Below, in pieces: positions 1-64,000 of a stretch of 64,000 nucleotides of DNA. The notes beneath the pieces were generated by a model. That model saw only the letters and a program-made list of their open reading frames with translations. It did no database searches and was not told the origin of the DNA. Location: contig NC_090331.1 in the NCBI RefSeq assembly GCF_035084215.1, positions 74,400,001 through 74,464,000 on the forward strand, in the 5' to 3' direction. This DNA is from Heptranchias perlo. Taxonomy: Eukaryota. Both the position numbers and the translations under genes were made by a program. How positions within the stretch are numbered: the first letter of the stretch is position 1; each line of letters opens with the position of its first letter.

Positions 1-820
1 TGGTGCCCATCCCCCTGCCAAATTAGTTTAAACCCTCCCCCACAGCACTAGTTATCCCCCCCACTAGGCATTGGTCCCAGCTCTGTAGAGGTGCAATCCG
101 TCCATCTTGAACAGATCCCTCCTGCCCCAGAACTGGTCTCAATGCTCCAGGAATCTGAAGCCCTCCTCCAGCACCATTGCTCCAGCCACGTATTATCCTG
201 TCTTATCCTATTATTCCTATATTCGCTAGCGCGTGGCACTGGGAGTGATCCAGAGATTAAAAGATTACTACCTTTGATCTTTTAATTACTGCCTTTTAAT
301 TTCCTCCTTAGCTCTTGAAACTATGACTGCACAACTTCAATCTTTTTCCTTCCTATGTCATTGGTTCCCACATGGACCACGATTTCTGGCTGTTCCCCTT
401 CCCCCACTAAAAATGTTCTGCACCCTCTCCGTGATGTCCTTTACCCTGGTACCAGGGAGGCAATATACCATGCGGGACTCATGTCGGCCCATCTGCCCCC
501 ATGACTATTGAATCCCCTATAATCACTGCATTCTTACATTTCGCTGTGCCCCTCCCTGTGCAGTCCTTTGCCCCCATGGTGCCATGCTCCGGAATGCATT
601 CCTTTGCGGTGTCATCACCCTCAACGGTATTCAATACTGAAAACCGATTAGTGAGCGACACATTGCCGGAGGATTCCTGCACTGCCTGCCTCTTCCTACC
701 CTTCCCGATGGCCACCCACTTACTGTCCTGAGCTCTCTGTGGCTATGGGGACGACCACCTCCTGGAACGTACAATCCATGAAATTCTCAGCCTCCCATAT
801 GTCCTGCAGTGATTCCAGCG
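1..820 (-). mobile_element. CR1 LINE fragment: decayed ORF1 (SGNH esterase region) and ORF1/ORF2 junction
   Basis: ORFs 479-715 (QAVQES..LTNRFSVL..AVIIGDSIV) and 48-239 (PRASEYRN.RI.Q.N.WL..WC) match ORF1 at 17611-18561; ends GAG GGT TTA AAC TAA at about 38-23. Confidence 0.9.
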
Positions 821-869
821 CAGGAACTGCAGGCAACGGGGTTTCAGCTGTCTCTCCATTCTCTGGGAA

Positions 870-1466
870 AAGACGAACCTCCTGACATCCTGATAGGTTT
901 AAAAAGCTGGGTCTATTTACCTTAGAGATGTACATTTCTGGGGCGATCTGACAGGGGTATTTAGAATAACAATGGGACTAGACTGTGCCCAAGTTGATCG
1001 GCTCTGGAAGATCAGCGGTCAGGTGTATAAATTACACAATGGCAGAACTCAGGTTAGATATCAGGAGATTCTTTTTCCAGAGGATGGCAGGCCAATGGAA
1101 CAATTGCTGGCTCGTGCGGTGAGTGCTGATGCGCTGCATACCTTCAAAAGAGAGCTGGACAAGTTCCTGGCTGTGGTGGAAATCACGGCATACAAAAGGC
1201 ATGTGGAACACTAAGTAATAAGAATCATGGTTAATGTGGTCTCCTGAACTAGTTTTGATCGTCTAAAGGGGATGGAGAGGAATTTTCCAAATTTTCTTTT
1301 TCCGTAAACTAGCCTTGGGTTTTTTTTCTCTCTCCCAGGAGATTATATAGCTATTGGTGGGTGGGTAATGTTGTGAATCATGATGCTTAAGACATCTCTA
1401 TAGTGTGGGGGAGGATCATCGGACCAGCTGGTCTTTTCCTGTCCATCGTTTTCATACGTTCGTATG
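870..1466 (+). mobile_element. 3' end of a CR1-type LINE with a long 3' UTR (distinct subfamily)
   Basis: ORF 972-1214 ends with ..AVSADALHTFKRELDKFL, typical of the CR1 ORF2 C-terminus; tail ggaccagctggtcttttcctgtcc..cgttcgtatg, also seen reversed near 63670-63780. Confidence 0.7.
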
Positions 1467-1578
1467 GGAAGAGGGAACAAAATACTCACTATAATCACTG
1501 GGCCAGTCACTCCCGTTCCCATGCTCCAGCAGTAGCTGCCCATCACAAGGGCTGACTGAGAAGGGTTTGCAGGGCTAT

Positions 1579-2625
1579 CTATAGAACCATAGAAAAGATA
1601 CAGCACAGAAGGGGGCCATTTAGCCCATCGTGTCCGTGCCGGCTCGAAGAACAACCAGGTGACCATTCTAATCCCACCTTCCAGCACCCGGTCCGTAGCC
1701 CTGCAGCTTACAGCACTTTAGGTGCAGGTCCAGGTACTTTTTAGAAGAGTTGAGGGTCCCTGCCTCTACCACCAATTCGGGCAGCAAATTCCATACACCC
1801 ACCACCCTCTGGGTAAAAAGGTTTTTTCTCATGTCCCCTCTAATCCTTCCGCCAATCAGCTTAAATCTATGTCCTCTAGTTCTTGAACTCTCCGCTAGGG
1901 GAAACAGGTACTTCCTGTCTACTATATCTAGGCCCCTCATCATTTGTACACCTCAATCAAGTCACTCCTCAGCCTCCACTGCTCCAAGGAAAACAACCCC
2001 AGCCTATCCAATCTCGCCACATAGCTGCAATTTTCAAGCCCTGGCAACATTCTTGTAACTCTTCTCTGCACTCTCTCCAGAGCAATTACGTCCTTCCTGT
2101 AATGTGGTGACCAGAACTGCACACAATATTCCAGCTGTGGCCTTACCAGTGTTTTATCCAGTACCATCATGACATCCCTGCTTTTGTATTCTATACCTCG
2201 GCTAATAACGGAGAGCATTCCATATGCCTTCTTCACACCTTATCTACCTGTACTGCCACCTTCAGGGACCTGTGCACATGCACTCCAAGGTCTCTCACTT
2301 CCTCTACCCCTCTCAATATATTCCTGTTTACTGCGTATTCCCTTTTACTGTTTGCCCTCCCTAAGTGCATTACCTCACACTTCTCCGGGTTGAAAGCCAT
2401 TTGCCACTTTTCCGCCCACTCCACCAACCCATTGATATCTTCTTGGAGTCTACAGCTATCATCTTCACTATCAACTACACGGCCAATTTTTGTGTCATCT
2501 GCAAATTTGCCAATCACGCTCCCTCCATTCAAGTCCAAATTATTAATATATATCACAAACAGCAAGGGACCCAACACTGAGCCCTGTGGCACACCACTGG
2601 AAACGTATTTCCATTCACAAAGACA
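1579..2625 (-). mobile_element. 5'-truncated CR1 LINE (RT C-terminal half, frameshifted)
   Basis: ORFs 2233-2592 (PQGSVLGPLLF, KFADDTK), 1940-2236 (LVRPQLEYCVQFWSP) and 1668-1943 (RTRGH..FTQRVV..WN); octamer-type tail at about 1580-1595. Confidence 0.95.
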
Positions 2626-3859
2626 TCTAGTTATATTATAAAATTATGTGCAATATAAGAAGAGGCCAGGAAGGAGTGCTCGGAGTGTATGCAAATTGAG
2701 GGGAACCAGTGCAGGTACTATTATGGGTAGAACACACAAGGCTAAGGATAAAAAGGGGGAAACTGTAAGACAAACACCTTTGAATAAAGTACAGCTGTTG
2801 TTCATATCTTGTCTGAGTCTATTCTAATAGAACCCTAATATAACAGGTAAAACTGAACAACTGCCAAGTACTGCTATTGTTGGGCATAAAATCAAGTAAC
2901 TACTCACAGTAACATAACTCCCACTCACACTCAGTGTGATGCTGTGTGTACTTGTCCACATTTAGACCCAACAGGGCTGGTGAACCATATGATAGACAAG
3001 GGACACAGGTTTATTTTGAACCTCGTCTTCTCTCCTAGCTCTTTCAAGTGTGGGAGTGTCCTGTACTATGGGCCTCAGTGTTTCACCTAGGTTGCTCAAC
3101 AAAAAGGTTGTTCCCAAACTACAGCCTGTGGTCTCATATCCACCCACATACTTGACATATAGTTCCTAAGAGATAACATACATTTTTTTTCCTCTTTTAT
3201 CCCAAAGGTGGTGACTCATGCTGGAATACACGGGTTAGAGCAATCATCCACTGCTTCTCCTAATTGGTCTTTCTTCATGTGTGAGCCTAGTTAATGAGTG
3301 TCAACAGGCTATGTGAATAAGGGGCAGGGGCAGACATCACACCCAAGCCTTTTCACCCAACATTTCAGGTACATGCAGTCTCTTATTACTAAAGACTACC
3401 CTCCTTCCTACAACAACTTTTAATGACTATATACAAGCACAGCAGCTAAAGGAAACCAGGAGCTGAATAATTTTTAAGTTACTTTAACTGAAACACAAAA
3501 AGGACTTTGTGAATTTGCTTTAGCTGAATGTCTGTATTCATGATAGAATAGATCCTATTATTCACAGCCACATACAGATCTGAAAAGCAGTATGATATTA
3601 TCGGAATATGTAGTTAAATGAAAGAGTTTCTAATTCTTGTTTACAAACCCATGTCCAACCTATTCAGAAGAAGTGGCAATTTTCTTTGTTTCTTCATTGC
3701 CCTTATTGTAGTGCAATACTACCTAATTTTTTGTTGAGATCCACAATCACAAATAGTGGCTTACTGGCAGACCACGTTCAGTAGTGCTCTGTTTTACTAA
3801 ACACCAAGTGATGGGAACAGGGCCTTTCCTCCCATTCCCCACGTATCGAGCTTCCTAAT

Positions 3860-4285
3860 TCAAATGTGCCACCCTATGCAGTTGTCAAATAAGGTGGTTA
3901 GTGGATATTTAATGGAGGTGTTCAAAATTATATGGGGTTTTGACAGGGTAGATAGGGAGAAACTGTTTCCACTGGCAGGAGAGTCAGTAACCAGACAACA
4001 CAGATTTAAATTAATTAGCAAAAAAGCCAGGGGGAGATGAGGAGAATTTTTTTTACTCAACGAGTTGTTATGATCTCGAATGCACTGCCTGAAAGGGTGG
4101 TGGAAGCAAAGGGAATTGGATCTCTACTTAAAAAGGAAAAAAAATGCAGGGTTATGGGGAAAAAGCAGGGGAGTGGAACTAATTGGTAGCTCTTTCAGAG
4201 AGCCAGCACAGGCACGATGGGCCAAACGGCCTCCTTCTGTGTTTTTTGTTCTCCTTTTTGTGATGTATGATTCTATGATTCTATA
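3860..4285 (+). mobile_element. CR1 LINE 3' end fragment
   Basis: Homology to the CR1 C-terminus (gggagaaactgtttccactggc, gaattttttttactcaacgagttg) and tail tatgattctatgattcta. Confidence 0.85.
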
Positions 4286-4996
4286 AGAGGCCAGATGCAT
4301 AGGGAAAACACAGCCCACAAACAATAGTTTTAATGGAACTATTGGCATTCAGTTTTAATGAAGCTCTTCCACTTGTTCTATGGGTACCCCCTCCTCCTCC
4401 CCAGGCATTAGAGGCACCACAGCAAAAGGTAGCCAAATGGATGCCTACCTTAAGAGAAATTAGCTGGGAGAGATTGTAGAGTCCACTATTGTTTATTCTC
4501 ATGAAGAGTAAGCTCAGGGGAGAGATTAGTCAAGTATTTCTCTATGTGAAAGTGACTTAACATCAAACGTAATTTGTATGAAGCACTTTGAGACATTCTT
4601 GAACTATTAGGCACTATATAAATTCAAATCTTTCCTTTACTCAACATTCTTAAGGTAATAGATAAATTGAAGCCTGGTAATACATCCAAGATTACCACAG
4701 ACTCAATTTAGAAGAGGGAAGATGCATAGTTTAGATTTAATTACTTTACACAGAGAGTGACACACATGTGGAATAGTCTGACCAGGAAAGCAATGGAGGC
4801 AGACAGTGTGGAAAAACAGAAGGGAGAATTGGATAGATATTTGAGATGATGTGATTGAGAAGTATTTATTTTTGAAGCTAGCCAGATGGACTGCAGAGCC
4901 TTTTCTGGGTTTGTACTTTCCTCTGGAAAGAGTATTCCTTTACTCTTTTTCGGTTAGAAGCAGGAAATAGAACAGCAACAGAGCCAATCAATAACC

Positions 4997-5410
4997 TACA
5001 ACAACAACAACAACAACTTGTATTTATATAGCACCTTTAACATAGTAAAACGTCCCATGGCGCTTCACAGGAACGTTACCAAACAAAATTTGACACTGAG
5101 CCACAAAAGGAGATATTAGGACAGGTGACCAAAAGCTTGGTCAAAGAGGTAGGTTTTAAGGAACGTCTTAATGGAGAAGAGCGATGTACAGAGGAGGAGA
5201 GGTTTAGGGAGCGAATTCCAGAGCTTTGGGCCTCGGCAGTTGAAAGCACAGCCACCAATGGTGGAGCAATTAAAATCGGTGATGCGCAAGAGGCCAGAAT
5301 TGGAGGAGCGCAGAGATCTCGGAGAGTGGTAGGGTTGGAGGAGGTTACAGAGATAGGGAGGGGCGAGGCCATGGAGGGATTTGAAAACAGGGATGAGAAT
5401 TTTAAAATTT
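4997..5410 (-). mobile_element. L2-type LINE 3' end with (TTG)n tail
   Basis: (caa)n then ttgtatttatatagcacctttaac; reverse strand reads FKILIL.FKSLHGLAPPYL-like. Same family at 7650-8097, 21790-22140 and 62690-63638. Confidence 0.8.
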
Positions 5411-6289
5411 TACAACCAGCCAAGATTGGAGATCCAGCAGCTCTGCCAATGGCCATAGGTGAAAGAAGATGATCGGCAAATGATCCCTAGCCTATGTGAG
5501 TACCTCTGCAATGGGGCAAAATTCCAGAAAAGGCCCTTAGAGGGTTATTATCACTTTGGTGGTGTTAAGGCTGTTTGTGTTGGAAAGATGAGATTTCAAC
5601 AATTCACTAGCAAAACTAACAGACCTTGTAGAAGTTGAAGAACACTCTTGATCGTGTTTCAAATATATATTGATGGACAGGGTGGTGCAGCAAGTCACTA
5701 CACTGTCCTTTCACTTCTGGGACCTGGGTTTGAAACCAGTCCAAATTGATGGGATGAAAATCTCCTTTCTTTGTGACTTTAGTGAAATGTGTACGGCCAG
5801 TCTCAACCCAATTCCTCATTGACGTGAGCTCATAGCGCAAAACTGCCCTTAATTTAGCATTCCCATTAAGGGAGGCGACAAGAATTGCTGATGTACAAAA
5901 TAAAGTGTTGCAGTAAGGAGTACTATTCAAAGGCTAGAGCTAAGGCACTGTTTGGGGTGGAGTTCAGGATACTTTATTATGTAGCTGGTTGCACACTTCT
6001 TGCATGGGAGTATGTGATACTGACATTTGCTGTCTACAATAGAAATATGTGCCATTCTCTAAAAGGTACATCCTTCATCTGATAGGATAAAAAGAGCTAT
6101 TTGAAGTTGTATCAGTAGTGCATTAGACTTTATAACTCAGAAGGACATATTTCAAATCCCAGTCTTCAAACCTGCATGCTCTCAGTGGGTTGGTTTCAGC
6201 TGCTCCCAGCTCGAGTTACAGCGCAAGGCTACATCTAGCCATCTGGCTGAGCATCCCGGGAGAGAGTGGAAACTCTGGCAAGACAAGGC

Positions 6290-7642
6290 CAACAAACTCA
6301 CATTTCCCCAAGGATGAAAAAGCAGTGGAAAAACCCTATATTAGCGTCTGGTTGAAGGAAAAAAGTGTGGCAGCCAAAGTTACTAAGTGGGAGTGAAATA
6401 TCTCAGGATGAGTCATCAGTTCCCCAGTGTGGTTCAACACTTACTCACCAATAACCTGCTCACTAGTGTTCAATTTCAGTTCCGCCAGAACCAGGCAGCT
6501 CCAAACTTCATCACAGCCTTGATCCAGACAAGGATGCAAGAACTGAATGCTAGAGTAGTGAATGGTGAGTAGCTGTCCTCCATATCAAGATAACACTCGA
6601 CCGAGTATGATATCAAGAATTCCTGGCAAAACTGTGATCAGTGACAGTCAAAGGGAAATCCCTACAGTGACTGGAGTCATACCCGACACAAAGGAAGATG
6701 GTTGTGGTTTTGAGGCCAGTCATTACAGCCCCAGGACATCACTGCAGGAGCTCCTCAGGGAAGTGTCCTTGGTCCAACCATCTTCAGCTGCTTCATCAAT
6801 GATCTTACCTCTGTCATAAAATCAAGAGTGGGGTTTCTTGAGATTTCTACAGTGTTCAGTTCCAATCATAACTCCTCTGATATTTAAGCAGCCATGCCAG
6901 CCTAAAAGAGGCCAGCGATACCATCCAGGTGTGAGCTAATAAGTGGCAGGTAACAAACGGGCCACACGTGTGTCAGCTAATGACCATCTCAAACAGAAAA
7001 CCCAGCCATTTCCTCTTGACCTTCAACAGCATCACCAATAACGAATTTCCCACCATTAACATCTTGGAGGTTACCAATGACCAACAGCTTAACTGGATCA
7101 GCCATTTCAACACTGTGACTACAAGAGCAGGGCAGAGGCTGGGTACTCTGCGACAAGTGGCTCACCTCCTAACCCTTCAAAGCCTCCCCACCATTTACAA
7201 GGTTCAAGTCAGGAGTGTGATAAAATACTCACCACATGCCTGGATGGGTGCATCTCCAATAACACTCATGAATCTTGACAACACCCACAACAGAGTAGTT
7301 CTCTCGCTTGATGCGCAAGGTGCTATATGGAATACCCAACCCCTTCCATCACCAGTGCACTGTGGTTACAGTATGTACGATCTACCGGATGCACTGCAGC
7401 AATTCACCAAGGTTATTTTAGTACCACCCCCATCCCCCGAAATCTAAGAACAAGAGCAGTAGAATCATGGGAAAAATAAGTTACACACCATCCTGACAAG
7501 ACACAGAGTACTGTCCATTCATTATTGCTAAGTCAATATTCTGGAATTCCCGACTTAACACCGTTATAGCAGCACCATCACAAGGACTTCAGTGGTTCAA
7601 GAAAACCCACCACCACCTTCTCAGGGCATTAGGGATGGGCAA
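6290..7642 (+). mobile_element. Decayed CR1-group (Crack/Daphne-like) LINE, RT and 3' tail
   Basis: ORF 6968-7447 (INILEVT.DQQLNW.SH...RAGQRLG.LR..YKVQVRSVIKYSPHAW), remnant ggagctcctcagggaagtgtccttggtcc (PQGSVLGP) and tail ccaccaccttctcagggcattagggatgggc. Clade assignment tentative. Confidence 0.75.
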
Positions 7643-7649
7643 GTCCCGC

Positions 7650-8097
7650 TAACCTGTCACGCCTGTCCTCACTGACCTACATTAGGTCCTGATCCCCCAA
7701 AGTCTAAAAATGTTAAATTCTCATCCTCATGTTTAAATCCCTCCATGGCCTCGTCCCTCCCTTTCTTTATCACCTCCTCCCTACAATCAACCCCTACCGC
7801 CCCACCGATTCTCCATTCCTCTGACTAAAGCCTCCTTTCACCCTAATACTGACGGTGGTACCTTCAGCTTCCTAGGTCCCACTGTCTGGAATTCCCACCC
7901 TAAACCCCTCCGCCTTTCCAGCTCCCTCTCTTCCTTTAAGACCTTCCTTGAAACTCACCTCTTTGACCAAGCTTTTGTTCATCCCTCCTAATCTCTCCCC
8001 CTTTGGCTTATTGCTTGTTTTCCTTATCCCTGTGTAAAGCACCTTGGGACATTTTTCTACAATAAAGGTGCTTTATAAATTCAAGTTGTTGTTGTTT
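7650..8097 (+). mobile_element. L2-type LINE 3' end
   Basis: taaattctcatcctcatgtttaaatccctccatggcctcg..cctctttgaccaagctttt..aaggtgctttataaattcaagttgttgttg. Confidence 0.8.
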
Positions 8098-9554
8098 CTG
8101 ATGGCTAAGTGCTTGAGAGGAAGAGGCAAAGGCCACGAGGGACCATTCCTGTATACATTCAAGACTTTCCCCACATTCAGCTCTTCTGAACAGTAATCCT
8201 GGAGATCATAAAGGCCCAATGGTCCTCTACTCTTGACTCCATGCCCGTTGGTCTTACAAGAGGCAGACAAGAACAGTTGCTAACTGTAGAAAAATGCCTC
8301 ACATTACTTTGGTCCAACACAACCCATCCCACAAGTGGATAAAACTGATGTGGAACACCAATCTGATTAAGTAATGTACAAGCTCCACCTGGAACTGGCC
8401 CAGGTACTCCAACCTCACTTTCCATTGGCCCATAATATTAGAGCCAGCAGGAACATCCCAAAGTAGAGTTGATTGCCAGGAGAAAAGAGCTAAATGGTCA
8501 CTCAAGCACCCCCTGAAGCAAATACAAGATGGACCTCCATTCTTCCACATATTCACTTCCTCTTCCACCACCTATGAATTACTCTCTTCAAGGGAATAAC
8601 CTTTCAACTGCTGTGATCTCCATTACTTGCTGCACTGATTTAAATGCAAACTGCAAGTATTGTATCACTCCAAACCAGTAAAACTGCATTGTTCCATCCT
8701 ACCCCAAAAAGTTGTCAGCTGAACCTTTATCCCAGTATTCCGTGAACATGCATGCAATGGCGTAGTTTGCAGCAGAAAAGCAAAGGGAGTCACTTATGTG
8801 CAATGGTTCCTAACCTTTCTAGGCTCCATTTCCTCCTTAGGGAAACCCTTTCATTAAGTTGAAAACATTTTCTCTGTGGGCAAAATAATACAAACAAAAC
8901 TAGTCAGTGCAGAAGAATTTTCTCTGTTTCCCTGAATTTAGGTGAGGGGCGTTAAAAATTTTTTCCTTCAGTGTTGGCATCAAGCAGTCTCCCGTGTCAG
9001 GTACAGAGTAGATGCAGAGTATATCCCACTGCTCCATCAAACACTTCCGTGGAGGTATAACTCCCCCCGTTCTACATCAACAATATAGCTTAACCCTAAC
9101 TAAAGAAAGGAAGCACCTACTTCTCCAGTATAATATTTCCAATTTTCAGATCTGCCATTATTAAGTATTTTAAAAGGAGATTGTGAGGTTGATTTTAACC
9201 TCGGCCGCATATCGGTGGAGTGATAGCGCTGACAGCCACCCGACGTCTTTGGCGTGAAGCCCGAGCCGTTAAGGGCCAGGCCTCATTAATATTTGATCGG
9301 CGAGCTGTGATGTTGAACCAGCACTCACTGGTAGCTCACCAACTGGGATGGGCGGGAAATCTGGCGGTTCATCCATGGATCCAAGCCAGAAGTAATGAGT
9401 TGGGGGGCGGGTGGGGGGGTGGGAAGGAGGGAGGCAGTCTGAGAGATTTACCTTTCTTTTGAGTGGCCTGTAGGGGTTCCTTTAAGAACTGCTAGTTATG
9501 CCACTCTCTGCCTGATACCAATGGGCAGAGCATGTGCATGGGCAGAGGCTTATA

Positions 9555-11510
9555 AATTGTGAAGTAGAATAGTAAGCCTGAGGATTGGGAGTGTTTTAGA
9601 AACCAGCAAAGGGTGACTAAAAAAATTGATAAAAAGGGGAAAGTAGAATATGAAAGTAAACTAGCAAGAAATATTAAAACTGATTGTAAGAGTTTCTACA
9701 AGTATGTAAAAAGGAAGAGAATAGCAAAAGTAAATGTTGGTCCCTTAGAGGCTGAGACAGGAGAAATTATAATGGGGAACAAGGAAATGGCAGAGACGCA
9801 AAACAAATATTTTGTATCTGTCTTCACAGTAGCAGACACAAGCAGCATACCAAAAGTAGTGGGGAACCAAGGGGCTAATAAGAGTGAGGAACTTAAAGTA
9901 ATTAATATCAGTAGAGAAAAAGTACTTGAGAAACTAATGGGGCTAAAAGCTGACAAATCCCCTGGACCCGATGGCCTACATCCTAGGGTTCTAAAAGAGG
10001 TGGCTGCAGAGATAGTGGATGCATTGGTTATGATCTTCCAAAATTCCCTAGATTCTAGAACAGTCCCAGCGGATTGGAAGGTAGCAAATGTAACCCTGCT
10101 ATTCAAAAAAGGAGGGAGAAAGAAAACAGGGAGTTACAGGCCAGTTAGCCTGATATCAGTCGTTGGGAAAATTCTGGAATCCATTATTAAGGAAGTGGTA
10201 ACAGGGCACTTAGAAAATCATAATATGATTAGGCAGAATCAATATGGTTTTATGAAAGGGAAATAGTGTTTGACAAATTTAATAGAGTTTTTTGAGGATG
10301 TAACTAGCAGGGTAGATAAAGGGGAACCAGTGGATGTAGTATATTTGGATTTCCAAAAGGCATTCAATAAGGTGCCACACAAAAGGTTGTTACACAAGAT
10401 AAGGGTTCACGGGGTTGGAGGTAATATATTTGCATGGATAGAGGATTGGTTAATGGACAAATAACAGACAGTAGGGATAAACAAGTCATTTTCAGGTTGG
10501 CAGGCTTTAACTAGTGGGGTGTTGCAAGGATCAATGCTTGGGCCTCAGCTATTTATAATCTATAGTAAAGAGTTAGATGAAGGGACCGAGTGTAATGTAT
10601 CCAAGTTTGCTGACGATACAAAGCTAGGTGGGAAAGTGAGCTGTGAGGAGGACAAAGAGTCTGCAAAGGGATATAGACAGATTAAGTGAGTGGGCGATAA
10701 GGTGGCAGATGTGAGATTATTCGCTTTGGTAGGAAGAATAGAAAAACAGAATATATTTTAAAATGGTGAGAAACTATTAAATGTTGGTGTTCAAAGACAT
10801 TTGGGTGTCCTCGTACAATAAAGACAGAAAGTTAGCACGCAGGTACAGCAAGCAATTAGGAAAGCAAATGGCAAGTTGGCCTTTACTGCAAGAGGGCTGG
10901 AGTATGGAAGACTTGCTACAATTGTACAGGGCTTTGGTGAGACCACACCTGGAGTACTGTGCACAGTTCTGGTCTCCTTATCTAAGGAAGGATATACTTG
11001 CTTTAGATGCGGTGCAACAAAGGTTCACTAGATTGATTCCTGGGATGAGAAGGTTGTCCTATGAGGGGAGACTGAGTAGAATGGGCCGGTATTCTCTGGA
11101 CTTTAGAAGAATGAGAGGTGATCTCATTGAAACATATAAGATTCTGAGGGGGCTTGACAGAGTAGATGCTGAGAATCTGTTTCCCCTGGCTGGAGAGTCT
11201 AGAACCAGGGGGCATAGTCTCAGGATAAGGGGTCGGCCATTTAAGACTGAGATGAGGAGGAATTTCTTCACTCAGAGTTGTGAATCTTTGGAATTCTCTA
11301 CCCCAAAGGGCGGTGGATGCTGATTCGTTGAGTATATTCAAGGCTGAGATATAGATTTTTGGACTCTAGGGGAATTAAGGGATATGGGGATCGGGTGGGA
11401 AAGTGGAGTTGAGGTAGATGATCAGCCATGATCTTATCGAATGGCGGAGCAGGCTCGACGGACCATATGGCCTACACCTGCTCCTATTTCTTACATTCTT
11501 ATGTTCTTAT
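9555..11510 (+). mobile_element. 5'-truncated CR1 LINE ORF2 (RT), with stops and frameshifts
   Basis: ORFs 9613-10266 (KSPGPDGLHPRVLKE, YRPVSL), 10270-10464 (YLDFQKAF), aagtttgctgacgataca (FADD), ORF 10781-11323; tail ttcttatgttcttatg. Confidence 0.95.
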
Positions 11511-12339
11511 GAGACAACCTGATGTTGTGCAAAGCATTATATAAATGCAAGTTCTTTCTTTACTCTCTTTCATACCTAATCCTGCAGTTGGAGAGTGCTC
11601 TGTGAATTAAGTATAAGATGTTTGAAGCCCAGCACTTTGCTTTTTATTACTGTACAGAACCAACATGTCCTCATGTTCTAATTTGCTTCAATATGAGCTA
11701 TTTTACAAAACATACTTTCACTGTTTAAAACTGCCCCAGACTAAAAGCTTCAACGCATGCCACAGGACTAGTTTGTTTCTATAAATATAATACTTGCTTC
11801 CAAACATCTGCAGCGAATGACAAACAATGAATCCAGTCATGATCAAGAAGAGCAATTTTCAGTTTTTGAAAATGAAAACAGTGATCATGACTACCAGCTG
11901 ACTTGTAAAATACTGGACTTTTGTCAGGATTTAATTCAGCCTAGATTACAAATTGAAACATAAAGATGTTCACTGATCTTAGATCTTCAAGTTATTTTTC
12001 TTACAATCCCATTACTTTAAAGTAGGTTCAACTTTAACAAAAATGGATTACCATCAGTGGTAAATTGGCAATGTACTGCTTGGTGCATTTTGCACAACTG
12101 GTGCTTATCACCAGATTAAATATTCAAAGTGACTGCCTACAGTGCTCCGACAATGATTAGGCCAGAAATAAGGTAAGGAGATGGCAGGAATACTGCTAAG
12201 GGTTAATTGGGGGTTAAGTAGCAATAAGAGTTACAACTCTCTAGATGCCATTGGAACACAGTAGATCACTCCTGACTGGGGCACTTACACATGCCAACCA
12301 TTAGCTTTTTTGACCCATGTGTCGACTTGTCAGCTTTTC

Positions 12340-12960
12340 ACAAGAAAAATCAACTTTTTCCACTGGGACTGGAGATTGTAGGTCAGCTAGGACCAAGGTG
12401 ATGGTCAAGTCAGATTTGGTGTGGAGTAAGGTAGGAGTAGCAGATTTTTTGATGAGTTGCAGTTTATGGAGGCTGAAGGATGGAGGACGGGAATCCAGCC
12501 AGGAAAGTATTGGAATAATCAAATCTGGGTGTGACAAAGATGTATAAAAGGGTTTTAGCAGTCGATGGATTGAGGCAGGCGATGTCAAGGAGGTGGAAAT
12601 AGGTGGTCTTTGTGAGGAAGAGAATACAAGGTCAAAAGCTCAGTTGGGGTCGAACAGGGTGTCAAGTTTGTAACCAGTTTGGTACAGCCCGAGACAATGG
12701 CTGGAGAGGGAGATGGAGGTCAGTTGTGGGAGCCAAAGATGATAACTATGACAACCAATGTTTGGCTGAAGGAGGTTAAGATGCATCCAAGATCGGATGT
12801 CTCCTAAGCAGTCTGACAGCATAGAGGCAGTGGATGGGTTGAGAGAGGTGGTACAGAGGTACAGCTGGGTGTCAGTATGCACAGGAAAGCTGACCCCATG
12901 TTTGTGGATGATGCTTCTAAGGGGCAACATGTCAATGAGGAGGGGGTCAAGTATAGATCC
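12340..12960 (-). mobile_element. Decayed L2-type LINE RT fragment
   Basis: ORF 12640-12930 (MLPL..II.KHGVSF...DTQLYL...LSDCL.DI.SWM..N.LQ.N..) matches the L2 RT pattern around the YADD position. Confidence 0.75.
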
Positions 12961-14047
12961 AGAAATGATGAAGTGATTCAGGGCGGTTTTGAGCTGTCAC
13001 CTTTTGCTAGTTTTCTAGGTCAGTATGTATGGGCAATGTTTAAAAAGATAATTTGACATTCCCACAACAAGTATCTTTTTCCATGCCCTGGCAGAAACCA
13101 ATTTTTAACAGCATCAAAATCACTTCACCTGATGGCACTATTACTTTTGGATAGAAATGATTCACATTTGGGTTGAACATTTGTTGCCTACAACAATAAC
13201 TAGACAAAATCTTTTCAGGTACATAGATTCAGTTCCACATACCGGACGAATGGCTCACCTTACCTATATGTCGACACTTCTCTGTGCTTTGTAAGTATAA
13301 TCGGAAAATACAATGTGTTTAGGTTTTGTTTGCTAAGTATTTATTGGATGTAAATGGATGGAATTCAATAGATAAACAAAAAGCCACCCTTTAGGAGTAC
13401 ATAAAAAATTAGATAGATTAGCTACATTCAGGTGAATGCAATGAGTCAACACATTTGACATCCGGAGCTGTGCATTTACAGTGATAACCATGCAGATTAA
13501 TATTTTTGGGCCTGTTGTTAAATAAGTTTTTTCCTCTCTTTAGATTCTCTTCTCCCATCCCCATGCCAGGTCACCAATATTGCTCTTTCGTGAGAAATGC
13601 AACCTTGAAATGCTCCTCATGGCAGCCTCAAAACCACAGTGTAATAATACTTGTGTCAGCAAAACCTTGATTTTAATGACCCTGACATCATTTCTTTTCC
13701 TTTGTGCTGGCCGCACTGCTCAATGTTACAGCTGGCACAACTCTTGCCTTTTATTCATCTTTTATACTTGAAACTTAGGCCATCTCCTATGCTGCCATTC
13801 TAATTTCTGCCAGCTGTAAAGAACTAACTGTCCCTGTAACGTAGAAACACGAGAATGGTTTTTGGGAGGGTGGGGTGGGGTACACTGAAATAAGAAATTA
13901 GGGGCAAATATAACAGCAATTTGTCACAAACAGTCCACACAGTGTCACCAACCTGGAGGAAAGTCTGAAAGAAGTTGTAGAATCTAGAAAAAGAGCAAAA
14001 AGATAAGACAGGAGCATTACTGTAAAGCTACAGTAGCAGTTATTAAA

Positions 14048-14215
14048 GACATAGGGTTACATAGAATCTACAGCACAGAAACAGGCCATTCAGCCCAAGT
14101 GGTCGATGTCAATGCTGATACTCCACACAAGCTTCCTCCCACTCTAATTACCCCTTCCACCCAGCCCCCGTATCCCTCTATTCCTTTCTCCCTCAGGTTT
14201 GCATCAAGCATCCCC
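14048..14215 (-). mobile_element. CR1 3' tail fragment
   Basis: acatagggttacatagaatctacagcacagaaacaggccattcagccc is the reverse of the CR1 tail. Confidence 0.7.
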
Positions 14216-15587
14216 TTTGCGTGCAGTGTACAGCATACAATGTACAGTGACTGATGCCAAAAGTGCTGAACTGGTACGGAGAAATGTTAGCAAGACTGCA
14301 GTAAATAGGCTACAGAAGTGAAAAGCACAAGGTTATGCAAATTATATTATACATGCCATGTTGAGACAAAGAATGTACTTCAGCAAGGAATTTTCATGGG
14401 CCAGACGACCATCGCAGTCACCAATGTTTAAAGGCAAAACTGCAAATCATCACAGATGACAACATGGGGTATGTGGTGGACCCTCCAGACCATAAACCAT
14501 GAAGACCTGATAAACATGCCATTATAGGCCTGTTCAGCAGGGAGAGCTTGAAAGGTGCAGGTTCACTGGTGGTTAAAGGAAAATGCAGAACTCCTAGGTG
14601 CAATGTTATTTAGAAATTCTATGATTTGCATATGTTACAATAATACACAAAGATTGTGTACAAAAAGGGAGATGCAGAGGGAACAGACCTCAGTTAGTCT
14701 GATTTCACACAGAGGCTGCACCAATATTCTCAAGTCACTGTCTCTCTGCACTGGACAGAGGAAGATGTTCTGGCTAGGTTGGAGAAATTCAACACCCAGG
14801 TACATACTGTTGCCTCCCACAAGTGAATCAAGTGTTAACGGCATTGCAGTCAGCCATTGATCATATGGCAACAGATGGAACTTCAGTTACATAGGCCATT
14901 GGCAACGTAGGAGCATTTCTCCTGAACACTCCCAATACTACAATGTGACATCCAAACTCTCAAGAAGCAGTCATGGCTAGCTTCAACTCACTTGGTAAAT
15001 GGTTACAGGCAACCATGAAGGAATTATTCTAAAACAATTAGCGGATGCAGTAGGGTTAGTCGCAGATAAAGGTAGAAGGCCTTCTGTATCCCATACGTCC
15101 CACCACTTAACTGGGCACAACATGCCAATGCTATTCCAACTTGGGAAGCACTTGGTAATACAGCACACATAGAACCATAATGGAGAAGTTCACAAGAGGC
15201 AAACATACACCTGTAAAACATGAACTATATTCATCACTAGCACTGTACAATTAAATCAAATGAACTGTTGGCAAGTCTTGTGATTCTTTCATTGTGCAGG
15301 AAGGAATGTATCAAATGCCCAAAAGGCAAACAAATGGCTGACTCCTGACCGTGCTTATGTGAACGTCACTAGAATTCTTTATTAAAATCTCATTTTCTTA
15401 AACTGGTGTGATATGCAAGAAACACCATTCTCTCCAGATGCTTCATCGGGATCTAATCCACATTCCTAATAGCTTGCATACTGTGGATTCAACCTTGTGA
15501 GCTGACTTTAATGTAATAGCAAAATTTTAATATAAATTAACCTTACAAACACCTAGGCCTAATAGTCAAAAATCTAACCGGAAGAAA

Positions 15588-16012
15588 GAAAGAACTTGCA
15601 TTTATATACCTTTCATGAGTTCAGGATGTCCCAATGTGTTTCTCAGCCAATGAAGTACTTTTGAAGTGTAGTCACTGTTATAATGTAGGAAAATGCAGCA
15701 ATTTGTGCAGAGCAAGGTCCCACAAACACTAATGGGTAAATGACCGGATAACATTTTAGTGATGTTGGTTGAGGGATAAATATTGGCTGGGACACTGGGT
15801 GAACTTCCCTGCTCTACTTTGAAAAGTGCCATCGGATCTTTTACATTCACCTGAAAGGGCAGATCGGGCTTTAGTTTACCATTTCATCCAAAACACTCCC
15901 TCAGTACTTTAGTGAACTGTCAGACTGGATTATATGCTCAAGTCTCTGGAGTGGGGCTTGAACCCATGACCTTCTGACTTAGAGGCCTGTGCTACCACTG
16001 AGCCAAGGCTGT
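15588..16012 (-). mobile_element. tRNA-derived Deu-domain SINE (SacSINE1/AmnSINE1-like)
   Basis: Reverse strand: ggctcagtggtagcac (A box), gggttcaagcccc (B box), Deu-like core gtaaaagatcc.atggcact..aatatttatccctcaaccaacatcac and an L2-like tail. Confidence 0.85.
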
Positions 16013-16017
16013 CCCCT

Positions 16018-16805
16018 TGGGTCTGCAAAGGGATATCGATGGGTTAAGTGAGTGGGCAAGAAGGTGGCAGATGGAGTATAATGTGGGGAAATGTGAGGTT
16101 TGGTAGGAAAAATTGAATATTTTTTAAATGGTGAGAAACTATTAAATCTTGGTGTCTAGAGAGACTTGGGTGTCCTGATACAAGAAACACAAAAAATTAG
16201 CATGCAGGTACAGCAGGAAATTAGGAAAGCAAATGGCATTTTGGCCTTTATTGAAAGGGGGTTGGAGCACAAGAGTAAGGAAGTCTTACTACAATTGTAC
16301 AGGGCTTTGGTGAGACATCACCTGAAGTACTGTGTACAGTTTTGGTCTCCTTATCTAAGGAAGGATACACTTGCCTTAGAGGTGGTGCATCGAAGGTTCA
16401 CTAGATTAATTCCTGGGATGAAAGGGTTGTCCAAGAGGAGAGGTTGAGTAGAATGGACCTATACTCTCGAGTTTAGAAGAAGGAGAGGTGATCTCATTGA
16501 AACATATAAGATTCTGAGGGGGCTTGACTGGGTAGGTGCTGTTAGGTTGTTTCCCCTGGCTGGAGAGTCTAGAACTAGAGGGCAAAGTCGCAGGATAAGG
16601 GGCCGGCCATTTAAGACTAAGATAAAGAAGAATTTCTTCACTCAGAGGTTTGTGAATCTTTGGAATTCTCTACCCCAGAGGGCTGAGTCGTTGAGTATAT
16701 TCAAGGCTGAGATAGATGTATTTTTGGACTCTGGGGAATCAAGGGATGTGGGGATCGGGCAGGAAAGACAAGTTGAGGTCGAAGATCAGCCATGATCTGA
16801 TTGAA
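16018..16805 (+). mobile_element. Older 5'-truncated CR1 acting as insertion host; its last ~60 bp lie at 21558-21620
   Basis: ORFs 16166-16447 and 16547-16795; the tail gatcagccatgatctgattgaa continues as tggcagagcaggctcgagggg..ttcttatgttctt after 21557. Confidence 0.92.
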
Positions 16806-17048
16806 GCACTCGGAGCGGAGCTACAGGCGGGAGCGGACCTAGGAGAGAGCGCGGGACTCGGAGACTACTAAAGGCCCAGGCTCGAGGGCCTACCCGCACT
16901 CGGAGCGGAGCTACAGGCGGGAGCGGACCTAGGAGAGAGCGCGGGACTCGGAGACTACTAAAGGCCCAGGCTCGAGGGCCTACCTGCACTCGGAGCGGAG
17001 CTACAGGCGGGAGCGGACCTAGGAGAGAGCGCGGGACTCGGAGACTAC
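16806..17048 (+). repeat. 90-bp CpG-rich tandem monomer array (about 2.7 copies) at the CR1 5' end
   Basis: Unit gcactcggagcggagctacaggcgggagcggacctaggagagagcgcgggactcggagactac.. starts at 16806, 16896 and 16986; copies nearly identical. Confidence 0.97.
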
Positions 17049-17074
17049 AGAGAGGCAATCGGTGAAAAAAACAA

Positions 17075-17450
17075 GGATTGACGTCACAGGACAGCGGGTA
17101 GGTGATTGGCGAGTCGATAAAGGGAGCAGCGGAGGCCTGAGGTGAGTAATTAAGCTCACCTACGTGAGTCGTTTTCCCCAGCGGGGAAGGAGCTTCGCGG
17201 GCTTTTTCAAAGGCAGGGGGCGGGGCCAATTCATTGGTACCCGTATATAGGTGGAGCGGTTGCTAAACTCGAGACACTACACTAGTAGTGACTCCCACCC
17301 TCCCACCTCCTCTAACCTTTTGGGGGGTAGGTTCGATTTTATATTTTGTTTTCAGGGACTTAACTCCTGGACCAAAGATAAATAAGAAGCAAAAAGTAAT
17401 CCAAAGTGGGACGTCACCAAGGAAGAGGTAAGTGATTGGTTGGTGAGTAT
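17075..17450 (+). promoter_or_regulatory. Putative internal Pol II promoter of the CR1 5' UTR
   Basis: TGACGTCA 17079-17086, ATTGG 17105-17109, GC box ggggcgggg 17217-17225, CCAAT 17226-17230, TATATA 17244-17249, second GACGTCAC..GATTGG module 17410-17439. Confidence 0.6.
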
Positions 17451-17610
17451 TTTCCTGCTGAATTTGTCTAAGGTTAGAGTTTGTGGATTCGAGGGTCTCT
17501 GTTGTGTAGTGGGGGACTGCTGTTCAGCAAGGGCCCTTGAGTATACCTTTTAATTGAAGTGAAATTGGTGGGATTCATTTAATTTGAATTAATTAGTTAA
17601 AGGGTAAGTC

Positions 17611-18561
17611 ATGTCAGGACAGCCCAGCCTCGTGTTATGCTCTTCCTGCTCTATGTGGGAAATCAGGGACCCTTCCGGTGTCCCTGACGACCATGTTTGC
17701 GGGAAATGTATCCAGCTGCAGCTACTGACAAACCGCATTGCGGCACTGGAGCTGCGGATGGATTCATTATGGAGCATTCGCGATGCTGAAAACGTCGTGG
17801 ATAGCACGTTTAGTGAGATGGTCACACCGCAGGTAAAGGTTGTACAGGCAGGAAGTAAGTGGGTGACCTCCAGGCAGAGTAAGAGGAGCAGGCAGGCAGT
17901 GCAGGGGTCCCCTGTGGCCGTCCCCCTCTCAAACAAATATACCGCTTTGGATATTGTTGAGGGGGATGACTTATCAGGGGAGGGCAGCAGCAGCCAACTT
18001 CCTGGCACCAGGGGTAGCTCTGCTGCACAGGCTGGGAGGAAAAAGAGTGGAAGAGCTATAGTGGTAGGGGATTCTATCGTAAGGGGAACAGACAGGCGTT
18101 TCTGTGGCCTTAAACGTGACTCCAGGATGGTTTGTTGCCTCCCTGGTGCCAGGGTCATGGATGTCACTGAGCGGCTTCAGGGCATTCTCAAGGGGGAGGG
18201 TGAGCAGGCAGAGGTCGTGGTCCACATTGGGACCAACGACATAGGTAGGAAGGGAGATGAGGTCCTGCATCAAGAATTTAGGGAGCTAGGTAGCAGATTA
18301 AAGAGCAGGACCTCAAAGGTTGTAATCTCTGGATTACTCCCAGTGCCACGGGCTAGTGAGTATAGAAATAGGAGGATAGAACAGATGAATGCGTGGCTAA
18401 AGAGTTGGTGCAGGAGGGAGGGTTTCAGTTTCCTGGATCACTGGGCCTGCTTCTGGGGAAGGTGGGACTTGTACAAGTCGGACGGGTTGCACCTGAACCA
18501 GAGCGGGACAAATATCCTTGCGGGGAGGTTTGCTAGCACTGTTGCGGGGGGTTTAAACTAA
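17611..18561 (+). CDS. CR1 ORF1p: zinc finger + leucine zipper + SGNH/GDSL esterase domain (316 aa, intact)
   Basis: CSSC..CGKC, heptad leucines (LLTNRIAALELRMDSL), SGNH blocks GDS, PGA, HIGTND and DGLHLN. Confidence 0.95.
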   Translation: MSGQPSLVLCSSCSMWEIRDPSGVPDDHVCGKCIQLQLLTNRIAALELRMDSLWSIRDAENVVDSTFSEMVTPQVKVVQAGSKWVTSRQSKRSRQAVQGSPVAVPLSNKYTALDIVEGDDLSGEGSSSQLPGTRGSSAAQAGRKKSGRAIVVGDSIVRGTDRRFCGLKRDSRMVCCLPGARVMDVTERLQGILKGEGEQAEVVVHIGTNDIGRKGDEVLHQEFRELGSRLKSRTSKVVISGLLPVPRASEYRNRRIEQMNAWLKSWCRREGFSFLDHWACFWGRWDLYKSDGLHLNQSGTNILAGRFASTVAGGLN

Positions 18562-21475
18562 CTTGGCAGGGGGATGGGATACAGAGTGGAGCTACAATAG
18601 GGGGTGATGTGCAGCCAAATATTGAGAAAAAAACAAGTCAGCTTGGAAGACAGGGCAAATATGTAAGAGCAAGGCTGGATGGCATCTATTTTAATGCAAG
18701 GAGTCTTGCAAATAAGGTGGATGAACTGAAGGTGTTGATAAACACATGGGAGTATGATATTGTTGCTGTCACAGAGACATGGTTGAGGGAGGGGCAAGAC
18801 TGGCAGCTCAATATTCCGGGGTACAGAATCTTCAGGCAAGACAGAGGGGGAGGTATAAGAGGAGGGGGGGTCGCAATATTAATTAAAGAATCAATTACTG
18901 CCATAAGGAGGGATGATATATTAGCAGGTTCCTCAAATGAGGCCATATGGGTGGAGCTTAAAAACAAAAAGGGGGCAAGCACTTTGATGGGAGTGTACTA
19001 TAGACCCCCAGTCAGGGGGAGATAGAGGAACAGATATGTAGGCAAATCTCAGAAAATTGTGCAAATAATAGGGTAATAATAGTGGGGGATTTCAACTTCC
19101 CCAATATTAACTGGGATACTCAGAGTGTAAAATGCTTAGAGGGTACAAAATTCTTAACGTGCATCCAGGAGAGCTTTTTGAGCCAGCATGTAGAAAGTCC
19201 TACAAGAGAGGGGGCGGTACTGGACCTAATTCTAGGGAATGTGGCCGGCCAAGTGGAAGAAGTGCTAGTAGGTGAGCACTTTGGTGACAGTGACCATAAT
19301 TCAGTGAGATTTAAGGTGGTCATGGAAAAGGACAGGGAGGGGCCGGAAATAAAGGTTCTAAATTGGGGGAAGGCCGATTTTAATAGGATAAGGCAGGATC
19401 TGGCCAAAATGGACTGGGATCAGCTGCTTGTAGGAAAATCCGCATCGGAGCAATGGGAGTCTTTCAGAAGGGAGATTGAGACCATACAATGGCAACATGT
19501 TCCCGTAAAGGTCAAGGGTAGTTCCAAGAACTCCAGGGAACCTTGGATGTCAGGGGATATACGAGAATGGATCAGGAAAAAAAGGAGGGCTTTTGGCAGA
19601 TACAAAAGGCTAAGGACGGAGGAAGCCCTAGAGGAGTACAAAAAGTGCAGGGGGATACTTAAAAAGGAAATTAGGAGATCAAGGAGGAGCCATGAAAAAA
19701 CACTGGCGAGCAAAATAAAGGAAAATCCTAAGATGTTTTATAAGTATATTAAGGGTAAGAGGATAACTAGGGAAAAAATAGGGCCCATTAGGGACAAAAA
19801 TGGCAATCTGTGTGTGGAGCCGGCAGATGTAGGAGGGGTTCTAAATGAATTTTTTGCATCTGTTTTCACTGTGGAGAAGGACGACGTAGACATAGAAATA
19901 CGGCAGGGGGACTGTGATATACTCGAACATATTAACATCGAGCGGGAGGAGGTATTGGCGGTTTTAGCATGCCTAAAAATGGATAAATCCCCAGGCCCGG
20001 ACGAAATGTATCCCAGGCTACTGTGTGAGGCAAAGGAGGAGATTGCGGGGGCTCTAACACATATATTCAGAACCTCTCTGGCCACAGGGGATGTGCCAGA
20101 GGACTGGAGAACCGCTAATGTAGTACCATTATTCAAGAAGGGGAGTAGGGAAAAACCGGGGAATTACCGGCCAGTGAGCCTAACATCAGTGGTAGGAAAA
20201 TTATTGGAAAAAATTCTGAAGGACAAAATTAGTCTCCACTTGGAGAAGCAAGGATTAATCAGGGATAGTCAACATGGCTTTGTCAAGGGAAGATCATGTC
20301 TGACAAATTTGATTGAATTTTTTGAGGGGGTGACTAGGCGTGTGGATGAGGGTAACGCAGTGGATGTGGTATACATGGATTTCAGTAAGGCCTTCGATAA
20401 AGTCCCGCACAGGAGACTGGTCAAGAAGGTACGAGCCCATGGAATCCAGGGTGCCTTGGCACTTTGGATACAAAACTGGCTTAGTGGCAGAAGGCAGAGG
20501 GTGATGGTCGAAGTTTGTTTTTGTGACTGGAAGCCTGTGGCCAGTGGGGTACCACAGGGATCTGTGCTGGGGCCCTTGCTGTTTGTGGTCTACATTAATG
20601 ACTTGGATATGAATGTAAAAGGTATGATCAGTAAGTTCGCTGATGATACAAAAATTGGTAGGGTGGTAAATAGCGAGGAGGATAGCCTCAGTCTGCAGGA
20701 CGATATAGATGGGTTGGTCAGATGGGCGGAACAGTGGCAAATGGAATTTAACCCGGAAAAGTGCGAGGTGATGCACTTTGGAGGGACTAACAAGGCAAGG
20801 GAATACACAATGAATGGGAAGACCCTTGGCAAGACAGAGGGTCAGAGGGATCTTGGTGTGCAAGTTCACAGATCCCTGAAGGCGGCGGAACAGGTAGATA
20901 AGGTGGTAAAGAAGGCATATGGGATACTAGCCTTTATTAGCCGAGGCATAGAATATAAGAGCAAGGAGGTTATGATGGAGCTGTATAAAACACTGGTTAG
21001 GCCACAGCTGGAGTACTGTGTGCTGTTCTGGTCGCCGCACTACAGGAAGGATGTGATCGCTTTGGAGAGGGTGCAGAGGAGATTCACCAGGATGTTACCA
21101 GGGCTGGAGCGCTTCAGCTATGAAGAGAGAGTGGGAAGATTGGGTTTGTTTTCCTTGGAGCAGAGGAGGCTGAGGGGGGACATGATTGAGGTGTACAAAA
21201 TTATGAGGGGCATAGATAGGATGGATACTAAGGAGCTTTTTCCCTTCGTTGAGTGTTCTATAACAAGGGGGCATAGATTGAAGGTAAAAGGCGGGAGTTT
21301 TAGAGGGGATTTGAGAAAGAACTTTTTCACCCAGAGGGTGGTTGGAGTCTGGAACTCACTGCGTGAAAGGGTTGTGGAGGCAGGAACCCTCACAACATTC
21401 AAGAAGCATTTGGATGAGCACTTGAAATGCCATAGCATACAAGGCTACGGACCAAATGCTGGAATATGGGAGTAG
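18552..21475 (+). CDS. CR1 ORF2p (APE endonuclease + reverse transcriptase), one frameshift near 19010; no AUG start (see findings)
   Basis: Endonuclease motifs NARS, TETW, GGV, YRPP, GDFN, LDL, SDH; RT motifs YRPVSLTS, DFSKAFDKV, GVPQGSVLGP, FADD; ORF track segments 18609-19025 and 19082-21475. Confidence 0.93.
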
Positions 21476-21789
21476 ATTAGACTGGGCTTGATGGCCGGCG
21501 CGGACACGATGGGCCGAAGGGCCTCTATCCGTGCTGTATAACTCTATGACTCTATGAATGGCAGAGCAGGCTCGAGGGGCTGTATGACCCTATTCCTGCT
21601 CCTATTTCTTATGTTCTTAAGAGACCTACAAACACAATAGTCTTGCTGCCTTTAATAATTATAAATATTTAACTTATAAAAATATAATTTTATGCTGATC
21701 TTATAAATATTTACATTAAAAAAAGTTAACGTACGTCTGGAATGAGTCCTTTGTGTTACCTTTAGTTTAGTGACATTACGCTGATAACG

Positions 21790-22140
21790 TCAAGTTTAAA
21801 ATTCTCATCCTCATGTTTAAATCCCTTGATGGTTTCACCCCTCCCTATCTCTCTCTCTGTCGCCTCCTCCAACCCCCACCCCCCGAACCTTCCATTCCTC
21901 CAACTCTGGCTTCTTGTGTATCCCCCCACTTCGTTCCACTGTTGGCAGCTGTGTCTTCAACCACCTAGTCCCCACAGTCTGGAATTCCCTCATCTGCCTT
22001 TCCAACCTCTCTTCTCCTTTAAGACACTCCTTAAAACCTACCCCTTTGCCCTCTTACGATCCCCTTCTCTGGCTCAGCTTCCTTTTTTTTGATTATGCCT
22101 CTGTCAAGTGTCTTGGCATGTTTTTTGACATTAAAATGAA
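21790..22140 (+). mobile_element. L2-type LINE 3' end, decayed
   Basis: tttaaaattctcatcctcatgtttaaatccc..ctttaagacactccttaaaacctac. Confidence 0.75.
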
Positions 22141-22929
22141 GTTTTCTTGCCCAATGCACCAAAATCATGCTGACAATTGGCAATTGAAGTACGAAAAAAA
22201 GTGATGAAGACAGACGATTGTCAACCTGATTTCGGAGCAGTACAACTTCATCATAAAAATATCATAACCGTGATATCACCAAATTAATCTGCTGCACCCG
22301 GTGTAAGTTGAGATAAATATTTATTTAGGCACCAGGACCAAAGTACTCTAGGGTAAATTTCTGTGGGAGGGAGATTCTTCCGCTTGTCCACTGTAACCTT
22401 GACAGAAGAGCCACGGAAACCCATTGTTTTCCCCGGGGTTTCTGCCGCTCTTGTGGGAATTCATGCCTATATCTCTATTTTATGATTATGCCTCTGAACT
22501 TTCCTCTCTTACTTCTAAGTTCCAAACATACAATCCTTCAAGCCGTTTCTCCTCTTTCTAAACTCACTGTTGAAATCAAGAGTCAGTGCACAGTCTCCTA
22601 CTCTAAATCATTCTTTCTTAAGGCCTCAAAATGATGGCACTCCTTTCCTCCCTCAGTCTTTCCTTCATCCTACAATCTACAGGCTTTAAAACCCATCACC
22701 TAACCACTTCTTCTTGATTTACCTCATCTTCGCTCACACATTCTTCAACTTCGGTGGTTTCCTGCACAATGGGTCTCGGCCCTTTACCTAGGTTTCCCAC
22801 TTTAAAATAACGCATTAGTCTAAAATTCCACAATTAGTCAGGGCCGCGCAAACATTACAGAAGGAATGTTTTTTTTGACCCAAGCAGACTACCACCAAAT
22901 AAGCAATATCTGATATAGGAAAAACTAAA

Positions 22930-23355
22930 GTGTCAGCTGTGGCTCAGTGGTAGCACTCTCACTTTTCAATCAGTAGCTCAAGCCCCACTCCAGAGATTTG
23001 TGCACAAAATCTAGGCTGTCACTCCAGTGCAGTACTGTGGGAGTGCTACACTGTCAGAGTCTTTTGGATGGGATATTAAACACCTGCTTTCTCAGGTGGC
23101 CGTAAAAGATCCCATGACACTATTCGAAGAAGAGCAAGGAGGTTCTCCCCGGTGTCCTAACCAATATTTATCCCTCAATCAACATCACTAAAAAAAAAGA
23201 TTATCTGGTCATTATCACATTGATATTTGTGGAACCTTGCAGTGCATAATTTGGCTGCCTCGTTTCCTACATTAACAGTGACTACACTTCAAAAGTACTT
23301 TATTGGCGGTAAAGCGCTTTGCGATGTCGTGAAAGGTGCTATATAAATGCAAATT
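22930..23355 (+). mobile_element. tRNA-derived Deu-domain SINE, near full length
   Basis: gtggctcagtggtagcactctc head; core gtaaaagatcccatgacactattcgaagaagagc..ccccggtgtcct..aatatttatccctcaa; tail aaggtgctatataaatgcaa. Confidence 0.88.
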
Positions 23356-24379
23356 TTTTCTTTTCTTTCTTTTTTAATGTCTACCTGCTAAATATTCTAT
23401 GCAAATTTGAATTCTATGCAAATAGGAAGTTTATTATTAATATGAATTACCTCTTACTGGTGAACTTACAAACAGTATTCAAAATCATATCCCTCCAATC
23501 TTAACCCAAAAATACAGGCTTTAAACGTCCCAAGTTATATTTTGATTGAGACTGAAGATAAATGCTTAAGCATTTAATTCTTCTCAATTCCTTCTAAAAC
23601 TTGAATTTGGCGTCAAATAAATTAAATTGATCAACTTGAAATTTAAATTCAGAGACCTTTGGTTGCTATAGAAACTATCTTGAAATAATATCTTTAAACA
23701 GAAACACACCCACAGACAACTTTGCAAACTCTCTACAATCCTTGTATTTTTAAAAAAGTTTTTATTTGCATTCTTTAGACAAATAAGAAAACTTTTAAAC
23801 CATTTCCTAACTGGTGGGGTAAGAATTCTGCGTGATATTGTAAATACATTTGTGAAGATTTACTCTGGTGTTTCTAGCGAAATTTATATCTTTGTTCTTT
23901 TAGAAAATGAAAGTGGAGGAAAATTTCACAAAACGCATTTACCATACGCTGCGTATATAACCAGGGGATTTCTTCCCACAATGGGTTCGTTATCAATGAA
24001 AAATCAGACACCAGAATGCAAAAAATACGAGAGGCCTTGCAGTTCTGTTAATGTCATGAATCTCACTCGTTTTAACAACATACATTATATCACTATATTA
24101 AAATCATGCATTAATATTAAATTTTAATGATTCTACATTTTAATAACACTCAATTTTAACGATCCCACACTTTTCTAAAAGTACATTTTCAATATCACAT
24201 TTTAATACCATGCATTGATAACATTATGTTTTAATACAATATCCACCTGCTAATAATATTTCCATATTTTAATTTAATAATTCCATACATTACCAATATT
24301 ATAGCAAGTCGTCACCAGGATGCAACTAAGTGCATAGTCGGAATGACATTTTAAACTGAGACAGACTTTACTTGAGGTC

Positions 24380-24560
24380 AGCAGGTCTCCGTATCCCTGA
24401 CGAACTGCGCTACCATACTGCCGCCGTGTTACTCACCCTCCCTCCCTGAGTTCTCTGACCCCCGCACCGCACCCTCACATGTCTCGGCTCAATACAGATC
24501 GTTATCTGTCTCGTCCCGCGGGGTCACAGCCTTCCACACACGCTAGGAAGAAATGATCAC
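24380..24560. promoter_or_regulatory. Small CpG-enriched unique patch, possible promoter/first exon (minus-strand donor GG|GTGAGT at 24436)
   Basis: Local excess of CpG next to a very AT-rich block (23350-24300); no repeat similarity recognised. Confidence 0.3.
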
Positions 24561-24683
24561 ATGCAACTGAGGGAATGTTTCAAATGGGCATCTGACCGCA
24601 TGATGTTCAGGCAGCAGACTGTGAACACAGAGCGAAAGATACAACAGATTATCAGTGTAGGACTTTGTCAACTGCTTCAATGT

Positions 24684-26005
24684 AACTCAGAGTTTGATGT
24701 ACACAGGGAAACTCAGAGCTGGGAGTTTGATGTACACAGGGAAACTCAGAGCTGGGAGTTTGATGTACACAGGGTAACTCAGAGCTGGGAGTTTGATGTA
24801 CACAGGGTAACTCAGAGCTGGGAGTTTGATGTACACAGGGTAACTCAGAGCTGGGAGTTTGATGTACACAGGGTAACTCAGAGCTGGGAGTTTGATGTAT
24901 CATAGTAGCTACAGCACAAGTGGAGGCCATTCAGCCCATCGTGCCTGTGTCGGCTCTTTGAAAGAGCTATTCAATTAATCCCATTCCCCTGCTCTGTCCC
25001 CATAGTCCTGTAATATTTTTCCCTTCAAATAGTTATCCAATGCCCTTTTGAAAGTTACTATTGAATCTGCTTCCACCACCCGTTCAGGCAGTGTATTCCA
25101 GATCATTACAACTCGCTGCGTAAAAAAATATTTCCTCATGTCGCCTCTGGTTCTTTTGCCGATCAACTTAAATCTGTGTCCTCTGGTTACCGATCCTTCT
25201 GCCACTGCAAACAATTTCTCCTTATTTACTCTGTCAAAAGCCGTCAGGATTTTGAACACCTCTAACAAATTTCCCCTTAACCTTCTTTGTTCAAAGGTGA
25301 ACAACCCCAGCTTCTCCAGTCTCTCCACATAACTGAAGACCCTCATCCCTGGTACCATTCTCGTAAATCTCTTCTGCACCCTCTCTAAGGCCTTGACATC
25401 CTTCCTGGAGCGTGGTGCCCAGAATTGAACACAATGTTCCAGCTGCGGCCTAAGAAGTGCTTTATAAAGGTTTAGTATAACTTCCTTGGCTTTTGTACTC
25501 TATGCCTCTATTAATAAAGCCCAGGATCAATTATGCTATTTCAACAGCCTTCTCAACCTGTCCAGCCACCTTCAAAGATTTGTGTGTATGCACCCCCAGG
25601 TCTCTCTGTTCCAAGGCTATTAAAAAAGCATATGGGATCTTGGGCTTTATTAATAGAGGCATAAAGTAAAAAAGCAAAGAAGTTATGCTAAACCTTTAGA
25701 AAACACTGGTTAAGCCTCAGCTGGAGTGTTGTGTTCAATTCTGAGCACCACACTTTAGGAAGGATGTCAAGGCCATAGAGAGGGTGCAGTAGAGATTTAC
25801 TAGAATGGTGCCAGCGTACACAGGGTAACTCAGAACTGGGGGTTTAAGGGACACAGGAGATCTAAATTTGTGTTTGTGTTGTACACAGGGTAACTCCGAA
25901 CAGGGATTTTGATATACACAGTTTAACAGCAGAGCTGAGAGTTTGATGTACACCACAGGGTAACTCAGAGCTGGGTGTTTGATGTACACAAGGTAACAGC
26001 AGAGC
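24684..26005 (+). repeat. 33-bp minisatellite split by a CR1 insertion (homogeneous part 24684-24899, degenerate part 25816-26005)
   Basis: Unit gggtaactcagagctgggagtttgatgtacaca, about 6.5 contiguous copies. Confidence 0.95.
24901..25815 (-). mobile_element. CR1 3' fragment (minus, 24901-25612) fused to an oppositely oriented CR1 piece (plus, 25612-25815)
   Basis: ORF 24975-25379 (QKRFTRMVPG..TRGHRFK..FFTQRVV); the plus piece repeats the KAYGILGFI..FTRMVP segment. Confidence 0.9.
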
Positions 26006-26097
26006 CGTCACTGTTGGACAAATCCTCAAAGTGAGATTTTCATTTGAAAACCTTAGTTATCCACTAATGCCAAAAAAAGCCAGAAGCTACAAAAGAG

Positions 26098-26365
26098 AAG
26101 ACTTGCATTTCCACAGTACCTTTCATGACCTCAGGACATCCCTAAGCGCTTTACAGCCAATGAAGCACTTTTTGAAGTGTAGTCACTGCTGTAAAGTAGG
26201 AAAATGAGGCAGCCAAATTGTGCTCAGCAAGATCCCACATACAGCAATGGGACGAATGACCAATTAAACTGTTTTTGTGTTGTTGGCTGAGAGATAAATA
26301 TTGGCCAGGACACTAGGAGATACCTCCTGCTCTACTTGAATAGTGTCATGGGATCTTTTACATTT
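26098..26365 (-). mobile_element. Deu-domain SINE, 3' part
   Basis: acttgcattt..cctttcatgacctcaggacatcc..gataaatattggccaggacac..atgggatcttttac. Confidence 0.85.
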
Positions 26366-27790
26366 TAAAAAATTCATTCTCGGGATATGGGCATCGCTGG
26401 CAAGGCCAGCATTTATTGACCCTCCGTAGTTGCCCTTTAGAAGGTGGTGATGAACCTTCTTCTTTAACCACTGCTGTCCATGTGGTGAAAGTACTCCCAC
26501 AATGCTGTTAGGTAAGGGAGTTCCAGGATTTGACCCAGCTATGATGAAGGAACGGCGATATATTTCCAAGTTGGGATGATGTGTGACATGGGGTAAAACC
26601 TGGAGCTGATGGTGTTCCCATGCATCTGCTGCTCTTGTCCTCGGTGGTAGAGGTCGCAGGTTTGGGAGGTGCTGTCGAAGAAGTCTCGGTGAGTTGCTGC
26701 AGTGCATCCTGTAGATAGTAATTCATGGCAGCCACGGTGCGCCGGTGGTGGAGGGAGTGAATGTTTAAGGTGGTGGATGGGGTGCCGATCAAGCGGGCTG
26801 CTTTGTCCTGGATGGTGTCAAGCTTCTTGAGTGTTGTTGCAGCTCCACTCATCCAGGCAAGTGGGGAGTATTCCATCACACTCTTGATTTGTGCCTTGTA
26901 GGTGGTGGAAGAAGAGCCAGCCTCTGACCTGCTCTAGTAGCCATGGCATTTATGTGGTGGGTCCAGTTAAGTTTCTGGTCAATGGTGACCCCCAGGATGT
27001 TGATGGTGGGGGATTTGGCGGTGGTAATGCCATTGGATGTCAAGGGGAGGTGGTTAGATTCTCTCTTGTTGGAGATGGTTATTGCCTGGCACTTGTGTGG
27101 CTCGAATGTTATTTGCCACTTATCAGCCCAAGCCTGGATGTTGTCCAGGTCTTGCTGCATTTATACCAAGCACTGCTTCATTATCTGAGGAATTGCGAAT
27201 GGAGCTGAACACAGTGCAATTATCAGTGAACGGCCCCACTTCTGACATTTTGAAGGAGGGAAGGTCATTGATGAAGCAGCTGAAGATATTTGGGCATAGG
27301 ATGCTGCCCTAATGAATTCCTGCAGCGATGTCCTGGGGCTGAGATGATTGACCTCCAACAATCACAACCACCGTCCTTTATGCTAGGTATGACTCCAGCC
27401 ACGAATTTTCTCCTTGATCCCCATTAACTTCAGTTTTACTAGAGCTCCTTGGTGCCACATTCGGTCAAATGCTGCCTTGTGGTCAAGGGCAGTCACCCTC
27501 ACCTGTGGGATTCAGTTCTTGTGTCCATATTTGTACCACGGCTATAATGAAATCTGGAGCCCAGTGGTCCTGGTGGAATTGAAACTACGTGCCACTTGGT
27601 AGCACTGCTGAAGACTCCTTCCATCACTTTGCTGATAATTGAGAGAAGACTGATAGGGCGGTAATTGTCCAGGTTGTAATTGTCCTGCTTTTTGTGGACA
27701 CCTTGCCCTTGTCATTTGTATCTTTTCCATTGATACTTCCTTCCACCCACACAGGTTCTTGATGGACTTATTGTAGAGGCTGTAGATGTC
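26366..27790 (-). mobile_element. Decayed Crack/Daphne-like LINE (same family as 6290-7642)
   Basis: ORFs 26876-27160 (QQDLDNIQAWADKWQITF.PHKCQ..INILGVTIDQKLNW) and 26508-26879 (MEYSPLAWM..LKKLDTIQDKAARLI). Confidence 0.85.
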
Positions 27791-28071
27791 CATAATATTG
27801 CATGCCTGCTGCCCACTTGTTGTTGCTGTTGTGAGGCCGGAGCCATTTTATGCCCAGGCCTCAAGTGCATAGATCCAAAGAGCTGGATATGCCAACCGGT
27901 GGTCCGCCACAGCTTCCTGATTGGGTGGGGTGGGAAATCTGGCAGCTCCCTCACGGAACCGCCTGACAGCCTGGACCGGGTAGGGATGGGGTGGCACACA
28001 GGCTGGGTATTTTTGTGAGGGCCAGGAGGAGCAATCCTGCTCTATCTGGCCCCACAAAAAAATTAGTTTTC

Positions 28072-28515
28072 ATAGAATCATAGAACGGTTACAGCACAGA
28101 AGGAGACCATTCGGACCATCGAGCCCGTGCCTGCTCTTTGTAACAGCAATCCAGTTAGTCCCATTCCCTTGCTTGTTCCCTATTGCCTTGCAAATTTTTT
28201 CCCATCAAGTATTTATCCAATTCCTTTTTGAAAGCCATGATTGAATCTGCATCCACCACTCTTTCAGGCTGCACATTCCACATCATAACCACTTGCTGCG
28301 TAAAAAAAAAATTCCTCATGTCGCCTTTGGTTCTTTTGCCAATCACCTTAAATCTGTCCCTTCTGATTCTTGACCCTTCCACCAATGGGAATAGTTTCAC
28401 TTTATTTACTTTATCTAAACCCTTCATGATTTTGAACGCTTCGATCACATCTCCTCTCAACCTTCTCTGCTCTAAGAACAATCCCATCTTCTCCAGTCTA
28501 TCCAGGTAACTGAAG
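28072..28515 (-). mobile_element. CR1 3' fragment, inserted in a GC-rich MITE-like element (about 27815-28848)
   Basis: ORF 28155-28487; tail catagaatcatagaa; the flank ends gttaaaaatcagcccc, like other Harbinger-type termini in the window. Confidence 0.85.
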
Positions 28516-30049
28516 TTTGGGGCAGTTTGAGGGGCCTCTAGCGATCTCTTTAAGGACCGCTTGTTAGGCCGCTTAACGCAGGTACAAATAGGCAGTGTGT
28601 GTCGTGCAAGTTATGCCCATTTGTACTTCAAAATTGCAGTTGAGGTCCTAGGTATTTTAGAGGGCCCTGATTTGCACGTTAAAAGTGACCTCCTGGCTGG
28701 AACAGGCAGGCATTCTGGCCATCTATCTAAAAGCCCTTACTAAGTTTGTGGTGGCTAGAGCACCAGTGTAAAGTGATAAGTTACCTGATGCCACTTTCAG
28801 GCCTCTGCTGCCCCGTTTATACCAGACAGCCAGTTAAAAATCAGCCCCCAACAGTTTGGAAAAAAAAGTGGCATATTTTTTGAAGTGTGCTTTAATGGTA
28901 CAAAAATTCCAGCTTCAAGCTGCTTCTCATGGAAATCTTTAATTTTGTTGTATAATGAAGTAACCAATAAATAATCCATAATGTTGCCTTACATTCAAGT
29001 CTTGGAAATTTCTTTTTAAAAATGTAGGAACTTTTTAAACAAATGTATCAATGCTCAATTTAAAATACTCAACATTTCAAAGCTCACAAGCCTGATCTCA
29101 GACTACATATAACTCATTATAATAATTCCTTTCAAAGCATATCAACTGAAATCATACTCATGCAGTGGTACATACAATACAAATGTTCATCAAACTGAAA
29201 TTATCCTCCCCCCCCCACACACAAAAATCAAAAAGGGAGATATAATTTTGCAGATTGCAGATGTGAGGTTATTGGGATAATTTTGCATAAAATGGTTAAT
29301 TCATCCCACGCTATTTGAATAATATTTTCAAATTGGGTTCCAATTATTCATATAATGCACTGTTACAATTCAGACTCTCTTCGTACTTCTTTTAAACTCA
29401 TTTAAAAACTGGCAGGAAAATCAATCTAATAGGACAAAGCTTTGCTAATGATAAAAGGCCACTTAATTTCCTGCTTTTCCTGCTGGGAATTCAATCAGCA
29501 TTGATGACGCACCTAGAAAACAGGCGACCATATTTGCTAGGTTTCATCCTGAAAGTAGTAAGAATTTTTTTGCCCAAGTTGCATTCTTAATGTGCAGAAT
29601 TAGTATTAGGATCTCTGAGCCTAGGGATAAAATTGGTGCAATAGAACAAAGCACCTTGGTTCCTTCTACCCACAGCTGTTCCCAATTCCACAACCACTTC
29701 TCCTGAAGGAAATGACTCTTGCCATTATGGTCAATTGGTGCCAGCAGCCCTCTGGTACCTCAAATGACCTTTCAACCAGAGGAGCCTCAACAGCAAGTTT
29801 TGCTGAAATCCTGCACTCAACACTTTCCAACAGATGTCACCAGAAAGTGATCAGAGTTGAAAGCTGAGCTGATTTCCCTCACAGCCCTCATCTGGGCTGC
29901 TTAATTGGTATCAAACACCAAGTTCTGCCAGAGGCTTGATCAGCTCAGATCAGACGCAAGGCCTTCTGTATTTGTACAGTTTACTGCCTCAGTATGTGAG
30001 CATTCAGGGCAGCCGTGCTGTCACTGTCCTACATCCCACACCAAATAAA

Positions 30050-30590
30050 AATTGCATTTATATAAAGTCTTTCATGACCTCAGAATATCCCAAAGCGCTT
30101 TACAGCCAATTGAGTACTTTTGAAATGTAGTCACTGTTGTAATGTAGGAAATGCGGCCGCCAAAGCTCCCACAAACAGAAATGAAATAAATGATCAGTTT
30201 ATCTGTTTTAGGTGTTGGGTGAGGGATAAATGTTGGCCAGGACCCCAGGGAGAACTGCCCCGCTCTCCTTTGAATAATGCAGTGGGATTTCTTACATCTG
30301 CCTGAGAGGGCAGACAGGGCCTCGGTTTAATGTCCCATTGGAAAGAGGTCACCTCCGACAGTGCAGCACTCCCTCAGTACTGCACAGAAATGCCAGACTA
30401 GATTTCATGCTCAAGTCTCTGAATTGTAAATGTTGTTTGTGTTTTCATTAGGATCCATGTCTTATGCCACAAGGTCATAATTCCTACATTACAACAATGA
30501 TTACACTTCAAAAGTACTTCACTAGCTGTAAAGCACTTTGGGACATCTTGAGGTCATGAAAGGCACTATAAAAGGGCAAGTTCTTTCCTT
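30050..30590 (-). mobile_element. Deu-domain SINE (minus, 30050-30420) plus an oppositely oriented SINE 3' part (30480-30590)
   Basis: Direct similarity to 22930-23355. Confidence 0.82.
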
Positions 30591-31449
30591 CTTTCATTTG
30601 ATCCCAATCCACATCACGATAGTCATATATGTGGAAAGGCCATCAACAATTTGAAACCTGACTAATTTCCCCTTCCATGACTAGTGCTGAGACCAATAGT
30701 ATCCCAACTACAGCCTAACTGGAACTCAGCACAAACCACATAAGGAGCCTAGGACCTTCCAGATCTGTAGATATCAGGTCCTTGCTGCAGAAACATGTTG
30801 AGCCTTTGAAGCAGCTTATGAATATATTTTTTGTTTGGAACCCATTCAAAGAAAAGTGTGTCAATCAAGCCCCAACAATGGGGATGTATTTTGCAGCAAG
30901 TCTATCAAAGCAACTTAGGAGACTAATGGCTTGGGTTATTAGTTCAACTACAATTCTTCCTGCATGCTTGTTCTCTAATAAGACTAACCGCCCAGTCTCC
31001 ATTTCCATTCTGTTTCCCAATTATTTCTTCATGGAGGGTGGAATTGGAAAGAAGCTGCCCCATTATTATTTGAAAGATCACAGCTGGAACATAATAACTT
31101 GTAGCAAAAGAATCCAATTTAAGTGGAAAGAGAAGCCAAGCAACATGGAAAGCAATGACAGAATCACAAAACATTGTTCCTTTTAAGCCGCCAAAGCTCA
31201 TGTGACCAGTAAATCTGTTTTTTTGTAGCACTGGTCAAGTTATAAATGTCGACCAACACCAGGAAATTCCCCAACTCCTCTTCTAATAGTTCAACACCTC
31301 ATCCAAAAGACAGCACCACCAACAATACAGCAGTACACTGAGGGGTCAGCCTAGACTAAGGGCCGCAATCCTGGGTTAGGGCTCAAACCCACAACCTTCT
31401 GACTAAGGACAGAACTGAACAAATTAGGCAAGGCTGAAGCCAACTCACT

Positions 31450-32935
31450 TTGAATATCTCACCTTGTACCACCCTGCATGAGCCTCCTCCTACTCTGATT
31501 ACCTCTTCCCACCATATCCCTCTAGTCCGTTCTCCATCATGCCTCCTTTCAAATGTGTCAATGCTCTCTGCTTCATTCAATATGTGGCAGTGAGTTCCAC
31601 ATTCTGAGCACCGAGAAGAAATTCTTCCTAAATTCTTTGTTTGATCTGTTAGTGGCTATCTTTTGTTTATGCCCCATGATCTGGACTCACCCACAAGTGG
31701 AAACAGTTTCTCCATGTCCACCCTATTGAACCTTCATAATTTTAAAGACCTCCATCAGGTCTTCTGTCAGTCTTCTCTTTTCCAGGGACAAGAGCCCCAG
31801 CCTGCTCAACCTTTTCTGATAATTGTATCCTTTCAATTCTGGAAACATTCTTGTAAATCTTTTCTGTACTTTCTTCAGTGCTTCAATATCCTTTTTGTAG
31901 TTTGGAAACCAAAACTGCAGTACTCCAAGTGTGGCCTAACCAAGGTTCTTAAATTTAACATTACCTGCCTGCTTTTGTATTCTATTTCTCCAGAAATGAA
32001 CCCTGGCAGTTTGCTTGCACTCTCTGTGGCCTTATCAACTTGTGTTTATACAGATTTCTGTCTCTATATTCCCAGAACTCTTTGCTCATCTACCCCATTT
32101 AGTTTTTTGCCTTCCAAGCAATAGTTGACCTCCTTATTCTTCCTACCAAAATGAACCACCTCACATTTTGCGATATTGAATTTAATGTTCTATTTATCTG
32201 CCCACTCTGCAAGCCTGTTTATGTCTTTTTGTATTTTAGTGCAGTCTTATACATTAGCTATACCTCCCCAATTTGGCATCATCTGCAAATTTCAACACCA
32301 TACCTTAAATTTCTGAGTCCTAATCATTTACTTACATGGTGAAGAACAGTGGTTCCAGCTCAGATCTCTGCAGGACACCACTTCCCACCGTTTACCAGTC
32401 TCAGAAAGTTCCCTTAACTCCTAACCTGTGTTCTATTTTGTTACCATCTTTCAATCCATCCTGCTACCTGGCCCCTGACCTTTGTCTCCCTTGTTAGTCT
32501 TATATATTAGGCAGAAAGGAGTCTTGTACACACTGTAAAAACTCCACCCGTTGTCAGTTTGTTTGGAGGTTGTTGAGATCCCTCATCATTATGATTGTGT
32601 TTTTTTACTCATTTCATAGATTTGCTTACATATTTCTCCCTCCACTTCCCTTCCACAATTTGCTGGTCTGTAGTACCCCTGATAGGATGATCAATCCTTT
32701 ATCTCAATCCACCTGGATGCTGCTCCTATCTCTGTTAGTTACATCCTTTCTTGCTACTGCCATTATGTTATTTATCATTAATACAAGTACCCCACCAACC
32801 TTTTGCCCTTTCCTAAATAAATTATAGCCTGTAATATTTAACTCCCAATGCTGCATTATCCCTGTTACATCAATTTCCTCACTTCTAATTACTGCCTGCA
32901 ATTTCCCCATTATGTTGCTGATGTTCTGTACATTG
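31450..32935 (-). mobile_element. Old, internally deleted CR1 LINE
   Basis: Remnants catcatctgcaaatt (FADD), cagtactccaagtgtggcctaaccaagg (LVRPHLEYC) and endonuclease ORF 32704-32910 (WELNITGYNLFRK..GGV). Confidence 0.8.
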
Positions 32936-35718
32936 GGCAGGGCGAGGGCTTTTGTCGATATCTAAAGTAGGATGAGCCAGATGTGTCAATTGAATTCCCT
33001 CACCTTTATTTCAACTGTATTTATATAATTACTCAGATTTGCACTGAGATTGTGTTGCTTCAAATTTCAATGCAATGAAGTTTCTAATTTAACTTAATTT
33101 GTCTTTAACAAGGATGACTCATTTCATCTAGATATTGCTATCAGCTGCTGCTATGGGCTATACTCACAGGTGTCCTCAAGTGGGCGATGATGGTACAGCA
33201 GCTTGATTCACTTAAATCTGAGTTTTACCTGTACTGAAGTGACGCCAGGGACAATCAATTTTTCAAACTAACTAACATTGCATGTCCTAACCAAATCCCC
33301 AGGGAAATCCAACATTAAATGGGGACCTTTGTTTCAGGGAAAATGTCATCCTGACTGGTACGGGGAATAGAAGGTCACACACAGGCACTACCAAGATATT
33401 GATCTGAAGTCAGCATTAAGAGAGAGAACTCCATTTATCCCATCATCTCCCTCCCCTCAGGGTGATGTGCGTTCCTGTGGTCCCAAGTCCATCCTCAATG
33501 TCTCCTTCACCTCGAGAAAGGGTATATTTAAGCTACAACCAACGCCCCTCCCTCCAGCAGGCAGGCTGTCACAGACTTTAGCCATAACTCTTTGACGCCT
33601 CGTGTTGTGGGTTTCAGTGAGGTGTTGTGACACAGATGGCAAAGAAGGACCACACTGTCAGATTTATAAGTACAATGTCAATATTTTCCCGCTATAAAAT
33701 CACCAAAGAAAAAGAATTGTTGCTCAGCTTGTCAAACACTAACATCCTTCATGAACAGTCTCAGCATCAGGAACTCCCAGCACAGGAATAAAACTGGTAC
33801 AATAGATGACAGCACCATGGTTACTTCCACATTCATTCCTCCCACCAGCCCCTCATCCCTCGATGGCACTGACTTCTGCAATTGGAGTGTTTCATTGGTG
33901 TCCTCCAGCACCTATCCTCAAAGATGAGCCTGAACCGCAGGTTTTGGCAAGATACAGTCCTCCTAACACATTCCAGCAGATGTCGCCATGAAGTCAGAAC
34001 TAGAAGCATAGCTGATTCCCTCTCCCCCATCCCTCTCACTTCCCGAAATGGGGGCTGATGTGAAATGCTCCCAACACTGGAACTGCTGCCACAAGAGTCA
34101 TCAGCTGACAGGTCTCAGATCAGATCCAGAATCTTCTTGATCCTTTTTGCTCTGTGCTGCACTACATGTTGCATTCAGAGCACTTGCACTGTCACAGTGC
34201 CACTTCATACACCATCCCCTGGTGTCCTTGAGAATGGACATCCCATGCCAATTTAGTACAAACAGAATCAACCCACAAAGTGGCTAGTTCAAAACTAGCC
34301 CAAACTCATCCCTTCTTGGAACATTAAAGAACAGACAGACCAGATGTGACTGAGTTAGATCTAATCCCATTTTGCAGTATTTCAACACTACTCCATCCAC
34401 AAATTGTGCCAACTTTAATTAATACATTTACCATTTATTTTTTATATATTCTTCTCCAAGGCATTTACTTCTTGCTCCATTCCCCTCCATTAAGTCACCC
34501 TTACTGTCAACCTGCACACTGTTGGCAGCCTATCCAAGCACAGGGGCATCATAGCTAATCCTGAATCAATTTCAAGACAATGTCCATTTCTAAGGTCCAA
34601 TAAAAGCCATAAGCAATGTCAAACCAGACTCATTTGTACTTTCATTACCTCCATGCTGAGGCCAATTACAGTGTCCCAGCAACTGCCAAGCTGGAATTTA
34701 GCTAACTCAGAATAGACCACCTTCCTGGTTTGTACATCAGGTCCTCTGTGGTGTGACCTGAGGAGCCTTTGGGTTAGTTTATGCCTTTATTTTGTCTGTT
34801 TACAGTACCATTACAATGGGGCATTGAAGAGTGTTGCAGAGCAAGAGTTCAAACATGGGGTACTTATTTCATAGCAACTGGATCAAAGCAAATTGGGAAA
34901 CAAATGGCTTGGGCCACTTGTATTACAATCCTCCTGCATGCAAATCCATCTTCCCAGAGCAGCTACATCGTGCCCATTCCCATCCTGTTTCCCAGTTGCT
35001 CCTCCTTGGAGGGTGGAATCTGAACAAGCCGCTTTAACAGATAAGGAAACTGTTCCATCAAAATCAATTATTTCAAAAGGGATTTCAGCTCGAACCTCAC
35101 TTGGATTGTTTCATTCCCGTTGCCGAGTGGAAAGACAAACCAGGCAATGTGGAGAGGATTACAGGGAATCACAAAGCATGGGGGCTCGTTTTAAACAGTC
35201 AATATTCAGGCACAGTTTGAATCACCATATTCTAATTACCATGACTGCATGGATTCCCCAGGTGAGACTGGGTAGAAGTCATGTTAGTGTGAAACCCATT
35301 CCATTTTAAAAAACAGTTATCATGAATTTCTCCTTATTTCCTGAAACAAAGCCAATCTAGAAGGTAATAAAAGCAAAATACTGCATATGGTGGAAGTCTT
35401 AAATAAAGAAGCAGAAAATGCTAGAAGCACACAGTCAGCATAGATAAGAGAACAGACCAGTTAATCTTTTGGTTACAGACTGTTCAAAACCTGAAGAGGT
35501 AGATCAGCATATTAAAACAATCAAAAAAGGGGATGGGGAGAAAGTGTATAGACATAAGAGCCAAAGCCAGAGAGGAATAATGAGTGGAATGGTCCAAAAG
35601 ATCATGAAGTACATGTAATGTACAGAAGCATTAATGAAATAAAGAGAAGTTAAGGAATTGGGAGCCCTGGGAAAATGAGAAAGTGGGAGAGACGAAAGGC
35701 AGAGATAGAAAACATGGA

Positions 35719-37061
35719 GGTGGTTAAATTGGTTAACCCCCGAATCCGGGCACGGGCATCGTGGTGCGTGATTAGCCCATGCCCTGTCGTTCCGATGCAG
35801 GTAGCACGTGAGATTCGTGCTGCCTCCTCATTTACTTGATTGTAGCGCAGTAGCCAGGCCTGTCTGCGATGTTCTCACCAGCTTCACACTTCTCACCAGC
35901 AGGGGGCCCAAATCTCACGTGAGTTGCTTGCACCTCTTAAAGGCAGCCTGAACCTCTTAAGTGCAAAATATAAGATATGGGTCTGCATGGAGTGTGAATG
36001 GAGATCAGACATCACACATGCAAAACACAGATGCAGTGCCCGTCCCAATGTTTACAAGTTGATGAGTTATGTTAAAACATTGAATAAAGGTTGCACCTAC
36101 TAAATCCCACAATCCTCCAATCTGCACGCCAGACCTCACCAATCTGCCGATTTGAGTTTGTACCAGGCCTGCGAGAGTGCATGCACCAAGATTCTCTGAT
36201 GATGCACTAGAGGCCTCGGTGCAAGAGGTGGACAGAAGGAGAAGCATCCTATATCTGCAGTGGGGGCAAGAGGCCCTTCAGACATATGCTCAAGAGGCAG
36301 TGGGATGCAGTAGGGGACGAAGTCAATGCCGGGCATGTAGCACCATGAACATGGATGCAGTGCAGGAAGAAGTTCAATGATTTGACACGAGTGGTCAAGG
36401 TGAGAGAGGTCAACTGTCAAGTGGCATCTCCTAGCGACTGCACCACTAGCCGCATCCACTGCTTCATGCACTACACCCCTATCACCCACCTACCAACAAA
36501 CTCTTTCAATCAATACTCAACTCTTCCAATCAGATGCGTCCTCTCACCCTCACACATTACCACTGTTGCAAGCTACAAACCCACAACTCACAGGTCACAC
36601 ACAATGGCAGCTATTGAACCATGACAGGCACATCACCCAAACATCCTGCAGGACATTCACCGACACACGTTCCGCTTTCTTGCAGGAGAAGGTGGGGCAT
36701 GACAGGAGGCAGCAAGTGGCAGTGGCATTTAGCCCCTCGAGCCTGTTCCACCATTCAATGAGATGATGGTTGATCTGTGACCTAACTCCATGTCCCTTAG
36801 TCCTAGTATGTGTTGGCTGGAGCATTGAGTGCCAAAGTGGTCTATCCCTTTAAATCAGCGTTGCACACTGATCTAACGCATATTCTCCTTACCTTACATG
36901 CTGCCAGCGTTCGTTATCGGCGCCTGCGCAAACCCCTTTACCAAGATGATGTCGGGCGCATGTCACCCTAGAAGCATGCGCGTGCATTCCGGACATATTG
37001 GGACCTCAAGAGGCCGTACAGCAGCTGAAAAATGGGCACTACACAGCCGAATTTCTAGCCC
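35719..37061 (+). mobile_element. Non-autonomous PIF/Harbinger element with Myb/SANT-like gene remnant
   Basis: 36177-36399 encodes APRFSDDALE..V.EV.RRR.IL and W.QCRKKFNDLTRVVK|gtgag; acceptor ttcttgcag|GAGAAG near 36686; termini gtggttaaattgg / aatttctagccc. Confidence 0.75.
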
Positions 37062-38999
37062 GTGGCCTTCTCACTAACATTGGTCTACCAAAGCCCAAAG
37101 CAAGCTCCAACAACAAAATCATCTTTCTCCAAGGCGTCTTTCACCTCTGTGGCCTAAAGATAGGCTTTAGATTTAACCTCACTTCTTAGATTTAGCCTGC
37201 TTCAGTCTTATACATGACCCTAGGTTTTCTAGTAAGGCAGTACTTGCTAAACTACATCAGCCCCAAGATGCAGTCATGCAGATGAGAACTGGTACAGCCA
37301 TTTTGGACCACAAAGAACAGGACAGAACCTGAATGCAACAGGTGCAGTATCGTCTATTGCACATTTACAACTCCAGGCTTGTACAGATTTGATCCTACAG
37401 CCGTTCTTCACTACAACACTCTGGTTCACTTGTGACATTTAGTGCTGCTCAGGAAGTTCTCATTACATAGTTCTCAACAACTGAGAGAATAGGACCCAAC
37501 AGCCTTAATCCAGTCATGTGGCCAGGATTTCTAACATTCACAATGGAAGCTATGTAGTTCTAAACCATCTGCAATGAAAAAAGTGAATAAATCTGCCAGC
37601 CTTGGCCAAAGTGCAACAGTATGTGAACAGTGTGAAGTGAATATTTCTAGATTACTTCTTGAAATAAATACATCTACGGCATATTCTGCCATTTAGAAGT
37701 ACCGCATTAACATTCTAGACATCACACACTCCTGCACATATCTGGATCACAAATCTGCAGCCAAAATGTCTACTGCTTAATTGACCTTCTGGCAAAGGCA
37801 GGATACTTAGTTTCCCCCTGACTGGTCAATGACTGGACAATTCATTTCAGGAATACAGAGAAATTATATGTTGTATCCTTAAAGGGATGCACTTCTACAC
37901 TCCGTCTCTAAATGCACTACAGGCTTTGTTTATGTCCTTGTAAATGTGCATATACAATCTTAAGTCACAGTAGATGTATAGTTACATACCTTTTACAAGT
38001 GGAGTGTCACACTTCAGATTTAAAACGACCCTACAAGGAGAAGAGAGGATTAAGTGAGAGAAGCTCAGGATTTATCACCAGCAGCCAAGCTATGTCGAAA
38101 GAATTGCCTTCTGTTGAGCACAGCATGTGCCAAAGAATTAGACTGTTATTCACCTCAGGAAGTCCATAGTTACAACAATTAGACTTTCAGTCCTTCAAGG
38201 TGACAACCGAAATTAAACACACTTGCACTTCAGGAGAATATATTTTGCAGGTGTAGCCCTCAACCTTACAAGGCAGCACATCATCCGACTTACCGTACGC
38301 ATTGCCATGGGAGGCTTGCTCATAACCTCTCCCCATTTTCCTATTTGAATCTCAGGTGCTGCGAACTGCAACCCAGCCAGCCTGTTCGTCAGGAGCAACA
38401 TTATAAACAGTACTATTAACTTGAGTTAGGGGAGCGGAATGTCAGTTCACAGTTTTGAATGCTCAGATCACCAAGTCTGATTGTTAAATCATTGGTATTG
38501 TACTGAAGAGGACACGAGGTACCTGGTGTTTGAGTTGGCCAGTCACCACAAGGGGAAAGGAAGAAGTGGAAGCCTTGGACTTGTGGCTGCAAGGTGATTG
38601 CTTTCTCTGCTTGACTACCCCACCAATATTTGCTACTGTAGTATTTGCTACTAAAGATTTTTTTTTAATTCAGCAATCAAGGTTAAAGAGAAAGGCCCAT
38701 AGTTCAAAACAGCAAAGGAGAAAAGGTGAGACAATCAGGATAGAAGAAGTGGGTGACACCACTCATCCACTTTTAACAGCCTGAAGATTGTAGGAAGAAA
38801 GGAAGACTGCAACTAAGCAGTTTCATGGTTGAGCTCCTGGGGAAAAGGAAAAGGTGGCAATGAGATAATGGTACATTTCAACCTGGCAAGGATGTAGTGA
38901 GCAACACAAGTTGTGGGGGGGTGCAGACAGTACAGACAGCAGATATTGGGGAGCTTGGAACAGGACAGTCCAGACAAGACCTGATATCAATAAAAGAGA

Positions 39000-39830
39000 A
39001 GAGGTTATGTTAAGGAGCCTGGAAATGGGAAAGGTCCACCTAGCACGTATTTAGATCTACCTAAATATTGCACACAGTATGGAATTCTGATAGCCTCCTA
39101 TAAAAGAGGATGTCTATGTATTCTTAACAAGAAAAGCTACATTTAGTACAGAAGAGGAAACAGCTTTAGCAATACAGGTGTAGATGAGTGTGTGAGAGAG
39201 AGAGAGAGACAGAAAAAGAGCGTTTCATGCAATCTAAAGGCAGCCAGTGCACAAAAATTCATGAGGATTAGGGACGTGTGCAGGGTGCCAGCGATATAAG
39301 CAAGGAACAAAATGGGAGAGGAGATATCTTTCGGAGACAACTGAATTAATGGGAATTGAAATAGGAGCCAACAATTACAGCAGAGAGCAATAAGAAGAAG
39401 TTATATAACCAAGTTCATAATTTTCGGGAAAGGTCATTTAATGGTAGAAGAACATTACAACAGACTTTGTCAAAAGATTCTGGGAGCTATCCAAGGCAAT
39501 GATAGATGATTTACCCAAATGTCAAAAGTTGAATCAGTGGACAAACATAGGCAACAAGATCACTAGTGCAAATGTCATGACAAACACCATACTGGTGACA
39601 TGGAGTAGCCAAGAACTTTCAAGGCGATGAATGATTTGAGCACTAACAGCAGTCTCCATAATACAAAATTCCCATGTACAGCCAATATTGTAGCAACAGG
39701 GCTGCAATCAGAAAGGTTTCTGAAAAAGTGAACACAAGCAAAGTTTCAAAAACAAAGAAAGGTTGACTTGGGCAATAATGACTTAAGACATGGTTCAGTT
39801 TGGAGACAAGCATCTGGAGGGGTATAAGAA
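39000..39830 (+). mobile_element. Possible heavily decayed Gypsy-type integrase remnant
   Basis: TCAGCQRYK at about 39273-39300 (CxxCQ of the integrase zinc finger), followed by faint NG.VER- and TPH..TG..P.EL-like traces; read by eye only. Confidence 0.3.
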
Positions 39831-40299
39831 TATCCCAGTTAACAATACACAGTAACTAAGGATTCATTGGTAATTCGGGCACATTAATCCATACAAAGCA
39901 TGTACAAAGGAGCACGTTTTAGATCACCTCAGTCTCTTAGGAACATCACCTTTTTTTTGCAGTCAGTCAATACAAAAGTGTTCTTGCCATGTTGAAATGT
40001 ACCATTATCTCATTGCCACCTTTTCCTTTTCCCCAGGACCTCAACTACTAAACTGTACCATCATGGCAGAATGGAGGATCACTTGAATTTGGATTCATAC
40101 TTTTGGAATCTGAAGTGTAACTTTCCAAGTGTTTGTGCCAAGGATTTTGGAACTGCCATTTTCATTTTGTATCAATAAAATTTATATCTTGGGTGTTTCG
40201 ATGGGAAATCTCTTTACGTTTTTCGGGGGAAGAAAAAGAGGGGCGGAGAAAGGATGTCAGGGAGGCGAGGCATGCCAGCTCGCACTCCCCACCACCTAA

Positions 40300-43050
40300 A
40301 ACCTAGATATCCAGGAAGAGATGAATTCACCTGGATTTGTCAGAAGAGTTCTTTCTTTATAGACTATGATTCACTATAGAGGCTGTGACAAGGCTATGTC
40401 ACATGCTGAAACCTGACCTCCAGCCAAACTCTACTACAGGGAAGGAACTGCCTGTGTCTGTCAAAGTCACCACAACATTTACCTCTGAAGGTCATTCCAG
40501 AGTGCTACAGGGGGAATCAGCAACCTGTAGTGTGCAGGTGTATCAAGCAAATCACCGATGTCATGTTTGCTAGAGCAAGCAATTTTATTACTTTTCCTCT
40601 GGACATCTGGCAGCAGCAGCAAGAGGGCACCACATTTTTTTTTGCAAATGGCAAGATTCCCCAAAACTAGCTTCTGAACACATTGGTTGCACATTCAAGA
40701 ACTGCAAGGGCTACCGTTCAAAAAGTGTACATCTCATTTGTGGCTATCAGCACAGGTTTGTATGGGCCAAGGCCCACTTTCCAGCCAGTAGTTAGGATCC
40801 TTTATTTGACCACAAAGAAGAGTTTGAGGTTATCTCTTAGAAAACCAAGGCTAACTTCTTGAGTCCTGGCTCATGAAATTTGTAAGACAGCTGTTGAGCA
40901 CAGATACAAGAAGGTGCATGCATCTGTAGGGATTGTTAGGAATGCTAGCACGATAGGTTGTATTATAAAAAATTCATTTTATGTTCAAGACTCCATTTTG
41001 TGGTTAAAGACAGTCACTCCAGAAATTTGTTGAATCAGGCAGGTATCTATAGAATGTCAACAAGACAGCCCAAATCTCCAAGGCCCCTTGCAAGGCTGAT
41101 ATCGAATGTGGTCATAAAAAAAGGTTCTAACCCTCTGGTAGATAATTCTATCTGTTTAATGACTGTATATTTATCTTTTCTGTATATGTAAGGAGGCATG
41201 ACAGCTTTAGTTATGTCTTGAGACCCACTGTAGAACTTTCATCCGCTGATACCAAATCTGTGGATTGATGAGCTAATGGTAGTTAATGCAAACCAAGAGT
41301 GAAATTCACGGAATGTAGGCCATGATGTAATGGCCTTTTTAGCTGAAGGATAAAAGTGAGACTAGTGTAACACAAAGTTAGGCCGGCCCTGGTCTGATCA
41401 CCTTGTTACTGAGCTCAGCAAAATCTCCCGCAGTCTTTGTGTGTTATCTGTGAGTATCATTTCCTCCAATAAATCTATAAGAGAAAAACTCTGTACCTAG
41501 CCCTCTCATTCCTTGCACAGAGACAACAGTTCCAAGCTTGTCTTTCTAGTATTTATCAACAGGGTCATTTCAGAACATACCATAAGCATGTTGAAGCAGC
41601 ACTGTTAGATGCCTTGACAGATCAGGAGGTGTTCTACAATCCAGCCCGGTCTTTTGGATCATTGTAGTTTGCTGCATAACTTTGGCATCCAATGAGACAT
41701 AACTATGGAGCATCCAGAAAAAGAAGTTAATCAACGGTAACAAAAAAAGGTGAACAAGATGAGCAGGAGCAACTAGAAGATTCTGCAGCTGAAGCTGTAC
41801 ACCAAGCCCTCATAGGCAACACTAAGTCCTCTGTCTGCCCTATGCGTCTACAATCCTCCCCACATCTTCACCATACCTTGATTAAATACACATACATCTA
41901 CAGAGCCTTTAGTTGCAAATAAACTCCCAATGTACTGATTCTTGTTACCTCATGATACATTATCCAATACCAAATCAAGAAAAATTTCAATAGAAAACTT
42001 GAATTTCCAATCAACTAAATTTTATTTTCTTCAACGTGAAGTATACGTGTACCTAGCTTTTTTCACTCTAATGCTTCTTCCAGTGTATGATTTGTGCAAT
42101 CTAAAACCTAATGCTCTTTGTAGATGATTCCCAGTGGCAAGAATAAATAAGGTGGCTTGCTGCTCTGTGTCCATGAGACACTCTTGGGATTGAGATCCTT
42201 GACCTCTGTGAACTTTGTTCTGAGATGACCCAACTACTGGCTGCCCCATTTCTGCAGCCTCAGTGGCTTTCTGCTACACCTGCAGCCATTGGAGCAGGTA
42301 AGCAGGGTGTTCCTGATGTTTTGTCATCCTGAGAGGCAGTACCATCATCAATGCCCTTTCCATCAATGCCCATGCTGCTGGCTGCTATCCCACCATGCCC
42401 ATTGCCCAGCTTGAAACAGACCTCAGGACACCAATCAGACCAGTGATACCTAACCTTATGGATCTCTGTGCCCAATTCCCAAGCCTGTTGAAGGCAAAGG
42501 GGTGCCCTATTCCATGTGAACTCTATTGTAGCAGTCTGAGCATTCACCAGAGATGCTGCAATGTGCCCTAGGTTTCTGATAGAGGGTGCTGCCCTGTAGA
42601 TATCCCTGGAGCTTACTTGTGCTGACCCTGCAAGATTGCAGGATTGCAAATCTGTCCTAGATTGCTGCACAGATGTGGGTAGTAGACCCAGCCAAATTAG
42701 CCCTCAGGTGGGCAGGCATCCTCTCCAATCACTGTATCAATAATCTGTATTCAGAAAGGACCTTTCTTTTAAACAGCAGCCTTTTGAGATTGGAATCCTT
42801 GGGCTCAACAACCAAGGATGGACAGCAGGTGGTCCTCCACACAACAGGCTCCTGTTCCTCCTCTGCCACCATCATCTGCTCCTGCTCAGCTGTTCTCTGT
42901 GCAGCTCCCTCCTGTAACTCTATGATTTCCCTAAAGAGAATGTACCCGAGATAGTGCTGACACAGGTAGGATGGGTCATGCTGGTTGCTGTGAGGTGTTT
43001 GGCATTTCCTGGCCCTGTTCCTACTGTAATGTTCTGGGGCTCAGCACAGA
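40300..43050 (+). mobile_element. Decayed Harbinger transposon (HARBI1-like transposase on plus; probable partner-gene remnants on minus)
   Basis: LCHMLKPDLQP..LPVSVKVT (ORF 40385), EHRYKKVHAS near 40897-40926, then EHTISMLK..RCLDRSGGVLQ.SP near 41571-41647. Confidence 0.75.
40934..41561 (+). mobile_element. Probable solo LTR (628 bp) inserted into the Harbinger transposase
   Basis: TGTT..AACA termini with imperfect inverted repeat (tgttaggaatgctag / ctagtatttatcaaca), AATAAA at 41468, flanks ggat/gggt; transposase similarity resumes after it. Confidence 0.65.
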
Positions 43051-43599
43051 AATAGAAGAGGAACATATATTAGACTGCAGTCATTATACAACTCTTCAGT
43101 TATAGCTTATATGAAAATGTACTGAGATATTGAGCTTCATGGAATGCTTTGACGCTGGAAGGGGCGAAGGGTGCAGGGTGGTGGTGAGAAGAATGGACCT
43201 GAGAATAAAGAAAGCACTTGCATTTATATAGGATGCCCCAGAGTGCTTCACAACCAATGAATTACTATTTTTTAAGTGCAGTCACTGTTGTTTTGTAGGT
43301 AATGGATGGTACTAACTGTATGCCTGGGGGTAGCTTCTGACTTCTCACTCCCCACTTCTTCAAAGCCTTGGGGAAGGGAACAATTTAGAGAATAGCTTCT
43401 TCAAAATTTGTTAATGGATAGAAATTCATGGGGATTTTATTAAATAATGCAAAATATACCAGCTTATCAAAATACAGAATTGGTAAGCTATCAATTGGTA
43501 AGAACTATTTGGAAGAATGATGCAAAATACACTATAACCAAATGAATGAATATAAATTTATTACATAATATGGAATGTGAAATGTTATGCAAATTTACT

Positions 43600-45240
43600 T
43601 TCCTAAAGCTATATGTTGCTAACATGGGCAGGACATTAGAAGAAGAAATCAAAAATGATATAAAGATATTTAAGATAGAAAGGGGTGAGATAATTGATAA
43701 AACCCCTGGTCCAGATGGAGTGCATCTGCACATATTAAAAGAAGTTAGGGAAGAGGTAGCAGAGGCACTATTACATATATATAAAAACTCATTAGAAAAG
43801 GGAATAGTACCTGGCGGACAGCTAATGTGATTTCTATATTTAAAAAGGGAGATAGAACCAGTCCAGGGAACTACAGACCAATTAGCTCAACGTTGGTGGC
43901 AGGAAAGATAATGGAATATTTACACAAAGATGTAATAGAAAAACATCTAGAAACTGAAAATATAATAAAGAATAGTCAGCGCGGATTCCAAAAGGGAAGG
44001 TCATGCTTGACCAACCTTATTGAATTCTTTGAAGAAGTAACAGAAAGGATAGACAAGAGTAATGTAGTAGACGTAATATATTTAGATTTTCAAAAGGCCT
44101 TCGATAAGGTACCACGTAGTAGACTCATGATTATGGTCAGAGTATGTAGAATTAGGGGACGAGTAGTAGAATGGATAGCAAGCTAGCTACAAAACAGAAA
44201 ACAGAGCAGGGGTTCAAGATAGCTACTCAGACTGGCAAAAGGTAGGAAGTGGTATTTCACAAGGATCAGTGCCGGAACCTGTTGTTCGCCATTTACATAT
44301 GAGATTTGGACTCTGGAATTGGAAGTACAATTTCAAAATTTGCGGATGAAAGCAAATTGGGGGGTGCAGTTAATACCGAGGAGGACTGGGACAAAATACA
44401 GGAAGACATTAATAAACTTGAAGAATGGGCGTGTAATTGGCAAATTAATTTCAATATAGATAAGTGTGTGGTAGGAAGAATAAGGGGGTCACGTATTTCT
44501 TGGATAATAAGAGTCTAAATGGGGTAGAGGAGCAGAGGGATCGGGGGGGGTACAGATACACAAATCACTAAAAGTAGCGACACAGGCTAATAAGGCCATA
44601 AGAAAGCAAACCAAGCACCAGGATTCATTTCTAGAGGGATATAATTGAAATGCAGAGAACTTATGTTAAACTTGTATAGAACATTGGTTAGACCACACTT
44701 GGAGTACATTTCTGGTCTCAAATTACAACAAGGATATAGAGGCATAAGAGAGGGTGCAAAAAAGATTTACTAGGATGATACCAGAACTGAGAGGTTATAT
44801 CTATCAGGAAAGATTGAACTCTTTGACCTCTTTTTTCCAGAAAGGAGAAGACTGAGGGGTGACCTGATACAGGTCTTCAAGTTTATGAAAGGGTTTAATA
44901 GGGTAAACGTAGACAAGATGTGGGGGAGACAAGAACTAGGGGTCATAAATATAAGATAGTCACTGATAAATCCAATAGGGAATTCAGGAGAAACTTCTTT
45001 ACCCAGAGAGTGGTTGTGATGTGGAACTCGCTACCACAAGGAACAGTTGAGGCGACTAGCATAGGTGCATTTAAGGGGAAGCTAGATAAACACATGAGGG
45101 AGAAAGGAATGGAAGGATATGCTGATAGGGTTAGAGGAAGAAGGGAGGGAGGAGGCTCGTATACAGCATTAATACTGGCATGGACCTGTTGGGCCGAATG
45201 GCCTGTTTCTGTGCTCTACATTCTATATAATTCTATGTAA
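43600..45240 (+). mobile_element. 5'-truncated decayed CR1 LINE
   Basis: ORFs 43546-43830 (KTPGPDG), 43827-44186 (YLDFQKAFDKV), 44306-44518 (KFADE) and 44920-45240; tail ttctatataattctatg. Confidence 0.93.
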
Positions 45241-45911
45241 TAGCAGGTTAGCTGCATACAAATATTGCTACAAGCAGCCATCTTTAATACTGTACTTCAC
45301 TTTTACTGGATAACGAACATTGTAAAGCCTACATATTAATTCTTAAATTCATTGAACTCACATTTCTAGTGGAGGGCAATACTCAAAGAGAGCGTGGGTT
45401 AGAGAATTGGCACTATTGTGTTGTACTCCTTTTTTTGACCTGTGCTCCCTTTGGTATGTCTTCCCACTTGGAGCATAGGATTGATGAATTGAGCCTAATA
45501 TCTCTAAGTATTGTGCATGGTTTAAATCAGCCAATAGCTATTGCCTCTTAAATCCCATACCTCCACCTTTTGTCTTTCATCTAATCACATTCTTAGCATC
45601 ACTATCTTATTTGATTGTAACTGGAACTCCTACATCTCCCCTATTACGAAAGCAATCTCCCGAAAAAAAAATCCTTTTCCTTTTGCCAAACACTTCTTTT
45701 CCTGAATATCGCTCGCACATCAGGGGAGCCTCTTCTAGAATCTTTTTTGCACTCCTCAAGAGGACACACAAGACTAAGCTGCTCATCTCACAGATAATTC
45801 TTCTCTCACCTCTAGTCTCTTTTTCTCCATTGCAAACAGCCTCGTTGTTACCATTCTGGTCGTAGCTCCTCTGAACTCTCCTCTTTTGTTCCTCTTAAGC
45901 GCTAGAGATAG

Positions 45912-46093
45912 AGGGGATAATTTTCACTTTCAGTGCAGATGTAAAACTGGCGGTTGTGGATCACTTGTCGATTGTCATACAGCCTGCCGATTTTCCTTTG
46001 CATTGACTTCAGTGGAAAGGAAAACCAGGCATGTTGTAAAACAGGGGACCGATCCTCAAACACCAGCCTGCACAGGAAGTGGAAATTACCCCC
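45912..46093. mobile_element. Palindromic MITE (Harbinger-type hairpin element)
   Basis: TIR ggggataattttcactt / aagtggaaattacccc; inner arms ttttcctttgcattga / tcagtggaaaggaaaa around the centre cattgacttcagtg. Confidence 0.75.
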
Positions 46094-48359
46094 AGAGAGT
46101 TTTGTATATTTGAGTAATACTGTACAAGTTGTCAATTTGCTGACTGGAGGTTTCAGCCAAAAGCATATCACATTATTTACTTGGAGTGAGCAGCAGGATG
46201 GCGTTAAGGTGTTTACTAGGATTTAGGAGGGCTGTGCAGAGTTGGAAACTTCCTAGTCCTTCTGATGCCTTGTTACATCTAGGCTGGGTGGGATGACGAG
46301 GTAACTGGCAGGGCAGAGTGGGCACACAGGAAGGGAATCCATACGTTCTGGTATCTTGCCAGTTTCAAGTGAAGTCCACGTGATACTCATTTCAACTGAC
46401 AGATGTCCCCCAATTGTTTGCCCACAGTAGGGGAGACCAGCCTGCTCCATAATTAAAGTACACTTCTTCTCACCACTAGTGGAGAGGGCAGGGAAAGCCT
46501 GTATACTGCGGGTAGTCCTTATCCACTGGGCAGCTGGCTGGGCACACTTACCATGGAGATTGAGATCATTCATGGTTCTTATGGACTTTAGGGCATTTGT
46601 TCAGGAGGCAGGTGAGAACAATAATTGGCTTTTGGACAACCAACTTTTTCTTATATTCTGTCTGGGAACGGGGGATAGAGAGCAAGCACCTTTACAATAA
46701 TTCCAAGGAAATTGCTTCATTAAATAGGGTATATAGCATTCTGCCCCTGATAACAACCCAGTCCCTGTTTTTCAGACTAGATCCTCTGTCATAGTATGAG
46801 TTCTACAGTGAATATTTCAATGAGACAAGATTGATATTTCATAAAGATCCCTTCCAAGTTCATCATAGTATCCTAATCCCATTACTATGACTTTCCACTC
46901 CGAGGAGCTGACACTGCTAATCTTATTTATTCAGTTGTTTGAAACCTGGATGGCATTTCGGCCTGTCAAAAAGTTCAAAATAATTGGAATGCTGCAATTT
47001 TTAAGAGCATGATTCATGATTGGTAACAGATGCTTAAAGTAAATAGGAAATGGTAGATATTTTGCTAGTTCTTTTTGGATAAACAGAGATTTATAAATTT
47101 CTAATTGGATAGTTTAAATCAGCGAGAAGGAAACTGAACCTTTCATCCTATGTGTCTGACCTAGATTTGAACTTGGATTCTGGAGGTTAATCTATTGCCC
47201 TCAGATATTCATCCTTTTCTAACCAAATTTTATTCAAACTTTTAAACATTACATAAAAAGTTATAATGTAAAATGCTACAACAATGATTCCTCCCAATAC
47301 AAAGCAGAGATAAATTAATACAAATAGTTGCAGCATTAGTGGCAAATTGGTAGTGCAGTAATAAGGTCTAAGGCAGATGATTGATACAGGAGACTAGGCG
47401 TAACTGTCAAGATATAACAATGGCCCATATATAACGTGATGACTCTTCTTTTCAGATGCCATAATAAGGTTTCCATCTGTAACCAAGCTGCAGGATGGAA
47501 TCTAAAGCCACAACCTGGACAGACTGAAGGACAATCTCACTCCCCCTCCCCCCACCCCCAGAATTAGAGGGTGCAAGATGCCAGTCTTTATAGAATCATA
47601 GAATCGTTACAGCACAGAAGGAGGCCATTCGGCCTGTCGAGTCCGTGCTGGCCCTCTGCAAGAGCAATCCAGCTAGTCCCACTTCCCCGCCCTATCCCCT
47701 AGCCCTGCAATTTTTTTCCCTTCAAGTAGTTATCCAATTCCCTTTTGAAAGCCATGATTGAATCTGTCTCCACCACCCCCTCAGGCAGCGCATTCTAGAT
47801 CATAACCATTCGCGGAGTAAAAAAGTTTTTTCTCATGTCACCCATGGTTCTTTTGCCAATCACCTTAAATCTATGTCCTCTGGTTCTTGACCCCTCCACC
47901 AATGGGAACAGTTTCTCTCTATCTACACTGTCCAGACCCTTCATGATTTTGAATACCTCTATCAAATCTCCTATCAACCTCTCTGCTCTAAGGAAAACAA
48001 CCCCAGCTTCTCCAGTCTATGCACGTAACTGAAGTCGCTCATCCCTGGAATCGTTCTAGTAAAACTCTTCTGCACCCTCTCTAAGGCCTTCACATCTTTC
48101 CTGAAGTGCGGTGCCCAGAACTGGACACAATACTCCAGTTGTGGCCGAGCCAGTGTTTTATAAAGGTTCATCATAACCTTGCTTTTGTACTCCACGCCTC
48201 TATTTCTAAAGCCCAGGATCCCTTATGCTTTCTTAACCGCTTTCTCAAACCGCCCTGCAACCTTCAACTATTTGTGTACATATACCCCCAGATCTCTCTG
48301 TTCCTGCACCCCTAAACCCTTCAGTTTATGTTGCCTCTCCTCGTTCTTCTGACCAAAGC

Positions 48360-48534
48360 GTAACATTTTAGCGGAACATTTGGATAAACATAATTTAATA
48401 GGACAAAGTCAGCATGGCTTTACGAAGGGGAAGTCATGTCTGACAAATTTGCTTGAGTTCTTTGAGGATATAACGTACAGGGTGGATAAAGGGGAAACAG
48501 TGGACGTACTGTATTTGGACTTCCAGAAGGCATT
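48360..48534 (+). mobile_element. Short CR1 RT fragment in opposite orientation
   Basis: ORF 48380: HNLIGQSQHGFTKGKSCLTNLLEFFE..YLDFQKAF. Confidence 0.88.
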
Positions 48535-48714
48535 CTCTGTTTCCTATTACTTAGCCAATTTTGTATCCATGCTGCCACTGCCCACTTTGTTCCATGGGCT
48601 TCAACTTTGACGACAAGCATATTATGAGGCACTTTATCAAATGCATTTTGGGAGTCCACATACACCACATCAACCACATTACCCTCATCGACCATTTCTG
48701 TTACCTCATCAAAA

Positions 48715-51442
48715 CGTAGAAACATAGAAAATAGCAGCAGGAGTAGGCCATTCGGCCCTTCGAGCCTGCTCCGCCTTTCAATATGATTATGGCTGATCCT
48801 CTATCTCAATACCATATTCCCGCTCACTCCCCATACCCCTTGATGCCTTTTGTGTCTAGAAATCTATCTAACTCCTTCTTAAATATACTCAGTGACTTGG
48901 CCTCCACAGCCTTCTGTGGTAGAGAATTCCAAAGGTTCACCACCCTCTGAGTGAAGAAATTTCTCCTCATCTCAGTCCTAAATGTCCTACCCCATATCCT
49001 GAGACTGTAACCCCTCATTCTGGACCCCCCAGCCAGGGGAAACATCCTCCCTGCATCCAGTCTGTCTAGCCCTGTCAGAATTTTATATGTTTCAATGAGA
49101 TCCCCTCTCATTCTTCTGAACTCAAGTGAATACAGGCCGAGTCGACCCAATCTCTCCTCATACAACAGTCTTGCCATCCCAGGAATCAGTCTGGTGAACC
49201 TTCGCTGCACTCCCTCTCTGGCAAGTATATCCTTTCTTAGGTAAGGAGACCTAAACTGCACACAATACTCCAGGTGTGATCTCACCAATAACTGTAGTAA
49301 GACATCCTTGCTCCTGTACTCAAATCCTCTTGCAATGAAGGCCAACATACCATTTGCCTTCCTAACTGCTTTCTGCACCTGCATGTTTGCTTTCAGTGAC
49401 TGGTGTACAAGGACATCCAGGTCCCTTTGTAAATCAACGTTTCCCAATCCATCACCATTTAAATAACACTTTGCCTTTCTGTTTTTCCTTCCGAAGTGGA
49501 TAACTTCACATTTATCCACATTATATTGCATCTTCCATGTATTTGCCCACTCACTCAACTTGTCTAAATCGCCTTGAAGCCTCTTTGCATCCTCCTCACA
49601 ACTCACGATCCCACCTAGTTTTGTGTCGTCAGCAAACTTGGAAATATTACATTTGGTTCCCTCATCCAAATCATTGATATATATTGTGAATAGCTGGGGC
49701 CCAAGCGCTGATCCCTGTGGTACCCCACTTGTCACCGCCTGCCACCCCGAAAAAGACCCATTTATTCCTACTCTCTGTTTCCTGTCTGTTAACCAATTTT
49801 CAATCCATGCCATTATATTACCCACAATCCCACGTGCTTTCATTTTGCACACGAACCAATTTCCTGTTTGATTCTATCCCCTACATTACCATTACTGTTT
49901 GGAGGCCTATAGACAACTCCCACCAGTGTTTTCTGCCCCTTGGTGCTTCTTAACTCCACCCAGACTGATTCTACACCTTGATTTTCTGAGCCAATATCCT
50001 TTCTCACTGTTGCTCTGATTTCATCCTTTACTAACAATGCCACCCCACCTCCTTTTCCTTTTTGCCTGTCCTTCCTAAATATCGAATATCTTTGGATATT
50101 CAGCTCCCAGCCTTGGTCATCCTGCAGCCATGTCTCTGTAATTGCAATTATATCATATCCGTTTACATCTATTTGCGCTGTTAATTCATCTACTTTATTA
50201 CGAATGCTTCGTGCATTCAGATACAGTGCCTTTAGATTTGTCTTTTTAACATTTTTAGACATCTTAACATTTTTTGTACTATGGCCCTATTTGTCTTATT
50301 ACCATTTTTTCTTACCCGGACCCTATTTGTCAGTGCACTCTTTTGTTTGTACTCTCTGACACAATCTGGATATCCTTACCCCAATCACTTTCCGACACTG
50401 CTTCTTTGTCTTTTCTCTTTAGCATTCTCGACTTCTCTCCACTGGGACCCTCACCCCACTTATTTAGTTTAAAGCCCTATCTACCTCCCTAGTTATTCGA
50501 TTCGCTAGAACTCTGGTCCCAGCATGGTTCAGGTGTAGTCTGACCCAATGGAACAGCTCTCTCTTTCCCCAGTACTGGTGCCAGTGCCCCATGAATCGAA
50601 ACCCACCTCTCCCACACCAATCTTTGAGCCACGCATTCATCTCCCTGATCCTATTGACCCTATGCCAATTTGCTTGTGGCTCAGATAATAATCCAGAGAT
50701 TATTACCTTTGTGGTTCTGCTTTTTAATTTAGTCGCCAGCTGCTCAAACTCTCTCAGCAGAACCTTTTTTTTTAGTCCTACCTATGTCGTTGGTACCTAC
50801 ATGGACCACGACAACTGGATCCTCCCCCTCCCACTCCAAATTCTTCTCCAGCCCAGAGGAGATGTCCTTAACCCTGGCATCGGGTTGGCAACATAGCCTT
50901 CGGAACTCATGCTCCTGGCTTCAGAGAACAGTGTCTATCCCCCTAACTATACTGACGCCTACTACAAACATCTTCCTTTTTACTCCCCCCATTTGAACGG
51001 CTTCCTGTACCACGGTGCCGTGGTCAGTTTGCTCGTCCTCCCCGCAGTCCCCGCACTTGTCAACAATGGTTGCAAGAACCTCAAATCAACTGGACAAGCG
51101 CAGGGACTGAGGCTCCTGCAATACTACCTCCTGGATCTCCGTACTTGTCTCGTTCGCAGTCACACCCTCCTGTCCCTGACCTCGTGTCAATTCTAAAGTA
51201 TTTAATCTAAGGGGTGTGACTGCCTCCTGGAGCAAAAGGTCCAGGTCGCTTTCTCCCTCCCTGATATCTCGCAATATCTGCAGCTCGGACTCCAGCTCCT
51301 CAACTCGGAGCCGAAGTTCCTTGAGCCACTTACTGCAGATGTAGTCGCCATGGACAAAAATGTCCGCAAGCTGCCACATATTGCAGCAGCAACACATCTC
51401 CTGTTCTCCCATTTTATTTATTTAATTTATTAATTTAGTGTT
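48715..51442 (-). mobile_element. CR1 LINE with ORF1, endonuclease N-terminus, a large internal deletion near 49850 and the RT C-terminal half
   Basis: ORFs 51086-51412 (CCCCNMW..CSK zinc finger), 49840-50262 (NARS, TETW, YRPPNS) and 48824-49852 (PQG, FADD); tail acgtagaaacatagaaa. Confidence 0.93.
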
Positions 51443-52931
51443 AAAAACTCAATCAAGTTAGTTAGACACGATTTACCTTTAACAAATCCATGCTAGCTAT
51501 CCTTTATTAATCCACACTTTTCCAAGTAACTGTTAATTTTGTCCTGGATTATCATTTCTAAAAGTTTCCCCACTATCGAGGTTAAACTGACTTGCCTGTA
51601 GTTGCTGGGTTTATCCTGACACCCTTTTTTGAACAAGGGTGTAACATTTGCAATTCTGCAGTCCTCTGGCACCTCCCCCATATCTAAGGATGATTGGAAG
51701 ATTATGACCAGTACCTCCGTAATTACCACTCTTGCTTTCCTCAGCAACCTAGGATGCATCCCATCTGGACCGGGTGACTTAACTACTTTAAGTACAGCCA
51801 GCCTTTCTAATACCTCCTCTTTATCAATTTTTAGCCCATCCAGTATCTCAACTACCTCTTCACTTACTGTGATTTTGGCAGCATCTTCGTACTTGATAAA
51901 GACAGATGCAAAGTACTCATTTAGTACCTCGGCCATGCCCTCTGCCTCCATGCGTAGATCTCTATATTGGTCCCTAATTGGTCCCACCCCTCCTCTTACT
52001 ACCCATTTCCATGCCTATAGAAGACTTTTGGATTCCCTTTTATATTTGCCGCCAGTCTATTCTCATGTATATGCCCCTCTTATTTCCTTTTTCACCTCCC
52101 CTCTGAACTTTCTATATTCTGCCTGGTTCTCACTTGTATTATCAAGCTGACATCTGTCGTATGGTCCTTTTTTCAGCTTCATCTTACTCTCTACCTCTTT
52201 TGTCATCCAGGGAGCTCTGGTTTTAGTTGCGCTATGTTTCTCCCTCGTGGGAATGTGCCTAGACTGTACCCAAACCATCTCCTCCTTAAAGGCCCCCCAT
52301 TGTTCAATTACAGTTTTGCCTGCCAATCTTTGGTTCCGATTTACCCGGGCCAGATCCGTTCTCATCCTATTGAAATTGGCCCTCCTCCAATTGAGTATTT
52401 TTACTTTAGAGTGGTCCTTGTCTGTTTCCATAGCTAATCTAAACCTTATGATACTATGATCGCTGTTCCCTAAATGTTCCCCTCCTGACACTTGCTCCAT
52501 TTGGCCCATCACATTTCCCAGAACCAGATCCAGCAATGCCTCCTTCCTCGTTGGGCCTGAAACATACTGGTCAAGAAAGTTCTCCTGAACACACTTCAGA
52601 AATTCCTCCCCCTCTTTGCTCTTTACACTATTACTATCCCAGTCTACATTAGGATAGTTGAAGTCCCCCAATATCACTTCTCTATTGTTCTTGCACATTT
52701 CTGTAATTTCCCTGCAAATTTGCCCCTCTATCTTCTTCCCACTAGTTGGTGGCCTGTGGAATACACCCTGTAGTGTAATGGCACTTCTATTGTTTCTTAA
52801 CTATAACCAAATAGATTCTGTCCTTGACCCCTCCAGGACATCCTCTCTCTCCAGCACTGCAATATTCTCCTTGATCAATACTGCCACACCCCCCCTTCTT
52901 TCTTCCTTCCCCTATCTTTCCTGAACACCTT

Positions 52932-55222
52932 GGGCTCTATTTCGCACCTGCGATCGGGTGCGTTCGTGGCGGGGGGGGCTGCGAAAATCCGGGATTCCCG
53001 GGGCGGGTCCAGAACCCGGCTCCAACCCGCCCCATTTCTGGGTTTCCCAGTGATGCGCTCACATGTGCGCGCGGCCCCCGCACGTGGGACTCCCGCCAGC
53101 AATTAAAGCCGGCGGGGTGCCACTTAAAGTACTTATACAGGTTGTTTACAGACCTGATTGACCTGATATTTTAGGAGGGATGGGATTTTGCAACTGACTG
53201 AGACTGTTTCCCGTACTGGGGGAAACGCTCCCAGTTGAAATGGACGTGTTGCAGCCATCAGCCTGTGGCAGCTGCAAATGTCCATGTGACAGTTCGGGGG
53301 GGAGACCCTCACTCATTGCAGGAGGCCACTCTGTCACTTTGGACAAAGTTTGGCCTCCACCACCCTCCTCCTCAAATGCATAACCTTGCACACTTACCCC
53401 GGTGTCCAGACGTGGCAGGAGTGGTGATAATAATAATATTTATTGTGCATGTGAAATAAAACAAATATAAATGAAAAACATGACAAATCGTCAGACACCC
53501 TTGTGCATTCCCTTTGTGCTCACAAAACCTTCGCCTTGCGTTTCTGGGAACCCCTACGTGGTGCTACCCCTGTGGCTGCAGCAGAGGTAGTGGCAGGTTG
53601 CTCTTGTTCATGCCCTGACCGATGAGATGCTTTGGACCGACGCCCTCTGGGTTTCGGTGCCCGTGAGGGCCCCTCCAAAGACTGCTCCACCTGCACCTGT
53701 GCAGGGGCAGACTCGACCACCTGGAGAGGGGGCAACATTACGGGTACTGGTTGAAAGGGGGGCAACGGGTGAGACGTGGGAGCGCTTTGAGTGGCGTCCC
53801 CACTTCCATGTCCCCTTTCACCATCATCCCTCTCGTGGCCCAGGCCCACATCACTCCTTCCACCCTGCTGGACGGCAGTTTGGAGGACTTGTCTGAGGCT
53901 TTGGAAAGCCACCTGTAAAGTATCTGTCAGCCTGTTTAAGGCGGCAGAATGTTGCTCACCCTGACTCACCATGTGCAAGCCTAACTACGTGAGGACGGGG
54001 ACCCACCGAGGTGTGTGTATCTGCGCTGGTGGATGGATGGCTCGGATGTGACGATGGACCCTCAGAGACCGGCAGGTCCTCTGAGGAATCGCCCTCCACG
54101 GTCACGGCACTCGCAGATGGCCCTGCAAGAGAACAGAAAGCAATATTAGGCATGTGGACAGATGTTGAGGTGCTGCAGATGCCAAGTGATGCTAAGATCA
54201 TTCGCTGTCATGAGTGCTGAGTTTTAGTTTTCTGTCACCGGCCGCTTGTGCAATCCCAGCCTCGGCATCTGCCAGGGACAGGCACTCCAGCGTGTGGCTG
54301 ATGTCCAATGCCTGCTGCTCCGTGTCCGTTAGGACCACCTGGTGTGGCGGGCCCCCTCCGGTCCATGCCCTCTCCCGGGCGTTCTGGCATCTCTTCTCCT
54401 ATCAAGGCAAAACACAGAGGTGTGATTGAGTGATGGTTGCATGGTGAGCCGCTGCATGCATTGGTGTGGGTGGGGTTGAGCGTGAGGGAGATGCATGGGA
54501 GGGTGCGTGTGTAACATAGCCATGATATTGTATGAGGATTGGGTTGCGTGGTAGTGTTCGAATGGGAACTGGGGCGGTGAGTACGTGCAGGCAAGGTGAG
54601 GATGATAGTTGAGTGGATGTGAGGAGTGATGCGAGAGCGTTGTGGAGGCAGTGCAGAAGGGGTTGTGTGGTGGTGGAGGTGATGTGGAAGACGGAGTGTG
54701 GGAGAATGCGTAAGTATACTCACTTTGCCTAACCTGGTTAGATCATTAAATCTCTTCCTGCACTGGACCCAGGTTCGTGGCACATTGCTGCAGCTGGTGA
54801 CCTCCTCGGCCACCTCCAGCCAGGCCTTCTTCTTGATGGAGGGAGGGCAATTCCTCCCATCAGACGGGAAAAATATTTCCCTCCTCCTCCTCACCCCATC
54901 CAGCAGCAGCTGGAGTGAGGAGTCTGAAATTCTTGGGGCAGCCTTCCCTCTGGCGTGCTCCATGGTTTAGCATTGGTTGTTTGCTGCGGGAGGAGCATTG
55001 GTGGACTGCCCCTTTAAATAGGGCTCCTCCGGCTGACAGACCTTGCTGCGCTTGCGCAGTCCGCCCGCTGCGCAGCTTACCAGCGGGAAACCCGGAAGCA
55101 AAGGTAAGTGGCTCCAATTAGCCTGTAATTGCGTGCGGAGCACACTGATTTCATCGGGCGCGTTACCCACGCGCCCAGTTGACCCCCTGCTGAGAACCCG
55201 CCGCCCTGCTAATATTGAGCCC
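52932..55222 (-). mobile_element. Non-autonomous PIF/Harbinger transposon (2291 bp) with 3-bp TSD CTT
   Basis: Termini gggctctatttc / aatattgagccc; CTT at 52929-52931 and 55223-55225; removal restores the CR1 text cctgaacaccttgtatcc. Confidence 0.92.
53520..54963 (-). pseudogene. Harbinger Myb/SANT-like (NAIF1/MSANTD-type) DNA-binding gene: exons 54963-54724, 54398-54239 and from 54122; frame break near 53965
   Basis: APRISDSSLQLLLDGV..RR..AWLEVAEEV..RTWVQCRKRFNDL; phase-compatible GT-AG introns give EKRCQNARERAWTGGGPP in exon 2. Confidence 0.85.
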
Positions 55223-57619
55223 CTTGTATCCAAGGATATTTAGTACCCAATCCTGCCCTTTTTTGAGCCAGGTCTCCGTTATCGTCACTACATCATATTC
55301 GCATGTGGCTAATTGGGCCTGCAGCTCACTAACCTTGTTTACTACATTACTGCATGCATTTACATACATGCACTTTAAATCTATCTTAGACCTTCTTGTA
55401 TTCTCTCTTAGTCTGATCCCACCTAATACCATACTATTTCTTACTCTAGCGCTATCAATCTCTCCCAATCCTTTGTGCACCTTGTTTCTCCTTTCCAATG
55501 CTACATCCTGATGCCCAACTCCCTGCCAAATTAACTTAAACCCTCCCCCACAGAACCAGCGAACCTCCCTGCAAGGACATTGGTCCCAGCTCTGTGCAGG
55601 TGCAACCTGTCCGGCTTGTACTGGTCCCAATGCCCCAGGAATCTCAAGCCCTCCATCTCGCCAGCCATACAGTTATCTGTGCTACCCTTCTACTTCTATA
55701 CTCATTAGCCCGTGCCACCAGATGTAATCCGGAGATGACTACATTTGTGTTTCTGCTTATTAATCTCTTTCCTAACTCCCTAAACACTTCCTGCAGGACC
55801 CCATCCCTCTTTCTACCTATGTCTTTGGTACCAATATGGACCATGACCTCTGTTCACCCTCCCCCTTCAGAATGTTTTGTAGCCACTCAATGACATCCTT
55901 GACCCTGGCACCAGACAGGCAACACACCATCCTGGAATCACATCTGCGGCTGCAGAAGCACCTGTCTGTTCCCCTAACTATTGAATCTCCTATCACTTTT
56001 GCTCTCCTGACCTTTCTCCTTCTCCCTGTACAGCTAACCCTAACCCTGATGAAATAATTGCAGTGCTTAATGTGGTAATGAGCCAAATAGACCCAAAAGG
56101 CCTCAGGTTCAAAGGCTGAGCTGTACTGAGTTAACTTTTTAAAAAATTCATTCTCGGGACGTGGGTGTTGCTGGCAACGCCGGCATTTATTGCCTATCCC
56201 AAGTTGCCCTTGAATAGGTGGTGGTGGGCCTTCTTCTTGAACTGCCGCAGTCTGTGCAGTAGGAAGTTCCAGGATTTTGATTCAGCGACAATGAAGGAAC
56301 GGCGATATATATCCAACTCAGGATGGTGTGTGACTTAGAGGGGACTGAAAATATCAGTCAGGGTTTCCACTCCTTATCATCAACTAGTGACCTCTATTAG
56401 AAACTGTGCCCGACCGTGAGGTGAGTACGGGACGTACCAAGGTCAAACAGCCTGCCAATATTCACTGCCAGGCATCAGTCTTGAAGAATTTCCACTTAGG
56501 TGAAGTACTAAAGGACTGCCAGCACCTGTAGAACAGGACACCAGAATAAATCAGTACTTTCAAGGACAGCAGAAGAGAAAATTGGAAATGGGGGAGTGAG
56601 AAAGAGAGCTGCTCTATAACCGATGGTCAATAGTACATGCTCCGGGATTGACTGATCCTCTGGTTTCTCTTCCGTCTCTATCAGCTTTACTCAGCATCTT
56701 GGATGATTTTTGAGATTGTTGCCTTGCTCTATGGGGAATCATAGGTGTGAGCTCAAATAAGCCTTACAACAGCTTCCATTATTGGCTAGCAAAATAATAA
56801 ACACAGGTAACTCACTAAGCAAAACAGCTCACACAACTTGCATTTATTTTCTGCATGTAAATGATAATTTTATCTTGTAAACTGCTGATAATTCACATAT
56901 CAACATTTAAAAGAGCTCAAATATGTGATTTACTTGTTTAATTTTCTCCCCTCCTCTCCTGAAGAACTGATTTGTACTGGATATGGTTTCATGGGGCATT
57001 AGCTGGTCTCTGACTCAGTGGCGATTCTTTATGTATGAGTCCAGACACTAAGGCAGGATTTTCAATTGCATTTCTGTTGGGTTTGCAGCAATACTAGGGT
57101 AGATTATTGGGTCAAGACCTGTGTAGGCCTTAGTTGAGCCCAAGGTTAAAATGGCTTGCGCGTCCCAATGACATAATCAGGATGTGACTCTGCTATTTAA
57201 ATTAGGTCCTGCTCCTCTGGAGCAGGCGGCCATCCCTGAATTCAGGCAGCTACAAATGGTGTGGGCGAGAACTCGGCCGGAATGCGGCACGCACCTCCCC
57301 TGCCATCTTATATTTCCCGCCCGTACCATTCCCACCGGGCGGGGGTTTAAAATCGGCCCTGATATGTTAATGTCGTCCTGATCACATTATTTAAGTATTC
57401 ATGTAACTCTCTGATGTTCCTGCACGCCTAACTCCACCCATATAACTAGGGAATGAATTATATACAGAAGTTCATTTAAATACCTCAGTAAGAGGATTCT
57501 TTGCTCATTGTTTGGTCCATTTCTCAACCACTTTACTTATTTCCTTTTGCTGCTGTCACTTAGGTGTTTGGGAGTCTTTGTTCCAATTGTTGTGGCACGG
57601 CTATTTTTTCTGAATAGCT

Positions 57620-60200
57620 ATAATGGTACAACAATGGGTTTCTCCATAGGAATTCCCTTATTAGAGGAAGATGAGGAGAACCAATACAAGTCAGGTAGCA
57701 CCAGAGCTGCTCTGCGCCCATCTGCTGGTATCTTTGCACCACATTTACAGATTGGGACTCACAGAACTACAACAGCTCTTGTACAGGCTGGGATTCACAA
57801 GGGTGGCTGTAGCTGAATTGTGTCACATGATGCAAAGTGACCCGCAGCTAAACTCATCCACAGACTCGTGCTGCCAGGGCTTTGAAGGTTTTAGCAGCCT
57901 GTAACTCCTATGCCTTTGGATTCTTCCAAGCTGCCATTGGCAACATCACCCAGGTTAGTCAATCCACAGTTCCTAACTATAATCTTTCAAAGTTCTCTAG
58001 ATTCAGGAACTGTCCCTCTAGATTGGAAAATTGCACATGTCACTCCGCTTTTTAAGAAAGGAGAGAGAGGGAAATCGGGGAATTATAGACCAGTTAGCCT
58101 AACATCTGTTGTGGGGAAATTGCTGGAGTCCATAATTAAGGATAGGGTGACTGAACACCTTGAGAATTTTCAGTTAATCAGGGAGAGCCAGCATGGATTT
58201 GTGAAAGGTAGGTCGTGCCTGACAAACCTGATTAAATTTTTTGAAGAGGTGACTAAAGTAGTGGACAGGGGAATGTCAATGGATGTTATTTATATGGACT
58301 TCCAGAAGGCATTTGATAAGGTCCCACATAAGAGACTGTTAGCTAAGTTAGAAGCCCATGGAATCGAGGGAAAAGTACGGACTTGGTTAGGAAATTGGCT
58401 GAGCGAAAGGCAACAGAGAGTAGGGATAATGGGTAAGTATTCACATTGGCAGGATGTGACTAGTGGAGTCCCGCAGGGATCTGTCTTGGGGCCTCAATTA
58501 TTCACAATATTTATTAACGACTTAGATGAAGGCATAGAAAGTTTCATATCTAAGTTTGCCGATGACACAAAGATTGGTGGCATTGTAAGCAGTGTAGATG
58601 AAAACATAAAATTACAAAGGGATATTGATAGATTAGGTGAATGGGCAAAACTGTGGCAAATGGAATTCAATGTAGACAAATGTGAGGTCATCCACTTTGG
58701 ATCAAAAAAGGATAGAACAGGGTACTTTCTAAATGGTAAAAAGTTAAAAACTGTGGATGTCCAAAGGGACTTAGGGGTTCAGGTACATAGATCATTGAAG
58801 TGTCATGAACAGGTGCAGAAAATAATCAAGAAGGCAAATGGAATGCTGGCCTTTATATCTAGAGGACTGGAGTACAAGGGAGCAGAAGTTATGCTGCAGC
58901 TATACAAAACCCTGGTTAGACCGCACCTGGAGTACTGTGAGCAGTTCTGGGCACCGCACCTTCGGAAGGACATATTGGCCTTGGAGGGAGTGCAGTGTAG
59001 ATTTACTAGAATGATACCAGGACTTCAAGGGTTAAGTTACGAGGAGAGATTATACAAATTGGGGTTGTATTCTCTAGAGTTTAGAAGGTTAAGGGGTGAT
59101 CTGATCGAAGTTTATAAGATATTAAGGGGAACGGATAGGGTGGATAGAGAGAAACTATTTCCGCTGGTTGGGGATTCTAGGAGTAGGGGGCACAGTCTAA
59201 AAATTAGAGCCAGACCTTTCAGGAGTGAGATTAGAAAACATTTCTACACACAAAGGGTGGTAGAAGTTTGGAACTCTCTTCCGCAAACGGCAATTGATAC
59301 TAGCTCAATTGCTAAATTTAAATGTGAGATAGATAGCTTTTTGGCAACCAAAGGTATTAAGGGATATGGGCCAAAGGCAGGTATATGGAGCTAGATCACA
59401 GATCAGCCATGATCTTATCAAATGGCAGAGCAGGCACGAGGGGCTGAATGGCCTACTCCTGTTCCTATGTTCCTATAAATGTATAAGGCATGTGGCCGTT
59501 GCCTTGTTTGCTTGAGCAACCAATTTCATCTTCTCCGTGTAAACCACCATCAGCAAGAGAGTGCTTTGCAATCTTACCCAGTGGTAGGATTTCTGAAGGT
59601 GCATGGAACTACAAACTACACCTTTGTGGCCTTATGTGCTCCATTCATATTGACAATGCCTACTTGAATCAAAAAGAACTTCATTCTCTTGATTGTTCAC
59701 CTCTTTTGCCACCACAGCACTGGATTTTTCAAGTCAATGCTCGCTTCTCAGGTAGCTGTAATAATGCCTTTGCATTGATGGTCTACAAAGGCAAGTCTCA
59801 GGGTGACGCCTGGGTGATCAAGGCTATCTTCTGCAGCCATGGCTGTTGACACCTCTATGGTATTCTAGAAAACAGCTGAACATAGGTATAGCGCGAAGCA
59901 TGCATTTATCTGAGTAACTGTTTAGTGCATCATTGGAATGTTGAAACAGTATTTCAGGTGCATCAGTAGATCTAAGGGTGTCCCACAGCACAGCTTAGAT
60001 AAGTTTTCAAGATTTGTGGTGGTGTGCTGGGTGCTGCACAACTTCGTCATGCAAGGAGGCACCGTCTTGGAGACTCCATAGGAGGCAGGTTTCCAGATGC
60101 AGAAAGAGGACCATTTAGAGGAACAGGAGGAGCCTGATGAGGCTGCAGAACAGAACTTGATCCTAGCTAAAAGAGCCATTCGCCAACATCACACGCAGGA
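57620..60200 (+). mobile_element. Decayed Harbinger transposase remnant split by a CR1 insertion (element probably spans about 57050-62640)
   Basis: AVAELCHMMQSD (ORF 57671), GFLKVHGTTNYTFVALCAP (GFP.V.G.IDCTHV-like), QVNARFSGSCNNAF, and IIGMLKQYFRC..SKG..VCWVLHNF near 59929-60050. Confidence 0.78.
57971..59476 (+). mobile_element. Young 5'-truncated CR1 with uninterrupted RT/C-terminal frame
   Basis: ORF 57910-59394 has no stops from IIFQSSLDSG to GYGPKAGIWS; tail gttcctatgttcctat. Confidence 0.96.
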
Positions 60201-60943
60201 GACTTCACTTAACTTGGAAACGTGCCGCTGCGTTAACAGTCTTGTCTACATCTTCCCATTACGTCCAGAAATATACTTTCACCTGCAGTACCTTAAATCT
60301 TCCTGGCGGCTCACAAATCTTTTATTCCTATTACTATATGAAACATGCTTGCAAAGGTTGCAAGGATAGTCTCTGCACACACAACTTCACTGCAAACATA
60401 TGTTTAATGTCAAGCCATTTCGTGTGAGAGTGCCTAATGTTCCCTCTACATTGTCTCCCCATGACGATACTGTGAGTTATATATCCTCTTAAATCAAATC
60501 TGATGCTTTGCTTAGGTGCTGCCTGAGTGGCAGGAGTACGGGAAGTGGTCGGCTGCTGTGGGTCCATAATGGCCTTATGGGACTGAAGTTGTTTTTGCCT
60601 CTCGCCAGTTGAGCTTTGATGGACCTCAGGGTCCATTACAGCTCAACTTCATGGGCGGGCTGACCCTCCTCATGCTCTGATACATGTGCAGCTATTGGAG
60701 AGGGCTGGCAATGGTGGCTGGATGTGCTGCCGGCTTCAGAGGCAACACCAAAATTTTCTGATGACAGTTATTCTCCTACTGCTGGGCTCTGTCCCATCAT
60801 GACCAATGATTGGCATGAGAGCATGAGTTTGGCACCAACGAGATTAGTGATGCACTGACTCATGGCTTGCTCCAGTCAATCTCCAAGCATGTTGATGCCA
60901 GTCAAGATAACCCATTCGATTCTGGAACCTCAGGCCTCTTTTC

Positions 60944-62166
60944 TCATAGAATCATAGAGTGATACAACACAGAAGGAGGCCATTCAGCCCATTGTGCCTG
61001 TGTCGTTTCTTTGAAAGAGCTATGCAATTTGTCCCATTCCCCTGCTCCACAGCCCTGCAAATTTTTCCCCTTCAAGTATTTATCCAATTCCCTTTTGAAA
61101 GTTATTATTGAATCTACTTCCACCATCCTTTCATGCAGTGGATTCCAGATCATAATAACTCGCTGCCTAAAACAATTTTTCCTCATGTCGCCTCTGGTTC
61201 TTTTGCTAATTGCCTTAAATCTGTGTCCTCTGGTTACCGACCCTTCTGCCATTGGAAACACTTTCTCCTTATTTACTTTATCAATACCCTTCATGATTTT
61301 GAGCACCTCTATCAAATCTCCCCTTAACCTTCTCTGCTATAAGGAGAACAACCCCAGTTTCACTAGTCTTTCCATGTAACTGAAGTCCCTCATCCCTGAT
61401 ACCATTCTAGTTAGTCTCCTCTGCACCCTCTCTAAGGTCTTGGCATCCTTCCTAAAGTGTGGTGTGCAGAATTGAATATAATACTCCAGCTGGGGCCTAA
61501 CTAGTGGTTTTGTACTCTATGCCTCTATTTATAAAGCCAAGGATCCCTTATGCCTTTTTAACAACCTTCTCAATTTGCTCTGCCACCTTCAAAGATTTGT
61601 GTACATACACCTCAGGGCTCTCTGTTCCTGCACCCCCTTTGATATGCACCATTTAGTTTATATTGCCTTTCCTCATCCTTCCTACCAAAATGAATCACTT
61701 CACAGCGTTAAATTTCATCTGCCGTGTGTCTGCCCATTTCACCAGTCTATGTCCTCTTGAAGTCTGTTACAATTCTCCTCACTGTTTACTACATTTCCAA
61801 GCTTTGTGTCATCTGAAAACTTTGAAATTATGCCCTGTATGCCCAAGTCCAGGTCATTAATATATAACAAAAAGAGCAGTGGTCCCAACACTGACCCCTG
61901 GGGGACAACACTGTATAATTCCCTCCAGTCTGAAAAACAACCGTTTACCACTACTCTCTGCTTTCTTTCCCTTAGCCAATTCGTATTCACGCAGCCACTG
62001 CCCCTTTTATTCCATAGGCTTCAATTACGCCAACAAGTCTATTATGTGGTACTTTAACAAACGTCTTTTGAAAGTCTATATACACAACATCAATCACATT
62101 ACCCTCATCAACCCTCTATGTTACTTCATCAAAGAACTCAATCAAGTTAGTCAAATCTGATTTGCC
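60944..62166 (-). mobile_element. 5'-truncated decayed CR1 LINE
   Basis: ORFs 61739-61990 (VPQGSVLGPLLF, KFSDDTK) and 60944-61315; tail catagaatcatagag. Confidence 0.93.
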
Positions 62167-62689
62167 TAATTTGTTATCTCGATGTTGGTAATACTGGTAA
62201 GGTTATTGTCCATCCTTAGTTGACCTGAGAAAATGGTGGTGGCCCTCCTTTTTGAACCACTGCAGTCTACGTGGCGATAGTGCTCCCTCAATGGCGTTAG
62301 ATAAAGAACTCCAGGATTCTGAACCAGTGACGATGCAGCAATTTGTGCACTTGTAGGAGAATCACTGACTGATGCTAGGGTCTCTGTCAGGGGGAGCTTA
62401 TGCTGCAAATGTCTCTAGTGCTGCCATATGCTCCATGGCAAATTGTAATGTTGTAAAACCATCATGCAAGGCTGAGTGCGTACAGCTAGTGAACTCCATG
62501 TAAGCCTCCATCTGAAGCTTGCTGCTTAGCATGATTCCCAATAACTGCACTCAATGCTCAGAAGCATCTTTCTTTTGAAACCTGGTCCTGTGAGTTCGAG
62601 AAGCCTCCCCCCTTCTCTTCTCGGACTCACCCCAGGCTCATCAGTCTAGGAGTAACACAAGCCTGCTCTCTGGACAGCATGTTCCTGCT

Positions 62690-63638
62690 CCCCCTCTGGC
62701 AATACCAACTGCTTCTGTTCACTCATTCCCTCTCTCTGTCTGGCTTCTCTCCCTCGTACTGATTCTTTATTGACCACCTCCTTTTCATCATCTATGTACT
62801 GCGCCTTGGTGACATCATCTGCAGGCATTAGGACATCTTCTATGGGTTCGTTGATGACATCCAGCTCTACCTCTTCACCATCTCTCTCTCAACCTTTCCA
62901 CTGTGTTGTTAGGCTCCTTGTCTGACATCCTGTCTGGGATGAGTCGCAATTTCTTTCGGTTAATTATTGGGAAGACCAAAGCCATGGTCTTCAGCTCCTG
63001 CCACAAACTCCATCCCCATCCTCAGCCATTGCCTCAGACTGAACCAGATTATTCAACCCTGAGCTGTGCTTCTGACTCCATATCCTCTCCATTACAAGGA
63101 CTGCCTACATTGCCTGCCTCCGCTTCCACCTCAGTCCATCTGCTGCTGAAACCCTCAGTCATGCTGTTGTCACCTCTGGAATTAATTGTTCTAGTGCCAG
63201 CCAGCCTTCCATCTTCCACCCTTTGTAAACTTCAGAAACTCAGCTCATCCAAAACTCTGTTGCCCGTATCTTATCCCGTATCCTGTCCTCACTGACCTAC
63301 ATTGGCTACTGGTCCCCCAATCCCTTAAATTTAAAATTTTTATCCTCATGTTTAAATCCCTTCATGGCCTTGCCCCTCCCTATCGGTGATACCTCCTCCA
63401 ATCCTATAACCTCCACCCTCCACTTCCAAACTTCGTGTTTCTCTGTCACTGGGTTTTTGTGCATCCCTCTCCTCCCTTCACCCCATCATTGGCTGCCGTG
63501 CCTTCGGCCATCTAGGTCCTGTACTCTGGCATTCCTTCCCTAAACTCCCTCACCTCTGCACCTCCCACTCCTCTTTTAAGACCCTTCTTAAAACCCACTA
63601 AAGGTGCTGTATAAGTTGTTGTTGTTGTTGTTGTTGTT
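62690..63638 (+). mobile_element. Decayed L2-type LINE 3' portion ending in (GTT)n
   Basis: gttgatgacatccagctctacctc (DD.QLYL), tttaaaatttttatcctcatgtttaaatccc, aaggtgctgtataagttgttg. Confidence 0.8.

Positions 63639-63668
<30 letters not shown>
63615..63668. repeat. Compound microsatellite (GTT)8(GTC)10
   Basis: Read directly from the sequence. Confidence 0.97.
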
Positions 63669-63670
<2 letters not shown>

Positions 63671-63700
63671 ATACAAACACGCAAAATTGATGAGCAGGAA

Positions 63701-63783
63701 AGACCAGCTGGTCCATCAAGCCTGCCCCAAGACCAGCTGGTCCATCAAGCCTGCCCCAAGACCAACTGGTCCATTCAAGCCTG
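63701..63783. repeat. 29-bp tandem triplication inside a CR1-type 3' tail (minus strand)
   Basis: agaccagctggtccatcaagcctgcccca at 63701 and 63730, variant at 63759. Confidence 0.9.
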
Positions 63784-63817
63784 TGCTGGGTGAGACGACA
63801 ACTGTCACTTTCATCGT

Positions 63818-64000
63818 CATAGAATAATAGAATCTTACAGCACAAAAGGAGGCCATTCAGTCCGTCGTGCCTGTGCTGGCTCTTTGAAAGAGCTGTCTAA
63901 TTTAGTCCCACACCCCACCTTTTTCACCATAACCTTGCAAATTAGTCCTCTTCAAGTACATGTCCAATTGCCTTTTGAAAATTCCTTCTCTTTCAGGTAG
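63818..64000 (-). mobile_element. CR1 3' end running off the window
   Basis: catagaataatagaatcttacagcacaaaaggaggccattcag.. matches the other CR1 tails. Confidence 0.88.

What the first reader, a model, noticed from the sequence alone, without database searches (positions are those of the whole stretch)
18537..18611. Candidate programmed -1 ribosomal frameshift (U UUA AAC) fusing CR1 ORF1 to an AUG-less ORF2
Seen: ORF1 ends GGT TTA AAC TAA, so 18552-18558 is T_TTA_AAC in exact X XXY YYZ register. The -1 frame opens after TAG at 18534-18536 and reads FKLTWQGDGIQSGATIGGDVQPN.. with no stop into the endonuclease. Its first in-frame ATG is at 18987, downstream of the NARS and TETW endonuclease motifs; the ORF-track start at 18609 is only a GTG. 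Established: UUUAAAC is the slippery heptamer of coronaviruses and fits the retroviral gag-pol -1 frameshift pattern, whereas ORF2 of the best-studied LINE (human L1) is made by termination-reinitiation. Inference: this CR1 may make a zinc finger-esterase-endonuclease-RT fusion protein at a fixed ratio to ORF1p. I cannot tell from here whether this has already been reported for CR1.
Basis: partly seen in the sequence, partly recalled or inferred. Interest (0 to 1): 0.88.

Follow-up and report, generated by a model that had tools for sequence, protein, structure and literature searches.

The report
Conserved frameshift signal in CR1 LINEs
In this cartilaginous-fish genome, every family examined of a very common jumping gene (a CR1 LINE) ends its first gene on the same seven-letter slippery sequence plus a stop, with the second gene running one base back and usually lacking a start codon, so ribosomes likely slip back to make a fused protein, which would explain how these widespread vertebrate elements make their copying enzyme.

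Summary
Observation confirmed: ORF1 of a full-length CR1 LINE ends T TTA AAC TAA (18552-18561); ORF2 runs in the -1 frame; its first ATG lies past the endonuclease motifs. This copy is itself broken near 19008. The signal is family-wide: 4972 of 5510 ORF1 ends encoding Leu-Asn-stop use exactly TTTAAAC, against 2222 of 5510 for the tested His-Leu-Asn codons upstream. It holds in a metagenome element at 36% protein identity. ORF1 proteins of rays, frogs, turtles, lizards and sturgeon end x-Leu-Asn, with x able to end in T in 61 of 62. Distant relatives end in residues fitting G_GGA_AAC or A_AAA_AAC. Against: no local stem-loop or hairpin signal, only a G-rich tract; one young subfamily (3401 of 10913 junctions) has a SART1-like UAAUG; no protein evidence. 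Best reading: programmed -1 frameshift giving an ORF1-ORF2 fusion (0.78). Ten paper searches found no report for CR1; older CR1 papers were not readable. A -1 shift is stated for Dictyostelium TRE LINEs. This scan noted the same thing twice before on other DNA.

The parts
16806..21557 (+). full-length CR1 LINE copy, inserted in the 3' end of another CR1 copy
   Evidence: sister copies 99-100% identical over the junction
16806..17048 (+). 5' UTR tandem array, 90-base unit, 2.7 copies
17611..18561 (+). ORF1, 316 aa: CX2C-X16-CX2C motif at the N-terminus, SGNH esterase at the C-terminus
   Evidence: translation; Pfam PF13472 7e-16; PDB 4c1b ORF1-encoded protein 5.5e-29
18534..18536 (+). TAG closing the -1 frame five codons before the heptamer
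18549..18555 (+). overlapping second canonical heptamer G GGT TTA (not kept in all families)
   Evidence: GCT, ACT or CAT instead of GGT in other families
18552..18558 (+). slippery heptamer T TTA AAC, last two codons of ORF1
18559..18561 (+). ORF1 stop directly after the heptamer (TAA here, TAG in other families)
18565..18578 (+). G-rich tract GGCAGGGGGATGGG beginning 6 bases after the heptamer; candidate stimulator, untested
18552..18686 (+). -1 frame linker of 45 codons without ATG, from FKL to the YFNARS motif
18687..19008 (+). ORF2 endonuclease, 5' part; first in-frame ATG at 18987
   Evidence: Pfam PF03372 6.6e-08
19004..21475 (+). rest of ORF2 (endonuclease 3' part and reverse transcriptase), out of frame in this copy after a four-base loss near 19008
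21537..21557 (+). 3' terminal 8-base repeat (TATGACTC x2.6), no poly(A)

Best explanation
The CR1 junction is a conserved U UUA AAC slippery site plus stop at the end of ORF1, and a minority of ribosomes likely slip back one base there to make an ORF1-ORF2 fusion protein (zinc finger, esterase, linker, endonuclease, reverse transcriptase) while most stop and release ORF1p. Shown: the heptamer, its register, the stop, the open -1 frame without AUG, and their conservation. Inferred: that ribosomes shift, the junction peptide (..GGLN/LTWQGDG..), and the pause that drives the shift. No local hairpin is predicted, so the pause most likely comes from the stop codon next to the site together with the G-rich tract 6-20 bases downstream (a two-tier G-quadruplex or a protein-binding G run); this part is weak. 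The window's copy is broken in ORF2, so the claim concerns the family.
For: Genome-wide, 4972 of 5510 ORF1 ends that encode Leu-Asn-TRR use T TTA AAC; control His-Leu-Asn codons CAC CTG AAC in 2222 of 5510. 10913 of 15706 esterase anchors, chosen without regard to the end, carry T TTA AAC TAR at exact spacing. In 23 sequence clusters the preceding third base is T in 22 of 22 though the residue varies (Gly in only 11), TTA 22 of 22, AAC 23 of 23, while the top codon of five other Leu positions reaches 11/12, 16/20, 11/22, 11/23, 8/21 (sample partly chosen by the heptamer). Loci chosen without it: 27 of 29 and 27 of 30 anchors exact; the misses are indels and one false anchor. L091 (36% protein identity) has CAT TTA AAC TAG and no Met before NARS. 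61 of 62 homologous proteins ending Leu-Asn have a preceding residue that can end in T, against 25 of 62 one position earlier. 58 of 100 cluster representatives end in a tripeptide that fits a canonical heptamer against 3.5% background; 13 of 54 non-LN ends fit (11 xGN, 2 xKN) and 8 more have xKN at one fixed position; these match the shiftiest heptamers named in PMC5009743. Linkers of 33, 45, 50, 55, 58, 60, 68, 69, 86 and 92 codons all stay in the -1 frame.
Against: No stable local structure: z-scores -1.17 to +1.24 in 21 of 21 copies. The G tract encodes Gly-rich residues and GGG is the element's commonest Gly codon (39 of 94), so it may be a protein constraint. 3401 of 10913 junctions carry UAAUG, the SART1 stop-start motif, and other families have linker Met codons at scattered places (L120, L127, L130, L154). 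A fixed -1 frame is also expected if reinitiation occurs on the codon overlapping the stop. AAC alone carries little weight (20 of 21 at an upstream Asn). Clusters and proteins are related, so counts are not independent events. Only one non-shark junction was seen as DNA; all tetrapod and xGN/xKN evidence is from protein ends. No fusion protein, peptide or ribosome data.
Confidence: 0.78

Rival explanations
1. Termination-reinitiation, as described for SART1 and human L1: ribosomes stop at the ORF1 stop and restart on the overlapping -1 codon (AUG or not) or a nearby codon, giving a free ORF2p; the heptamer would serve the pause or be a relic.
For: UAAUG in 3401 of 10913 junctions; UAAUG coupling in SART1 and ORF1-dependent ORF2 translation in L1 (PMC3894237; PMC2881922); stop always adjacent; no structural stimulator. 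AUG-independence of L1 ORF2 is recalled, the paper was not held.
Against: The overlapping codon is ACT, ATT, GCT, GAG, AAG, AAT, GTA, GCA, AAA, ATC or GAA in other families; ATG is confined to one terminal clade whose near-identical members and sister clade have AAG (clade support 100/99); that subfamily still keeps the heptamer in 33 of 33 copies. Reinitiation does not explain a fixed third base before TTA or the switch among canonical heptamers.
Confidence: 0.13
2. TTTAAAC is kept for another reason (an RNA or DNA binding site, or Leu-Asn needed at the esterase C-terminus plus codon inertia) and ORF2 is made by an internal start or a spliced RNA.
For: Leu-Asn is invariant in 31 of 31 aligned proteins; CTAAC..CAG after the site looks like a branch point and acceptor in this family; GTAAGT lies just before the ORF1 ATG here.
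Against: The CAG is absent in the FKLNRG and FKLERK families and there is no pyrimidine tract; the donor-like site was found in 1 of 15 copies checked; distant relatives replace Leu-Asn by Gly-Asn or Lys-Asn and still fit a heptamer; an internal start at 18987 would lose the NARS and TETW motifs.
Confidence: 0.06
3. Both routes operate: frameshift in most families, with extra stop-start reinitiation in the young UAAUG subfamily. This is an addition to the best explanation, not an alternative for the window's family.
For: UAAUG subfamily is large and young and keeps the heptamer.
Against: A single A-to-T change explains the AUG, and one ATG among about a dozen observed codons is near chance.
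Confidence: 0.2

Closest known systems
Vertebrate canonical CR1 LINEs with esterase ORF1 (PMC13343379; PMC3905857)
   Same: Esterase ORF1, APE endonuclease and RT in ORF2, short 3' tandem repeat.
   Different: Neither paper mentions frameshifting (term count 0); the translation route of ORF2 is not addressed in the passages seen.
[quoted passage not shown]
   Same: Identical heptamer in correct register at the overlap of a structural-type ORF and a polymerase ORF.
   Different: No predicted local hairpin; stop codon directly adjacent; G-rich tract instead; element is a non-LTR retrotransposon without protease, so a fusion would stay uncleaved unless host-processed (inference).
Dictyostelium TRE5-A and TRE3-A (APE-type non-LTR elements)
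   Same: A review legend states both require a -1 frameshift for ORF2 (PMC5911963).
   Different: Different lineage and ORF1; I did not see their shift sites or any experimental test.
SART1 UAAUG coupling and human L1 reinitiation
   Same: Bicistronic LINE RNA; one subfamily here has UAAUG.
   Different: These give a free ORF2p; most CR1 families here have no AUG at the stop.
G-quadruplex-stimulated -1 frameshifting in synthetic constructs (PMC3919603)
   Same: UUUAAAC with G tracts 6-8 bases downstream gave about 7% shifting.
   Different: Those were three-tier quadruplexes; the CR1 tract allows mostly two tiers, which the paper reports as weaker; natural use was not known as of PMC5009743.

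Membership tests
CR1 LINE (canonical, esterase ORF1) | ORF2 with APE endonuclease and reverse transcriptase | tested here: met
   Pfam PF03372, PF14529, PF00078
CR1 LINE (canonical, esterase ORF1) | SGNH esterase ORF1 | tested here: met
CR1 LINE (canonical, esterase ORF1) | 3' short tandem repeat rather than poly(A) (feature recalled; poly(A) unique to Zenon) | tested here: met
   8-base repeat at 21537-21557
CR1 LINE (canonical, esterase ORF1) | RT phylogeny within the canonical CR1 clade | not tested
   no reference RT set on hand; ORF1 relatives are shark, ray, frog, turtle, lizard proteins
Programmed -1 frameshift site | X XXY YYZ heptamer in zero-frame register | tested here: met
Programmed -1 frameshift site | Downstream ORF open in -1 frame from the heptamer | tested here: met
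   975 codons in 3 of 8 sister copies; 982 and 985 in two other families
Programmed -1 frameshift site | Conservation of the heptamer beyond amino-acid need | tested here: met
Programmed -1 frameshift site | 3' stem-loop or pseudoknot 5-9 bases downstream (usual, not universal) | tested here: not met
   no z-score below -1.17 in 21 copies; pseudoknots were not modelled explicitly
Programmed -1 frameshift site | Alternative stimulator (G-quadruplex, bound protein, long-range pairing) | tested here: inconclusive
   G4Hunter-type score in the top tenth of the locus for 18 of 21; quadruplex in the minimum-energy fold for 11 of 21; upstream partner seen in one clade only
Programmed -1 frameshift site | Transframe protein produced, dependent on the heptamer | not testable with these tools
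   needs reporter, proteomics or ribosome profiling
UAAUG stop-start coupling (SART1 type) | AUG overlapping the ORF1 stop | tested here: not met
   window family has TAACT; met only in one subfamily, 3401 of 10913

The most novel reading that the evidence does not exclude
Esterase-type CR1 LINEs of jawed vertebrates, and their more distant relatives with G_GGA_AAC or A_AAA_AAC ends, use retrovirus-style -1 frameshifting to make an ORF1-ORF2 fusion, driven by an adjacent stop and a G-rich tract rather than a pseudoknot; this would be a natural G-tract-stimulated frameshift kept for over 400 million years.
Probability: 0.3. Interest if true: 0.9.

Novelty: new variant of a known kind. Interest (0 to 1): 0.72.

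Why it matters
How LINEs translate ORF2 is called an open question in PMC3894237, and CR1-group elements are the dominant retrotransposons in most vertebrate species (PMC13343379 abstract). A conserved shift site gives a short, direct reporter test. If true, CR1 ORF2p is tethered to the esterase ORF1p as Pol is to Gag, ORF2 annotations that begin at an internal Met are truncated, and a frameshift working without a hairpin would point to an unusual stimulator.

Tried and rejected
DNA from other vertebrates: one metagenome scan gave 1 useful locus of 2 (L092 is a bacterial acyltransferase); the genome-contig scan gave one decayed fragment without the junction; four viral-contig scans and plasmid and phage searches gave nothing. 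Search for annotated ORF1-ORF2 fusions: 6 hits among 8000 scored candidates, none a natural full fusion; one bird model joins frames as a gene prediction; weak evidence either way. Expression: no RNA holder listed; laid contigs cannot show strand or level; none of the 15 of 25 joints shown ends at the CAG after the site. Local folding found nothing. Long-range pairing of the G tract: best partner often about 650 bases upstream in ORF1, but the motif was found in only a few families and no compensatory change was seen; not adopted. First clustering was spoiled by 5'-truncated copies and replaced. Literature: searches found no CR1 frameshift report; one search was swamped by unrelated CR1 words. 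Not held: the 1997 turtle CR1 paper, Haas 2001, Kapitonov and Jurka 2003, the SART1 and L1 primary papers. No supplements were read.

Full report
Observation. The window holds a full-length CR1 LINE at 16806-21557. ORF1 (17611-18561, 316 aa) has a four-cysteine motif and an SGNH esterase; ORF2 has endonuclease and RT domains. ORF1 ends GGG GGT TTA AAC TAA. The -1 frame opens after TAG 18534-18536 and reads FKLTWQGDG to YFNARS with no ATG until 18987. Only 3 of 1282 in-frame positions of the element are canonical heptamers and two of them overlap at the ORF1 end. This copy is broken: the -1 frame ends at 19025, and related sequences in 4 of 4 laid runs have four more bases near 19008. In 8 sister copies the frame is open for 975 codons in 3, and the first Met is at codon 145 in all 8. 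The host is a cartilaginous fish by protein likeness (best hit 71% to a Pristiophorus protein).

Conservation in this genome. Copies decay neutrally, so the test is between families. Among ORF1 ends that encode Leu-Asn-TRR with any codons, 4972 of 5510 read T TTA AAC, while the tested codon set for an upstream His-Leu-Asn, CAC CTG AAC, is found in 2222 of 5510. With no demand on the end, 10913 of 15706 anchors carry T TTA AAC TAR at exact spacing. In 23 clusters (101 copies, mean distance 0.33; 13 clusters are single copies) the base before TTA is T in 22 of 22 although the residue is Gly in only 11, TTA is 22 of 22 and AAC 23 of 23; five other Leu positions show two to six codons. Part of that sample was picked with the heptamer, so I repeated the count on loci picked without it: 27 of 29 anchored loci (1 of 30 had no anchor) and 27 of 30 anchors (one false anchor, one locus unanchored); the misses are indels. 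Linkers from heptamer to endonuclease of 33 to 92 codons all keep the -1 frame.

Conservation beyond this genome. One junction was seen as DNA: L091, 36% identical in ORF1, reads CAT TTA AAC TAG, with a -1 stop five codons upstream and no Met before NARS; its ORF1 ends like P0061, whose cluster holds sturgeon-named members. The rest is protein evidence. Of 108 homologues, 63 end in Leu-Asn; one unrelated end (P0103) was dropped, and in 61 of the 62 left the preceding residue can end in T, against 25 of 62 one place earlier. Named ones come from sharks, rays, frogs, turtles and lizards. A bird model reads RQSFKLD through to TNARS, the -1 reading expected of an xALN end (inference). Among 150 representatives from the profile search, 100 had a usable C-terminus; 58 end in a tripeptide compatible with a canonical heptamer, against 3.5% elsewhere; 11 end xGN (9 QGN, fitting G GGA AAC), 2 end xKN, and 8 have xKN at one fixed position. 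Their hosts are unnamed and their DNA was not seen. [quoted passage not shown]

Results against. No local hairpin stands out: z from -1.17 to +1.24 in 21 copies. What recurs is a G run at +11 to +15 (G in 16-19 of 21) and +18 to +20; it scores in the top tenth of its locus in 18 of 21, but it also encodes Gly with the element's favourite codon. Synthetic quadruplexes 6-8 bases after UUUAAAC gave about 7% shifting, less with fewer tiers (PMC3919603, abstract and passages). One subfamily has UAAUG (3401 of 10913), the SART1 motif. A tree of 35 copies on 200 bases upstream of the heptamer nests it in one terminal clade that also holds AAG members, with an AAG sister clade, so the AUG looks derived. 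Scattered linker Met codons occur in some families, and predicted starts of the 12 closest ORF2 proteins lie anywhere from 88 residues before NARS to after it, so no AUG position is conserved; gene callers make this weak.

Mechanism. Shown: site, register, stop, open AUG-less frame, conservation. Inferred: tandem -1 slippage on U UUA AAC yielding an ORF1-ORF2 fusion in a minority of passes (0.78). The pause most likely comes from the adjacent stop plus the G tract; this is a guess. Reinitiation at the stop (0.13) explains the fixed frame but not the fixed third base or the heptamer switches. Splicing or another constraint (0.06) fits few families.

Known work. Ten searches found no report of frameshifting in CR1. 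Term counts were 0 for CR1 in the held 300,000 of 449,034 characters of PMC5009743 and 0 for frameshift in PMC13343379 (abstract, section 15, term search), PMC3905857, PMC8665684 and PMC2881922. PMC11835228 passages tie frameshifting only to retroviruses. PMC3894237 (parts 1-2 of 3 read) calls ORF2 initiation an open question and names UAAUG, reinitiation, IRES and 2A. PMC5911963 states a -1 frameshift for Dictyostelium TRE5-A and TRE3-A (passage), so the idea is not new for LINEs. PMC5006619, PMC13405545 and PMC1947958 passages added nothing. The 1997-2003 CR1 papers were not held and may remark on the overlap; no supplements were read. Two earlier notes of this scan on other DNA say the same; they are not independent support.

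Verdict. A real, deeply conserved signal; best read as a programmed -1 frameshift in CR1; new variant of a known kind; interest 0.72.

Noticed in passing
window 17913-17929 and 18565-18578: A pyrimidine-rich stretch in ORF1 (the VPLSN codons) can pair with the G tract after the heptamer, about 650 bases away; it was among the four best partners in the window family and several others. No compensatory change seen.
   Followed up: partly
window 16806-17048: 5' UTR begins with a 90-base tandem unit in 2.7 copies, 99% matched, like promoter monomers.
   Followed up: no
window 16448-16805 and 21558-21600: The element is inserted into the 3' end of another CR1 copy, with TGAA on both sides.
   Followed up: no
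window 23-32, 50464-50473, about 55540 (all minus strand): Three more CR1 ORF1/ORF2 junctions of other families lie in the window; two keep the exact heptamer.
   Followed up: yes
L095, L099, L153 and relatives: A young, abundant subfamily has UAAUG overlapping the ORF1 stop, 3401 junctions.
   Followed up: yes
L120, L121, L129; L021, L038, L043: G runs on both sides of the heptamer change length often among copies, up to about 20 G.
   Followed up: no
P0008, P0284: Fish-type CR1 proteins are deposited under bacterial names (Pseudomonas aeruginosa, Carnobacterium maltaromaticum), probably host contamination.
   Followed up: no
window 17143-17610: Several splice-donor-like GTRAGT sites in the 5' UTR, one directly before the ORF1 ATG; the last was found in 1 of 15 copies checked.
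   Followed up: partly
window 24459-24905: A short tandem array reading as repeated HRVTQSWEFDV codons lies downstream.
   Followed up: no

Follow-up and report, generated by a model that had tools for sequence, protein, structure and literature searches.

The window, that is, the whole 64-kb stretch of DNA analyzed here, is rich in CR1-type LINE fragments. One of them, a decayed CR1 LINE copy on the minus strand (48713–51442, ends approximate; hereafter the 50.4-kb copy), consists of ORF1, a linker, an endonuclease fragment, an internal deletion, the 3′ part of the reverse transcriptase and a short tandem tail. ORF1, pieced together from open reading frames (50464–51412, minus strand), contains N-terminal Cys motifs, a coiled-coil-like region and a C-terminal SGNH/GDSL esterase, and its last 105 amino acids match PF13472 (E = 3.5e-4). 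ORF1 is broken by frameshifts in this copy, and its tblastn match to the ORF1 of the CR1 copy near 18.5 kb is spread over two frames. ORF2 begins with the N-terminal half of an APE endonuclease (49860–50286, minus strand; PF03372, E = 1.4e-7) that has an ATG at 50262, nine codons upstream of the endonuclease first strand. The internal deletion joins this half to the 3′ part of the reverse transcriptase and the end of ORF2 (48824–49873, minus strand; PF00078, E = 1.5e-14). The 3′ tail, read by eye, shows short tandem TTTCTATG-type repeats near 48735–48716 and no poly(A). On the basis of these domains and the tail, we assign the 50.4-kb element to the CR1 LINEs with an esterase ORF1.

Homologues of this ORF1 occur in chondrichthyans, amphibians, reptiles and birds, and the closest ones are found in sharks and rays (70% identity to a Pristiophorus protein), on which basis the DNA is treated as elasmobranch. 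In the ORF1 tree, the 50.4-kb element groups with Callorhinchus and Hemitrygon proteins (support 100/99) and is separated from the clade of the 18.5-kb element (98/98), which agrees with the divergent CR1 subfamily claimed in a preliminary description of this DNA. The same description called the sequence around the two ORF1 ends very different. This is partly correct: identity between the ORF1s amounts to 44% over 141 amino acids and 67% over 473 nt, and the DNA alignment of the two copies stops approximately 50 nt short of the motif discussed below. The 50.4-kb copy is itself inserted into the reverse transcriptase of an older CR1, whose reading (...LTNLIEF / FDEVTEMVDEG...) resumes beyond the insertion at a T-run. 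The older host, with ORF1 near 56.0–55.5 kb and a reverse transcriptase that resumes at 48713, carries two insertions, a DNA transposon and the 50.4-kb CR1, generating a three-level nest at 48535–56040 on the minus strand.

On the minus strand, ORF1 of the 50.4-kb copy ends with GAT AGG GCT TTA AAC TAA (peptide EVDRALN). The slippery heptamer reported earlier at this end is present: T TTA AAC occupies 50467–50473 in the X_XXY_YYZ register with ORF1, and the ORF1 stop codon TAA (50464–50466) follows it directly. The bases 3′ of the TAA (ata agt gggg tga ggg) contain a G-run, GGGG at 50457–50454 and then GGG, that begins 9 nt past the heptamer and extends over 50448–50457 as a candidate 3′ stimulator. 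The −1 frame that starts at the heptamer (FKLNKWGEG...; 50330–50473, minus strand) is closed on its upstream side by a TAG one codon before the heptamer and, as described earlier, runs for 47 codons to a TGA at 50332–50330 with an internal ATG, codon 17 of the frame, at 50425–50423. Past the heptamer, the 0 frame closes after 14 codons and the +1 frame after 0. A homologue search with the 47-residue −1 peptide returned no matches.

TTTAAAC by itself occurs 25 times on the two strands of the window. Followed by TAA or TAG, it occurs only three times, each time at a CR1 ORF1 end (18552 on the plus strand; 50473 and 32 on the minus strand). The window holds four CR1 ORF1 ends in total, two of which, at 32 and 55540 on the minus strand, were absent from the preliminary description. 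The junction of the 18.5-kb copy (18552–18573, plus strand) and that at the window edge (11–32, minus strand) both read GGT TTA AAC TAA with GGGGG 10 nt further on. In the 18.5-kb copy, the −1 frame is open for 157 codons and its first Met is codon 146. The fourth junction (55520–55540, minus strand) reads GGT TTA AGT TAA, in which the heptamer is altered to TTTAAGT, and the −1 frame of this copy remains open for 125 codons, into the endonuclease.

Relatives of these elements were collected from metagenome contigs. The scan yielded 56 loci, of which 24 contain the junction; in 27 nothing matched the C-terminal profile of ORF1, and the other 5 stop short of the junction. Together with the four copies in the window, the 24 loci form a set of 28 junctions, and the 32 other loci were left out. 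The scan of prokaryote genomes gave one locus (L057) in a bacterial assembly, which matched weakly (28%) and was excluded from all counts, and the viral contigs scanned gave no loci. The collected loci divide into reptile-like and bird-like groups, a group that is 86–88% like Ridgeia proteins, and L011, which forms a long branch of its own. The 28 junctions represent approximately seven lineages, many of them bird-like, and are related by descent, so the counts below are not independent observations.

TTTAAAC is present in 23 of the 28 junctions, and the remaining five read GTTAAAC, TTTAAAT, TTTCAAC, TTTACGA and TTTAAGT. The next codon is TAG in 17 junctions, TAA in 5, TGA in 1 and a sense codon in 5. 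Since the first tally picked the best motif match near the projected position, it was repeated without use of the motif; TTTAAAC was then found at 14 of 15 junctions projected exactly from the profile and at 14 of 18 junctions defined by the first in-frame stop codon. Among the relatives whose −1 frame stays free of stops over 500 codons (L001, L003, L007, L011 and L018), four carry TTTAAAC and one GTTAAAC. The latter is found in L011 (680–689), where G_TTA_AAC precedes two TAG codons, the G-run lies 7 nt past the heptamer and ORF2 is intact over 976 codons. A G_UU(A) form is a natural variant in equine arteritis virus, according to the accessible part of PMC5009743.

What is the constraint that maintains this motif at the end of ORF1? 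The preliminary description held that it acts on the nucleotide motif and not just on the peptide, and a tabulation of codon choice at the 28 junctions, in which the synonymous sites are fixed, bears this out. The junction Leu is encoded by TTA in 27 of 27 cases, compared with 34 of 291 Leu codons (12%) elsewhere in the same ORF1s, and the junction Asn by AAC in 25 of 26 cases, compared with a background of 37 of 92. The codon before Leu ends in T in 27 of 28 junctions (background 25%), even though eight different codons for seven amino acids (A, G, C, Y, S, H and T) are used there. In a competing explanation, L-N is required at the C-terminus of ORF1p, and the apparent fixation of its codons reflects kinship. 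L-N is indeed invariant in alignment A1, and many loci belong to one bird-like clade. However, TTA is found in every lineage from shark to annelid-like, and elsewhere in these sequences the conserved columns of Leu, Asn, Phe, Cys and Gly show a mixture of synonymous codons; in four such Leu columns, four to five codons each occur, with a top share of 0.44–0.62. The mixed columns largely refute a peptide constraint combined with shared ancestry, and we regard this explanation as scarcely credible.

The C-termini of ORF1 proteins provide a further view of the junction. We found an x-L-N terminus in 58 of 95 homologues (from sharks, rays, frogs, lizards, a turtle and a parrot), in 93 of 120 annelid-like ORF1 proteins and in 72 of 114 representatives of 50% clusters; the last were required to reach the end of a C-terminal profile from which the final three residues had been omitted. 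L-N sits 3, 9 or 16 residues beyond the esterase profile. Because its distance past the profile varies, L-N tracks the stop codon rather than the fold, which also speaks against a peptide requirement, as does the finding that related esterases end with G-N or K-N. Among the other 42 representatives, nine end with G-N (seven of them Q-G-N) and two with K-N. U_UUA_AAC, G_GGA_AAC and A_AAA_AAC are listed among the most shift-prone heptamers in the accessible part of PMC5009743, and the G-N and K-N endings would fit G_GGA_AAC and A_AAA_AAC, a prediction made from the proteins. Such Q-G-N, S/A-G-N or x-K-N ends are found in P0292, P0301, P0305, P0312, P0326, P0329, P0334, P0340, P0354, P0337 and P0346, and a few distant esterase ORF1-like proteins end with S-N or E-N. 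The residues E, K, Q, M or W precede L-N in only 1 of 72 representatives, a weak signal taken alone, given that positions −7 and −10 yield 4 of 72 and 3 of 72. Two database proteins (P0037 and P0072) run from ORF1 straight into F-K-L and onward, as is expected of copies with an upstream indel.

The position of ORF2 relative to ORF1 in the relatives is the second line of evidence. Consistent with the frame relation on which the preliminary description had staked its proposal, 16 of the 22 copies that have an endonuclease match carry the endonuclease in the −1 frame with no stop in between. In these 16 copies, stop-free −1 linkers of 32–89 codons connect the heptamer to the endonuclease, whereas the other two frames of the linkers have a stop rate of 7.4% per codon, or approximately one stop per 14 codons. 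In the remaining six copies, the first endonuclease piece lies in the 0 frame (three copies) or the +1 frame (three copies); in one of them (L019), the −1 frame reaches the first endonuclease motif before it breaks. Upstream of the heptamer, the open stretch of the −1 frame has a median length of 2.5 codons, and it contains an ATG in none of the 28 junctions. Because the upstream −1 frame is short and lacks an ATG, the ORF2 frame begins at the heptamer.

Termination at the ORF1 stop codon followed by re-initiation is described for L1 and SART1. In CR1, ribosomes could likewise terminate and re-initiate at a nearby AUG or non-AUG codon, and the role of the motif would be to modulate termination or to retain the small subunit. 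The main support for this route comes from start codons: an ATG lies two bases past the ORF1 stop codon in 6 of 28 junctions, and 11 of the 16 open copies contain an in-frame ATG upstream of the first endonuclease motif. Furthermore, the 50.4-kb copy has ATGs at 50425 and 50262, and the constant spacing of the G-run could signal a non-AUG start. The in-frame ATGs, however, are scattered from codon 4 to codon 90. A search for a conserved start codon near the ORF1 stop codon in the 28 junctions found ATG at codon 5 in only the six mentioned above and in none of the shark and annelid-like copies; codon 5 is otherwise TCG, GTG, TGG or another codon, and no start position is conserved. Moreover, 5 of the 16 open copies have no Met before the first endonuclease motif, including the 18.5-kb copy and L018, whose ORF2 is intact over 976 codons. 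Re-initiation also leaves unexplained why synonymous sites in the seven-base motif before the stop codon are fixed and why the −1 frame lacks stops from the heptamer onward. We therefore judge it unlikely. The ATG two bases past the ORF1 stop codon in the ORF2 frame is a feature of some of the bird-like junctions (L001, L002, L003, L006, L007 and L038), where it may represent a second, stop-start route or a drift of the GTG/TCG codon. A search of the PDB with the L018 endonuclease gave no match.

In the 50.4-kb copy itself, the endonuclease lies in the 0 frame, not in the −1 frame. Three-frame translation reveals that the sole open frame of its linker shifts from −1 to +1 (50235–50375, minus strand, a segment open only in the +1 frame that overlaps both break points) and then to the endonuclease frame. 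Both breaks coincide with length variation in sister copies, which were compared over 49850–51450 using contigs of 4 of the 21 listed public runs, from three samples. The first break (50352–50356, minus strand) is marked by extra bases in sister copies, inserted behind 50352, 50353 and 50355, and the contig depth there is approximately 7,300 compared with 90,000–100,000 on either side (run X2). In most sister copies, TAA stands in place of the TGA at 50332, which puts the first break upstream of this codon. At the second break (50269–50270, minus strand), many sister copies have one extra base in an A-run; the extra base behind 50269 is found in 38, 24, 12 and 1 contigs of the four runs, corresponding to approximately 36%, 30%, 3% and 89% of depth. 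Judging from lengths and gap counts, contigs that span both breaks contain 11 inserted letters in two of three cases and 12 in one, along with deletions. The net length differences are +10, +7 and +9 for the bridging contigs and +18 for a fourth contig that spans one break, and none of these values alone gives the 2 mod 3 required for −1 continuity. Among the sister-copy substitutions, none of the 40 of 458 that are listed falls at 50467–50473. Taken together, the linker sequences tentatively suggest a −1 frame for the 50.4-kb subfamily, and the 50.4-kb copy is a dead copy that retains the signal. The linker also contains two 11-nt direct repeats within 50244–50331 on the minus strand (50331/50295 and 50274/50256), which may have arisen as the linker grew through duplication of local sequence.

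In addition to the heptamer and the stop codon, the junction has a conserved 3′ element. G occupies positions 18, 19, 20 and 21, counted from the heptamer start, in 26 of 27, 27 of 27, 25 of 27 and 23 of 26 junctions, respectively. The first G-run starts 10 nt past the heptamer in 22 of 26 junctions, 9 nt past it in two, and 7 and 17 nt past it in one each. The G-run encodes Gly in the −1 frame, and GGG accounts for 22 of the 24 Gly codons there, compared with 63 of 236 in ORF2. Other candidate stimulators were searched for at the junction. A conserved 3′ hairpin was not found in a search confined to pseudoknot-free folds (mean z score of +0.19, with 1 of 24 below −2), no long-range pairing partner exceeded shuffled controls, and Rfam gave no match at the junction. 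G-quadruplex formation was rejected as a general explanation; a two-tier pattern is present in 14 of 28 junctions and forms part of the minimum-energy fold in 5 of 24, and both the 50.4-kb copy and the annelid-like group lack it. A pause at the stop codon and the unpaired G-run 10 nt downstream are the putative stimulators.

The failure to find a structural stimulator would also suit an RNA or DNA signal with a role other than frameshifting, such as the binding of ORF1p, ORF2p or a host factor, splicing or processing, in which case the open −1 frame would be a by-product. The TAG forms resemble a 3′ splice acceptor and TTTAAA is palindromic. However, the motif holds its codon register with ORF1 and always adjoins the stop codon, and stop-free −1 linkers of varied length need translation to be maintained. 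The splice-site version was rejected, given that the shark copies carry TAA and not AG. A signal of this other kind is highly improbable in our assessment.

We propose that esterase-type CR1 LINEs very probably use −1 programmed ribosomal frameshifting to produce an ORF1–ORF2 fusion. The proposal builds on features seen in the sequences themselves, namely the motif, its register, the fixation of its synonymous sites, the −1 frame relation in the relatives and the lack of a conserved AUG. The slip itself and the fusion product we infer from these features. Most ribosomes would read x-Leu-Asn, stop and release ORF1p. A minority would slip one base back on U_UUA_AAC, with tRNA-Leu moving from UUA to UUU and tRNA-Asn from AAC to AAA. 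Slipped ribosomes would bypass the adjacent stop codon and continue through the variable linker to translate the endonuclease and reverse transcriptase. This would yield an ORF1p–ORF2p fusion, which in the 50.4-kb subfamily would read ...R-A-L-N-L-N-K-W-G-E-G... across the junction. Standing against frameshifting are the 6 of 22 copies outside the −1 frame, the 5 of 28 heptamers that differ, the 11 of 16 open copies with an in-frame AUG and the lack of a conserved hairpin. The signal is common to the CR1s of shark, bird- and reptile-like and annelid-like relatives.

A more specific version of this model can be offered as speculation, and we hold it to be rather doubtful as a whole. CR1 would perform a gag-pol-like −1 shift without an RNA fold: the stop codon would pause the ribosome, and the G-run, lying exactly 10 nt downstream and occupied by either a host G-tract protein or ORF1p, would drive the slip and set the ORF1p:ORF2p ratio. 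The signal would be shared with annelid-like elements, and other esterase retroelements would swap among the three viral heptamers.

Viral U_UUA_AAC sites, such as those of IBV and other coronaviruses, have the same heptamer and the same register as CR1, and retroviral gag-pol resembles CR1 in that a structural-type protein is followed by a polymerase with a −1 shift close to where the first ORF ends, as far as the accessible part of PMC5009743 describes them. Unlike these viral sites, the CR1 site belongs to a non-LTR retrotransposon, its stop codon is the very next codon and no conserved stem-loop was detected. Another likeness is to PRRSV nsp2, where −2/−1 frameshifting occurs with no obvious RNA structure and the motif is separated by a spacer of 10 nt in the wild type, with 9–11 nt being functional (PMC4937337, accessible text). 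The PRRSV motif is C-rich and bound by nsp1beta and PCBP according to that text, whereas the candidate in CR1 is a G-run. The likeness, an unstructured conserved motif with the same 10-nt spacer, is offered as an analogy only.

Among non-LTR retrotransposons, the Dictyostelium elements TRE5-A and TRE3-A of the L1 clade are said in the accessible part of PMC5911963 to require a −1 frameshift for their APE-RT ORF2. They differ from CR1 in clade and ORF1, and the CR1s, vertebrate as well as annelid-like, have a conserved canonical heptamer. For Paramecium LINEs, +1 shifting, re-initiation or read-through has been proposed (PMC5405496, accessible text). The ZfL2-1 esterase (PDB 4C1B) is homologous to CR1 ORF1 (E = 1.2e-40), and its crystallized construct reaches just two residues beyond the profile match. 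ORF2 of ZfL2-1 is reportedly translated via suppression of the ORF1 stop codon, a result attributed to Kajikawa et al. in 2012. Such read-through stays in one frame, whereas CR1 would shift by −1; either would give a fusion. Like CR1, ZfL2-1, a zebrafish element of the L2 clade, has an SGNH esterase ORF1 before APE-RT (PMC3905857), and neither "frameshift" nor "slippery" occurs in the accessible text of that paper.

A CR1 subgroup with a type IVB esterase ORF1, of the same family and domain layout as the elements studied here, is described in the accessible parts of PMC4120745 and PMC13343379. The main texts of both papers contain neither "frameshift" nor "overlap", and that of PMC13343379, a 2026 survey of the CR1 group, does not contain "slippery" either; the route by which ORF2 is translated is not discussed in the accessible text of either paper. 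A link between CR1 and a frameshift site was not found in the accessible portions of the open-access literature, including PMC2734521, PMC2612034, PMC4255032 and PMC5408684. PMC11835228 holds both terms in its accessible text, where frameshift refers to retroviruses, and "CR1" does not occur in the first 300,000 of the 449,034 characters of PMC5009743. There is nonetheless a fair chance, somewhat short of even, that the site has been remarked on somewhere already.

The proposed mechanism is a known one, here in a new form that is conserved across a retrotransposon family of major importance in vertebrates. According to the accessible text of PMC13343379, elements of the CR1 group predominate among the retrotransposons of most vertebrate species and account for 22–34% of elasmobranch genomes. 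If our proposal is correct, ORF2p would be produced joined to the esterase ORF1p and in a fixed proportion to it, like retroviral Gag-Pol and unlike L1, and an ORF2 annotated from its first AUG would lose the endonuclease first strand in several lineages. The signal would be approximately 25 nt long and, if the G-run is the stimulator, would constitute a natural structure-free frameshift signal outside viruses.

Several minor observations were made alongside the junction analysis. Two database ORF1 proteins, P0008 (64% identical to the shark element and labeled as a Pseudomonas aeruginosa SGNH hydrolase) and P0073 (frog-like and labeled Protopolystoma), look like host contamination of assemblies. 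In the window, a unit of approximately 70 nt is repeated in tandem at 16786–17050, upstream of the 18.5-kb ORF1, and is probably its 5′ UTR repeat. A 33-nt tandem repeat at 24750–24905 on the plus strand appears as repeated QSWEFDVHRVT in the ORF translation. The DNA transposon of the three-level nest (52932–55222, minus strand), which we take to be PIF/Harbinger-like, lies inside the endonuclease of the 55.5-kb CR1 and has short imperfect TIRs, a 3-bp AAG target duplication and a Myb/SANT ORF at 54235–54966 (PF13873).
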